Below are positions 1 through 64,000 of a stretch of DNA of 64,000 nt, piece after piece (the stretch's first letter is position 1; the number at the start of each line of letters is the position of its first letter). The stretch is taken from contig JAPDFW010000090.1 of the NCBI GenBank assembly GCA_028826165.1, positions 62,001 through 126,000 on the forward strand, read 5' to 3'. This DNA comes from Anaeramoeba ignava BMAN (lineage: Eukaryota > Protista > Anaeramoebae). The notes under the pieces are model-generated. The model worked only from the letters and a program-made list of their open reading frames with translations. It did not search any database and was not told where the DNA came from. A program made the position numbers and the translations under genes.

Positions 1-3000
1 ACTTGTATTTTTTTCAAAATATTATCAAGTGATTTTGGATCGTTTTGTGTTTTTGTTTTGGGATTTGCTTTTTTATTCATTGCCTTCAGTTTTCTCTGTT
101 TTTCTTTATATATTTTTTGCATCTTTTTTTTCTTTTGCATTTCCTTTTTATTTTTCTTAATTGATTCTTTATTATTTGCATTTATTTTCAAATTTGGGTT
201 TGAATTTTTCTTTCCCATCGTGCTTTGTTTTTCGAGTCTCGCAGCAAGTTTTTTCCTTCTGCGAGATCTTGAGGATTGGTAGAAATGAACAAGTTCAGTG
301 ATTGTTGACTGATTAAAATAAAAGTGGATTTCGTTAAAATGAGCATTAATATTTGTCTGAACTTTTTCGTATTCTGGTGATTTAAGTGGAATATGAAGAA
401 ACGAAATGGAAATGAACTTATTTTCTTGTGTATTCGCATCTCCGGAACGGAATAAATATCTTCTGTTTTCCGAAGGTGCGAACAAGTCTTCCACATCCAG
501 TGATTGTATTGTGAAACTTGATGAAACATCAAAACTTTTCACAACCGTTTGGGAATTTATGTTGGATATCGTCAATAAAGCAAGTTTTTTTAATACTGAA
601 TTGTGTGATTCTCGAGATAACTCAAATTCAATTGATTTGATCCGGAATTGAATATCCGAAAGAACTTCCTGTATGTTTTTTTGCAAACCAAAATTTTCAG
701 AAGAAACTTGTTTTTCTTTTTCATAATAAGTATTTTCATTTGTTTTAACAGATTTTTTTTTGGAAATTATTCGAAACAATCTGTACAATGATCTGTATTG
801 ATTTTTTGAAAGAGAAAGAGAGAGACGATCCAAATTTCCAAGAATTCTATTTGTTTTTTTTTTTTAAGAATAAATTAATTTAAAAAAAATGAGAAGAAAA
901 TTAATATAAACTTTTTTTTTTTTACCGAATTTTTGGAATTAAAGGATAATTATGAAGAACAGAAATGCTTAAAGTTGTTTCAATTGAGAAATTTTGGATA
1001 ATTTTATTCAATTTTTCATTTGAATTTTCATTTGAATTTTCATTTGAATTTGAATTTAAATTTTCATTTGAATTTGTAAAATAATTGTTTCCATTTTTAA
1101 ATAATTGCGCATTTGCATCAACTAATTTTAAATGAAAGGTATCATACAAATCATCCAAATCATTTTCAGGAAGATTTTCCAAAGAAAGAATATTTTGGAA
1201 GTAGAGATTATCATTTTCATTATTTTGATAACTAAAATTAATTCGCGAGAACTTTGAAAATCTTCTTTTCCATTTTTCTTGATTTTGTTCAGAATGACTT
1301 TCAAAAGACAAAGATCCAAGATCAAGAACAAGCAAAGAAGAATCAAAAGAATCGGGTTTTTCAGGTATTAAAATAACAGGAGCCTTCATTTGGAATGAAA
1401 GATTGACTTTTTTGTGTTCCGAAATGGCTTTTTGTAAAGATTCTGAAGTAAATTTTGCAAAATTCTCGAATTTGGCAACAGCAGCATCCTCGAATTCTTT
1501 GATTGAATAACGGTCCTTGATCTCAAAAAATTGCATGATTTCTGTATAAAAACTTTTCACAAATACAATTTCCGAGGGTTGAAGAGTAAATTGGATGTTG
1601 ATATCAGAAGCTGTTTCTGAAGGATGAAGTTCAATTTCCATTTCAAGAAAATTCTCTGAATTTTGGGATGATTTCTGAGGATAAAAAATTCTGCGAAATG
1701 GGGAATTCTGTTTTAAATGGTTGTTGATTTCTAGTGAATTGAGAGACAATTTGATTATTTGCGAATTTTTTTGGATCGATATAAAAGATTTGATGTTTGA
1801 AATTGTAATGTCTGATATTGTTGAATAATAATAATCTTGATCCTTCTTGATTTTCTTTGAAAAAACAATTTTCGCGTTTTTGATGTTGATTTGGAATCTG
1901 ATGTTGATTCCTTCATCCATAGAATTGGAAAGGAATTTATTATCCGTAACGCCAAGTGAAATGTATAATTCGTTTATTTTTTCATCGGAAAATTTAACCG
2001 AAATTTTTTCATCTTCATTTTGATTTGGATCATTATTTTCTGAGTCTTCATCATCTGATACAATAAACCTCATGACCCAACTAAGAAGCCCTTTTGATTT
2101 CTTTTTTGTTTTGAGCGACTCGTTTTGCTCGTCTTTTTCTTGATTGCTTAAATTTTTTGACTCGATTTGTTTCAATTTTGCCAGTTCTTTTTTTTGCTTT
2201 TCTTCTTCTTCAATTTCTCTTTCTGCAATTTGTCTGAAGAAGATGATAAAATTTAAAGGGAGCTTTTCCTCGAGCTTTTCTAGTTTCTTTTCATTTTTGG
2301 AACTGAGAGAATTTCTTATTTTTTGTTTCCAAATTTTAGTGTATTTTTTTCGATCAGCTTTTTTTCTGTTAAAAACCGACCAATTAGGGATATTTCTAGC
2401 TTTAAGTAAATCACCTTCTGCGCATTCATAAATAAATTTCCACCATTCTGCATTTGTTTGTGGATTATTATCAGCAGGTCTATGTTGCGGTTTAGAGTAT
2501 CCTCTGTACTATTTTTTTTTATAACATTAAATTAAAATATTTTAAAATTATTCTTTTTGGGAAAATCGGATAATTTTTTCTTTGTACTTTTTCTGCTCTC
2601 CAAAAACGAGTTAAAGCGGCTAAAATTTTAATTATTGTATCATAATGCTGATTTCCCATTGAAAGAACTGGATTATCAAAAGAAATTTCGATATCATATT
2701 GAGGAATATTGTTATTATTATTATTATTATCTTGATCTTGAGATTGAAATGATTGTTGTCTAATTTTCATTTTAATTTCAGCATTAAGTGGCTCAATCAA
2801 ATATTGGTGTTTAGATTTTTGCTCGTTGATTTCGTCTTCTTTAAAATTGACAATTTTTTCTTTTGGATTTTCTTGTTCAAAATCGATATCCCAATAAATG
2901 GAAAAATTAGTTATTGTTAATAATTTGTAAATGATTGATTCTGTTGAATTTGCGATATCTGAGAGGAGATTCCAATTAGAATCTGTGCTTTGTACTGATA

Positions 3001-3913
3001 TTGATTCGAGATTAAAAGCGAGTGAAAAGTTACTCTTTTTTTTTGTTTTGAAATGATAGTAAATTAACATTTATGTTTTTGAATGAATATTTTCCAAATT
3101 TTTTACTCCAGAAATTGAATCTTCAAAAACAAATTGTAAATCTGAAATGTGAATTTGAAGATTTTGAATTAATTTATTAGCAATAAAAGCTGTAAGATTT
3201 TCATCTTTTTTGTTATTAGGATCATCAATTTTAAAATCTTTTCTATTTTTCCAAAATTCGTAAGCTTCTAGATTAGCTAATTTAATTTTTTGAGCTCTTT
3301 CTTTTTCGAGTTCAGGATCATGCTTAATATTTTAAATATTTTAATTTAATATTTAATTTTAAATATTTTAATTTAATATTTAATTTTAATATTTAATTTT
3401 AATATTTTAATATTTAAATATTTTATTTTAATATTTTAATTTAAATATTTAATTTTTATTTTAATTTTAATATTCATTTTATAAATAATTGAATAAATCA
3501 ATTTATAAACCAATTTATAAACCAATTTATAAATAATTGTAATGGATCAATTTAACAATCATTTGGTAAATAATTTAGAAAAATAAAAGGAAAAAGAATT
3601 GAAACTAAAAAAAACTAATTTTTGATACATCTAATAAAAAATTAGGACCAGTTATAATTTTAATATTATCAACAATAGCAATAACAGGGGAATTAGCAAG
3701 ATCTTCCCAAGGAATTTCAATTTGAAGAGTTTGAAGATAACCAGTTTTAATATAAAGAGGTAAATGTAAAAATTTTAAAGCGTCAGGTTGGAATTCTAGA
3801 TTGGAAAGTGAAACACTTCCTTCAAAAATCCCAATTTCAAGATGTTTATCTAATTTTTTAAAAAAATTTCCTAAATATTTATTTAATATTGATGTGATTA
3901 CGTTTCTAAGCAT
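1..3913 (-). CDS. VPS13: VPS13-family lipid transfer protein, 5' part (multi-exon; continues beyond window start)
   Basis: Chorein-N start MLRNVITSILNKYLGNFFKKLDKHLEIGIFEGSVSLSNLEFQPDAL...KTGYLQTLQIEIPWEDL. Later motifs IIYKLLTITNFSIYWD, GLLSWV and MKAPVILIPEK...LLVLDLGSL. GT-AG introns with acceptors at about 3323, 3035, 2509 and 847 join the ORF pieces. Confidence 0.93.
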
Positions 3914-4392
3914 TTGTTTTATTTTATTTTATTTTATTTAAAAAAAGAAAAATAAAAAAATGAAAAAAAAAAATGAAAAAAAAATCTTTTTCCGGTTTTT
4001 CTAAAATTTTGGGAAAATATTAAAAATCGTTTTAATTAGATTAATCTAAATAAAAATATAATTTAATCTAAATTAAAATCTAATTTAAAATAATTAATCA
4101 ATTTAATCAATTTTAATATTAATTTAAAATTAATTTCCAAATTTTTTAAATTAATTTAATTAAAATTTTATTTAGGAAAATATTAAAAATTATTTTAATT
4201 AGATTAATCTAAATAAAAATATAATTTAATCTAAATTAAAATTTAATTTAAAATAATTAATCAATTTAATCAATTTAAATATTAAATTTAAAAATTAATT
4301 TCCAAATTTTTTAAATTAATTTAATTAAAAATTTATTTAGGAAAATATTAAAAATTATTTTAATTAGATTAATTTAAATAAAAATATAATTT

Positions 4393-6777
4393 GGCTTGGT
4401 TTTGATTCTTGCCAAGTGGCATATTGAGCTTATTGGCTTATCGAGCCAAAAGCAAAAAAAAAATAATTGAAACTCAATTAGATCAAAAAAAATACCCCCT
4501 ATTTTTGCCAATTTTGGCAATAAGATTTAGAATCTGATCAATAAAAATTAAAATCCCTAATTTGCCAATTAAGAACTTTTTTATTTACGATTTCCTTTTG
4601 TCAAAATTCGCATTTGGCAAAAAAAAGTTGAAAAAAATCAGAAAAAAAAAATTTTTTTTGGCTCAGAAAGCCAAAATTCATTTAAAGAAGAAATTCCTTT
4701 AAAACCATTTATCTCCATTCTTAGGACATGTTACTTTATTGTGTCCAGGTTTTCCACATTGAGAACAACAATATTTTTTTTCAGAGTTTTTATGTCTTTT
4801 TTTTTCGAATCCATTTTCATGTTCAGAAACTCTTTCTTCTGATAAATCAAAATCTTCTTCAGAACTCCAATCAGAAAAAGAAGAATGTCTATATAGCTTT
4901 CTTTTGGGTTTTGGCTTCTTTATTTCTGGTCCTCCTTCATCCATCTGAATAATTTTAGTCAAATCATTATCTTCTTCATCCATAAAGTGTTCAGAGTTAT
5001 GTAGAATTGGATTTTCAATAAATGGAATATTTTCATTATTTTGATTTGGATCAATCTCCTCTTCATATTCACTGACATAATTCTCTATTTCTTCTTGTAT
5101 TATTTGATTTTCCTCTTGTTCTTCTAAAATTTGAGAAGATTGTCTCTTCTTCTTATCTTGACTGTTTTTCCTTCCTTGTTTCTTTCTTACTTGAGAACTT
5201 AATCTTAATTCATCCTTTTTTTCTTCATCCTCTTTCCTATATTTCTGAACTTTCTCCCACCATTTTGTTGTTTCTTCATTATCTGTTGGAATCTCTCTTG
5301 ATGTCCAGTTCTCTCTTTGAAATTGAATTTTTTTTCTTATCAATTCTTCTTCAGATTTTAATAATTCAACCATTTGTATCAATTTGGGTTTTTCATGTCC
5401 AATTCTTCTGTTTAATCTTTTATGATATCCTTCTAATGGTCCATTTGTTCTTTTGGCTTAAATCTGGAAAACTTGAGATATTCCATATTTGAGGTGAATA
5501 TTTTCTCATCCATATTTTTTGAAAATATTTAAAAAATTCTTCACAACCTTTAAAATGAACTTTTATTTTCTTCAATTTCTCTTCAATCATATTTAATGGA
5601 ATATAAGTTAATTCCTCTAGTGATTCAACTAATTCCTTTTTTTGATTTTCATCTAATTCTGAACACAATTTATTCACCTTTTTCCTTATTGCATTTTTCC
5701 AGTGAAAAAAACAACCTATCAACTGTGCTTCTGGAAGAACTTTCTTGATTGCATTCTGAAGAGAAACTTCAAAGTCACAAGTGACATATTTAAATTTCCA
5801 TTTGGAATTGAGGAAGTATCTAAAGATGTTTTCAAAGATAAATGTGTACATGTCCTGCTTAGAAGAAGTTGAAATTGCATAAACTGCTGGAACGTAAATT
5901 CTACTTGAATGATCAAAACACATAATTGTAATTAATTGAGTAAAGGGTTTGGCTGCACTTAAAAAAGTGCCATCAATAAATATCTGATTGGCCTGAAACA
6001 AAGAGCTAGCTACACTATCTGAAAACCAACAAACAGCCATTTCTTTTTTGTCTTGAATCAATACTTCAGAGGAGAATCTCCAAAATTTTTTTTCATTTTT
6101 TGTTTGTGAATAAGGAGATTCAGAAAGGATTCTTATTAATTCAAAAGGAAATCTTGCTTTTCTAATTGTTGAAATAGTCTGCAAAACATGATGAGCAGGT
6201 GGTATTTCAAAATGATCATCTTCCCCAATTTCAGAATTGATTCTTTCAACAGCTAATTGGTAGATCTCCATAGAAGTCTTTCCTAATTCAGATGCCATTT
6301 GATTAATAAATTCCCAGAATCTTTTGGATAATGATTCATTTCCTTGAATTTGCTTTTCACATTCTTCTGAATGAGGACGATTTAAACGGTATTGATTGTT
6401 GAATCTGATCAATGTTGCACCACAATTAGGAGTCATACACCGATAATACTTCTTCCCTGTCTCTTCAACAAAACTTTTTAATCGAAAAATTCTTGAATTG
6501 AAAATAAGTTTCGAATTCATCAAAAAAGAAAAAAAAATTGAAAAAAAAAAGTCAAAAAAAAAATGAGAATGAAAAATAAAAATTTTTTTCTTTTTCTTAA
6601 ATATTTTTTTTTTCGCAAGATCCGTGATTGGGGAGAGATCTTTTTGTTTTTTGGTTTTTATTAAGAAAAATAAAGTTTTTCAATTTGATTTCAATTTAAA
6701 AATATGTTTATTTTGTTTTATTAGCTCGATAAGCCAATAAGCTCAATATGCCACTTGGCAAGAATCAAAACCAAGCC
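4393..6777 (-). mobile_element. Mutator-like (MULE) DNA transposon, full length 2,385 bp
   Basis: Perfect 54-bp TIRs at 4393-4446 (GGCTTGGTTTTGATTCTTGCCAAGTGGC...TCGAGC) and 6724-6777. An 8-bp TSD, TATAATTT, lies at 4385-4392 and 6778-6785. Internal MULE transposase. Confidence 0.96.
4699..6523 (-). CDS. MULE DDE transposase with N-terminal WRKY/FLYWCH-like Zn finger and C-terminal CCHC knuckle; one frameshift near 5450
   Basis: YYRCMTPNC...PHSEEC; IFIDGTF (D1); VTCDFE (D2); GCFFHW (CxxH). The catalytic RTNGPLEGYH lies in the next frame, which runs on into ORF 4699-5382 ending CSQCGKPGHNKVTC. Confidence 0.9.
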
Positions 6778-8469
6778 TATAATTTAATCTAAATAAATAT
6801 TTAATTTAAAATATTTAATCAATTTAATCAATTTAAATATTAAATTTAAAAATTAATTTCCAAATTTTTTTAATTAATTTAATTAAAAATTTATTTAGGA
6901 AAATATTAAAAATTATTTTAATTAAATTAATTTAAATAAAAATATAATTTAATCTAAATTAAAATTTAATTTAAAATAATTAATCAATTTAATTAATTTA
7001 AATATTAAATTAAAAATTAATTTCCAAATTTTTTAAATTAATTTAATTAAAAATTTACTTGGGAAAATATTAAAAATCATTTTTATTAATTTAATCTAAA
7101 ATAAAAATATAATTTAATCTAAATTAAAATCTAATTTAAAATAATTAATCAATTTAATCAATTTTAAATATTAATTTAAAATTAATTTCCAATTTTTAAA
7201 TTTAATTTAATTAAAAATTTATTTAGGAAAATATTAAAAATTATTTTAATTAGATTAATCTAAATAAAAATATAATTTAATCTAAATTTAAAATCTAATT
7301 TAAAATATTTAATCAATTTAATCAATTTAAATATTAAATTAAAATTAATTTCCAAATAATTTTTAATTAATTTAATTAAAAATTAATTTAGGAAAATATT
7401 AAAAATAATTTTAATTAGATTAATTTAAATAAAAATATAATTTAATCTAAATAAAAATCTAATTTAAAATATTTAATCAATTTAATCAATTTAAATATTA
7501 ATTTAAAATTAATTTCCAATTTTTAAAATTAATTTAATTAAAAATTTATTTAGGAAAATATTAAAAATTATTTTAATTAGATTAATCTAAATAAAAATAT
7601 AATTTAATCTAAATTAAAATCTAATTTAAAAATATTTAATCAATTTAATCAATTTAAATATTAAATTAAAAATTAATTTCCAAATAATTTTATTTAATTT
7701 AATTAAAAATTTATTTAGGAAAATATTAAAAATCATTTTAATTAGATTAATTTAAATAAAAATATAATTTAATCTAAATTAAAATTTAATTTAAAATAAT
7801 TAATCAATTTAATTAATTTAAATATTAAATTAAAAATTAATTTCCAAATTTTTAAATTAATTTAATTAAAAATTTATTTGGGAAAATATTAAAAATCATT
7901 TTTATTAATTTAATCTAAATAAAAATATAATTTAATCTAAATTAAAATTTAATTTAATCAATTTAATCAATTTAATCAATTTAAATATTAAATTAAAAAT
8001 TAATTTCCAAATTTTTAAATTAATTTAATTAAAAATTTATTTAGGAAAATATTAAAAATAATTTTAATTAGATTAATTTAAATAAAAATATAATTTAATC
8101 TAAATTAAAATTTAATTTAAAATAATTTAATCAATTTAATCAATTTAAATATTAATTTAAAATTAATTTCCAAATTTTTAATTAATTAAATTAAAAATTT
8201 ATTTAGGAAAATATTAAAAATAATTTTGGTTAATTTAATTTAAATAAAAATATAATTTAATCTAAATTAAAATTTAATTTAAAATATTTAATCAATTTAA
8301 TCAATTAAAATATTAAATTAAAAATTAATTTCCAAATTTTTTTAATTAATTTAATTAAAAATTTATTTAGGAAATAAATAATTTTGGTTAATTTAATTTA
8401 AATTAAAAATCAATAACAAATGGAAATGATTCATCTTTTTGATAAGTAATTAAATTTAAAAAAAAATTT

Positions 8470-8500
8470 TTTCATTTTTTTTTTCATTTTTTTTCATTTT
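8470..8500 (+). promoter_or_regulatory. Initiator-like TCATTTT motif cluster (representative; recurs upstream of most genes)
   Basis: TTTTCATTTT, often in tandem, lies within about 100 nt (occasionally more) upstream of ATGs. Plus strand: about 8472, 12182, 23425, 28582, 31906, 39022, 46358, 58726 and 62266. Minus strand (AAAATGAAAA): about 3960, 6570, 23392, 41163, 50113, 51891 and 56782. Confidence 0.65.
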
Positions 8501-8525
8501 ATTAAATAACCAAACAAATAATCAA

Positions 8526-11500
8526 ATGTTTAAAAGAAGAAAAAAAGATAAAATTAAAGTTGTTTTTGGTTTTGCTTTTATTTCTTTAACAAATTTAGCT
8601 GTTAAAAATTGTTTAGCTTCAATTAAATGGAAACGAGGAAGATGGAAAGATGAAACTAAACAATGTAAAGTTAATGAACAAGGTTATGTTGAATGGAAAC
8701 AAGAATTTAAAATTCAATCTACTTTATATCGTGATAAATCTACAAATAAATTTGATCCAAAAATATTTCATTGTTTTTTAATTTTGGTATATTTTTTTTA
8801 AATTAAAATTAAATTCATTTATAAAATCTAAATCAAAATTTAAATTAAAATTTAAATTAAAATTAAAATCAAAATTAAAATTAAAATTAAAATTAAAATT
8901 AAAATTAAAATTAAAATTAAAATTAAAATTAAAATTAAAATTAAAATTAAAATTAAAAATTAAAATTAAAATTAAAATTAAAATTAAAAATTAAAAATTT
9001 ATAAAATCTAAAATTAAAATAAAATTAAAATTAAAATTAAAATTAAAATTAAAATTAAAATTTAAAATTAAAATTAAAATTTAAAATTAAAATCAAAATT
9101 AAAATTCATTTAAAATTAAAAATTAAAATTAAAATTAATATTAAAATTAAAATTTTTAAAAATTAAAATTAAAATCAAAAAAATTAAAATTAAAATTTAA
9201 ATCTAAAATTAATATTAAAATTAATATTAAAATTAATATTAAAATAAAGAGAAAAGATGGAATAAAAGGATATTCAGCAATAGGTCAATTAACATTCAAT
9301 ATTGCAGATTTTTATTCAAAAAACGAACCAACAATTTCTGAATATCAATTAGAAATTAAAAGCAAGACAACACAAATAAAACCAAAATTATTAATTTGTT
9401 ATAGATTATTCAAAGATCCAAAAATAAAAAATTTTCCACCTTTATTATATTCTCCAAAAATTCTTGAAAAAATTGAACAATTTAAAAAAAGATATCAACA
9501 AGAAAAATCAATTTTATCTGAAGAAAATTATTCTGAATATACAGTTAATACTACAATTTTAACTGAAAAAGATATGTTTTCTGAAAATTCTTTTGTTTTG
9601 AGTGATTTTCAAAATTTTGATGAAGATCGAAATAAAAATGAAAATGAAAATGAAGATACAAATATAGATTTTAGAAGTTTTAATTTATCTGATACTCCTC
9701 AAGTTTGCAATTAAAATTAAAATTAATATTAAAATTAATATTAAAATTAAAATTAAAATTAAAATTAAAATTAAAATTAAAATTAATTTAAAATTAAAAT
9801 TAAAATTAAAATTAAAATTAAAATTAAAATTAATATTAAAATTAATATTAATATTAAAATTAATTAAAATTAAAATTAAAATTAAAATTAAAATTAAAAT
9901 TAAAATTAAAATTAAAATTATTTAAATTAAAATTAAAATTAAAATTAATATTAAAATTAAAATTAAAATTAAAATTAAAATTAAAATTAAAATTAAAATT
10001 AAAATCAAAATTTAAATTCATTTATAAAATTAAAATTAATATTAAAATTAAAATTAAAATTAAAATATTTAAAATTAAAATTAAAATTAAAAAAATTAAA
10101 GAAAAAAAATCAACCAATTGATGAAAAGAAAATTACATCTGAAATTTTATCATTATACTCAAATGAAGCACATTTAGATATGGAAAAAAATGATCAAAAA
10201 CATCAAATTAAAAACGAAAAATTTTCAGCAAGAAAACCAGAAAGAGGATACAGTCAAATGAATACAATCGAAATGGATTCTAAAAAAAAAGAAAAAGAAA
10301 AAGAAAAAGAAAAAGAAAAACAACCAAAAATAATATTTTCGGATTTTATTGAGAAATCAATGCATAACATAAATAAAAGTGAATCTTTTGGTCAACATTC
10401 ATTGCTTGATTCATTAAGTGATGATCTATTCTTTCAAAATGGAAAAGAATCAATGAATCAACAATATACAATCCAGGATAAACAAGTAATTAAGGAGCAA
10501 AGAAACAAAATTATTCATTTAGAAGAACAGATTCAAATGAAATCACTTGTTTATGTTGAAAAATGTTTTATTGAAAGAATATTGTATTTTCATCAACCAA
10601 TATTCCATCATAATATTCCAGTTCCAGCTTGTTTGATTAATAAGTTTCTTTATTCTTCAAAGGCATTTTATCAAGAAAATTTGGAGCTTTTAAATTCACT
10701 TCTTGATTCATTCCAATTTCTTGTCAATTCAATTACTGATAAAAATCATGCATTGTGGATTTTTGTTAATATTTGGACTTTGCAACAATTTCTTTCTTAT
10801 CAAATAGGTCAAAAACAACTGGAATATTTGACTAATTTTCATCACAAACTTTCTCAATTATTATCTAATTTTTTTGTTCGTTATTGTCGTTTGATTACCA
10901 AATATTTGAATTTTTATATCAATCAAGTGTTTTTTAAATCTAAAATTATCCCAATTTATCCTGCAATTGAAAAATCCAAATTCAGAAATTTAAGAGAAGA
11001 TCCTGGTATTTCCAAAATAATTCGTGAAATGGATAAAATTTGTTTTATGGCTGCTAAATTTCATCTTCCAGATAATTTTTGTGATTTGATTTTGCAAGAA
11101 ATTATTAAATATATTGATTCTTATTTAGTTGTTTCATTATTTAATATTCCAAAATATTGCAGTTTTGAACGAGCACTTCATATCAAGATATTACTTGCAG
11201 AATTTGATTCAAAATTACAAACAATGCCCTATTCTGGTTTGAAGTAAATTTATTTATAAATAATTTTATAATTTTATATTTAATTTTATATATAATTTTA
11301 TATTTAATTTTATAAATAATTTTATATATAATTTTATAAATAATTTTATAATTAATTTTATAAATAATTTTATAAATAATTTTATAATTTTATAAATAAT
11401 TTTATAAATAATTTTATAAATAATTTTATAATTAATTTTATAAATAATTTTATATTTAATTTAATAAATAATTTAATAAATAATTTAATAAATAATTTTA

Positions 11501-12027
11501 TAAATAATTTTATATTTAATTTTATATTTAATTTTATAAATAATTTTATATTTAATTTTATATTTAATTTAATAATAGATCTTGTCTTGTATTTTCAAAA
11601 CAAGCAATTCTTTGCATTTTAATGAATAAAGCTCTTATTTCAAAACCAAAATTGTTAACAGAAATTTGTCCAAATTTAACTAAAACTCAAGTTTGGAGAT
11701 TATTTAATAATTTTACAACAGATCAGTAAAAAAAAAATTAATCAATTAATCAATCAATCCAAAAATATTTATTTTTATATTTATTTTTATATTTTTTATT
11801 TTTATATTTTTTATTTATATTGTTTATTTAGAACTGATCAAGAAATAATTTCAGATTCTCAAATTATTTCAGTTGTTGGAACTCAAACTCAAAATGAACC
11901 TTTTTTAATTTATAATTTTATTCAAGATTTTAATTTAGAATTACCAGAAATTGATGAAAATTTTTTAACTGATCTTCCAATTCCTTTTGAAATCCAAAAA
12001 CCAAAATATTTAGAATTTTTAAGATAA
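8526..12027 (+). CDS. NT-type C2 (EEIG1/EHBP1-like) domain + coiled coil + Dilute-like domain protein, 5 exons
   Basis: Exon 1 has IKWKRG...VEWKQEFKIQSTLY and exon 2 has IGQLTFNIADF (NT-C2). The C-terminal part has LVVSLFNIPKYCSFERALHIK and EICPNLTKTQVWRLFNNFTTD (DIL-like). In-frame GT-AG introns at about 8787-9249, 9703-10101, 11244-11578 and 11726-11831. Confidence 0.78.
8800..10095 (+). repeat. (AAAATT)n microsatellite filling two introns (about 8800-9240 and 9710-10095)
   Basis: Direct hexamer tandem repeats lie between GT donors and AG acceptors. Confidence 0.9.
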
Positions 12028-12211
12028 AATGATCTAAAAAAGAAAAAGAAAGAAAAAGAAATATTTTTTTTAAATTTTGTAATTAAAAAAAAAAAGAAGA
12101 AAAAAAAAAGGAAAAATAATTTTAAATAAAAAAAAAAGAAAAATTTTAAATAAAAATTATTTTTTTTTCACCTTTTTTTTTTCATTTTTTTATTTATTAA
12201 AAAAATAAAAA

Positions 12212-14910
12212 ATGATTCGTTTTCATAATAAACCATTTTTAACGTCTAAAAGATCTCCAAATCAAACTCCAATTAAAAAATCAACAGGAATGATGAATTG
12301 GATGAAAAAAACTATTGTTGATACTCTTCCAAAACTTTTTTCAAACAAAAACGAAAAAAACAACGAAGAAAATGAATATTTTTCAATTAAAAAAAATGAA
12401 CCAAAAGAAAAAAACATTACAAGAATACAAACAAAACAAATTCATGAAGAATTAGTTCCAGATTTTGATGTTAATTCACAAGAAGCTATTTTTAAAGAAG
12501 GAACTGAAAAACCTGAAAAAGATGAACCAATTAATCAAGCTTTTGAATCTTTATTAGAAAAAGGAATAACTTATGAACAGTTTGAAAAATATAAAAAACT
12601 ATTAAAATCATGTATAATTATGGATGAAAATCAAAATCAAAATCAAAATCAAATTCAAAATCAAATTCAAAATCAAAATCAAAATCAAAATCAAAATTTA
12701 AATCAAAATCAATTTCAAAATCAAAATCAAAATCAAAATCAAAATCAAAATTTAAATCAATTTGAAAATTTAAATCAAAATCAATTTGAAAATTTAAATC
12801 AAAATCAAAATGAGTTTGAAAAGGAAAATAAATTTATAAAGGAAAATAAATTTATAAAGGAAAATAAATTTATAAAGGAAAATGATAGTCGTATTGTTTT
12901 TTCTCCTCAATTAAGAAGAAAATTTCCAAATTTAATAAACATTCTTAAAAATTCACCTACAAATTTAAATCAAACAGAAGGAAAACCAGATCAAGTTATT
13001 AAAAAGCCAAGAAACACAAAGAAAAAACTACACATTCAAAATTCAATTCAAAATTCAATTCAAAATCAAAATCAAAATCAAAATCAAAATCAAAATCAAA
13101 ATCAAAAATCAAATCCAAAATCAAATCCAAAATCAAATCCAAAATCTTTCAAATGAAGATCCATTAATAAAAAATATAAAAACTTCAAAAATTGTGAAGA
13201 AGAAACAACCAAGTTTACAATCTTTAAAGAAACATTTGCAACTTGAAAATATTAAACAATCAAGAAAGAAAGAAAGATTAGCAAATCGAATGTTAAAATC
13301 AAAGAGAATTACCCCAAAACAATTAGAAAAAACAACTGATAATTCTTCAGATAAAACAATTGAAATTGAAATTTTTAAACGTGAAAAAGATTCAAAGTTA
13401 CTAAAATCTCATAAGAAATTTAGATTAAAAATTCCTAAAGGTTTTAAAGGAAAACCAATAATTCGAAGAAAGAAAACAAAAAGAAAATCACCAACAGATG
13501 ATAATGACCAAATTGTTGTTGTGACAAAAGATATAACAAATCAACAAAAACAAGAAACAAAACAAGAAACAAAACAAGAAACAAAGAAACGAAAATCAAA
13601 AAAATCAAAAAAAGAAAAACAAAAAGAAAAAACAAAAAAAGAAAAGAAAAAGAAAAAGAAAAAGAAAAAGAAAAAGAAAATCAAAAACAAAAACAAAAAG
13701 AAAATCAAAAAGAAAAAGAAAATCAAAAACAAAAAGAAAATCAAAAAGAAAAAGAAAATCAAAAACAAAAAAAAAAACAAAAAGAAAAAGAAAATCAAAA
13801 ACAAAAAGAAAATCAAAAACAAAAAGAAATTCAAGAAAATCAAGAAATTCAACAACAAAAGCAAACACAAGAAATTCAACAAATTCAACAAAAAGATCAA
13901 GAAGATCAAGAAAATCAAGAAAAACAAGAAAATCAACAAATTCAACAAATTCAACAAATTCAACAAACTCAACAAACTCAAGAAAATCAAGAAATACAAG
14001 AAACTCAACAAACTCAAGAAAATCAACAAATTCAAGAAATTCAAGAAACTCAACAAATTCAACAAATTCAAGAAAATCAACAAACTCAAGAAAATCAACA
14101 AACTCAAGAAACTCAAGAAACTCAAGAAATTCAACAAAAAGATCAAGAAAACCAAGAAAATCAAGAAACACAAAAACAAGATCAAAGTATTAGAAGTGAT
14201 TCAATTTTTAATAATCCAAATAAGAAAAGTGATTCAATTTTTAATAATCCAAACAAAAAAGTGATTCAATTTTTAATAATCCAAATAAGAAAAGTGATTC
14301 AATTTTTAATAATCCAAATAAGAAAAGTGATTCAATCTTTAATAATCCAAATAAGAAAAGTGATTCAATCTTTAATAACCCAAATAAGAAAAGTGATTCA
14401 ATTTTTAATAACCCAAACAAGCAAAGTGATTCAATCTTTAATAATCCAAATAAGAAAAGTGATTCAATTTTTAATAACCCAAAAAAATCAAGTGATTCAA
14501 TTTTTAATAACCCAAATAAGAAAAGTGATTCAATTTTTAATAACCCAAATAAGCAAAGTGATTCAATCTTTAATAATCCAAATAAGAAAAGTGATTCAAT
14601 TTTTAATAATCCAAACAAATCAAGTGATTCAATATTCAATAATCCAAATAAATCAAGTGATTCAATTTTTAATAATCCAAACAAGCAAAGTGATTCAATC
14701 TTTAATAATCCAAATAAGAAAAGTGATTCAATTTTCAATAATCCAAACAAATCAAGTGATTCAATTTTCAATAATCCAAATAAGAAAAGTGATTCAATTT
14801 TCAATAATCCAAACAAACCAAATGATTCAATATTCAATCAAAACAATTCAACAACAAATCCAACAAATTCAATTTTTAATCAAAACAATTCAAATTCAAA
14901 TTCAAATTAA
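12212..14910 (+). CDS. Long disordered protein, putative Nup153/Nup1/Nup136-like basket nucleoporin; broken by about 3 homopolymer frameshifts
   Basis: N-terminal amphipathic helix GMMNWMKKTIVDTLPKLFS and the motif FESLLEKGITYEQFEKYKKLLKS, followed by NQ/EQ-rich linkers and a C-terminal array of SDSIFNNPNKK repeats. The 3' end is uncertain. Confidence 0.45.
14194..14845 (+). repeat. 33-bp coding tandem repeat (~19 copies) encoding SDSIFNNPNKK
   Basis: Unit AGTGATTCAATTTTTAATAATCCAAATAAGAAA. Confidence 0.9.
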
Positions 14911-15379
14911 AGTTTTTAATTCAAAACAATTTGAAAAATGATTATTTTTAATTGGAATAAACAATTTAAATTCTTCAAAATTCAAATTCAAATTCAAATT
15001 CAAATTCCATTTTTAATCAAAAAAAATTCAAATTCATCTGGTTCTTTTTGATTCTCAAAAAAATTTTGAGTTATTATTTGAGAAAAACTCTCTTCAAATC
15101 GTTCTAATTTCAACTAAAACTGTTGAATCCACATCAAAAAAGTTCCTTTTTAAAAGATAATGAAAAGAATAATAGAAATTCAGGTTAAAAAATATCAATT
15201 TTATTAAAACAATTAAATTTTAATCAAAATAAAAAATTTTAAATAAATTTATAATTAAATTTATAAATAATTTTTTCATTTTTTCATTTTTAAATTTTAA
15301 ATTTTTCTAAATTTTTAAAAAATAAAATTTTTAAATAAATTTCTAATTAAATTTCTATTAAATTTTTAAATAAATTTTT

Positions 15380-18321
15380 TGAAAAAATTGCTTTTTAATT
15401 GGAATAACTGGATTTAAATTTATTATTCTTCAAAAAAATCAGAAAAAAAAATTAAAGAATATGAAAAAGTAAAAAAAATAAAATTTCAAAAAATTTATGA
15501 AGAAAATATTTCAAATGAAGTTATAGAAACAAAAGGAAAATTAAGTGGAAATAAATTAAAAGTGTAACTGGTTCTTTTTCAAAAATCAAGTTCTTAAATA
15601 AATTTCAAATTCTCAAGTTTTTTAAATTTATTGATTTGAGAAAAACTCAAACTCAAAATCAATTTCTAATTAAATTTATAAATAATTTTAAAATAATCCT
15701 AAAACTGTTAAAAGAAATTGTTTATAATTTTTCTCAAAAATTTTCCTTTTTATAAAAAGATAATGATATTTATTTAATTCAAATTGAAGATATAGAAAAT
15801 TTTGTAAATAAATTTCTAAATAATTTTTAAATAAATTTATAATTTTAAATAAATTTCTAAATAAATTTTATAATTAAATTTTAAATAAATTTCTAAATAA
15901 ATTTATAATTAAATTTATAATAAATAAATTTAAATAAATTTATAAATAATTTCTAAATTTTATAAATAATTTTCTAAATAAAAATAAATTTCTAAATAAT
16001 TTTATAAAATAATTTTTATAAATAAATTTCTAAATAAATTTATAATTAAATTTAATTAATTTTATAAATAAATTTATAAATAAATTTCTAATTAAATTTC
16101 TAAATAAATTTCTAAATTAAATAAATAAATTTAAATTTATAAAAATAAATTTATAAAAATAAATTTTTTAAATTAAATTTCTAAATAAAATAAATTATTT
16201 AAATTTATAAATAAATTTTAATTAAATTTCTAAATAAATTTATAATTAAATTTCTAAATAAATTTATAATTAAATTTCTAAATAAATTTCTAATTAAATT
16301 TATAAATAAATTTTCTAAATAAATAATTAAATTTTAAATAAATTTCTAAATAAATTTATAATTAAATTTCTAAATAAATTTTATAAATAAATTTTATAAA
16401 TTTCTAATTAAATTTATAAATAAATTTTAAATAAATTTCTAAATAAATTTATTAATTAAATTTCTAAATAAATTTCTAAATAAATTTATAAATAAATTTC
16501 TAAATAAATTTATAATTAAATTTTATAAATAAATTTATAAATAAATTTCTAAATAAATTTAAATAAATTTCTAAATAAATTTCTAAATAAATTTTAAATA
16601 AATTTCTAAATAAATTTATAATTAAATTTCTAAATCAATTTCTAAATTAAATTTTATAAAAATTTATAAAATTAAATTTATAATTAAATTTATAAATAAA
16701 TTTCTAAATAAATTTCTAAATTAAATTTATAAATAAATTTCTAAATAAATTTCTAATTAAATAAATAAATAAATTTATAATTAAATTTCTAAATAAATTT
16801 CTAAATAAATTTATAAATCAATTTATAATTAAATTTATAATTAAATTTCTAAATAAATTTCTAAATAAATTTAATAAATTTCTAAATAAATTTTCAATTA
16901 AATTTCTAAATAAATTTATAATTAAATTTCTAAATAAATTTATAATTAAATTTCTAAATAAATTTCTAAATAAATTTATAATTTTTAAATTAAATTTATA
17001 AATAAATTTCTAAATAAATAAATAAATAAATAAATTTATAATTAAATTTCTAAATAAATTTATAAATAAATTTATAATTAAATTAAATTTCTAAATAAAT
17101 TTCTAATTAAATTTCTAAATAAATTTCTAAATAAATTTCTAAATAAATTTTAAATAAATTTTAATAATTAAATTTCTAAATAAATTTCTAAATAAATTTC
17201 TAAATAAATTTCTAAATAAATTTCTAAATAAATTTCTAAATAAATTTCTAAATAAATTTCTAAATAAATTTAAATTTCTAAATAAATTTCTAAATAAATT
17301 TCTAAATAAATTTCTAAATAAATTTCTAAATAAATTTATAATTAAATTTCTAAATAAATTTTAAATTTATAAATAAATTTATAATTAAATTTCTAAATAA
17401 ATTTATAATAAATTTCTAAATAAATTTTTTAAATAAATTTATAATTAAATTTTAATTAAAATTAAATAAATTTATAAATTAAATTTTAAATAAATTTCTA
17501 AATTAAATTTCTAAATAATTAAATTTCTAATTAAATAAATTTCTAAATAAATTTCTAATTAAATTTATAAATAATTTTATAATTAAATTTCTAAATCGAT
17601 TTCTAATTAAATTTATAATTAAATTTATAAATATATTTATAAATAAATTTATAAATAAATTTATAAATAAATTTCTAAATAAATTTCTAAATAAATTTAT
17701 AAATAAATTTCTAAATAAATTTCTAATTAAATTTATAATTAAATTTCTAAATAAATTTATAAATAAATTTCTAAATAAATTTATAATTAAATTTATAATT
17801 AAATTTATAATTAAATTTATAATTAAATTTCTAAATAAATTTATAAATCAATTTCTAAATAAATTTATAATTAAATTTCTAAATAATTTTCTAAATCAAT
17901 TTATAAATATATTTCTTCTCAAAAGAATCTTCCTTATGTAAAAATTTATGAAAAATTTACACCATTAACTGAAGCACCTGAACCAGAAACAAAATTACAT
18001 TTCCATATTGATTCACAAACAGAAAAAGAATTTATAACTTACAATACACTTGGATATAGAAAAGTGGAAAAAGTAATTCTTCCAGAAACTCAAGTTTATG
18101 TTTTGGGTTATCTTAAAAAAAAGAAAAATAATCAATCTTTTATTTTGAAATCTCCAAAAAATTCAAATTTAAATCTTCAAATATCAAAAACTTCTCCAAC
18201 AAGTTTTATTCAAAATAAAAAGATTTTTTTAAAAACAACAAAAGGAATTGGAATTGCAATGATGGCTATTTCTATTTTTTTTGAAGTGCGTAAAGGTTTT
18301 CATTTCTATTTTAAGAAATAA
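15380..18321 (+). CDS. GIDE-domain (MUL1/SP1-like) membrane protein without a visible RING; 5' part garbled
   Basis: Last exon LGYRKVEKVILPETQVYVLGYL...ILKSP...ISKTS plus C-terminal TM segment GIGIAMMAISIFF resembles the GIDE C-terminus. An upstream fragment reads IGITGFKFYYSSKK...VIETKGKL. Confidence 0.5.
15806..17915. repeat. ~13-bp minisatellite (AAATAAATTTCT/A-type), ~2.1 kb, probably intronic
   Basis: Degenerate tandem AAATAAATTTCTA/AAATTTATAATT units lie between the GIDE exons. Confidence 0.85.
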
Positions 18322-18699
18322 AAATGTTGAATCATCAATTTTTTTATTTTTTTTCATTTTCATTTTTTTCATTTTTTTCATTTTTTTCATTTCATTTTTT
18401 TTTTTGAGTTTTAATAAATTTATTAATGAAAAAAATAAAAGCATTTCATCAGCGAAATTCATTTTTTTTCTTTAAATTTATCTTAACTTTTGTAAATCCT
18501 CCGAAAATAGAAAATTTTTCTTTTTAAATTTTCGAAAAGAAAAAAAAAAAAGAAAAATTAAAAAAAATTTTTTTTCCTTTATTATCAGCTTTCGAGTTTT
18601 TTTTTTTTGAGAAAGCCAAATTAAAACAAAACCGAAAATTGTTTTAATATTTATCCGAAATATTTCCATTTTTTCCTTTCATTTTTCAATGTGTTTTCT

Positions 18700-20215
18700 T
18701 TCATTGAATGATTTAGAAATATTAAGTAAAAAAGAATTGGGATCAATTTTAAATAATTCGAGAGAGAAAAAAAACAACCATTTTCAACAAAGAAGAAATT
18801 TGAATTTTTATGTATTCATCTCATTTAAAAATGTATGTTAGTATGTATTATTAAAATGAGTTTTTAATTTTAGAATTACTGATTATCAGTTCTTCATTCA
18901 TCATTTTCTTTGCGATATCCAATGTTTGTGTTGTCTTGGGAATTGATTTCGAAAACCCAATAACGTTTGTTTCGAAAAAAATCAGAAAAGTGTTCTTGAG
19001 ATATTCCTATTTCCCGAAAATTATTGATTTCCTTTTTTCAAATTTAGAATTTTTCTTCCATTTTGAGAAAAAATGAATTAAAAATCAAAATCAAAAAATC
19101 AAAAAAAATTTTTGGATTTTCATTTTGATTTTGAAAAGAAAACTGAAAAAGAAAAGAAAAAAGAGAATCAATCCAATTCCTTCTTGATATCTTTTTTCTC
19201 CTTTTTTTTCTTAAAGTTTTGAATAGAAAAAAATCATTGAGGAGGATTTATTTGTATGAGTATACACTCGATAGAATAAAGAGTCATTAAATAGCCACCA
19301 CTGTTGATTTCTTAATTTGATTTCCACATAATAATGAAAGGTTTTGTCTGCCAAATAAGTTCTGGTGAAATATTGCAATTAATTCATATTTTTGACAAAT
19401 TTCTTCTTTTTCATCTCTTGGCACAAATAAATCATCCTTTCCATTGATATTTTCTTTATTTTTGTTAAACAAGTTTGTTTTTTTAGTGGTTAAAATTAAA
19501 ATTTCTGGGAAATCTTTCAAAATCATGTGTTTCTTGACCTGGAAGAGTTCATATTTTAGACAATTCCATATAAATAATTTTTTAATTCATTAATAGTTGT
19601 TATTTGAGATACCTGTTTTTTATTCCAAACAATTTTGCCAAAGTGCTGATTCTAAAAGAATTTCTCGAGATAAGACACGAAAAAACCGATCCAAAAAGCT
19701 TCAAAATGTTTAAAATAACGAATTTTTCCAACATTTTTATTTTTGAGATGTCAACCACCGTCAGAATAGATGTCCAATTGTTTTGTTTTTTGGACAATTT
19801 TCCTTCTTTGATTTTTTGTGTAAAGAATTTACTGAATATATCTATGGAAGGTTGAACAAGAAAGCCGTTCTAAAATGAAGAGAAAGAAAAAACAGAAATG
19901 AGGCAATTCCAAAAAATTAATTGGAGATTATTGACTTTTCCAGATTACTTACTTTCTCTGTTTCAACAGAAATGACATCGTAGTATAAAATCTGTTCTCC
20001 ATATAAAATGGAGAAACAGAGCAAGGACCAAAATTTCGCCTTGTGGTATTCTTCTGTAGTCCATTGATGTCTGAATTCTTGTATGTTATCTGCATAATCC
20101 ACAACCACTACGATGCATTCTTTACTATCAGATGCTTCGGAAAGTTTTGAGATACCTGCATAATAAGATGTAAATGATTTAGTTGTTTTTCTGTTAATCT
20201 ATCAATGAATTCCAT
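18700..20215 (-). pseudogene. Fragmented higher-GC coding remnant, possibly a decayed DNA-transposon transposase
   Basis: Collinear short minus-strand ORFs (19917-20108, 19600-19797, 19287-19526) are broken by stops and frameshifts. VVVDYADNI...SLLCFSI...YYDVIS loosely resembles a DDE/DDD transposase beta-strand region. Confidence 0.3.
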
Positions 20216-20459
20216 TTCTTTTTTCTTTTTTCTTTTTTCTTTTTTCTTTTTTCTTTTGGAAAAACTGATCCGAAAAATTGGAATTGAAAAGAAAAAAAAT
20301 GAAAAAAAAAAATCTAAAAAATGAGAATAAAAATATAAAAGTTAAAACAAATTTTCTTTTTTATTTATTATTTTAAATTTTAAAAACAAATTTTCAAATT
20401 AATATTAATTCAATTTAATTCAAAAAAAAAGATAAAATTTTAATTTCAAAAAAATCAAT

Positions 20460-21609
20460 TTTCAAAATATTTTTAAATAATAAAATATTTAAATCTAAAA
20501 CAATAAATTATTATTTTAAACATAAAACTAAATATTAAATTATATTTTTAAATTAATTTATAAATTAAATATTAAATTAAATTTATTCTTATTTTTTATA
20601 TTTTTATGTTAAATATTTTTAATAATAAAATATTTAAATCTAAAACATTAAATTATTATTTTAATAATAAAATTAAATATTAAATTATATTTTTAAATTA
20701 ATTTTTAAATTAAATATTAAATTAAACTTATTCTTATTTTTATATTTATATGTTAAATATTTAAATAATAAAATATTTAAATCTAAAACATTAAATTAAT
20801 ATTTTAATAATAAAATTAAATATTAAATTATATTTTTAAATTAATTTATAAATTAAATATTAAATTAAATCTATTTTCATTTTTATATTTATATGTTAAA
20901 TATTTGAATAATAAAATATTTAAATCTAAAACAATAAATTAATATTTTAATAATAAAATTAAATATTAAATTATATTTTTAAATTAATTTATAAATTAAA
21001 TATTAAATTAAATCTATTCTCATTTTTTATATTTATATGTTAAATATTTAAATAATAAAATATTTAAATCTAAAACAATAAATTATTATTTTAATAATGA
21101 AATTAAATATTAAATTATATTTTTAAATTAATTTATAAATTAAATATTAAATTAAATCTATTCTTATTTTTTATATTTTTATGTTAAATATTTAAATAAT
21201 AAAATATTTAAATTTAAAACAATAAATTATTATTTTAATAATAAAATTAAATATTAAATTATATTTTTAAATTAATTTATAAATTAAATATTAAATTAAA
21301 CTTATTCTTATTTTCTTTATTTATATGTTAAATATTTAAATAATAAAATATTTAAATCTAAAACAATAAATTATTATTTTAAACATAAAATTAAATATTA
21401 AATTATATTTTTAAATTAATTTATAAATTAAATATTAAATTAAATTTATTTTTATTTTTTATATTTATATGTTAAATATTTTTAAATAATAAAATATTTA
21501 AATTTAAAACAATAAATTATTATTTTAATAATAGAATTAAATATTAAATTATATTTTTAAATTAATTTATAAATTAAATATTAAATTAAATCTATTCTTA
21601 TTTTCTTTA
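20460..21609. repeat. AT-rich tandem satellite, ~144-bp unit, 8 copies, 3' of RCC1-BTB copy 1
   Basis: The anchor AAATCTAAAACA recurs at 20491, 20636, 20779, 20922, 21066, 21210, 21354 and 21500. Confidence 0.92.
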
Positions 21610-23374
21610 TTAATTTTGATTATTAAATTTGTTAATTAATAAATCAAATAAATTTGGATTTGTTTGATTTATTTGAAAATAATCAATTCCTCTTTCTAAT
21701 TCTTCAATTATTTCTTGTGTAATTTCAATTTCTTCTTTAATTTGATTTGAATAAATCCAATATTCAAATATTTGAAATGATTTATTACTTAATTCACTAT
21801 AATCTGTAACTTTATTAGATTTATCTTCAGTTACAGATAAAAACATTCCTCGATATAATTCACTTCTCATTATTAATATTAATTTAGGAAATTTATATTG
21901 TTTTTCTTTTCTTTCAATAATAAAATCTTTTTCATTTTCATTTTCATTTTCATTTAAATAAATTCTTTTCATTGTTTCTTCAATTTTTTCATTTGAATTT
22001 ATAATTTCTTTAATTTCAGAATATAATTTTGGATTTATTTTGGAATTGTTTGAATAAATCATTTTAAATATTTGATTTGATTCTTTAATTGATTTTGTTG
22101 AAATAATTTCTTTAAGTTTTTCAATTTGATTTTGATTTTGATTTTGATTTAATCTATATTTTAATATTAATTTATGAACTTCAATTATTTCTCCATTTTT
22201 GGTTTTAAATGAAATATCACAAAATTCTTTTCTTTTAAATAATTTTATCAAATCTTCTTCAAGATTGGAAAAAGAAGGAGGAGAATAATAAATAAATGAA
22301 TTTGAATATCCACAAAGAACATGATAATTGTAAATATTTTCATTAAATCTTAATTTAGGAAGTTCAATTTGAATTGGAACTTTTTGATATTTTCTATCTC
22401 CAGTTCCTAATTGACCATATGAATTCCCTCCAAATATAAATAGTTTTCCTTTGGAGGTTAAAATCAAAGTATGAACGCATCCACAAGAAAAATCAAGAAT
22501 ATCATCATTTTCAAATAAAGATGATTTAATTTCAGTAAATTCATAAGTATTGTGTATTTTGCCAAGTCCATTATATTCATAATATCCACATGAATAAAGT
22601 TTTCTTTTTGGATTTTCATTTTCATTTTCATTTTCAATCAACATCAATGAATGAAAAAATCCACATTGAATATCAATTATTTTGCCTTTTGGAATATTTT
22701 GGATTTGTGTTAATTTATGGATTTGTGTTGATCTTCCTAATCCAAGTTGACCATCATAATTATAACCGCATCCAAATAATTCTTGATTTGAATTTAAAAG
22801 AAAAACAGAAAATGAATCATTTCCTGAAAATATTTTAGAAATATTTTTCATCATTAAAATTGGTTTTTCTGTTTTTTCAAGTGTTTCAGGATCAAAACCA
22901 AGTTGACCATAATTATTTGAACCAATTCCATAAGCATTTTGATTTGAAGTTAATAAGTAAATTGAACTTAATCCAGAAACAATATCTTGAATTATTCTAT
23001 CATTTGTATCTTCGAATTAATGATGAAATATTGATAAATTTATTTGAATTAATATCTTTTCCTTTGAGAAATACATTTCCTTCTATTGTTAAAATAGCTT
23101 CATTTTGATAACCAACAGTTACTTTTTGAATATTTTCTTCAATTTGGATTTCTTCAGGATTTGAATCATTTTCTTTTAAATATTCTATTGCTTTTCCGTT
23201 TTTAAAAAGGAAAATTGTTCCAAAATAACCTGATGAAATTTGTTTAATTTGTTTTTCATTTTCATTTTCATTTTCATTTTCAAATTTAAATTGAATTGGT
23301 TTTGTTATTTTATCTGGTTCATTTTTGATAAGTTTTCTTAATTGATTTGAACCAAAAAATAAAATTTCATTCAT
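21610..23374 (-). CDS. RCC1 beta-propeller + tandem BTB protein, copy 1 (1-nt insertion near 23013)
   Basis: RCC1 repeats GxNxxGQLG and CGxxHS; BTB-like FCDISF...VHKLIL and KDFII...PKLILIMRSELYRGMF...WIYS. The start MNEILFFGSNQ aligns with copy 2. Confidence 0.88.
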
Positions 23375-23468
23375 TTTTGAAAAGAAAAAAAATGAAAAAA
23401 ATGATTTTTTAATTTTTAATTTTTCATTTTTCATTTTTCATTTTTCATTTTTAAAATACATCTGCAAA

Positions 23469-25558
23469 ATGAATCCAATTTTACATTTATTTTTTACAAT
23501 AATTTTTTCAGTTTTTATAATTCAAACACAATTTGTACCAATAAAATCTTTTGATTTCCCACCAATAATACAATATCCATTGGTTTCTTTCATTGATCCT
23601 GAAGAAGGATTTATTTATTTCACAAGCTCAATAGTTTCAGAAGAAACATTGATAATAAAATTTGATTTGGAAACGAAGCAAAGAATATCTGAACTGACAA
23701 TTTCTATTGCAGGTGGATCTTGTGGGATTTTTGATAGTCAAAATAAGATAGTTTATATTGGGGGGGAATTGGTGACCAAAAAATAGCCAAAATTGATTTG
23801 AATCAATTCACAGTAGTTTCGATTTTGAGTTTGAATTTCAATGGTTCTTTGGTTCTCCAAACAGCGCAAATTGATCAAGTGAATCAGAAAGCATATTTCG
23901 GTTATTATTCCCCAAATGTTGTTTTTAAAATTGATCTGGCAAATTTTGTTTTGGAAGAAAATTTAATAATATCAGGAAATGATCGTCTTCTTGGATCGGT
24001 TATTGATGTTCCAAATGGATATCTTTATGTTTCAACAGATGATAGCTTGGCTCAGAATCCGATTGTCGAGAAAATTGCTTTATCAAATTTTAGTGTTGTT
24101 GATTCGCTCTTGTTGGATTATTTATCTGAATCTTTTTTAAATGCCGGAATCATCGATCATTCAAATCAAATGATTTATTTTGGAACTCAAAATATTCCAC
24201 TGAGAATTGTGAAAATTGATTTGGCAAATTTTACTAAAGTCAGCACACTTGTGACTGGAGCCACCCAAGCTATTGATTCAGCGATTGATGAAAATGAGCA
24301 ATTCGCGTATTTTCTGGATTATTATAAGCGATTTGTCAAAGTGAATCTGAGTGATTTTTCAGTTATTGGATATCTTTCTTTTGAAGAAGATTATTTAGAT
24401 TCGTTCTCACTTGATTTGTCTTCTCAAAAAGCGTATATTGGATATGAATATATTGATTTTGCCGAAGTCAATTTGACATCATTCGAATTCATTGAGGATA
24501 GTGGATTGCCTACCTATACATATGCAGATTTTGTTTTGGTTGATGAAGAAAATCAAACAGGATATGTTTTATTCCATTACAACTATCGAGGTACAATTGC
24601 CAAAGTCGATCTGCAAACATTCCAACTTGTTGATTATTTGAATTACGTATCTGATTCTCATGATAGGGCGCAAATTGATTCCGTAAATGGTTTCATTTAT
24701 ATCTTTTTGAACAGTTCTAACTCATTCAATATTCTGAAAATTCGATTATCAAATTTCTCAATTGATGAAATCAAGCAAATCCACGATAACGGCTTTGTTG
24801 ATTACGCTGGATTTGACAAGGCCAATTCAGCGCTTTATGTGCAATATCGGAATGACGAAATTGGGATTGTTTTCGTTTATCAATTAAGTTCTCCCAGTTT
24901 GCAAATCACACACACTTTGCTGCTTCAGGAAAGTCAGTATGTTTGGGATTTTCTATTTGATTCAGCAAATGGTTATATGTATTTAGCAATTGATGATGAG
25001 GATACTCTCAACGAAGGAACATATCTACAAAAAGTCCAATTACATAGTTTTTATATTACTGATTCCCTCAATTTGGATCCTTTTTATCCTGATCTTTTTG
25101 TGATTGACAACACTCATCGTTTGATTTATTTTCCTGATTCTGATCTAATGGAAATATGCCGAATTAATCTGATAAATTTCCAAATTATGGATGATTGCGT
25201 CTCATTAAATGATACAATTAATTATTTCAATTATGGATTAATTGAAGCTAATGATACATGGTGCTATTTTCTCGCTATTTTACCATCTGAAAGTGGTTCA
25301 GGAGTCTTAATATATAAAGTTGATTCTGCTTCAAATCAATTACTTTCAAGTCAAACATTTGATTCATCCTTTAATAGCGATCGTTTCAGTTATGATTCTT
25401 CAACAAGTTTTGAATATGGTGTACCTTTAACTTCAATTCCTTCTCTTAACCAATTTTTTGTTTATTCTCCAAATTTTACTCCTCCTCCTGTTCCTTCTTC
25501 AACTTCCAAAATTATTTTTTCTTTTTTTTTAATAATTTTCTTTTTTTTTTCTTTTTGA
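23469..25558 (+). CDS. Secreted, probably GPI-anchored multi-bladed beta-propeller surface protein (frameshift in G-run near 23760)
   Basis: Signal peptide MNPILHLFFTIIFSVFIIQT; repeated blades ID.xNxxxY....I.KIDL.xF; C-terminal PPPVPSSTS followed by hydrophobic IIFSFFLIIFFFFSF. Intronless, with higher GC than its neighbours. Confidence 0.75.
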
Positions 25559-25635
25559 TTGAATTTTCCAAAATTATTTTTTTCATTTTTTTTCTTTTCA
25601 AAAAATTAATAAAAAATAAAAATAAAAAAAAGAAA

Positions 25636-27394
25636 ATGAATGATTGTTTATTTTTTGGTTCAAATCAAAATCCAAAACTTATAAAAAATGAAACAGATTT
25701 AATAACAAAACCAATTCAATTTAAATTTGAAAATGAAAATGAAAATGAAAAACAAATTAAACAAATTTCATCAAGTGATTTTGGAACAATTTTCCTTTTT
25801 AAAAACGGAAAAGCAATAGAATATTTAAAAGAAAATGATTCAAATCCTCAAGAAATCCAAATTGAAGAAAATATTCAAAAAGTAACTGTTGGTTATGAAA
25901 ATGAAGTTATTTTAACAATAGAAGGAAATGTATTTGCCAAAGGAAAAGATATTAATTCAAAAAATCCAAATAAATTTATCAATATTTCATCATTAATTGA
26001 AGATACAAATGATAGAATAATTCAAGATATTGTTTCTGGAAGAAATTCAATTTATTTATTAACTTCAAATCAAAATGCTTATGGAATTGGTTCAAATGAA
26101 TATGGTCAACTTGGTTTTGATCCTCAAACACTTAAAAAAACAGAAAAACCAATTTTAATGATGAAAAATGTTTCTAAAATATTTTCAGGAAATACTTCAA
26201 ATTATGTTTTTCTTTTAAATCCAAATCAAGAATTATTTGGATGCGGTTATAATTATTATCGTCAACTTGGATTAGGTGAATCAAGAAAAGAATCAAAAAT
26301 CCAAAACTTAACCAAAATCCAAAATATTCCAAAAGGCAAAATAATTGATATTCAATGTGGATTTCTTCATTCAATAATGTTGATTGAAAATGAAAATGAA
26401 AATCCAAAAAGAAAACTTTATTCATGTGGAAATTATCAATATAATGGACTTGGCAAAGATGAAAATACTTATGAATTTACTGAAATTAAATCATCTTTAT
26501 TTGAAAATGATAATATTCTTGATTTTTCTGTTGGTGGTGTTCATAATTTGATTTTAACTTCCAATAATAAGATGATAGGATTTGGTGCTAATTTTTCTGG
26601 TCAATTAGGAACTGGAGATAGAAAATATCAAAAAATTCCAATTCAAATTGAACTTCCTAAATTAAGATTTAATGAAAATATTTACAATTATCATGTTCTT
26701 TGTGGATATTTAAATTCATTTATTTATTATTCTTCTCCTCCTTTTTCCAATCTTGAAGAAGATTTGATAAAATTATTTAGAAGAAAAGAATTTTGTGATA
26801 TTTCATTTAAAACCAAAAATGGAGAAATAATTGAAGTTCATAAATTAATATTGAAATATAGATTAAATCAAAATCAAAATCAAAATCAAATTGAAAAATT
26901 TAAAGAAATTATTTCAAAAATCAATTAAAGAATCAAATCAAATATTTGAAATGATTTATTCAAACAGAATAATAAATCCAAAATTATATTCTGAAATTAA
27001 AGAAATTATAAATTCAAATGAAAAAATTGAAGAAACAATGAAAAGAATTTATTTAAATGAAAATGAAAATGAAAAAGATTTTATTATTGAAAGAAAAGAA
27101 AAACAATATAAATTTCCTAAATTAATATTAATAATGAGAAGTGAATTATATCGAGGAATGTTTTTATCTGTAACAGAAGATAAATCTAATAAAGTTACAG
27201 ATTATAGTGAATTGAGTAATAAATCATTTCAAATATTTGAATATTGGATTTATTCAAATCAAATTAAAGAAGAAATTCAAATTACACAAGAAATTATTAA
27301 AGAAATTGAAATAGGAATTGATTATTTTCAATTAAATGAAACAAATCCAAATTTATTTGATTTATTAATTAACAAATTTAATAATCAAAATTAA
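25636..27394 (+). CDS. RCC1 beta-propeller + tandem BTB protein, copy 2 (frameshift near 26918)
   Basis: Inverted paralogue of 21610-23374. ORFs 25555-26928 and 26891-27394 join across an A-run. Confidence 0.88.
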
Positions 27395-28240
27395 TAAAGA
27401 AAATAAGAATAGATTTAATTTAATATTTAATTTATAAATTAATTTAAAAATATAATTTAATATTTAATTTTATTATTAAAATAATAATTTATTGTTTTAG
27501 ATTTAAATATTTTATTAATTAAATATTAAACATATAAATATAAAAAATGAGAATAGATTTAATTTAATATTTAATTTATAAATCAATTTAAAAATATAAT
27601 TTAATATTTAATTTTATTATTAAAACAATAATTTAATGTTTTTAGATTTAAATATTTTATTATTTAAATATTTAACATATAAATATAAAAATAAAAATAT
27701 ATTTAATTTAATATTTAATTTATAAATTAATTTAAAAATATAATCTAATATTTAATTTTATTATTAAAATATTAATTTAATGTTTTAGATTTAAATATTT
27801 TATTATTCAAATATTTAACATATAAATATAAAAATAAGAATAGATTTAATTTAATATTAATTTATAAATTAATTTAAAAATATAATCTAATATTTAATTT
27901 TATTATTAAAATAATAATTTATTGTTTTAGATTTAAATATTTTATTATTTAAATATTTAACATATAAATATAAAAATGAGAATAAATTTAATTTAATATT
28001 TAATTTATAAATTAATTTAAAAATATAATTTAATATTTAATTTTATTATTAAAATAATAATTTAATGTTTTAGATTTTAAATATTTTATTATTTAAATAT
28101 TTAACATATAAATATAAAAATGAAAATAGATTTAATTTAATATTTAATTTATAAATTAATTTAAAAATATAATTTAATATTTAATTTTATGTTTAAAATA
28201 ATAATTTATTGTTTTAGATTTAAATATTTTATTATTTAAA
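27395..28240. repeat. Inverted copy of the ~144-bp satellite, ~6 units, 3' of RCC1-BTB copy 2
   Basis: The reverse-complement anchor TGTTTTAGATTT recurs about every 144 bp. Unique flank homology extends to about 28334, matching about 20371. Confidence 0.9.
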
Positions 28241-28650
28241 AATATTTTGAAAATTGATTTTTGAAATTAAAATTTTATCTTTTTGAATTAAATTGAATTA
28301 ATATTAATTTGAAAATTTGTTTTTAAAATTTAAATTTATTATTAATTTTTAAATTCCAAAAAAAAAAATTAAATTAAAAATTAAATTAAAATAATTTTCC
28401 TTTTTTTTTAATAATAAAAATTAATAAAAAATAATAATAATTTATTAATAAATTAATTTAAAATAATAAATTAAAAAGAATATTAAATTAATTATTAATT
28501 TAAATTTATTCTTATTTTTTATATTTTTATTTATTTTCAAAATCCACTTTTTTTATTTATTTTTTTTTTAAATTTTTTTTTTCATTTTTTTCCTTTTTTT
28601 TTAAAAAACAAAAACACAACAAAACAAAAAACAAAAAACACAAAAACAAA

Positions 28651-30366
28651 ATGAATAACAATAATAATAACCAAATTGAAAATGCAAATCAAAATGAAAA
28701 TGAAAATCAAAATGAAAAGAAAAATTTAGAAAAAAAAGTAACAAAAAATTTAATTAAAGATTATTCAAACCTTTTAAATGGAAATTCATTTAAAGATTTT
28801 TCAATTTTTGTTGAGAATAAATCAAATCCTTTTGAAATTAAAGTTCATAAATCAATTTTATCTTCAAGATCTCCTTTTTTTAATGAGTCATTAAGGCAAG
28901 AATCTCTTTCTATTTCTTTAAATCAATTTAATAAAAAAGAAATGGAATCAATTTTGAGTTATATTTATTATGGAAATATTTCTTTTGAGAATCAAGAAAA
29001 TCTTATTCAATTATTAGAAATTTCAATTTATTTTAAATTAAATTTATTGAAAGAAATTATTCAAAAAAAAATTTTAAATTCAATTAATTATTCAAATTTT
29101 TTCCAATTTTTATTCCAAAATCGAAATTTAAATTCAAATGAAATTGAAATAAAATGTTTTGAATTAATAAATCAAAATTTTTCCCAAATTCAGAATAATG
29201 AGAATTTATTCAATTTAACTAAAGAAGAAATTATCAAATTTATTCAATTTAAACAAGAAAAAAAAGAAATTTTTCAATTTGATTTTTTTCAATTTTTAAA
29301 TAATTGGATTAAAAAAAGAAATCAAAGATTAAAAGGAAAGAAAGAAAAAGAAAAAGAAAAAGGAAAGGGAATTGAAAAGAAAAGATTATTTCATTCTTTT
29401 TTTTCATTATTTGATAAAGATTCAATTTCGAAACAAGATTTTGATAAATTAAAACAATTTGATTTTTTTCCTAAATCTTTTTTAGTTGATATTCAAAACA
29501 AAGTTATTCAAGACAATCAAAAAGAAATTGAAAACAAAGAAAAAGAAATTGAAGAGAAATGGAAGAAAGAGATTGAAGAGAAAAACAAGGAAATTGAAGA
29601 TAAAAACAAAGAAATTGAAGATAAATGGAAGAAAGAAATTGAGGATAAAAACAAAGAAATTGAAAATAAAGAGAAAGAAATTGAAGATAAAAACAAAGAA
29701 ATTGAAGATAAAAACAAAGAAATTGAAGAGAAATGGAAGAAAGAAGTTGAGAAAATGAAAGAAGAAATGGAATTACAAAAGATTTTTTCAGATTCAGAAA
29801 TTATTAAAGATATTGAATATGTTAAGAAATTACAAGAATGGATAAATGATAATGATTTTTTTTCTAAAATGAAAAAAGGATTTTCAGCAAAAAGAGATGG
29901 ATTTGATTGTAAAAAATGGCACGATATTTGTGGGAATAAAGGAAAAACATTAGTTATTATCAAAACAAAACAAAATTTTATTTTTGGAGGTTTTACTCAA
30001 GTTGGATTTTCAAGCAATCCTTCAAAATGGTCAGAAAATAATACATCTTGGGGTAAAATTACTGATTCAAATGCTTTCCTTTTTTCATTAAGAAATGATA
30101 AAGGAGATAGAATACCTGCAAAGTTTACAATTAAACAAGGTCAAGAAAAGGAAGCTCTAAGGAATAGTTATGGGAATTATGGTCCAATATTTGGTGCTGG
30201 ATGTGATTTGGTTTTATCTTCTAATTTACAACCTGGTTATTCAAATTTTGGTGATAGTTATAATATACCTAATGGAATTACTTATAATTCAAATGAAGCT
30301 AATAGTTATTTAGCTGGTTCTTATAATTCATGGGTTGTTGATGAAGTTGAATCTTATTTCATTTAA
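28651..30366 (+). CDS. BTB + heptad coiled coil + TLDc domain protein
   Basis: KDFSIFV...IKVHKSILSSRSPFF (BTB); KEIEDKN heptad repeats; FSAKRDGF...WHDIC.NKGKTLVIIKT...IFGGFT...GPIFGAG.DL...VDEVE (TLDc). Confidence 0.92.
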   Translation: MNNNNNNQIENANQNENENQNEKKNLEKKVTKNLIKDYSNLLNGNSFKDFSIFVENKSNPFEIKVHKSILSSRSPFFNESLRQESLSISLNQFNKKEMESILSYIYYGNISFENQENLIQLLEISIYFKLNLLKEIIQKKILNSINYSNFFQFLFQNRNLNSNEIEIKCFELINQNFSQIQNNENLFNLTKEEIIKFIQFKQEKKEIFQFDFFQFLNNWIKKRNQRLKGKKEKEKEKGKGIEKKRLFHSFFSLFDKDSISKQDFDKLKQFDFFPKSFLVDIQNKVIQDNQKEIENKEKEIEEKWKKEIEEKNKEIEDKNKEIEDKWKKEIEDKNKEIENKEKEIEDKNKEIEDKNKEIEEKWKKEVEKMKEEMELQKIFSDSEIIKDIEYVKKLQEWINDNDFFSKMKKGFSAKRDGFDCKKWHDICGNKGKTLVIIKTKQNFIFGGFTQVGFSSNPSKWSENNTSWGKITDSNAFLFSLRNDKGDRIPAKFTIKQGQEKEALRNSYGNYGPIFGAGCDLVLSSNLQPGYSNFGDSYNIPNGITYNSNEANSYLAGSYNSWVVDEVESYFI

Positions 30367-30839
30367 AAATTAATTAATAATAAGAAAATCAAACTTTTTT
30401 TTTTTTAATTTTTTTTTTCAAAATTTAATTCAATTTTAATTTACTTTTAATCAAATTAATTTCTTTAAAATAATAAATAAGAAACAAATTTAATTTTAAA
30501 TAATTTAATTTTAATTTAAAATATTTATTAAAAATTTAATTAATAAAAAATAATCCAAAAAAAAAAATAATAAATTTTAAAAAATTGAATATTTTTAATA
30601 TAATAAATAAAAATAAAAATTGAAAATAGAAATTAATAATAATTAAATTTAAATTCATTAATTAAAATATTAAAATAAAAAAATCAAATAAAATTTGTTA
30701 TTAATTAATATTTAAATATTAATAAATTATAATCAAAATCAAAAATAGAATAATTAGTAAATTATTTTTTTAGAAAGTTTATCTTATTCAATCATGTTAA
30801 ATTCAATTTATTTAAAATTTTTTAATTTTTTAATTTTAT

Positions 30840-31575
30840 TTTTAATATATTTTATTATAATTAAAATTGGAATAATAAATAATCAAAAATATTAATATAA
30901 TAAATAAAAATATTATATCAAATTAAATTAAAATAAATTTAAATTTAATTATTATTAAAATTAAATATTTATATTTATTAAAAATTTATTCCATTTTTAT
31001 TATAATTAAAATTGGAATAATAATTGAAAATAATATAATAAATAAAAATATTAAATTAAATTAAAATAAAATAAATTTAAATTAAATTATTATTAAATAT
31101 TATTAAAATTAAATATATATATTTATTAAAATATTTCAATTTTCTTCTCAATTTTATTAAATTATTGGGAATTATTTTATATTATTTTAAATAAATATTA
31201 ATAAAATATAAAATATAATTAATTCTAAATTTAATTATTTAATATTATTTATTCCATTTTTGAAATAAATTAATCAAAAATATTTTATTAATTTTATTAA
31301 ATTATTGGGAATAATTTTATATTATTTTAAATAAAGAAATATTAATAAAATATATAAAATAGAATTAATTTTAAATTTAATTATTTAATATTCTTTATTC
31401 CATTTTTGAAATAAATTAATTAAAATATTTTATTAATTTTATTAAATTATTGAGAATAATTTTATATTATTTTAAATAAAGAAATATTAATAAAATATAT
31501 AAGATATAATTAATTTATAATTTAATTATTTAATATTCTTTATTCCATTTTTGAAATAAATTAATTAAAATATTT
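30840..31575. repeat. Two short AT-rich tandem arrays with ~140-145-bp units
   Basis: TTATTATAATTAAAATTGGAATAATAA at about 30852 and 30997; ATTTTATTAAATTATTG at 31151, 31291 and 31436. Confidence 0.7.
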
Positions 31576-31835
31576 TATAATTGAAAGAAAAGAAAAACAA
31601 TATAAATTTCCTAAATTAATATTAATAATGAGAAGTGAATTATATCGAGGAATGTTTTTATCTGTTACAAATGATAATTCTAATAAATGAATTAAGTAAT
31701 AAATCATTTCAAGTATTTGAATATTGGATTTATTCAAATCAAATCAAAGATGAAATTCAAATTACAAAAGAAATAATTGATGAAATTAAAATAGGAATTG
31801 ATTATTTTCAATTAAATCAAACAAATCCAAATTAA
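31575..31835 (+). pseudogene. 3' fragment of an RCC1-BTB gene (second BTB only, with internal deletion)
   Basis: Near-identical to about 27082-27350 (IERKEKQYKFPKLILIMRSELYRGMFLSVT...WIYSNQIK...IDYFQLNQTNPN). It has no start and carries a frameshifting deletion near 31687. Confidence 0.85.
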
Positions 31836-31940
31836 AATTAAAATTAAAATTAAAATTAAAATTAAAATTAAAACTAAAATTAAAATTAAAATTAAAAATT
31901 TTTTTTCATTTTTCATTTTTCATTTTTTATTTATTCAAGA

Positions 31941-34900
31941 ATGCAAGTTATAGAAACTTTAAGACAAAAGAAAACAAAAAAAATTTATCAACATACAAGA
32001 AATTATGTGAACAATTTGTATTTATTAGTGAATTTATATTATAGACCTTTAGAAAAAAAAGCGAATACAAAAAGTCAAATTTTATCAAAAAATGAAATTG
32101 AAGAAATTTTTGAAAATTTAAAACAAATTACAATACTTTTTGCAGAATTTTTATATAATATTGAGTATTTATTATTGACTTGGGAAAAAGATTATAAAAT
32201 AGGGGAATATTTTCTTCATTTAGTAATTTTTTTATTTAAAAATTCAAATTAAAATTTAAAATTAAAATTAAAATCAAAATTTAAAATTAAAATTAAAATT
32301 AAAATTAAAATTAAAATTAAAATTAAAATTAAAATTTAAAATTAAAATTAAAATTAAAATTAAAATTAAAATTAAAATTAAAATTAAAATTTAAAATTTC
32401 AAAATTAAAATTAAAATTAAAATTAAAACCAAATTAAAATTAAAAATTAAAATTAAAATTAAAATTAAATTTAAAACTAAATTAAAATTAAAATTAAAAT
32501 TCAAATTAAAATTAAAATTAAAATTAAAATTAAAATTAAAATTAAAATTAAAATTAAAATTAAAATTAAAATTAAAATTAAAATTAAAATTAAAATTAAA
32601 ATTAAAATTAAAATTAAAATTAAAATTAAAATTAAAATTAAAATTAAAATTAAAATTAAAATTAAAATTAAAATTAAAATTAAAATTAAAATTAAAATTA
32701 AAATTAAAATTAAAATTAAAATTAAAATTCAAATTAAAATTTAAAATTAAAATTAAAATTAAAAATTAAAATTAAAATTAAAATTAAAATTAAAATTCAT
32801 TTATAAAATTAAAATTAAAATTAAAATTAAAATTAAAAGAAAAATCGAATGCAAGATTTAGTTTCTTTTTGGAAATCTTCTATTTTTGCTTTGAAAAAAT
32901 TGAAAGAATTGGAATCAAATCAAACTTTTTCAATTTTTACTGAAAAAATTAAAAATAATTTAATTTGTGAAGGAAATTCTTTTGAAGAATATTTTCTTTT
33001 AACTCAATATTATCCATTTGTTTTAAAACATTATTTAAAGGTTTTTTATTTTAATTAAAATTCATTTGGAAATTAAAATTAATTTGGAAATTAAAATTCA
33101 TTTAGAAATTACTTCTTGTTACAGATACTGATCATCCAGATCATCAAATTATGGAAATTTTTATTAAAGATTTAAATTTAAATCTTTCAAAAATTTATTC
33201 AGAAAATTATAAATCAAAAAAAATAGAAGCAATTTCCCATTTTAAAAACCTTGATTTACAAATTGAAAATAAAATTAATTTGGATTTAGATTTAGTTCAA
33301 AATTCAAAAGAAAATGAAATCCAAATTGATGAAAAGGAAAATAAAAATGATAAACAAAAGGAAAAAAAGCAAGTTATAAATGAAGAAAATAAAAAAATAA
33401 ATGAAAATTTAGAAGAAAATGAAAATCAAAATGAAAATGAAAATAAGAACGAAAGTGAAAATTTAGAAGAAAATAAAAATCAAAATGAAAATCAAAAATG
33501 AAAATGAAAATGAAAATAAAACATTTATTGAAGAAAATGAAAAAAATATAAATTTAAATTTAAATTCAAAAACAAATCAAGTCAATGAAAAAGAAACAAA
33601 AAAAATGAAAAAAAATACTCCACAAAAAAATTCAACAGAGATATATAAATCAAAAGATCAATCAATTATTGAAACTGAAAAAATTAACAGGATAATCAAG
33701 AAATTACGAGTATCATCAATTTATTTAATTTAATATTTTAATAATTTATTATTTAATTTATTATTTAGAATCCTAAAAAAATTGAAAGAAAATTAATTAA
33801 TCATGGACCAGTAATGAAAATATCCAGAAAAAAGAAAGAGAAACGATATCTTATTCTTTGTTCTGACATATTTATTGTTGCAGGATTTGGGAAAATCAGT
33901 AAAAAAAGATTAGTTGTTCATTGGATTTTTAATTTGGAAACAATAAATGTTTATGATACACCAGAAAATAATAGTGGTATAATAAAATCAACTAAAATAT
34001 TCACTAAAAATTTGCTAATATTAATATCTGAATAGATATTCCAAATTCTTTTTCTATTAAAACACCTTGCAAAAGTTTTGTAGTTTTAACTCCAAATCAA
34101 GAAGATAAAATGAAATGGATTACAAAATTAAATAAACAAATCAAAAAAATTAAACAGGAATTAAATATTCCTGATTTTGAAAAACAAGAAGCACCAATTT
34201 GGCTTCCTGATGAATTAGTGAAACAATGTTATATTTGCAAACAAAAATTTACATTTGTTAGAAGACGAGTAAATTAAGAAATAAATATTCAAAGAAATAT
34301 TTAAAATTATTCAAAAAATATTTATTCAAAAAATATTCAAATATATTAATAGCATCATTGCAGAAATTGTGGAAAAATTGTTTGTGGAAATTGTAGTAGT
34401 CATAAAATGTTACTCCCAAATATTTCAGAAAAATCCAAACGTGTTTGTGATAATTGTTATCAAGAAGGATTGTAAATTTTTAATTTTAAATTTTGAAATG
34501 AATTTAAATTTTGAAATGGATTTAAATTTTGAAATTAATTTAAATTTTGAAATGAATTTAAATTTTGAAATTAATTTAAATTTTTAAATTAATTTTAATT
34601 TTTAAATGAATTTTAATTTCGAAATGAATTTAAATTTTGAAATTAATTTTAAATTTTGAAATGAATTTAAATTTTGAAATTAATTTAAATTTTGAAATGA
34701 ATTTAAATTTTGAAATGAATTTAAATTTTGAAATTAATTTAAATTTTGAAATGAATTTAAATTTTAAAATGAATTTAAATTTTAAAATGAATTTAAATTT
34801 TAAAATGAATTTAAATTTTGAAATGAATTTAAATTTTGAAATGAATTTAAATTTTGAAATGAATTTAAATTTTAAAATGAATTTAAATTTTAAAATGAAT

Positions 34901-35694
34901 TTAAATTTTAAAATGAATTTAAATTTTAAAATGAATTTAAATTTTGAAATGAATTTAAATTTTAAAATGAATTTAAATTTTGAAATGAATTTAAATTTTA
35001 AAATGAATTTAAATTTTGAAATGAATTTTAATTTTAAAATGAATTTTAATTTTAAAATGGATTTAAATTTTGAAATTAATTTAAATTTTGAAATGAATTT
35101 AAATTTTAAAATGGATTTAAATTTTGAAATGAATTTAAATTTTGAAATTAATTTAAATTTTGAAATGAATTTAAATTTTGAAATGAATTTAAATTTTGAA
35201 ATTAATTTTAATTTTGAAATAGAAAAAAGAAAGCTTTTGAAGAAAGATTTAAAAATTTAACTGAAAATTCACCAAACTTAAAATCAGAAAATGAAAAACT
35301 TAGAAGAAGAGCAACTATTTTTGTTCCTGTTTTTGAAACAAATAAAACTTTAATAGAAAAACCACAAAATCAACCAAAAATTGAAAGTAAATTCTCTCAA
35401 CGTTCAAAATCAAAAACATTAGATAATCTTGAAATCAAAGAAATTAATTCAAATTCAAATTCAAGATCTCAAAAAAATCCAAAATCACCAAGATTTACAA
35501 TTTATCAATCTCCAAGATTAAATATTCCACTTTCTCCTAGATTTCAAAAACAAAATCAAAAACAAAATCAAAATCAAAATCAAAAACAAAATCAAAATCA
35601 AAAACAAAAACAAAAACAAAATCAAAATCAAAATCAAAAACAAAATTCTCCAAAAAATATTTTTTCTTCTTCTTTTCCAAGAAATTCAAATTAG
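31941..35694 (+). CDS. FGD-like DH(RhoGEF)-PH-FYVE protein, multi-exon
   Basis: Degenerate DH (YVNNLYLLVNLYYRPL...IFENLKQI); PH (RYLILCSDIFIV...KSFVVLTPNQEDKMKWITKL); FYVE (WLPDE...C..C...FTFVRRR|HHCRNCGKIVCGNCS...RVCDNC). GT-AG introns. Confidence 0.88.
32250..32836 (+). repeat. Intronic (AAAATT)n microsatellite
   Basis: Nearly pure hexamer array inside intron 32223-32839. Confidence 0.92.
34480..35220 (+). repeat. Intronic 18-bp minisatellite (GAAATGAATTTAAATTTT), ~40 copies
   Basis: Lies between the GT at about 34472 and the AG at about 35222. It explains the spurious FEMNLN ORFs. Confidence 0.92.
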
Positions 35695-36157
35695 AGAAAA
35701 AAAAAAGGGAAAATCGGAAAAAAAAAACAAATTATAATTTTAATTATAATTTTAATATGTTCAAAAAAAATAATAAAAAAATAATCACAAAAATACCCCA
35801 AAACAAGACATTTTAAATTTAATTTTAATTTAATTTTAATTTAAAAAAAAAACGTTTTTAATACGTAATTAAAAAAAAACAAACAAAAACAAAAATAAGC
35901 AAAACTTTGCTTTTTTTTATTTCTTTATTATTTAATTACAAATCATGAGTTGTATTATTTATTGTTTATTATTTTTTTTTAATAAAAGAAATTGATTTTT
36001 TGTTTAATTTATTTTGTGGATAAATTTAAAAGAAAAAAAAAAACATTTTTCATTTTACATTTTTCTTTTTTTTCTTATTATTTTCATTCTTGTTAATTCT
36101 TTTTTAAATTTAAATTTTTCTTTTAAATTCCCATTTTGCTTTTTTTTTTATTTTTGG

Positions 36158-36899
36158 ATGAGTATTTTTATTGAACAACAATTTCTTTTAAACCTTTTTG
36201 AACCAGATTGTACTTTTCATTCTGAACCAACTTTCCCATCCAATCATTATTCAGATTTTTGTAATTCAATCCAAGAAGCTGATCAACAACTTACACTTTT
36301 TATTAAAAACACAAACAAAAATAAAAAAGACTTTGATCGTTTAATTTTTTTGAATGGAATAAAACAAACTGAAGCAAAAATGTACTCGAATTCGATTAAA
36401 AGGTAATTCGATTTAATAATTTTTATTATTTTTTATTAATTTTTATTAATTTTTATTAATTTTGAACGATCCAAAAATTTCTTTTATTTTTTTTTTATTT
36501 ATTGATCTTTTTTTTCTTTTTTTTTTTTTTGCTTTCATTTTCTTTTTAGACCTCAAATGGATGAAGTTATTGAAGAAATGTTAAAAAAAAATAAAAAGAA
36601 AAGAAGAAAATTTGCTGAAAATGGAGAAATTTTTAATGATTTAAAAGAAGAAAGGTAATTAAAATTAAAATAATTAAAATTAAAATTAAAATTAAAATTA
36701 AAATTAAAATTAAAATTTTTAATTCTTTTTTTCTTTTAGAAATCATTTAATCCGTTTTAGAAAAATGTATATTCTTCTTGGTTTTTTGGAAAAAATTGCA
36801 ATTGGAAGAAGTCATGAAATTGAAGACCTTTCTGTTCAAAAAATTGTTTCTTTAATTGAAAAATATAAAAAATTGAATACAATCGGCACTCATATTTGA
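36158..36899 (+). CDS. Hypothetical protein, 3 exons
   Basis: MSIFIEQQF...; GT-AG introns at about 36403-36549 and 36655-36739 keep the frame open to a TGA at 36897-36899. Confidence 0.6.
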
Positions 36900-37219
36900 A
36901 TTTAAATTTAAATTTAAATTTAAGAAAAAAACCTTTTCGAATCTTCAATAATCAATAATGCTTTACTTTACTTTACTTTACTTTACTTTTTTAATTTAGT
37001 TTTTAATTGAAAAAAAAAAACAAAAAGATTTATCTTTGTTATTTTTAGATAGATCTTTTTGTTTTAATTTTTTTGTTTTAATTTTGTTTTAATTTTTTTG
37101 TTTTAATTTTTTTGTTTTAATTTGTTCCATTGAATTTTGTTGTTTTAATTGTTTGAAATTTTTGGAAAATAAAAAATTGAAAGAATAAAAAAATTTTTTT
37201 TTGGAATTTGTTTTTTTCC

Positions 37220-38905
37220 AAATAAATAATAATAAATTAATTAATATTTAAATTATAAATTATTTATTTAATTAATTTTAAATATTATTTTAAATTAATA
37301 TATTATTGATTATTATTGAATATTTTTAATATTTTATTTATTAAATATTTTAATTAAATAAATAATAATAAATTAATTAATATTTAATTAATATTTAAAT
37401 TATAAATTATTTATTTAATTAATTTTAAATATAATTTTAAATTAATATATTATTGATTATTATTAAATATTTTTAATATTTTATTTATTAAATATTTTAA
37501 TTAAATAAATAATAATAAATTAATTAATATTTAATTAATATTTAAATTATAAATTATTTATTTAGTTAATTTTAAATATAATTTTAAATTAATATATTAT
37601 TGATTATTATTAAATATTTTTGATATTTTATTTATTAAATATTTTAATCAAATAAATAGTAAGAAATAAATTAATATTTAATTAATATTTAAATTATAAA
37701 TTATTTATTTAATTAATTTTAAATATTATTTTAAATTAATATATTATTGCTTATTATTTAATATTTAGATATTTTATTTATTAAATATTTTAATTAAATA
37801 AATAATAAGAAATAAATTAATATTTAATTAATATTTAAATTATAAATTATTTATTTAATTAATTTTAAATATAATTTTAAATTAATATATTATTGATTAT
37901 TATTTAATATATTAGATATTTTATTTATTAAATATTTTAATCAAATAAATAATAAGAAATAAATTAATATTTAATTAATATTTAAATTATAAATTATTTA
38001 TTTAGTTAATTTTAAATATAATTTTAAATTAATATATTATTGATTATTATTAAATATTTTTGATATTTTATTTATTAAATATTTTAATTAAATAAATAAT
38101 AAGAAATAAATTAATATTTAATTAATATTTAAATTATAAATTATTTATTTGGTTAATTTTAAATATTATTTTAAATTAATATATAATTGATTATTATTTA
38201 ATATTTAGATATTTTATTTATTAAATATTTTAATTAAATAAATAATAAGAAATTAATTAATATTTAATTAATATTTAAATTATAAATTATTTATTTGGTT
38301 AATTTTAAATATAATTTTAAATTAATATATTATTAATTATTATTAAATATTTTTGATATTTTATTTATTAAATATTTGGTTAATTTTAAATATAATTTTA
38401 AATTAATATATTATTAATTATTATTAAATATTTTTGATATTTTATTTATTAAATATTTTAATTAAATAAATAATAAGAAATAAATTAATATTTAATTAAT
38501 ATTTAAATTATAAATTATTTATTTAATTAATTTTAAATATTATTTTAAATTAATATATTATTGATTATTATTGAATATTTTAGATATTTTATTTATTAAA
38601 TATTTTAATCAAATAAATAATAAGAAATAAATTAATAATTAATTAATATTTAAATTATAAATTAATTATTTAGTTAATTTTAAATATTATTTTAAATTAA
38701 TATATTATTGATTATTATTGAATATTTTTGATATTTTATTTATTAAATATTTTAATCAAATAAATAATAAGAAATTAATTAATATTTAATTAATATTTAA
38801 ATTATAAATTATTTATTTAATTAATTTTAAATATAATTTTAAATTAATATATTATTGATTATTATTTAATATTTTTAATATTTTATTTATTAAATATTTT
38901 AATCA
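37220..38905. repeat. AT-rich tandem satellite, 146-147-bp unit, ~11 copies, directly upstream of H3 variant copy 1
   Basis: The anchor AATTATAAAT recurs at 37251, 37398, 37545, 37692, 37838, 37985, 38132 and 38278 onwards. Confidence 0.93.
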
Positions 38906-38910
38906 AATAA

Positions 38911-39040
38911 AATCAAAACACTATTATCCAATAAATTAAGAGATTTAAAAATAATAAAAATCAAAAATTATTGGATAATATTTGATTAAAAAAAATATAA
39001 AAGGAAAAATAAATTTTTATTTCATTTTTTCATTTTATTT
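38911..39040 (+). promoter_or_regulatory. H3 promoter: inverted CCAAT pair, TATA-like box, TCATTTT initiator-like motifs
   Basis: TATTATCCAATAA (38922-38934) and its reverse complement TTATTGGATAATA (38968-38980); TATAAAAG near 38996; TCATTTT at about 39022 and 39030. All are conserved in copy 2 (46254-46375). Confidence 0.65.
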
Positions 39041-39086
39041 TATTTTCAAATTTATTTTTTATTAATTAATTAAATTTTTAAAAAAA

Positions 39087-39659
39087 ATGGCAAGAACAAA
39101 ATCAACTGGAAAAAAATCAACAAGTGGAAAAAGACCACATAGAGGATCAAAAGGTCAAAAAGGTCAAAAAACTGCACAAAAAGGACAAAAAGCAAGAAAA
39201 GGACAAAAAGCACAAAAAGGTCAAAAAGGTCAAAAAACTGGACAAAAAGCACAAAAAGGACAAAAAACAGCACAAAAAGCAAGAAAAGGACAAAAAGGAC
39301 AAAAAGGTCATAAAACAGCACAAAAAGGACAAAAAGGAAAGAAAAGTTCAGTTGCAGCAAAAAGACAAAGAAGAGTTAAACCAGGAACAGTTGCAACAAG
39401 AGAAATTAAAAAATATCAAAAATCAACTGAATTATTATTAAGAAAATTACCATTTCAAAGATTAGTTAGAGATATTGCACATGAACATAAATCAGATTTA
39501 AGATTTCAAAGTGCAGCTATTGCAGCTTTACAAGAAGCAACTGAAGCATTTATTGTTGAAGTTTTAGAAGATACAAATTTATGTGCACTTCATGCTAAAA
39601 GAGTTACAATTATGAAAAATGATCTTGATTTAGTTAAAAAAATTCGTTCAAATCTTTAA
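39087..39659 (+). CDS. Histone H3 variant with repeat-expanded N-terminal tail (190 aa), copy 1
   Basis: MARTK start; histone fold [34 protein letters not shown]...[19 protein letters not shown]...[15 protein letters not shown]. Confidence 0.96.
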
Positions 39660-39751
39660 ATTTAAATTTAAATTTAAATTTAATTTTATTTTTTCTTTTT
39701 TAATTTGAAATAAAAATTCAAAATTTAAAATTGTTTTTGTTTTATTATTTT

Positions 39752-41127
39752 TTAATCTTTTAAAAGATCATTCAAAAGATCAATTTCTCGATTTAATTTT
39801 TCATCATTAATAATTGAAATTTCAGTTTTCAAATATTCCAAAAATTTTTGACCTTTTTCTTTATCATTAACTTTATGAAATTTCTTAACTAAATCAACCA
39901 AACGAATTAATAAAATAGCTTTTCTAATACTTTTATCTTCAAAAAATTCATTTTGATTTTGATTCAATTCAGGAAAAATAACATTATTAACTTCTTTAAA
40001 ATCATTTCCATATTTATCCTTATAAGTAACAACAATATTCAAAGGAATTCCATCAGCAACAGATTTATCCATTTTAAGCAATAAAACAGCACCTTGAGCC
40101 TCACCATTCTCATTTACATCACTTGGCATTGCTGTTGAAATCTCAGCAACTGTTGTATCCTTCTTTGTTTCTGAATCAGGTGATCCATAAATTGATTGAA
40201 TTTTTGCTCCTTCAACTTTAACTTCAATATCAAAACAAATAGGTGTCATAATATAATCAAATTCGGTATCCATTCTTCTTTTGAATTCTGAAGATGAATT
40301 AACTGAATAATAAATAGCTCCTTTTGTTTTTGTGATGATATCAATTAATTCTGTATTAAAATCAACTCCAATCCCAATAAAAGTTGTGTAAATCTTTTTT
40401 TCAGCTGATTTTTTTGTAAGTGAAAATAATCCATCACTTCTTGTTTCTCCAGTTGTTGGATGAGCATCTGTTAAATAAAGGATTCTGTTTTCATATTCTT
40501 TCATTTCATCTCCTTTGAATTTCTTCAAGTGATTTTCAATCATTCTTGATCCTTCAATAAATCCTTCTTCAAGATTAGTTCCTCCTCTTGTGTCTAATTT
40601 ATTCATTGCTTTTTTGAATTTTTCCGTATCAATTTCTCCAAATTTTTGGAAAGGAATCAAAACTTCAGCATCATCATCAAAAATAACAATTCCCAAATAA
40701 TCATCTTCTTTTAAATGTTCAGTTAATCCAATTATAGTTCTTTTTGCAACTTCTAATTTACTTGAAATGTTTTCATTTGTTTTCCATTCACCAGTAAAAG
40801 ACATACTCATTGAACCTGAAATATCCAAAACAATCACACAATTAATTAAAGGTCTTCCAAATTTCTTTATTCCTTCTCCATCATATTTGGATTTCATCAT
40901 AAGTGATAAATAATATTCTTTTTCTTTTGTTTCTAAATTTTCTGTTATTGCACAAAAGGGTTGAACTGCCATTAATTTCTCTTCTTCTAGTTTTCCTACA
41001 TTGAAATAATATTCTGAAAATAATCCATGATAAGTAATTGAATTTTCAACTACTGTTTGTTTTTTTGAACATTTATTCTGAAATTTGTTATATCTTGAGC
41101 TCCTCCAAATGAATTTTCATCCATCAT
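39752..41127 (-). CDS. von Willebrand factor A (MIDAS) domain protein (frameshift in A-run near 41062)
   Basis: VIVLDISGSMS (DxSxS), GGTNL, ILYLTDA, TTFIGIGVDFN. The N-terminus GGAQDITNFR...SITYHGLFSEYYF lies upstream of the tracked ORF. Confidence 0.9.
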
Positions 41128-41288
41128 TACAATTTTTTTTTTATTTAATCCAAATGAGAAAAATGAAAAAAATGTGATTGATCCAAATTTTCTTTTTTTT
41201 TTCTTAAAGTGAGAACTAAAAGAAAAAAAATTGAAAACAAAAATTTCATTTTTTCTTCTCTTTTCCATTTATTTCTATTTTTCATATA

Positions 41289-43709
41289 ATGAAACCTCTT
41301 ATTAAAAAAAACAATAACAACAACAATTTCCAAAACTTATATCAGTTCAATTCAGAAGAAATGGACGATTTTTTATTAAAATCTGCTTCACATGATCTTT
41401 TCACAATTTATTCAACTCAGAAAAAATTTTCAGATTTTACAATTTATTGTGGCAAAGAAAAAACACCAATTAATTGCCATAAAATTATTTTGAATTCAAG
41501 ATCCTATTTTTTTCATGCATTAACAAGTCAAGAAGAAATCAATGATATTCATTTTCTTGATTTTGAGTATAACGTTGTTGAACCAATAATCAAGTATCTT
41601 TATAAAGGCAAAATTGAAATTAAAGAAGAGAATTTAGAAAAATCTTTTGAATTTGCTGATAAAATTCGCTTGGCAAAATTGAAAGTTAAAATTGAAAAAG
41701 AAATTGAGAAAAGGATCGATCAAACAAATATGATTTTTGTGTTTTATCGAGCAAAAGAAATTAAATCAGCTCATCTTTCTTCAGTTTGTCAGGAAATGAT
41801 TTTGAAAAATATTTCAAGTCTTCTCCAACAAAATCAAATTGCTGCTCTCAACCAGAACGCATTTTTAAATCTTCTTGAATTATTAATTTCGAATTTACAA
41901 TGGAAGAAATCAGAAGTAATTAGAGATGTTATAATTCAATGGGTAAAGAACAACCAACTCAAAAATCAAGAATTTTTTACAAATGAAATACAAATGAATG
42001 ATGATAAATTTAAAACCAAAAAAATGGTGTTTGATATACTAATTAAACTTCAGCAAATGCAAGCAATTGAAGAAAGTCAAATTCAACAACTCACAAAACA
42101 TCGAATTTTTCCTCTTGAAATTTTTACTGATTTGATCAATCTGAAAATGGTTCAATTCAATCAATTTTTTCAGGCAATGGAAAGGGAGTATCAAGAAAAG
42201 AAACAAAGAGAGATTGAGTATAACCAAAATATCAACATTTTGGAAGAAAATTACTCAGAACAGCAAATTATTCAACAAGATTATCAAAATTATCAAAACT
42301 CTGAAAATCAACAAATTATTCAACAAGATTATCAAAACTATCAAAACTCTGAAAATCAACAAATTATTCAACAAGATTATCAAAATTATCAAAACTCTGA
42401 AAATCAACAAATACAAGAAATTATCCCAAAAGAAGAAAATGTAGCTCAAAATCTACTTGCAAATTTCAGAAACAAGAAACTTCAAAATATTCAAGGTTAT
42501 CCAAAAAAAAAATATAAATATAAATATATATATATATATTATATACTTTCGGTTCGAAAAATTAAATCTTATTTTATCCCAAATTTATTTTGTTCTTATT
42601 TTCAATAGATCAAGATATGAACCCACACGAGATTGTTGGAATTCAAACTACAATTGATTTGATGAATATTTTTCCTTCTAATCCAGATATTCAAGAACAT
42701 GCATGCTTCATTTTGCATTATTTTTCATTTGAAAATGATGGTAAGATAATTGAGTAATTGATTGAAAAAACAAAATTCAAAAAATAAAAAATAAAAAGAA
42801 AAACAGAATGAAATTAGAAAATTCAAGGGAATTGAATCGATTATTCAAGCAATGATTCATTTTCCAAACAACTTACAAATTCAATCAAATTCTTGTTTGG
42901 TTTTAAGATCTCTTTCTGAAAATGAGAGTAATTAAATTAAATTAAATTAAATTCAAAAAATTCAAAAATTCAAAAAAAAAAAACAAAAGAAAATCAATTG
43001 GAAATTAGGAAATTGAGAGGAATTGAATTTATTCTAAAAGCAATGAACAATTTCCCAACTAATCCTTTTATTCAAATTCAAGGATGTGGAGCTTTACAAA
43101 ATATTTCTGTTAATCGACGTAAAAAACAAACAAAAAAACAAAATTAAATTGAAAATCCAAATTTTGAATTTAAATAGAAAACAAAATTGAAATTCGAAAT
43201 CAAAATGGAATTGAGACAATTATTAATGCAATGAGATATTTTCCAAATAATGAAGATGTTCAAATCCAAGGTTGTTGGAGTTTAGCGAATTTATCCTTAA
43301 ACAAAAGTATGAATAATTTCCATCAAAAACAAAATTAAATTGAAAATCCAAATTTTGAATTAAATAGAAAACAAAATTGAAATTCGAAATCAAAATGGAA
43401 TTGAAACAATTATTAATGCAATGAGATATTTTCCAAATAATGAAGATGTTCAAGAAAATGGATGTTGGAGTTTAAAAAATCTTGTTTTAAATGAAGGTAA
43501 TAAGCAAAATTTAAATATAATCAAATGAATTGAAAATCAAAAAAATCCAATTTAATTTTCCTTAATTTTTTAAATTAGAAAATAGAAAATTAATCCAGAA
43601 ATTGGATATTAAAGTATTGATTCAAACAGCAATGAGAAAGTTTTCAAGCAATGATTATATCCAGAAAAAAGCTAAAACTCTTCTTTTGGAATTACAGAAT
43701 GAAAATTAA
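41289..43709 (+). CDS. BTB + armadillo-repeat protein, 7 exons
   Basis: BTB FSDFTIYC...INCHKIILNSRSYFF. Exons are 41289-42495, 42609-42740, 42799-42927, 42990-43118, 43178-43306, 43368-43496 and 43579-43709, each 3' exon encoding one ARM-like repeat (GIE.II.AM..FP.N..IQ..GC..L.NL). Confidence 0.9.
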
Positions 43710-43809
43710 AGAGAAATGAATGGGAAAAAAATAATATTTTTTTTGATTAATTTTAACAAAAAAAATCAAAAGAGAAATCTTTAATAAAATTAAGAATAAA
43801 ATCCATTTT

Positions 43810-46240
43810 TATTTTAAATATTATTTTAAATTAATATATTATTAATTATTTTAGATATTTTATTTATTAAATATTTTAATTAAATAAATAATAAGAAATA
43901 AATTAATATTTAATTAATATTTAAATTATAAATTATTTATTTTATTAATTTTAAATATTATTTTAAATTAATATATTATTTATTATTATTGAATATTTTA
44001 GATATTTTATTTATTAAATATTTTAATCAAATAAATAATAAGAAATTAATTAATAATTAATTAATATTTAAATTATAAATTATTTATTTGGTTAATTTTA
44101 AATATTATTTTAAATTAATATATAATTGATTATTATTGAATATTTTTGATATTTTATTTATTAAATATTTTAATCAAATAAATAATAAGAAATAAATTAA
44201 TATTTAATTAATATTTAAATTATAAATTATTTATTTTATTAATTTTAAATATTATTTTAAATTAATATATTATTGATTATTATTAAATATTTTAGATATT
44301 TTATTTATTAAATATTTTAATTAAATAAATAATAAGAAATAAATTAATATTTAATTAATATTTAAATTATAAATTATTTATTTAATTAATTTTAAATATA
44401 TTATTTTAAATTAATATATTATTAATTATTATTGAATATTTTAGATATTTTATTTATTAAATATTTTAATTAAATAAATAATAAGAAATAAATTAATATT
44501 AAATTAATATTTAAATTATAAATTATTTATTTGGTTAATTTTAAATATTATTTTAAATTAATATATTATTAATTATTATTGAATATTTTAGATATTTTAT
44601 TTATTAAATATTTTAATTAAATAAATAATAATAAATAAATTAATATTTAATTAATATTTAAATTATAAATTATTTATTTGGTTAATTTTAAATAATATTT
44701 TAAATTAATATATTATTGATTATTATTAAATATTTTTGATATTTTATTTATTAAATATTTTAATTAAATAAATAATAATAAATTAATTAATATTTAATTA
44801 ATATTTAAATTATAAATTATTTATTTAATTAATTTTAAATATTATTTTAAATTAATATATTATTGATTATTATTAAATATTTTAGATATTTTATTTATTA
44901 AATATTTTAATTAAATAAATAATAAGGAATTAATTAATATTTAATTAATATTTAAATTATAAATTATTTATTTAATTAATTTTAAATATTATTTTAAATT
45001 AATATATTATTGATTATTATTGAATATTTTAGATATTTTATTTATTAAATATTTTAATTAAATAAATAATAAGAAATTAATTAATATTTAATTAATATTT
45101 AAATTATAAATTATTTATTTAATTAATTTTAAATATTATTTTAAATTAATATATTATTGATTATTATTGAATATTTTAGATATTTTATTTATTAAATATT
45201 TTAATTAAATAAATAATAAGAAATTAATTAATATTTAATTAATATTTAAATTATAAATTATTTATTTAATTAATTTTAAATATTATTTTAAATTAATATA
45301 TTATTAATTATTATTGAATATTTTTGATATTTTATTTATTAAATATTTTAATTAAATAAATAATAAGAAATAAATTAATATTTAATTAATATTTAAATTA
45401 TAAATTATTTATTTAATTAATTTTAAATATTATTTTAAATTAATATATAATTAATTATTATTGAATATTTTAGATATTTTATTTATTAAATATTTTAATT
45501 AAATAAATAATAAGAAATAAATTAATATTTAATTAATATTTAAATTATAAATTATTTATTTAATTAATTTTAAATTAATTTTAAATTAATATATTATTGA
45601 TTATTATTAAATATTTTTGATATTTTATTTATTAAATATTTTAATTAAATAAATAATAATAAATTAATTAATATTTAATTAATATTTAAATTATAAATTA
45701 TTTATTTAGTTAATTTTAAATATTATTTTAAATTAATATATTATTGATTATTATTTAAATATTTTTAGATATTTTATTTATTAAATATTTTAATCAAATA
45801 AATAATAAGGAATTAATTAATATTTAATTAATATTTAAATTATAAATTATTTATTTAATTAATTTTAAATATTATTTTAAATTAATATATTATTGATTAT
45901 TATTAAATATTTTTGATATTTTATTTATTAAATATTTTAATTAAATAAATAATAAGAAATAAATTAATATTTAATTAATATTTAAATTATAAATTATTTA
46001 TTTAATTAATTTTAAATATTATTTTAAATTAATATATTATTGATTATTATTTAATATTTTAGATATTTTATTTATTAAATATTTTAATTAAATAAATAAT
46101 AAGAAATAAATTAATATTTAATTAATATTTAAATTATAAATTATTTATTTAGTTAATTTTAAATATTATTTTAAATTAATATATTATTAATTATTATTGA
46201 ATATTTTTGATATTTTATTTATTAAATATTTTAATTAAAT
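43810..46240. repeat. Second array of the 146-147-bp satellite, ~16 copies, upstream of H3 variant copy 2
   Basis: Same unit and orientation as 37220-38905. Confidence 0.93.
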
Positions 46241-46424
46241 AAAATCAAAACACTATTATCCAATAAATTAAGAGATTTAAAAATAATAAAAATCAAAAAT
46301 TATTGGATAATATTTGATTAAAAAAAAATATAAAAAGGAAAAAATAAATTTTTTATTTCATTTTTTCATTTTTTATTTTATTTTCAAATTTATTTTTTAT
46401 TAATTAATTAATTTTTAAAAAAAA

Positions 46425-46997
46425 ATGGCAAGAACAAAATCAACTGGAAAAAAATCAACAAGTGGAAAAAGACCACATAGAGGATCAAAAGGTCAAAAAG
46501 GTCAAAAAACAGCACAAAAAGGACAAAAAGCAAGAAAAGGACAAAAAGCACAAAAAGGTCAAAAAGGTCAAAAAACTGGACAAAAAGCACAAAAAGGACA
46601 AAAAACAGCACAAAAAGCAAGAAAAGGACAAAAAGGACAAAAAGGTCATAAAACAGCACAAAAAGGACAAAAAGGAAAGAAAAGTTCAGTTGCAGCAAAA
46701 AGACAAAGAAGAGTTAAACCAGGAACAGTTGCAACAAGAGAAATTAAAAAATATCAAAAATCAACTGAATTATTATTAAGAAAATTACCATTTCAAAGAT
46801 TAGTAAGAGATATTGCACATGAACATAAATCAGATTTAAGATTTCAAAGTGCAGCTATTGCAGCTTTACAAGAAGCAACTGAAGCATTTATTGTTGAAGT
46901 TTTAGAAGATACTAATTTATGTGCACTTCATGCTAAAAGAGTTACAATTATGAAAAATGATCTTGATTTAGTTAAAAAAATTCGTTCAAATCTTTAA
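46425..46997 (+). CDS. Histone H3 variant with repeat-expanded tail, copy 2 (identical protein)
   Basis: Protein is identical to copy 1; the DNA differences I found are synonymous (ACT/ACA, GTT/GTA, ACA/ACT). Confidence 0.96.
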
Positions 46998-47074
46998 ATT
47001 TAATTTTTTTTAATTTTATTTTTCTTTTTTAATTTGAAATAAAAATTCAAAATTTAAAATTGTTTTATTATTTT

Positions 47075-50051
47075 TTAATTAATTCTTGTTGATAATCTTG
47101 TTGCTTGTTTAATTATTGAAGGTTCATTTGAATAATTTTGGAAAATAAAATCAAGAATTTCTTTTAATTGTTGATTTTTTAATTGTTCAATATTTTCTAT
47201 TTAAAAATTAAAAATTAAAAATTAAAATTAAAATTAAAAATAAAAATTAAAATTAAAAAATACCTTCAATAGAAGCAATATTTGCTAAAGCTCCACAAGC
47301 ATATTTTAAAACTTTTTCATTATTTTTATGATTAATCATTGAATTTAAAATTAACTTAATTCCTTGATTTTGTGCAATAATTCTTTTATTTTCTTCATTA
47401 ACAGCTAAATTCCATAATGATCCACATGCATTAGCTTGTAATTCTCCATTTTTAGGATGAAATTTCATTGATTCCAAAATAGATTGAATTCCATTATGTT
47501 CAACAATAATATTCCTATTACGTTCAGTTACTTCAAGAACCCATAAAGCTGCACATGAATAAGTTTGAAGAAATGAATTTTTTCTGAAATTTTCCATTGT
47601 GTTTAAAATTAATAAAATCCCATTTAAATTTGCAATTATTTGTCTGTTTTCTGTTGAATATTGTGATATTTCCCATAATGTATGAATTGCAAATGATTGA
47701 ATTTGTGGATTTTGTTGGTTCATTTTCATTGCTTCTAAAATGATTTGAATTCCTTTTTGATCTGCAATTTTTGGTTTATTATCACTTCCTCTTGAAATAA
47801 TTTCAATTGTTGATAAAACACTTGGTAAAGTATTCAAAGGAAACATTCTAATTGCTCGAAATAATTCACTTAATAATTCTTCAGCTAATGGAATTTTAAT
47901 ATTCTTTCGATTTGAATATTCATCAACAAATTTCTCAATAATTGATAATTTTGTTTCCCATAAAAGTCTTGATTTCATAGCTTCGGAAAGAACACTTAAA
48001 TGTTTTGAAACATCATTTTCTGTAAATTGTTGATTGATTTGTGCTAATAAAATAAATGGAAGTTGAACCGAATAAGAAATCATTCTTGATATTTTGTTTT
48101 CTACATTTCCAAAATGAATTCTTCCATCATCAACATAGTAAAATCTTTGTAATAAGATACTTATTAATTTTCTTCCTGAATGTGCAATTTTTGTATCAAC
48201 ATTAACTTGTGAAAAACATGAAACAAAAAGTAATTCTTTTGAGAAAATATCACTTGTAATTTTTGATATTGTTGGAAAACATGCAAATATTAATGCAATT
48301 TTATGAAGAATTGCTCTTATTTTCTGTTCTTCTGTTTGAATCAAGTTTTTTTGATTTAAAATTATTGGAACACATTTTTTAAGAAGGATATTTGCACATA
48401 AAAGAAGTTCATCTTCATCTCTGGTTGATAAAAACAAGTGATTATAAATTACGTTTACAAAATGTTCACAAAATGAAGGTGTAATATCTCGATTTTCATT
48501 AAATTGATCAATCATTCCTTCATAATATTCATCTGCTTTTTCTATTGGAATACCTAATTTTTTTAAAAATTCATTTTTAAAAATTCATTTTGAAAATTAA
48601 AATTAAAATTATAATTTATAATTTACCATAATCAAAATATTGTTCAACTTGATAATAACTTTTTTGAGAAACAAGAACTTGAATAAAACGATCAATTAAA
48701 TCAGGATTAAAATCATTAACAAGTTTTAATTTAGTCATTAATTGAGGATTATCAACAGGAAAAACTTTTAAGAATTCAGGTGCGTTTTCAAACAATGAAA
48801 TAACAATTTTTGGAAGATCTGAATGAAGTAAATAAAGAATTAATTTGTATTTTTTTTTATCATTTAAATTTGAAAGTGAATCATTAAATGTTTTAGATCC
48901 AATTCCATTCATTTGTTTCTCAAGAAAATTTCCCATTAATGTTTGAGATTCTTGTTTAATTGTAATGTTAGTTTCATGTGGAAGAAAACTAACAAATGAA
49001 ATTATTGAATCAATTTGTTCATTTACATTTTTCTTAATAAGATTTTTAAAAAACTAATTTTCAAATTAAAATTCATTTTGAAATTAAAATTCATTTTGAA
49101 ATTAAAATTCATTTTGAAATTAAAATTCATTTTCAAATTAAAATTCATTTTGAAATTAAAATTCATTTTGAAATTAAAATTCATTTTGAAATTAAAATTA
49201 ATTTGAAATTAAAATTCATTTTGAAATTAAAATTAAAATTAAAATTAAAATTAAAATTAAAATTAAAATTAAAATTAAAATTAAAATTAATATTAAAATT
49301 CATTTTAAAATTAAAATTCATTTTCAAATTAAAATTCATTTTGAAATTAAAATTCATTTTAAAATTAAAATTCATTTTGAAATTAAAATTCATTTTAAAA
49401 TTAAAATTAAAATTAAAATTAAAATTAAAATTCATTTTGAAATTAAAATTAAAATTAAAATTAAAATTAAAATTCATTTATAAAATTAAAATTCATTTTG
49501 AAATTAAAATTCATTTTGAAATTAAAATTCATTTTGAAATTAAAATTCATTTTGAAATTAAAATTAAAATTAAAATTCATTTTGAAATTAAAATTAAAAT
49601 TAAAATTCATTTTGAAATTAAAATTCATTTTCAAATTAAAATTCATTTTGAAATTAAAATTAATTTTGAAATTAAAATTAAAATTAAAATTCATTTTGAA
49701 ATTAAAATTAAAATTCATTTTGAAATTAAAAAGATTTTAATTTGTTTTTGTTTTTGTTTTTGTTTTTGCTTTTTTCGCTTTTAATAAAAAAAAATTTACT
49801 TGATTTGCTTCATTTATAAGAAATTGAGTAACTTGTTGTTGAATTTTTAAATTAAGAAAAGTGGTTGATTGGTCAATTAATTCATTTGTTTCTGGATTAA
49901 TCCATTGAGTTTTTTGTAAAGTGCTTCTGTCAAATGTTTCTCCAGTTTGTAAAGTAATTGGTTCTAAAAAAATATGATTTGTTGTTGGATCAATTAAAGT
50001 AACTGGTATTTTGACATTTAATTCTGATAAAAGATAATTTGAAATTGACAT
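47075..50051 (-). CDS. U-box + armadillo-repeat E3 ubiquitin ligase-like protein, multi-exon
   Basis: U-box IPVTLIDPTTNHIFLEPITLQTGETFDRSTL...NPETNE...NLKIQQQV. ARM repeats GIQIILEAM...IQSFAIHTLWEI and GIQSILESM...LQANACGSLWNL. Confidence 0.85.
49045..49735. repeat. Intronic 18-bp (AAATTAAAATTCATTTTG) plus 6-bp (AAAATT) repeats
   Basis: Fills the first intron of the U-box-ARM gene. Confidence 0.88.
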
Positions 50052-50208
50052 TGATTAAATTGTAAAAAATGTGTAGAAAATGTTTTTTTTTGTTTTTTAA
50101 AAAGAAGAAAAAATGAAAAATGAATTTTGATAAAAAAAATTTTTTTTAATTTTTTTCTTTTTTAAAAAAGAAGAAAAAATAAAAATCAATCAAGAATAAA
50201 AAAAAAAT

Positions 50209-51873
<1,665 letters not shown>

Positions 51874-52232
51874 TTTTATTTAAAAAAAAAATGAAAATAA
51901 TAAAAAGGAAAATAAAAAATTAAATTCTCAAATCTTTTTTGTTTTTGTTTTTCTTTTTGTTTTTTGTTTTTTGTTTTTATTTTTTTCCTTTTTGTTTTAA
52001 TTCAGAATTTTAAATCAAAAAAAATAATGAAAATAAATTTTCTCTTTTCACACATCAAATAACAATTTTTCAAACAAGAACCTTTGAAATAAGCAACTTT
52101 AACAAATTAAAACAAAAAATTGAATATTTTGAAATATAATTTTGAAATATAATTTAATTTTGTTTAGTTTTGTTTTTTGATTTAAAAATGAATAAATGAA
52201 TAAATGAAATAATATTTTTTTCTCATAAAAAT

Positions 52233-55200
52233 TTAAATCCAGCCAAGAGTTGTCATTTTTGTAAGAACATGTTTTCCATAAGAATTTGTATCTAAAAGAT
52301 TCAAATTTTGTTTTAATGCAGAAACTAATCTTTGTTGGTCTTTTCCTTTTGCTCTTTCAAGAAATTTTTGAATTACATAATTTGCATATTGATCATTTAC
52401 CATCATTCTAAGTGCATCTCTTTTTGTTTAAATTATTATTTTCAAATTTTATGCAAATTTCAATTTCAATTTCATGTTTGCAAAAAATTTTTTTTAAATT
52501 TTGATTTTGGAAATTATTTACACATTTGCAAGAATTTCGTTTAAAATTTTCTTGGTTTGTTGAGCTGTTCCAAATTCAATACATTTCTCGATTGCATTTG
52601 AAGCATATTTATGTTGTGACATTTTAAGAACTTTTCCGAATACTTTTTGAATTATAGTATTTCTTTGTTCATTTGTGCCATTTTCAAGCATATGTTGAAT
52701 AACATAATTACCAAATTGGTCAAAAACTAATTCGTTTGATAATCGAAGGATTTCTTTATTGATATGATCCTATTTTTTATATATTTTTATATTTATATTT
52801 AAAATTATATTTTTTTTTGTTTTTGTTTTTGCTTTTATATTTACAACTTCAGGACCAGTGCAATGATTTAAAATTCGTTGTATAACTCGACATCCATAAG
52901 GATGTTTTGAAAGTTCAATTGGTTTTTTTGCAAATGTATCAACAATAAATTGAATATGTTTTTGGGGAACGCATTCAATACATTTTTGAATTACATGATT
53001 TCCATTTTGATCATCAATACAATCTAATATTTTCTCTTTTAATTCGGATATTATCATTGCTTGCTCTTCTTCTTTTGCAACTTCAATTGCTTTTTGAACT
53101 ACTCTACATCCATAAATATGTGTTGCGAATTTATAAACATTTCCTTCAAGCATCTTTATTAAAGTTGAAAGTTGATTTTGGTTTCCTAAAGATTTTTAAA
53201 AAAATTTTTTTTAATTCATTTCATTTCATTTCATTTCATTTCATGTTTTTGAAATTTTTTCCATTTCAATAAAATACCGTGAGAAAAAAATTTCTGAACA
53301 ACATAATTCCCGAAAATATTTTGAATCAAATCACCAAAATGAATTTTAATTTCCTGAAAAAGTTGTTCCATTTCATTTTCATCAGCTTTCTCAATTTGTT
53401 GCTGAATAAATCTTGAGCCATGCTGGTCAATACTGAAATCAAAAAGATGGCCAAAAACGTCTTTCAAAGAATAATTAACAACATTTTTATTGAGAGAAAT
53501 ATCTGCAAGAACAGCATGAAAGGGTGAAGAAGAATAAACTTGGCGTTTGTAAGGGAGTTCCCAAGCATATTGATATGCTCTTGGAGTTTCGTATGATTGG
53601 TTTCTGTTTGGATAATGATGTTCGGTGTTATACATCTTGTTTTTGTTGGTATTTCCTCGATCGTAATATTGGTCATATTCCCCATATCCTCCATATTCAT
53701 ATCCCATATAATCTGCTCCCATTCTTGGTGGTGGTGAGAAAAAGTTTCGTACATATGGCTGATTGTATTGTCCGCGTTGTGCTCCTACTGTATATCTTGG
53801 GTCTTCAAAATAACCATAATCTTTTTTTTTTAAAATTTAAATTTTAATTTTCAAAATGAATTTTAATTTTCATTTGAATTTTAATTTTCATTTGAATTTT
53901 AATTTTCAAAATGAATTTTAATTTTAATTTTAATTTTAATTTTAATTTTAATTTTAATTTTAATTTTAATTTGAATTTTAATTTGAATTTTAATTTTCAA
54001 AATGAATTTGAATTTTCAAAATGAATTTTAATTTTAATTTGAATTTTAATTTTAAATTTTAATTTTAATTTTAATTATAATTATAATTTTAATTTTCAAA
54101 ATGAATTTTAATTTTAATTTGAATTTTAATTTTCAAAATGAATTTTAATTTTAATTTTAATTTTAAAATTTTTCATTTATAATTCATACTTTGTTGAGGA
54201 TAATTAGGATCATATTGTCTTGAAGAAGTGTTGAAATTGTTTTGAGGATAATCAGAAAATCTTGAAGTAATTGGAGAATTAATTTGAGGAATTTGATGAG
54301 AATTATCTTGCTTGAAATTGAAGGAATTTGGAGGATTTTGAGTTGGAATATTTGGAATTTGATTTGGAATTTGATTTTGATTTGGAATTTGATTTTGATT
54401 TGGAATATTTGAGTTTCCTTCAATTTCTCTGTTCAAATTTATATTCTGATTTAAAAGGTTATTTCTGTTTTCGTTTTCATGTGAATCTGTTAAATTTGTA
54501 AGAGGAATTTGTAAGAATGATTGTGGAGATACTGCTTTTTGTGGAATTGATTGTGTTGTATTTAATGAAAAAGAATCAAGTTCTCCAATAATTCCTTTTC
54601 TTTGTGTTTGTGGTGATAAATTTTTTAATGGAGATGTTAAGGGACTTTTTTTGGTTTTATCTTTTTTAAATTTGCTAAATAGTAAATCTTGTTGTTCTAA
54701 TCCTTTTCCGTTATCATCTTCATCTTCTTGAAAGTTTATTTTACCATTTGGTTTTTCGTTTTCAGGTTTTATGTCTTCTTTGCTTTCTATTTGTGATTCA
54801 CTGATTAATTTGTAAATATTTTTATAATAAATATTTTTATAGTAAATATTTTTATAGTAAATATTTTTATAATAAATATTTTTATAATAAATATTTTTAT
54901 AGTAAATATTTTTATAGTAAATATTTTTATAATAAATATTTTTATAGTAAATATTTTTATAATAAATATTTTTATAATAAATATTTTTATAGTAAATATT
55001 TTTATAGTAAATATTTTTATAATAAATATTTTTATAATAAATATTTTTATAGTAAATATATTATAAATATATATAAATTTGTTATAAGTATTATTATAAT
55101 AATTATTTTATAAATATTTTATTATATTATAATAAGTATTATTATAATAATTATTTTATAAATATTTTATTATATAGTAAATATTTTTATAGTAAATATT

Positions 55201-56604
55201 TTTATAGTAAATATTTTTTTTCTTAAATTCTTACTTTTTCTCATTTAAATTGCTTGAATTTGGTTTGATTGAATTATTTAAACTTAAATTTTGAAGATTT
55301 GAAATAAGATTGTTGTTGTTGTCTATTAAATTTAGTTTTTTTTAGAAATTTTAATTTTTGATTCTTTTTTTTTAATTTAAAAAATAAAATAAAATAAAAA
55401 AATGCTTACTTTTAGGATTTAAAAATGACAGAAATTGTGATTGAGATAAATTTGTTGGTTTTATCGGGTTAAATGCATTATTATTAGTATTTCCATTAGT
55501 ATTAAGAGTTGTTCTAAAATTTGGAAACTTAAAAAATTTTATTTTTAATTTTAATATTAATTTTAATTTTTATTATAATTTTAATTTATATTTTAATTTA
55601 TATTTTAATTTATATTTTAATTTAATTTTAATTTATATTCTAATTTTAATTTTAATTCTAATTTTAATTTATATTTTAATTTTAATTTTAATTTTAATTT
55701 TAATATTAATTTATTATAATTTTAATTTATATTTTAATTTATATTTTAATTTATATTTTAATTTATATTTTAATTTATATTTTTTTAATTTTAATTTTAA
55801 TTTTAATTTTAATTTTAATTTTTAATTTTAATTTTAATTTCAATTTTAATTTTAATTTTTAATTTATATTTTAAATTTATATTTTAAATTTATATTTTAA
55901 TTTATATTTTAATTTTATTTTTAATTTTAATTCTGATTTTAATTTTAATTTTAATTTTAATTCTGATTTTAATTTTATATTTTAATTTATATTTTAAATT
56001 TATATTTTAATTTTAATTTCAATTTCAATTTCAATTTTAAATTTTAATTTTGATTATAATTTTGATTTTAATTTTGATTTTAATTTTTAATTTCAATTTA
56101 TATTTTAATTTATATTTTAAATTTATATTTTAAATTTATATTTTAATTTTAATTTTAATTTTAATTCTGATTTTAATTTTGATTTTAATTTTAATTTCAA
56201 TTTATATTTTAATTTATATTTTAATTTATATTTTAATTTATATTTTAATTTATATTTTAATTTTATATTTTAATTTTATTTTTAATTTTAATTTCAATTC
56301 TGATTTTAATTTTAATTTTAATTCTGATTTTAATTTTGATTTTAATTTTAATTTCAATTTATATTTTAATTATAATTTTAATATTAATTCTGATTCTGAT
56401 TCTGATTTAAATTGAGATTTTTTTTTTGTTTTTTTATTTTTATTTTTTGTTGTTTTTGTTTTGTTAATTCAAAATTACTTTATTAAAATTTAAAGGAGGA
56501 GCTGAAGGAGGTCGAAATAAAACTTGTTTTGATTGAATTACTGCTAAAATATCTTCAAATGAGTTCTTTGGTTGTTCTTCAACAGTATTTTTTGAATTTT
56601 GCAT
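52233..56604 (-). CDS. Pumilio/PUF RNA-binding protein, multi-exon
   Basis: PUF repeats DQHGSRFIQQ, FGNYVVQK, YGCRVVQK, NGNHVIQK, YGCRVIQR, FGNYVIQH, YASNAIEK and YANYVIQK. The first exon MQNSK...RPPSAPP resembles the N-terminal motif of plant APUM1-6. Confidence 0.92.
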
Positions 56605-56865
56605 TCAATAATAAAAAAATTTTTTTTTTTGTTTTTTTTTTTTTGTTTTTTGTTTTTTGTTTTTTGTTTTTTGTTTTTTGTTTTTTCGTTGATTTTTTTA
56701 TTTAGAAAGAAAAAAAAAAGAAAGAAGAAAAATAAATTGTGTTTTTTTTTAATAACAAAAAAAAGAAAAGAAAGGAAAAAAATGAAAAAAAACAAATTTT
56801 TTTATTTTTTTTTTTTTTTTTATTTTTATTTTTTTATTCCTCTTTTTTTTTTGTTATTAAAAAAA

Positions 56866-58493
56866 ATGAATTTTGAATATGAAATTTATCATTTCCATTC
56901 AATAAATACACCATATTCTGATTCTTTTTCTGGTGAAATGAATTTAGAAAAAATAGATTATAATTATTTTATTAAACAAATTTGTCAAAAAGAAAAAATT
57001 TTATTTGGAGAAAAAAAAACAAACATTCATAATGGTTTAAAATGGGTTCAAGTAAATAAAAATAATTTTTCATCAATAATTCGACAAGCAAAAAAATTTG
57101 ATAATAAAATTTCAATGCGTAAGTTAAAAGATTTTTATTAATTTTTATTAAATTTTTATTAAATTTTTATTAAATTTTTTTTTCCTTTTTTAATTTTTTT
57201 TTTAATTTTTTTTTAGAGTTGTTTGATTTAGATTCAGGTGTTCCATATAATTCAGATTCAGAAAGTGAATCAAAATCAAAATCAAAATCCAAATCCAAAT
57301 CAATTTCAATTTCAATTTCAATTTCAACTTCAAAATCAATTTCAATTTCAAAATCAATTTCAGAAAATGAATCAAAATCAGAAAATGAATCAATTTCAGA
57401 AAATGAATCAAATTCAGAAAATAAATCAAATTCAGAAAATAAATCAAATTCAGAAAATGAATCAAATTCAGAAAATGAATCAAATTCAGAAAATGAATCA
57501 ATTTCAGAAAATGAAAATCAGAAAAATCAAAGAAAATGAATCAAAATCAAAAAATAAATCAAAATCAAAATCAAAATCAAAAAATAAATCAAAATCAAAA
57601 TCAAAATCAAAAAATAAATCAAATAAACCAGATCAAACACCAAAAAAATCAGATAGAAAATCAAATCAAAAATCAAATCAAAAATCAAATAATAAATCAG
57701 ATAATAAATCAGATAAAAAATCAGATAAAAAATCAGATAAAAAACCAGATAATAAATCAAATAAAAAATCAGATAAAAAATCAGATAAAAAATCAGATAA
57801 AAAACCAAATAATAAACCAGATAAAAAATCAGATAAAAAATCAGATAAATAAACCAGATAATAAATCAAATAAAAAATCAATAAAAAATCAAATAAAAAA
57901 TCAGATAAAAAACCAGATAAAAAATCAAATAAAAAACCAGATAAAAAATCAGATAAAAAATCAGATAAAAAATCAGATAAAAAATCAGATAATAAATCAG
58001 ATAAAAAATTAGATAAAAAACCAGATAAAAAATCAGATAACAAATCAGATAAAAATCAGATAAAAACCAGATAATAAATCAGATAACAAATCAGATAACA
58101 AATCAGATAAAAAATCAAATAAAAAACCAGATAATAAATCAAATAAAAAAAACATAAAAGAACAATCAAAATTTTCATGTGAAATAAAAGGACTTCCAGA
58201 AACAATAGTAACAAAAATAGGAACAAAAAGTTTAAATTTCAATTTTGTAGTTACAAATACAGGAAAAACAAATTTCCCTGAAAAAACAAAAATTATTCAA
58301 TATTTTGGGCATAATCTTTCAGAATCTAAATCTTTTGAAATTAGGTTCTTTGATTCCAAAAAATTCTGTCACTATTTTAGTTCCTCTTCAAATTCCTAAT
58401 AGACCTGGTAAATATATCAGTTATTGGAAATTGCATCCCTTTCAATTTGTTAATAATAAAGCTTGGATTGAATTGAAAGTTGAAGAAAATTAA
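56866..58493 (+). CDS. Protein with PB1-like N-terminus, SDKK-repeat linker and C-terminal NBR1 FW (Ig-like) domain; frameshifts in the repeats
   Basis: C-terminus FVVTNTGKTNFPEKTKL...LGSLIPKNSVTILVPLQIPNRPGKYISYWKL...AWIELKV fits the NBR1/ILRUN FW pattern. One intron at about 57119-57215. Confidence 0.65.
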
Positions 58494-58763
58494 TTAATTA
58501 TTAAATACTTTTGAAAAATTTCTTTTTTTTTTTTTAATAATTTCAATAAAAAAAAATCGGACAAAATTAATTAAAAAAATTTTTTTTATTTATTTTTTTT
58601 TTATTTTCTCTTTTTTTTTAAATCTAAAATTCTATCCACTTTTTTATTAATTTTTTATTTAAATAAAGTTCTAACTGATCAAATAATAATTTAAAAAAAC
58701 ATTTTTTATTATTTAAAATTATTTTTCATTTCTTTTTCTTTTTCTTTTTTTTTTTTTTTTTGA

Positions 58764-60188
58764 ATGGATCGAAAAAATTTTTTTCATTTCAAAGAAAGCA
58801 ATATTATTGGAAATTTCACTTCAAATTATTCTGATTTTTCATTTCCTTTTCCATTTAATGAAGATTCACAATTTGGTTTTTCGGATAATTTTGAGGATGA
58901 AATATCATTTCAAGAATTTCCTCCAAGTGATTATTTTGAATGGTTTGATACATATAATGGTTTGGGTAAATTCTTTGAAGAATTTAACCAAAAAAAAAAA
59001 TTATTCGAATCAAATATTAAATCTAATATTAAATCTAATATTAAATCTAATATTAAATCTAATATTAAACCATATATTGAATCAGGAATCAAATCAGGAA
59101 TTGAATCAGATATTAAATCTAATATTAAATCTAATATTAAATCAGATATTGAATCTAATATTAAATCTAATATTAAATCTAATATTAAATCTAATATTAA
59201 ATCTAATATTAAATCTAATATTAAATCTAATATTAAATCTAATATTAAATCTAATATTAAATCTAATATTAAATCTAATATTAAATCTAATATTAAATCA
59301 GATATTAAATCAGATATTAAACCAGGAATTGAATCAGAAATCAAATCAGAAATTGAATCAGAAATTAAATCAGAAATTAAATCAGATATTAAATCAGATA
59401 TTGAATCAGATATTAAATCAGGAATTGAATCAGAAATTAAATCAGATATTGAATCAGAAATTAAATCAGATATTAAACCAGGAATTGAATCAGGAATTGA
59501 ATCAGATATTAAACCAGGAATTGAATCAGATATTAAATCAGATATTGAATCAGAAATTAAATCAGGAATTAAATCAGAAATTGAATCAGATATTGAATCA
59601 GGAATTGAATCAGAAATTAAATCAGATATTGAATCAGATATTAAATCAGAAATTGAATCAGATATTAAATCAGGAATCAAATCAGAAATTAAATCAGGAA
59701 TTGAATCAGATATTAAATCAGATATTGAATCAGAAATTAAATCAGATATTAAATCAGGAATTAAATCAGGAATTAAACCAAGCAGACCCCAAAAAAATCA
59801 AAAGAAAAAAACCAAAAAACAAAAAAAAGAGAATAAACAAAGAAAAAGATCCAAAAAATACAAAAAAAGAACAGGAACACTTCAAGAAAAAATGGGTACT
59901 CAATTAGATGGACTAAGTTCAAAACATCCAGAATGGTTTGAAGGTTGGAAATCAAATACTTATGCTAATTTCGTTAAAAATAGTATTTCTCCACAAGAAA
60001 TTTTTATTTCAGATCAAGCAATTTTTTATCTTTCTGGAATCGATCCAAAAAATCAAAAAAAGTCATCTCAAGAGTGGAAGAAAAAAAGAAACGCGATTAT
60101 TCGTTTAATTACAAGAAGAATGGGTTTAAATGGTCAAAATACTGATCGTTCAAAAGAAGGAATTTATCGATTTAAAGAAAAAGATTGA
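58764..60188 (+). CDS. Hypothetical nuclear protein: acidic/aromatic N-terminus, 12-bp I-[K/E]-S-[N/D/E/G] repeats, basic NLS, C-terminal globular domain
   Basis: Intact 474-aa ORF; tetrapeptide array at about 59010-59780. Confidence 0.75.
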   Translation: MDRKNFFHFKESNIIGNFTSNYSDFSFPFPFNEDSQFGFSDNFEDEISFQEFPPSDYFEWFDTYNGLGKFFEEFNQKKKLFESNIKSNIKSNIKSNIKSNIKPYIESGIKSGIESDIKSNIKSNIKSDIESNIKSNIKSNIKSNIKSNIKSNIKSNIKSNIKSNIKSNIKSNIKSNIKSDIKSDIKPGIESEIKSEIESEIKSEIKSDIKSDIESDIKSGIESEIKSDIESEIKSDIKPGIESGIESDIKPGIESDIKSDIESEIKSGIKSEIESDIESGIESEIKSDIESDIKSEIESDIKSGIKSEIKSGIESDIKSDIESEIKSDIKSGIKSGIKPSRPQKNQKKKTKKQKKENKQRKRSKKYKKRTGTLQEKMGTQLDGLSSKHPEWFEGWKSNTYANFVKNSISPQEIFISDQAIFYLSGIDPKNQKKSSQEWKKKRNAIIRLITRRMGLNGQNTDRSKEGIYRFKEKD

Positions 60189-60299
60189 GGAAACGATGAT
60201 AATTTCAAAAATGAAGTACAAGTATTTCCTTTTTTATTTTCTTTGATCAAAATTTGAGAAAAAACAAAATAAATTAATTGAATTTTCATTTTCATTTTC

Positions 60300-62229
60300 A
60301 TTCTAATTTTTATTTTCATTTTGATTTTTTAATTTTCATTTTTATTTTCATTTGATTTGATTTTGAATTTGATTTTGAATTTGATTTTGAATTTGATTTT
60401 GAATTTGATTTTGAATTTGATTTTGAATTTGATTTTCATTTTCAATTTCAATTTCAATTTGATTTTTATTTTTATTTTTATTTTTATTTTCATTTTGATT
60501 TTCATTTCCATTTAGAATTTGAAATTGATTTTGAATTTCAATTTGATTTTGATTTTCATTTTGATTTTGAATTTGATTTTGATTTTGATTTGATTTTCAT
60601 TTCCATTTAGAATTTGAAATTGATTTTGAATTTCATTTTGATTTTGATTTTGATTTTGATTTTCATTTTGATTTTGAATTTGATTTTGAATTTGATTTTC
60701 AATTTGATTTTTATTTTTATTTTTATTTTTATTTTCAATTTCAATTTGATTTTTATTTTTATTTTGATTTTCATTTTCATTTTGAATTTGATTTTCAATT
60801 TGATTTACAATTTGATTTTGATTTTGATTTTTATTTTGATTTTGATTTTGATTTTGATTTTGATTTTGATTTTTATTTTCAATTTCAATTTGATTTTCAA
60901 TTTGAATTTGATTTTCATTTTCATTTTAATTTTCATTTTGATTTTGATTTTGATTTCAATTTGATTTTCAATTTCAATTTCAATTTGATTTTTATTTTCA
61001 ATTTGAATTTGATTTTCAATTTCATTTTGATTTTGATTTTGATTTTGATTTTGATTTTGATTTTGAATTTCAATTTGATTTTTATTTTCAATTTTGATTT
61101 TCATTTTTATTTTCAATTTGAATTTGATTTTCATTTTTATTTTCAATTTCAATTTGATTTTCATTTTTATTTTCAATTTCAATTTGATTTTCATTTTTAT
61201 TTTTTAGAAATAATTTTTGTTCTTCTAGAGATAACTGCTTATATTTTTGTTTTTCTTCTTTGGATAATTGATTCCATTCTTTTCCAAATATTTTAGCTAA
61301 AAGTATCATATGATAAGGATGATCCATATATTTTTTAGCTATTTTTTCATATTTTTCAGAAACAAACATTAAAAAAGGGGGTCTTCCTTTTTGTGGAATT
61401 GTGTTTGGTTTTTCAACTTGAATTCCAAATTTTTGCATTTTATTTTCATAAATTTCCCATTCTTTTTCAAATCTAATTTTATCTTGTTTCGCAAATTCTT
61501 TATAAGGCTTTGAATTTAAATTTAAATTTTAATTTTAATTTTAATTTTTATCCGATTTTCATTTTTAATTTTAATTTTAATTTTCAAAATGAATTTTAAT
61601 TTTAATTTTAATTTTAATTTTGATTTTAAATTTGATTTTAATTTTAATTTTAATTTTAATTTTAATTTTAATTTTAATTTTGATTTTAAATTTGATTTTA
61701 ATTTTAATTTTAATTTTAAATTTTAAATTTAAATTTGATTTTAATTTAAATTTTAAATTTAATTTTAATTTTAAATTTTAATTTTAATTTTAATTTTAAT
61801 TTTAATTTTTAATTTTTAATTTTTAATTTTAATTTTAATTTTAAATTTTAAATTTAAATTTGATTTTAATTTAAATTTTAATTTTAATTTTAATTTTAAA
61901 TTTGATTTAAATTTGATTTTGATTTTAATTTTAATTTTAATTTTAATTTTAATTTTGATTTTGATTTTAAATTTGATTTTGATTTTAATTTTAATTTTAA
62001 TTTTAATTTTAATTTTAATTTTAATTTTGATTACTTTTTTTTCAGATTCTGGTATTTTTTTCCAAGCAGCATAAAGTAATCGACATTTTTGACTTGGATC
62101 AAGATTTCTGTATTTTGTTTGAAATAATGGCAGATTACAGACATAAAATATTTGTGCATCTTGTCTTGGTCTTTTTGGTCTTTTTGGTTTTTGTGATAAT
62201 TTTAATTTTCCTTTTAAATTTTTTTGCAT
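60300..62229 (-). CDS. Tandem HMG-box protein with long low-complexity E/N/Q/I tail (3' end uncertain)
   Basis: PKRPR...IFY...LYAAWKKIPESEKK|PYKEFAKQDKIRFEKEW (box 1, split by intron about 61508-62033) and GRPPFLMFVSE...AKIFGKEWNQLSKEEKQKYKQLS (box 2). Confidence 0.85.
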
Positions 62230-62315
62230 TTATTCACAAAAAAAAAAATGATAAAAAATTTTTTTTCATTTTTCATTTTTTTCATTTTTTTCATTTTTAA
62301 AATTTAAAAATAAAA

Positions 62316-64000
62316 ATGAATATTTGGCAAATTATTGAAGAAAATAATAACAACAATAATATTATTATTGAATACTTAAAACAAATTGAAAAAATTACAG
62401 AAAATGAATTAAAAAAAGAAAACAAACCAATTTTACATTTTGCAATCGAAAAACAAGTTTCAAAAGAAGTAATTGAATTATTAATTACAAAAGGTTCAGA
62501 TCCAAAAGAAGTTGATGAATTAGGAAAGAATTCATTGCATTTGGCAGTTATGAATAATTCAAAAATTGAAATACTTGAACTTTTGATTGAAAAAGGAATT
62601 GATATTAATTCAAAAACAAATGGAAATGAAACTGCTTTACATTTTGCTTGCCAACACAATTCATTTGAAATTATTAAATATCTTATTGAAAAAAAAAGAA
62701 TTGATATTAATTCAAAAACAAATGGAAATGAAACAGCTTTACATTTTGCTTGTGATAATAAAAATCCAAATTCATTTGAAATTATTAAATATCTTATTGA
62801 AAAAAAAAGAATTGATATTAATTCAAAAACAATACGGAATGAAACACCTTTACATTTTGCTTGTGATAATAAAAATCCAAATTCAATCGAAATTATCAAA
62901 TATCTTATTGAAGAAAAAGGAATTGATATTAATTCAAAAACAAAATATAATGAAACACCTTTACATTTTGCTTGCCAAAATAAATACCCAACATCATTTG
63001 AAATTATTAAATATCTTATTGAAAAAGGAATTGATATTAATTCAAAAACAGAAGATAATATAACAGCTTTACATATTGCTTGTCTAAATAAAAATTCAAA
63101 TTCATTTCAAATTATTAAATATCTTATTGAAGAAAAAGGAATTGATATTAATTCAAGAACAAAAGATAGAAATAAAACAGCTTTACATATTGCTTGCCAA
63201 AATAAAAATCCAAATTCATTTGAAATTATCAAATTATTGATTGAAAAAGGAATTGATATTAATTCAAAAACAAAAGAAAATGAAACTGCTTTACATTTTG
63301 TTTGCCAAAATAAAAATCCAAATTCAATCGAAATTATTAAATATCTTATTGAAAAAGGAATTGATATTAATTCAAAAACAGAAGAAAATGAAACAGCTTT
63401 ACATTTTGTTTGCCAAAATAAAAATCCAAATTCATTTCAAATTATTAAATATCTTATTGAAAAAGGAATTGATATTAATTCAAAAACATATCAAAATGAA
63501 ACAGCTTTACATATTGCTTGCCAAAATCAAAATCCAAATTCATTTCAAATTATTAAATATCTTATTGAAAAAGGAATTGATATTAATTCAAAAACAAAAT
63601 ATAAAAATGAAACAGCTTTACATATTGCTTGCCAAAATCAAAATCCAAATTCATTTCAAATTATCAAATTATTAATTGAAAAAAGAATTGATATTAATTC
63701 AAAAACAAAAGATAATAAAACAGCTTTACATTATGCTTGCCAAAATAAAAATCCAAATTCATTTGAAATTATCAAATTATTAATTGAAAAAGGAATTGAT
63801 ATTAATTCAAAAACAAAATATAAAAATGAAACACCTTTACATATTGTTTGCAGAAATCAAAATTCGAATTCATTTCAAATTATTAAATATCTTGTTGAAG
63901 AAAAAAGAATTGATATTAATTCAAAAACAAAAGAAAATGAAACTGCTTTACATATTATTTGCCAAAATCAAAATCCAAATTCAATTCAAATTATCAAATT
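62316..64000 (+). CDS. Ankyrin-repeat protein with ~15 highly similar repeats (runs off window end)
   Basis: Open frame from ATG 62316, absent from the ORF track because it has no stop in the window. Repeats read GIDINSKTxxNETALHxACxNKNPNSFEIIKYLIEK. Confidence 0.93.
   Translation, partial: MNIWQIIEENNNNNNIIIEYLKQIEKITENELKKENKPILHFAIEKQVSKEVIELLITKGSDPKEVDELGKNSLHLAVMNNSKIEILELLIEKGIDINSKTNGNETALHFACQHNSFEIIKYLIEKKRIDINSKTNGNETALHFACDNKNPNSFEIIKYLIEKKRIDINSKTIRNETPLHFACDNKNPNSIEIIKYLIEEKGIDINSKTKYNETPLHFACQNKYPTSFEIIKYLIEKGIDINSKTEDNITALHIACLNKNSNSFQIIKYLIEEKGIDINSRTKDRNKTALHIACQNKNPNSFEIIKLLIEKGIDINSKTKENETALHFVCQNKNPNSIEIIKYLIEKGIDINSKTEENETALHFVCQNKNPNSFQIIKYLIEKGIDINSKTYQNETALHIACQNQNPNSFQIIKYLIEKGIDINSKTKYKNETALHIACQNQNPNSFQIIKLLIEKRIDINSKTKDNKTALHYACQNKNPNSFEIIKLLIEKGIDINSKTKYKNETPLHIVCRNQNSNSFQIIKYLVEEKRIDINSKTKENETALHIICQNQNPNSIQIIK

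Follow-up and report, generated by a model that had tools for sequence, protein, structure and literature searches.

A repeat-built N-terminal tail in the probable bulk histone H3 of the protist Anaeramoeba ignava

Histone H3's N-terminal tail is among the most conserved of eukaryotic sequences. Histone tails can also carry added short repeats: the SPKK repeats of sea-urchin sperm H2B and H1 bind extra A+T-rich linker DNA. The last eukaryotic common ancestor is inferred to have had methylation of H3 at K9 and K27 (10.1101/2021.11.30.470311), and the metamonad Trichomonas vaginalis has an H3 that keeps the K4, K9, K14, K27 and K36 motifs, along with HP1-like proteins with chromoshadow domains (PMC2939574). 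The precedents that we found for a lost or lengthened tail are minor variants or belong to parasites or nucleomorphs. Stylonychia H3.7 and H3.8, 20 kDa in size and deviating mostly in the N-terminus, are restricted to particular nuclei or stages and occur beside six 15-kDa H3s, the micronucleus showing a 20-kDa band and no 15-kDa H3 (PMC3918171). Nucleomorph H3s, each the sole H3 of a tiny endosymbiont genome, have lost K9 and K27 or their contexts by deletion, those of chlorarachniophytes being without residues 10-38 (PMC4822330).

The gene described here lies in a window of 64,000 nucleotides from the free-living anaerobic amoeba Anaeramoeba ignava BMAN (assembly GCA_028826165.1, contig JAPDFW010000090.1, positions 62,001 to 126,000), and coordinates below are those of the window unless a contig is named (Table 1). 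Its product, which we call type A, matches Pfam PF00125 (Histone) with an E value of 3e-34, has a mature mass of 20.95 kDa and carries a net charge of +40, versus +19 for canonical H3. It is thus similar in size to the long-tailed Stylonychia variants, to which no sequence relationship was found, and differs from them in that no short (15-kDa-type) H3 was found in the assembly beside the long-tailed form. With the nucleomorph proteins it shares the loss of K9/K27 contexts in the only H3s detected, but here the tail has expanded rather than shrunk, and in a free-living organism with a 43-Mb genome.

Table 1. Coordinates of the type A H3 genes, their parts and their upstream elements in the window
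Feature	Positions	Strand	Remarks
Histone H3 type A, copy 1	39087-39659	+	uninterrupted 190-codon ORF, no intron
N-terminal segment, conserved	39087-39149	+	A1 R2 T3 K4, T6, K9 S10 T11, G13 K14, P16 in canonical register
Repeat insert	39150-39332	+	61 aa, mature residues 21-81; replaces canonical residues ~19-26
Proximal tail	39333-39380	+	second GKKS, K36-equivalent lysine; K37R, Y41V
Histone fold from P43	39381-39656	+	keeps K56, K64, Q68, K79, F84, T107, C110, H113, K115, T118; K122 lost
Histone H3 type A, copy 2	46425-46997	+	identical protein; insert 46488-46670
Promoter element, upstream copy of inverted pair, H3 copy 1	38922-38935	-	CCAAT core
Promoter element, downstream copy, H3 copy 1	38966-38980	+	CCAAT core
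Inverted element pair, H3 copy 2	46254-46312		46254-46267 and 46298-46312
Tandem array, 147-bp period, upstream of copy 1	37220-38911		~97% A+T; ends ~175 nt upstream of the ATG
Tandem array, 147-bp period, upstream of copy 2	43809-46243		16.5 copies, 96% matches

An earlier note on this DNA, made from the letters of the window, had described an H3-like start followed by about 20 lysine-led tail units in a protein some 54 residues longer than canonical H3. The description is borne out: we count 19 units, and the tail has 97 residues versus 42 in canonical H3 (+55), which with a C-terminus shorter by one residue gives a net gain of 54. The units are tri- and tetrapeptides (KGQ ten times, KTAQ three times, KAR and KAQ twice each, KTGQ and KGH once each), the insert holds no acidic, aromatic or proline residue, and its DNA has periods of 9, 30 and 39 nt (Tandem Repeats Finder), a pattern expected from slippage. 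In a single-sequence structure model, pLDDT is below 50 across most of residues 23-85, so that the insert is predicted to be unstructured. A shadow ORF in the +1 frame (39124-39441) was set aside as a by-product of the repeat. Residues 1-17, which are identical in the second H3 type of this genome (type B, see below), carry the substitutions Q5S, A7G and R8K; A7 and R8 are the residues required by HP1 chromodomains and by SUV39/G9a enzymes. The same note held that GKKS had replaced the ARKS contexts of K9 and K27, and as to the contexts this is correct, GKKS being present at K9 and at K85 and ARKS nowhere in the tail. K9 itself, however, stays in exact register, and the second GKKS, which lies 13 residues from P43 versus 16 for K27 in canonical H3 and is missing in type B, is not firmly K27. 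K36 is in register when counted back from P43, and from P43 on the fold aligns ungapped to H3.3, with at most 76% identity to any non-Anaeramoeba H3 retrieved; about 20 fold positions of the A. ignava H3 are rare among 221 retrieved H3 folds. Given the 97-residue tail, GKKS at K9 and the loss of ARKS, type A is not a typical canonical H3.

The inventory of H3 genes that the note had proposed was carried out on the whole assembly (42.8 Mb, 147 contigs), with four queries: the fold, Pfam PF00125, canonical H3.3 at E ≤ 1, and a DNA pattern written degenerately to match the canonical N-terminus with two mismatches. It returned six H3 genes, every one of them repeat-tailed, and none of these queries found a canonical-tail H3; the N-terminus pattern gave one poly-A chance match versus five in the reversed control. 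Type A accounts for five of the six (two in the window, three on contig C64), a number comparable to those of H2A, H2B and H4, with four genes each, and the sixth is type B on contig C20, a protein of 184 aa with 16 units and a fold 87% identical to that of type A. The two copies with identical protein, synonymous differences and a conserved promoter noticed earlier are correct for the window, where copies 1 and 2 differ by three synonymous changes and have near-identical promoters, though the genome total is larger. Both copies are part of a duplicated block (39752-48515) that also includes a vWA gene and one with ARM repeats, and this block recurs, rearranged, on contig C64 at 95-98% identity.

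A 15-nt element with a CCAAT core is found 80-170 nt upstream of all 17 genes in question (five type A H3 and four each of H2A, H2B and H4), as an inverted pair in type A H3, H2B and H4 and as a direct pair in H2A, one H2A having a single exact copy. Genome-wide the element has 38 matches, 33 of them at these 17 core-histone genes, with no pair elsewhere and no match in the reversed control; the remaining five, on contigs C13, C29, C63, C104 and C127, are single. It is missing at type B, at H1 and at an H3-like gene on contig C58, and type B, having neither the element nor an upstream array of the kind discussed below, fits regulation independent of the core-histone set. Because all H3s are repeat-tailed and type A shares the core-histone element while B is without it, type A is most likely the bulk H3, an assignment we consider very probable, and B its replacement variant. 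Type A would then be regulated jointly with the other octamer histones and probably expressed in S phase, with the 15-nt element as a candidate histone-regulon (S-phase) element. The initial picture of a variant standing beside a normal H3 is thereby overturned. The arrangement is like that of the canonical H3/H3.3 pair, in which multi-copy genes share a promoter element with the core histones next to one separately regulated paralog, and the proteins are alike in a fold with K56, K64, K79, C110 and H113 and in having T3/K4, K9/S10/T11, K14 and K36 in register. Unlike that pair, the A. ignava proteins have lost both ARKS motifs, have repeats in place of the K18/K23/K27 region and are identical to each other at residues 87-90. 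The highly conserved H3 tail thus appears to have been rebuilt in the ordinary H3 rather than in a rare variant. This state is derived, since the related metamonads T. vaginalis and Blattamonas keep a normal tail, the Blattamonas H3 (P0373) combining an ordinary fold with a tail of normal length and ARKS/T motifs.

The insert is unchanged in protein among the intact copies. Across the five type A copies there are five variable sites that are synonymous and none that is non-synonymous (P ~6e-4 by site counts), five being few and not independent events, since the copies either arose by recent segmental duplication or are alleles, their flanks being 95-98% identical; for the tail alone the figures are three and none (P ~0.012), and the upstream comparison gives nine substitution columns in 168. 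The deeper comparison is that between A and B, whose folds differ at 29 synonymous codons over ~59 synonymous sites, about half, and which nevertheless share unit types, with GC of 0.5 at codon positions 1-2, at similar length. The repeat therefore is old, predates the A/B split and was retained while its units turned over.

We then consider the machinery with which such a tail would work. Four SET genes were found in the genome search, comprising SET1, one short SETMAR/KMT1-like gene and two SMYD-like genes, together with nine bromodomain matches, which point to acetyl-lysine readers, and chromodomains are confined to three CHD remodellers, each with a double domain. An exon-by-exon genome search, which yields lower bounds and had no eukaryotic positive control for the three domains named next, gave no match to chromoshadow, SUZ12 VEFS or AWS domains and detected SET1 but not HP1, SUZ12, EZH or Set2. 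The H4 encoded by each of its four genes is divergent: it keeps K5 and K16, is without H18 and has E at position 20, where canonical H4 has K. The linker histone, whose presence the note had suggested checking, is there: a spliced model, searched and translated exon by exon, gives one winged-helix H1 on contig C81 (E 5e-12) with a single 183-nt intron and a C-terminus in which a basic part of 39 residues precedes one of 52 with a net charge of -7, an acidic SESESK-type repeat forming the end. Among the other histones, an H2A on contig C83 has a C-terminal extension ending in SQVY and is H2A.X-like, and the Pfam search for histones showed no H2A.Z. In a CHD1-like helicase on contig C71 a long, intein-like insertion follows directly on the GK of the Walker A motif, which agrees with a report of many inteins in Anaeramoeba (PMC10710043).

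Three readings would deny that type A is an ordinary, bulk, long-tailed H3. The public gene model M0811_07055 gives a protein of 161 aa, obtained by cutting a GT..AG segment (CDS 77-163), and would make part of the insert an intron. That model lies on contig C64, where one type A copy (C64:1430442-1431010) has two single-A deletions in A runs, an assembly error or a pseudogene, which an 85-nt intron would rescue, and this frameshifted copy is probably the source of the 161-aa protein. The putative intron begins with GTC, has 33% G+C and is in frame in the four intact copies, whereas the H1 intron begins with GTA and has 5% G+C; we therefore read it as a gene-prediction artefact. Introns of A. 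ignava BMAN are on average 91.86% A+T in a genome of 80.65% A+T (10.1101/2023.03.03.530753). No intron is annotated in type B, a protein of 161 aa would still have a non-canonical repeat tail, and we regard the intron as extremely improbable. No more credible is the reading of type A as the centromeric H3 or, in cyst chromatin, as a K/Q substrate of transglutaminase, though a long divergent N-terminal tail is typical of cenH3, the rest of the genome yielded no clear cenH3, and K and Q do alternate in the insert. Type A has none of the tested cenH3 fold features: as the note had argued, Q68 is kept and loop 1 is of normal length without insertion, and F84 and T107 are kept too, whereas a cenH3-like metagenome control (L105) has A, W and A at Q68, F84 and T107 and a longer loop 1. 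In a fold tree that is poorly resolved elsewhere and holds few cenH3 references, a 98/99 branch separates A and B from all other H3s and from the cenH3-like sequences. The core-histone promoter on five copies argues against both the centromeric and the cross-linking proposal, and the transglutaminase idea, for which nothing here speaks beyond that alternation, fits poorly with proteins that, as the only H3s, must package the whole genome. The H3-like gene on contig C58 (L007:1000-2082) encodes 361 aa with an H3-like fold (33% identity, W at 84), an acidic/basic low-complexity N-terminus and an apparent second histone fold, its Atlas matches all being below 0.9, and is a candidate cenH3 or histone doublet. 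The third reading, a stage-specific variant whose canonical partner is absent from the assembly, has the Stylonychia precedent behind it; histone loci can collapse in an assembly of 147 contigs, and five single promoter elements lie away from the known histone genes. It is very unlikely all the same, given that the inventory searches came back blank while H2A, H2B and H4 were all recovered as dispersed genes, that paired elements occur only at known histone genes, and that A and B already make up a bulk/replacement-like pair.

What a tail of this kind in the bulk H3 would do is a separate matter, on which the note had named a linker-histone-like DNA-condensing tail among three possible functions. 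We put the chances at about even that the long tail acts mainly as an extra DNA-binding polycation, the most plausible of the three, though not as a stand-in for H1: the H1 gene is present, so the tail fills no gap. Loss of ARKS-reading repressive machinery may have lifted constraint on residues ~17-30, slippage of 9-12-nt units may then have expanded the mid-tail, and selection may have kept the product as an unstructured DNA-binding polycation. With ~20 more lysines in each H3, some +42 charge per nucleosome, the tail would attach to DNA at the entry/exit points and adjoining them, and would make nucleosomes more stable or more compact in a genome of 80% A+T whose intergenic arrays exceed 95% A+T. 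It would thereby supplement H1, which has a short C-terminal tail that is acidic in part, and acetylation in bulk, by neutralising charge, would exert control in place of a residue-specific code. The SPKK tails offer a model in that they too are short basic repeats, and differ in being sperm-specific and in belonging to H2B and H1, where phosphorylation at SP switches them, the insert having neither S nor P. Against the polycation stand the presence of H1, the existence of a SETMAR/KMT1-like enzyme and the fact that coding sequences are full of slippage repeats genome-wide. Nor does A+T content alone demand expansion, as Plasmodium, also very A+T-rich, keeps a canonical H3 tail. Slippage repeats in many A. 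ignava proteins are indeed what a tolerated, near-neutral expansion would lead one to expect, with the readers of K18-K27 lost, the units drifting by slippage and selection acting only for a basic and disordered segment; A has 19 units and B 16, in a different order, and the N-terminal tails of H2A (151 aa) and H2B (155 aa) are likewise long and divergent, and partly acidic. We nonetheless hold this unlikely, for both old paralogs retain ~50-55 added residues built of shared unit types, the type A copies show no change of amino acid, and the G, A, Q, H and T codons of the insert run counter to the A+T bias. Less probable still is a multiplied modification platform, which the note had also proposed: repeats resembling the RNA polymerase II CTD in use, with KTAQ and KAR units methylated, acetylated or phosphorylated and read multivalently in place of the K9/K27 code. 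ARK motifs at K37 and K66 of type A and K73 of type B, the SETMAR/KMT1-like and SMYD-like enzymes and the bromodomain matches would suit it, which keeps the proposal possible but weak, seeing that both type A motifs are followed by G and not S, that the KGQ majority resembles no canonical site, that no HP1/Polycomb-type chromodomain was found as reader and that the units are not fixed between the paralogs.

No other H3 with such a tail was found in protein, 1.84-billion-representative, metagenome, viral or Atlas searches, and a search for contigs encoding the protein gave no match. The homologue lists, crowded as they were with fused and ordinary H3 models, did not include an H3 of A. flamelloides, which is no evidence either way. 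A viral origin was rejected, the best fold identity on a viral contig being 68%. In an unrelated metagenomic H3 (P0164) the corresponding stretch of the tail contains a few KGM/KGL tripeptides in a row, a small convergent case. Five sequencing runs hold 56-68% of the words searched for, none of them labelled RNA; one of these (X5), labelled as a second organism, holds 56%, and another run of that organism holds none, pointing to a mislabel, a mixture or a close relative. The A. ignava genome paper (10.1101/2023.03.03.530753) makes no mention of histones, a full-text literature search found no description of a long-tailed Anaeramoeba H3, and what we newly connect with the lack of a canonical H3 are the type B gene, the H4 and the arrays. 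With such tails on its only H3s, A. ignava, free-living and culturable, is a natural experiment on whether tail length and spacing serve nucleosome physics or only readers; it further yields a testable recombinant-nucleosome system, the 15-nt histone-regulon element and the correction of a public gene model.

The A+T-rich arrays upstream of the two H3 copies have counterparts across the core-histone set: such arrays adjoin 14 of the 17 element-bearing genes, with periods of 144-154, ending 150-250 nt upstream of the ATG. We rejected them as a histone-specific feature. Four further sites in the window (6778-8374, 20472-21611, 27400-28240 and 31150-31582) have similar arrays, as does the neighbourhood of SET1, so that they are a general feature of the genome; all six in the window are intergenic, more than 94% A+T and of 144-164-bp period. 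A link between the arrays and nucleosome spacing is a hypothesis. It enters a wider proposal, which we consider doubtful, that the whole repressive methyl code is gone (H3K9 and H3K27 contexts, H4K20, HP1 and PRC2) and that the doubled tail compacts closely spaced nucleosomes, whose short repeat length would be recorded in genome-wide 144-168-bp A+T arrays. If true, a free-living eukaryote would be packing and silencing its DNA without a canonical H3 tail, on a re-engineered nucleosome. Array units of H3, H2A and most H2B genes resemble each other above shuffled controls, and those of H4 do not.
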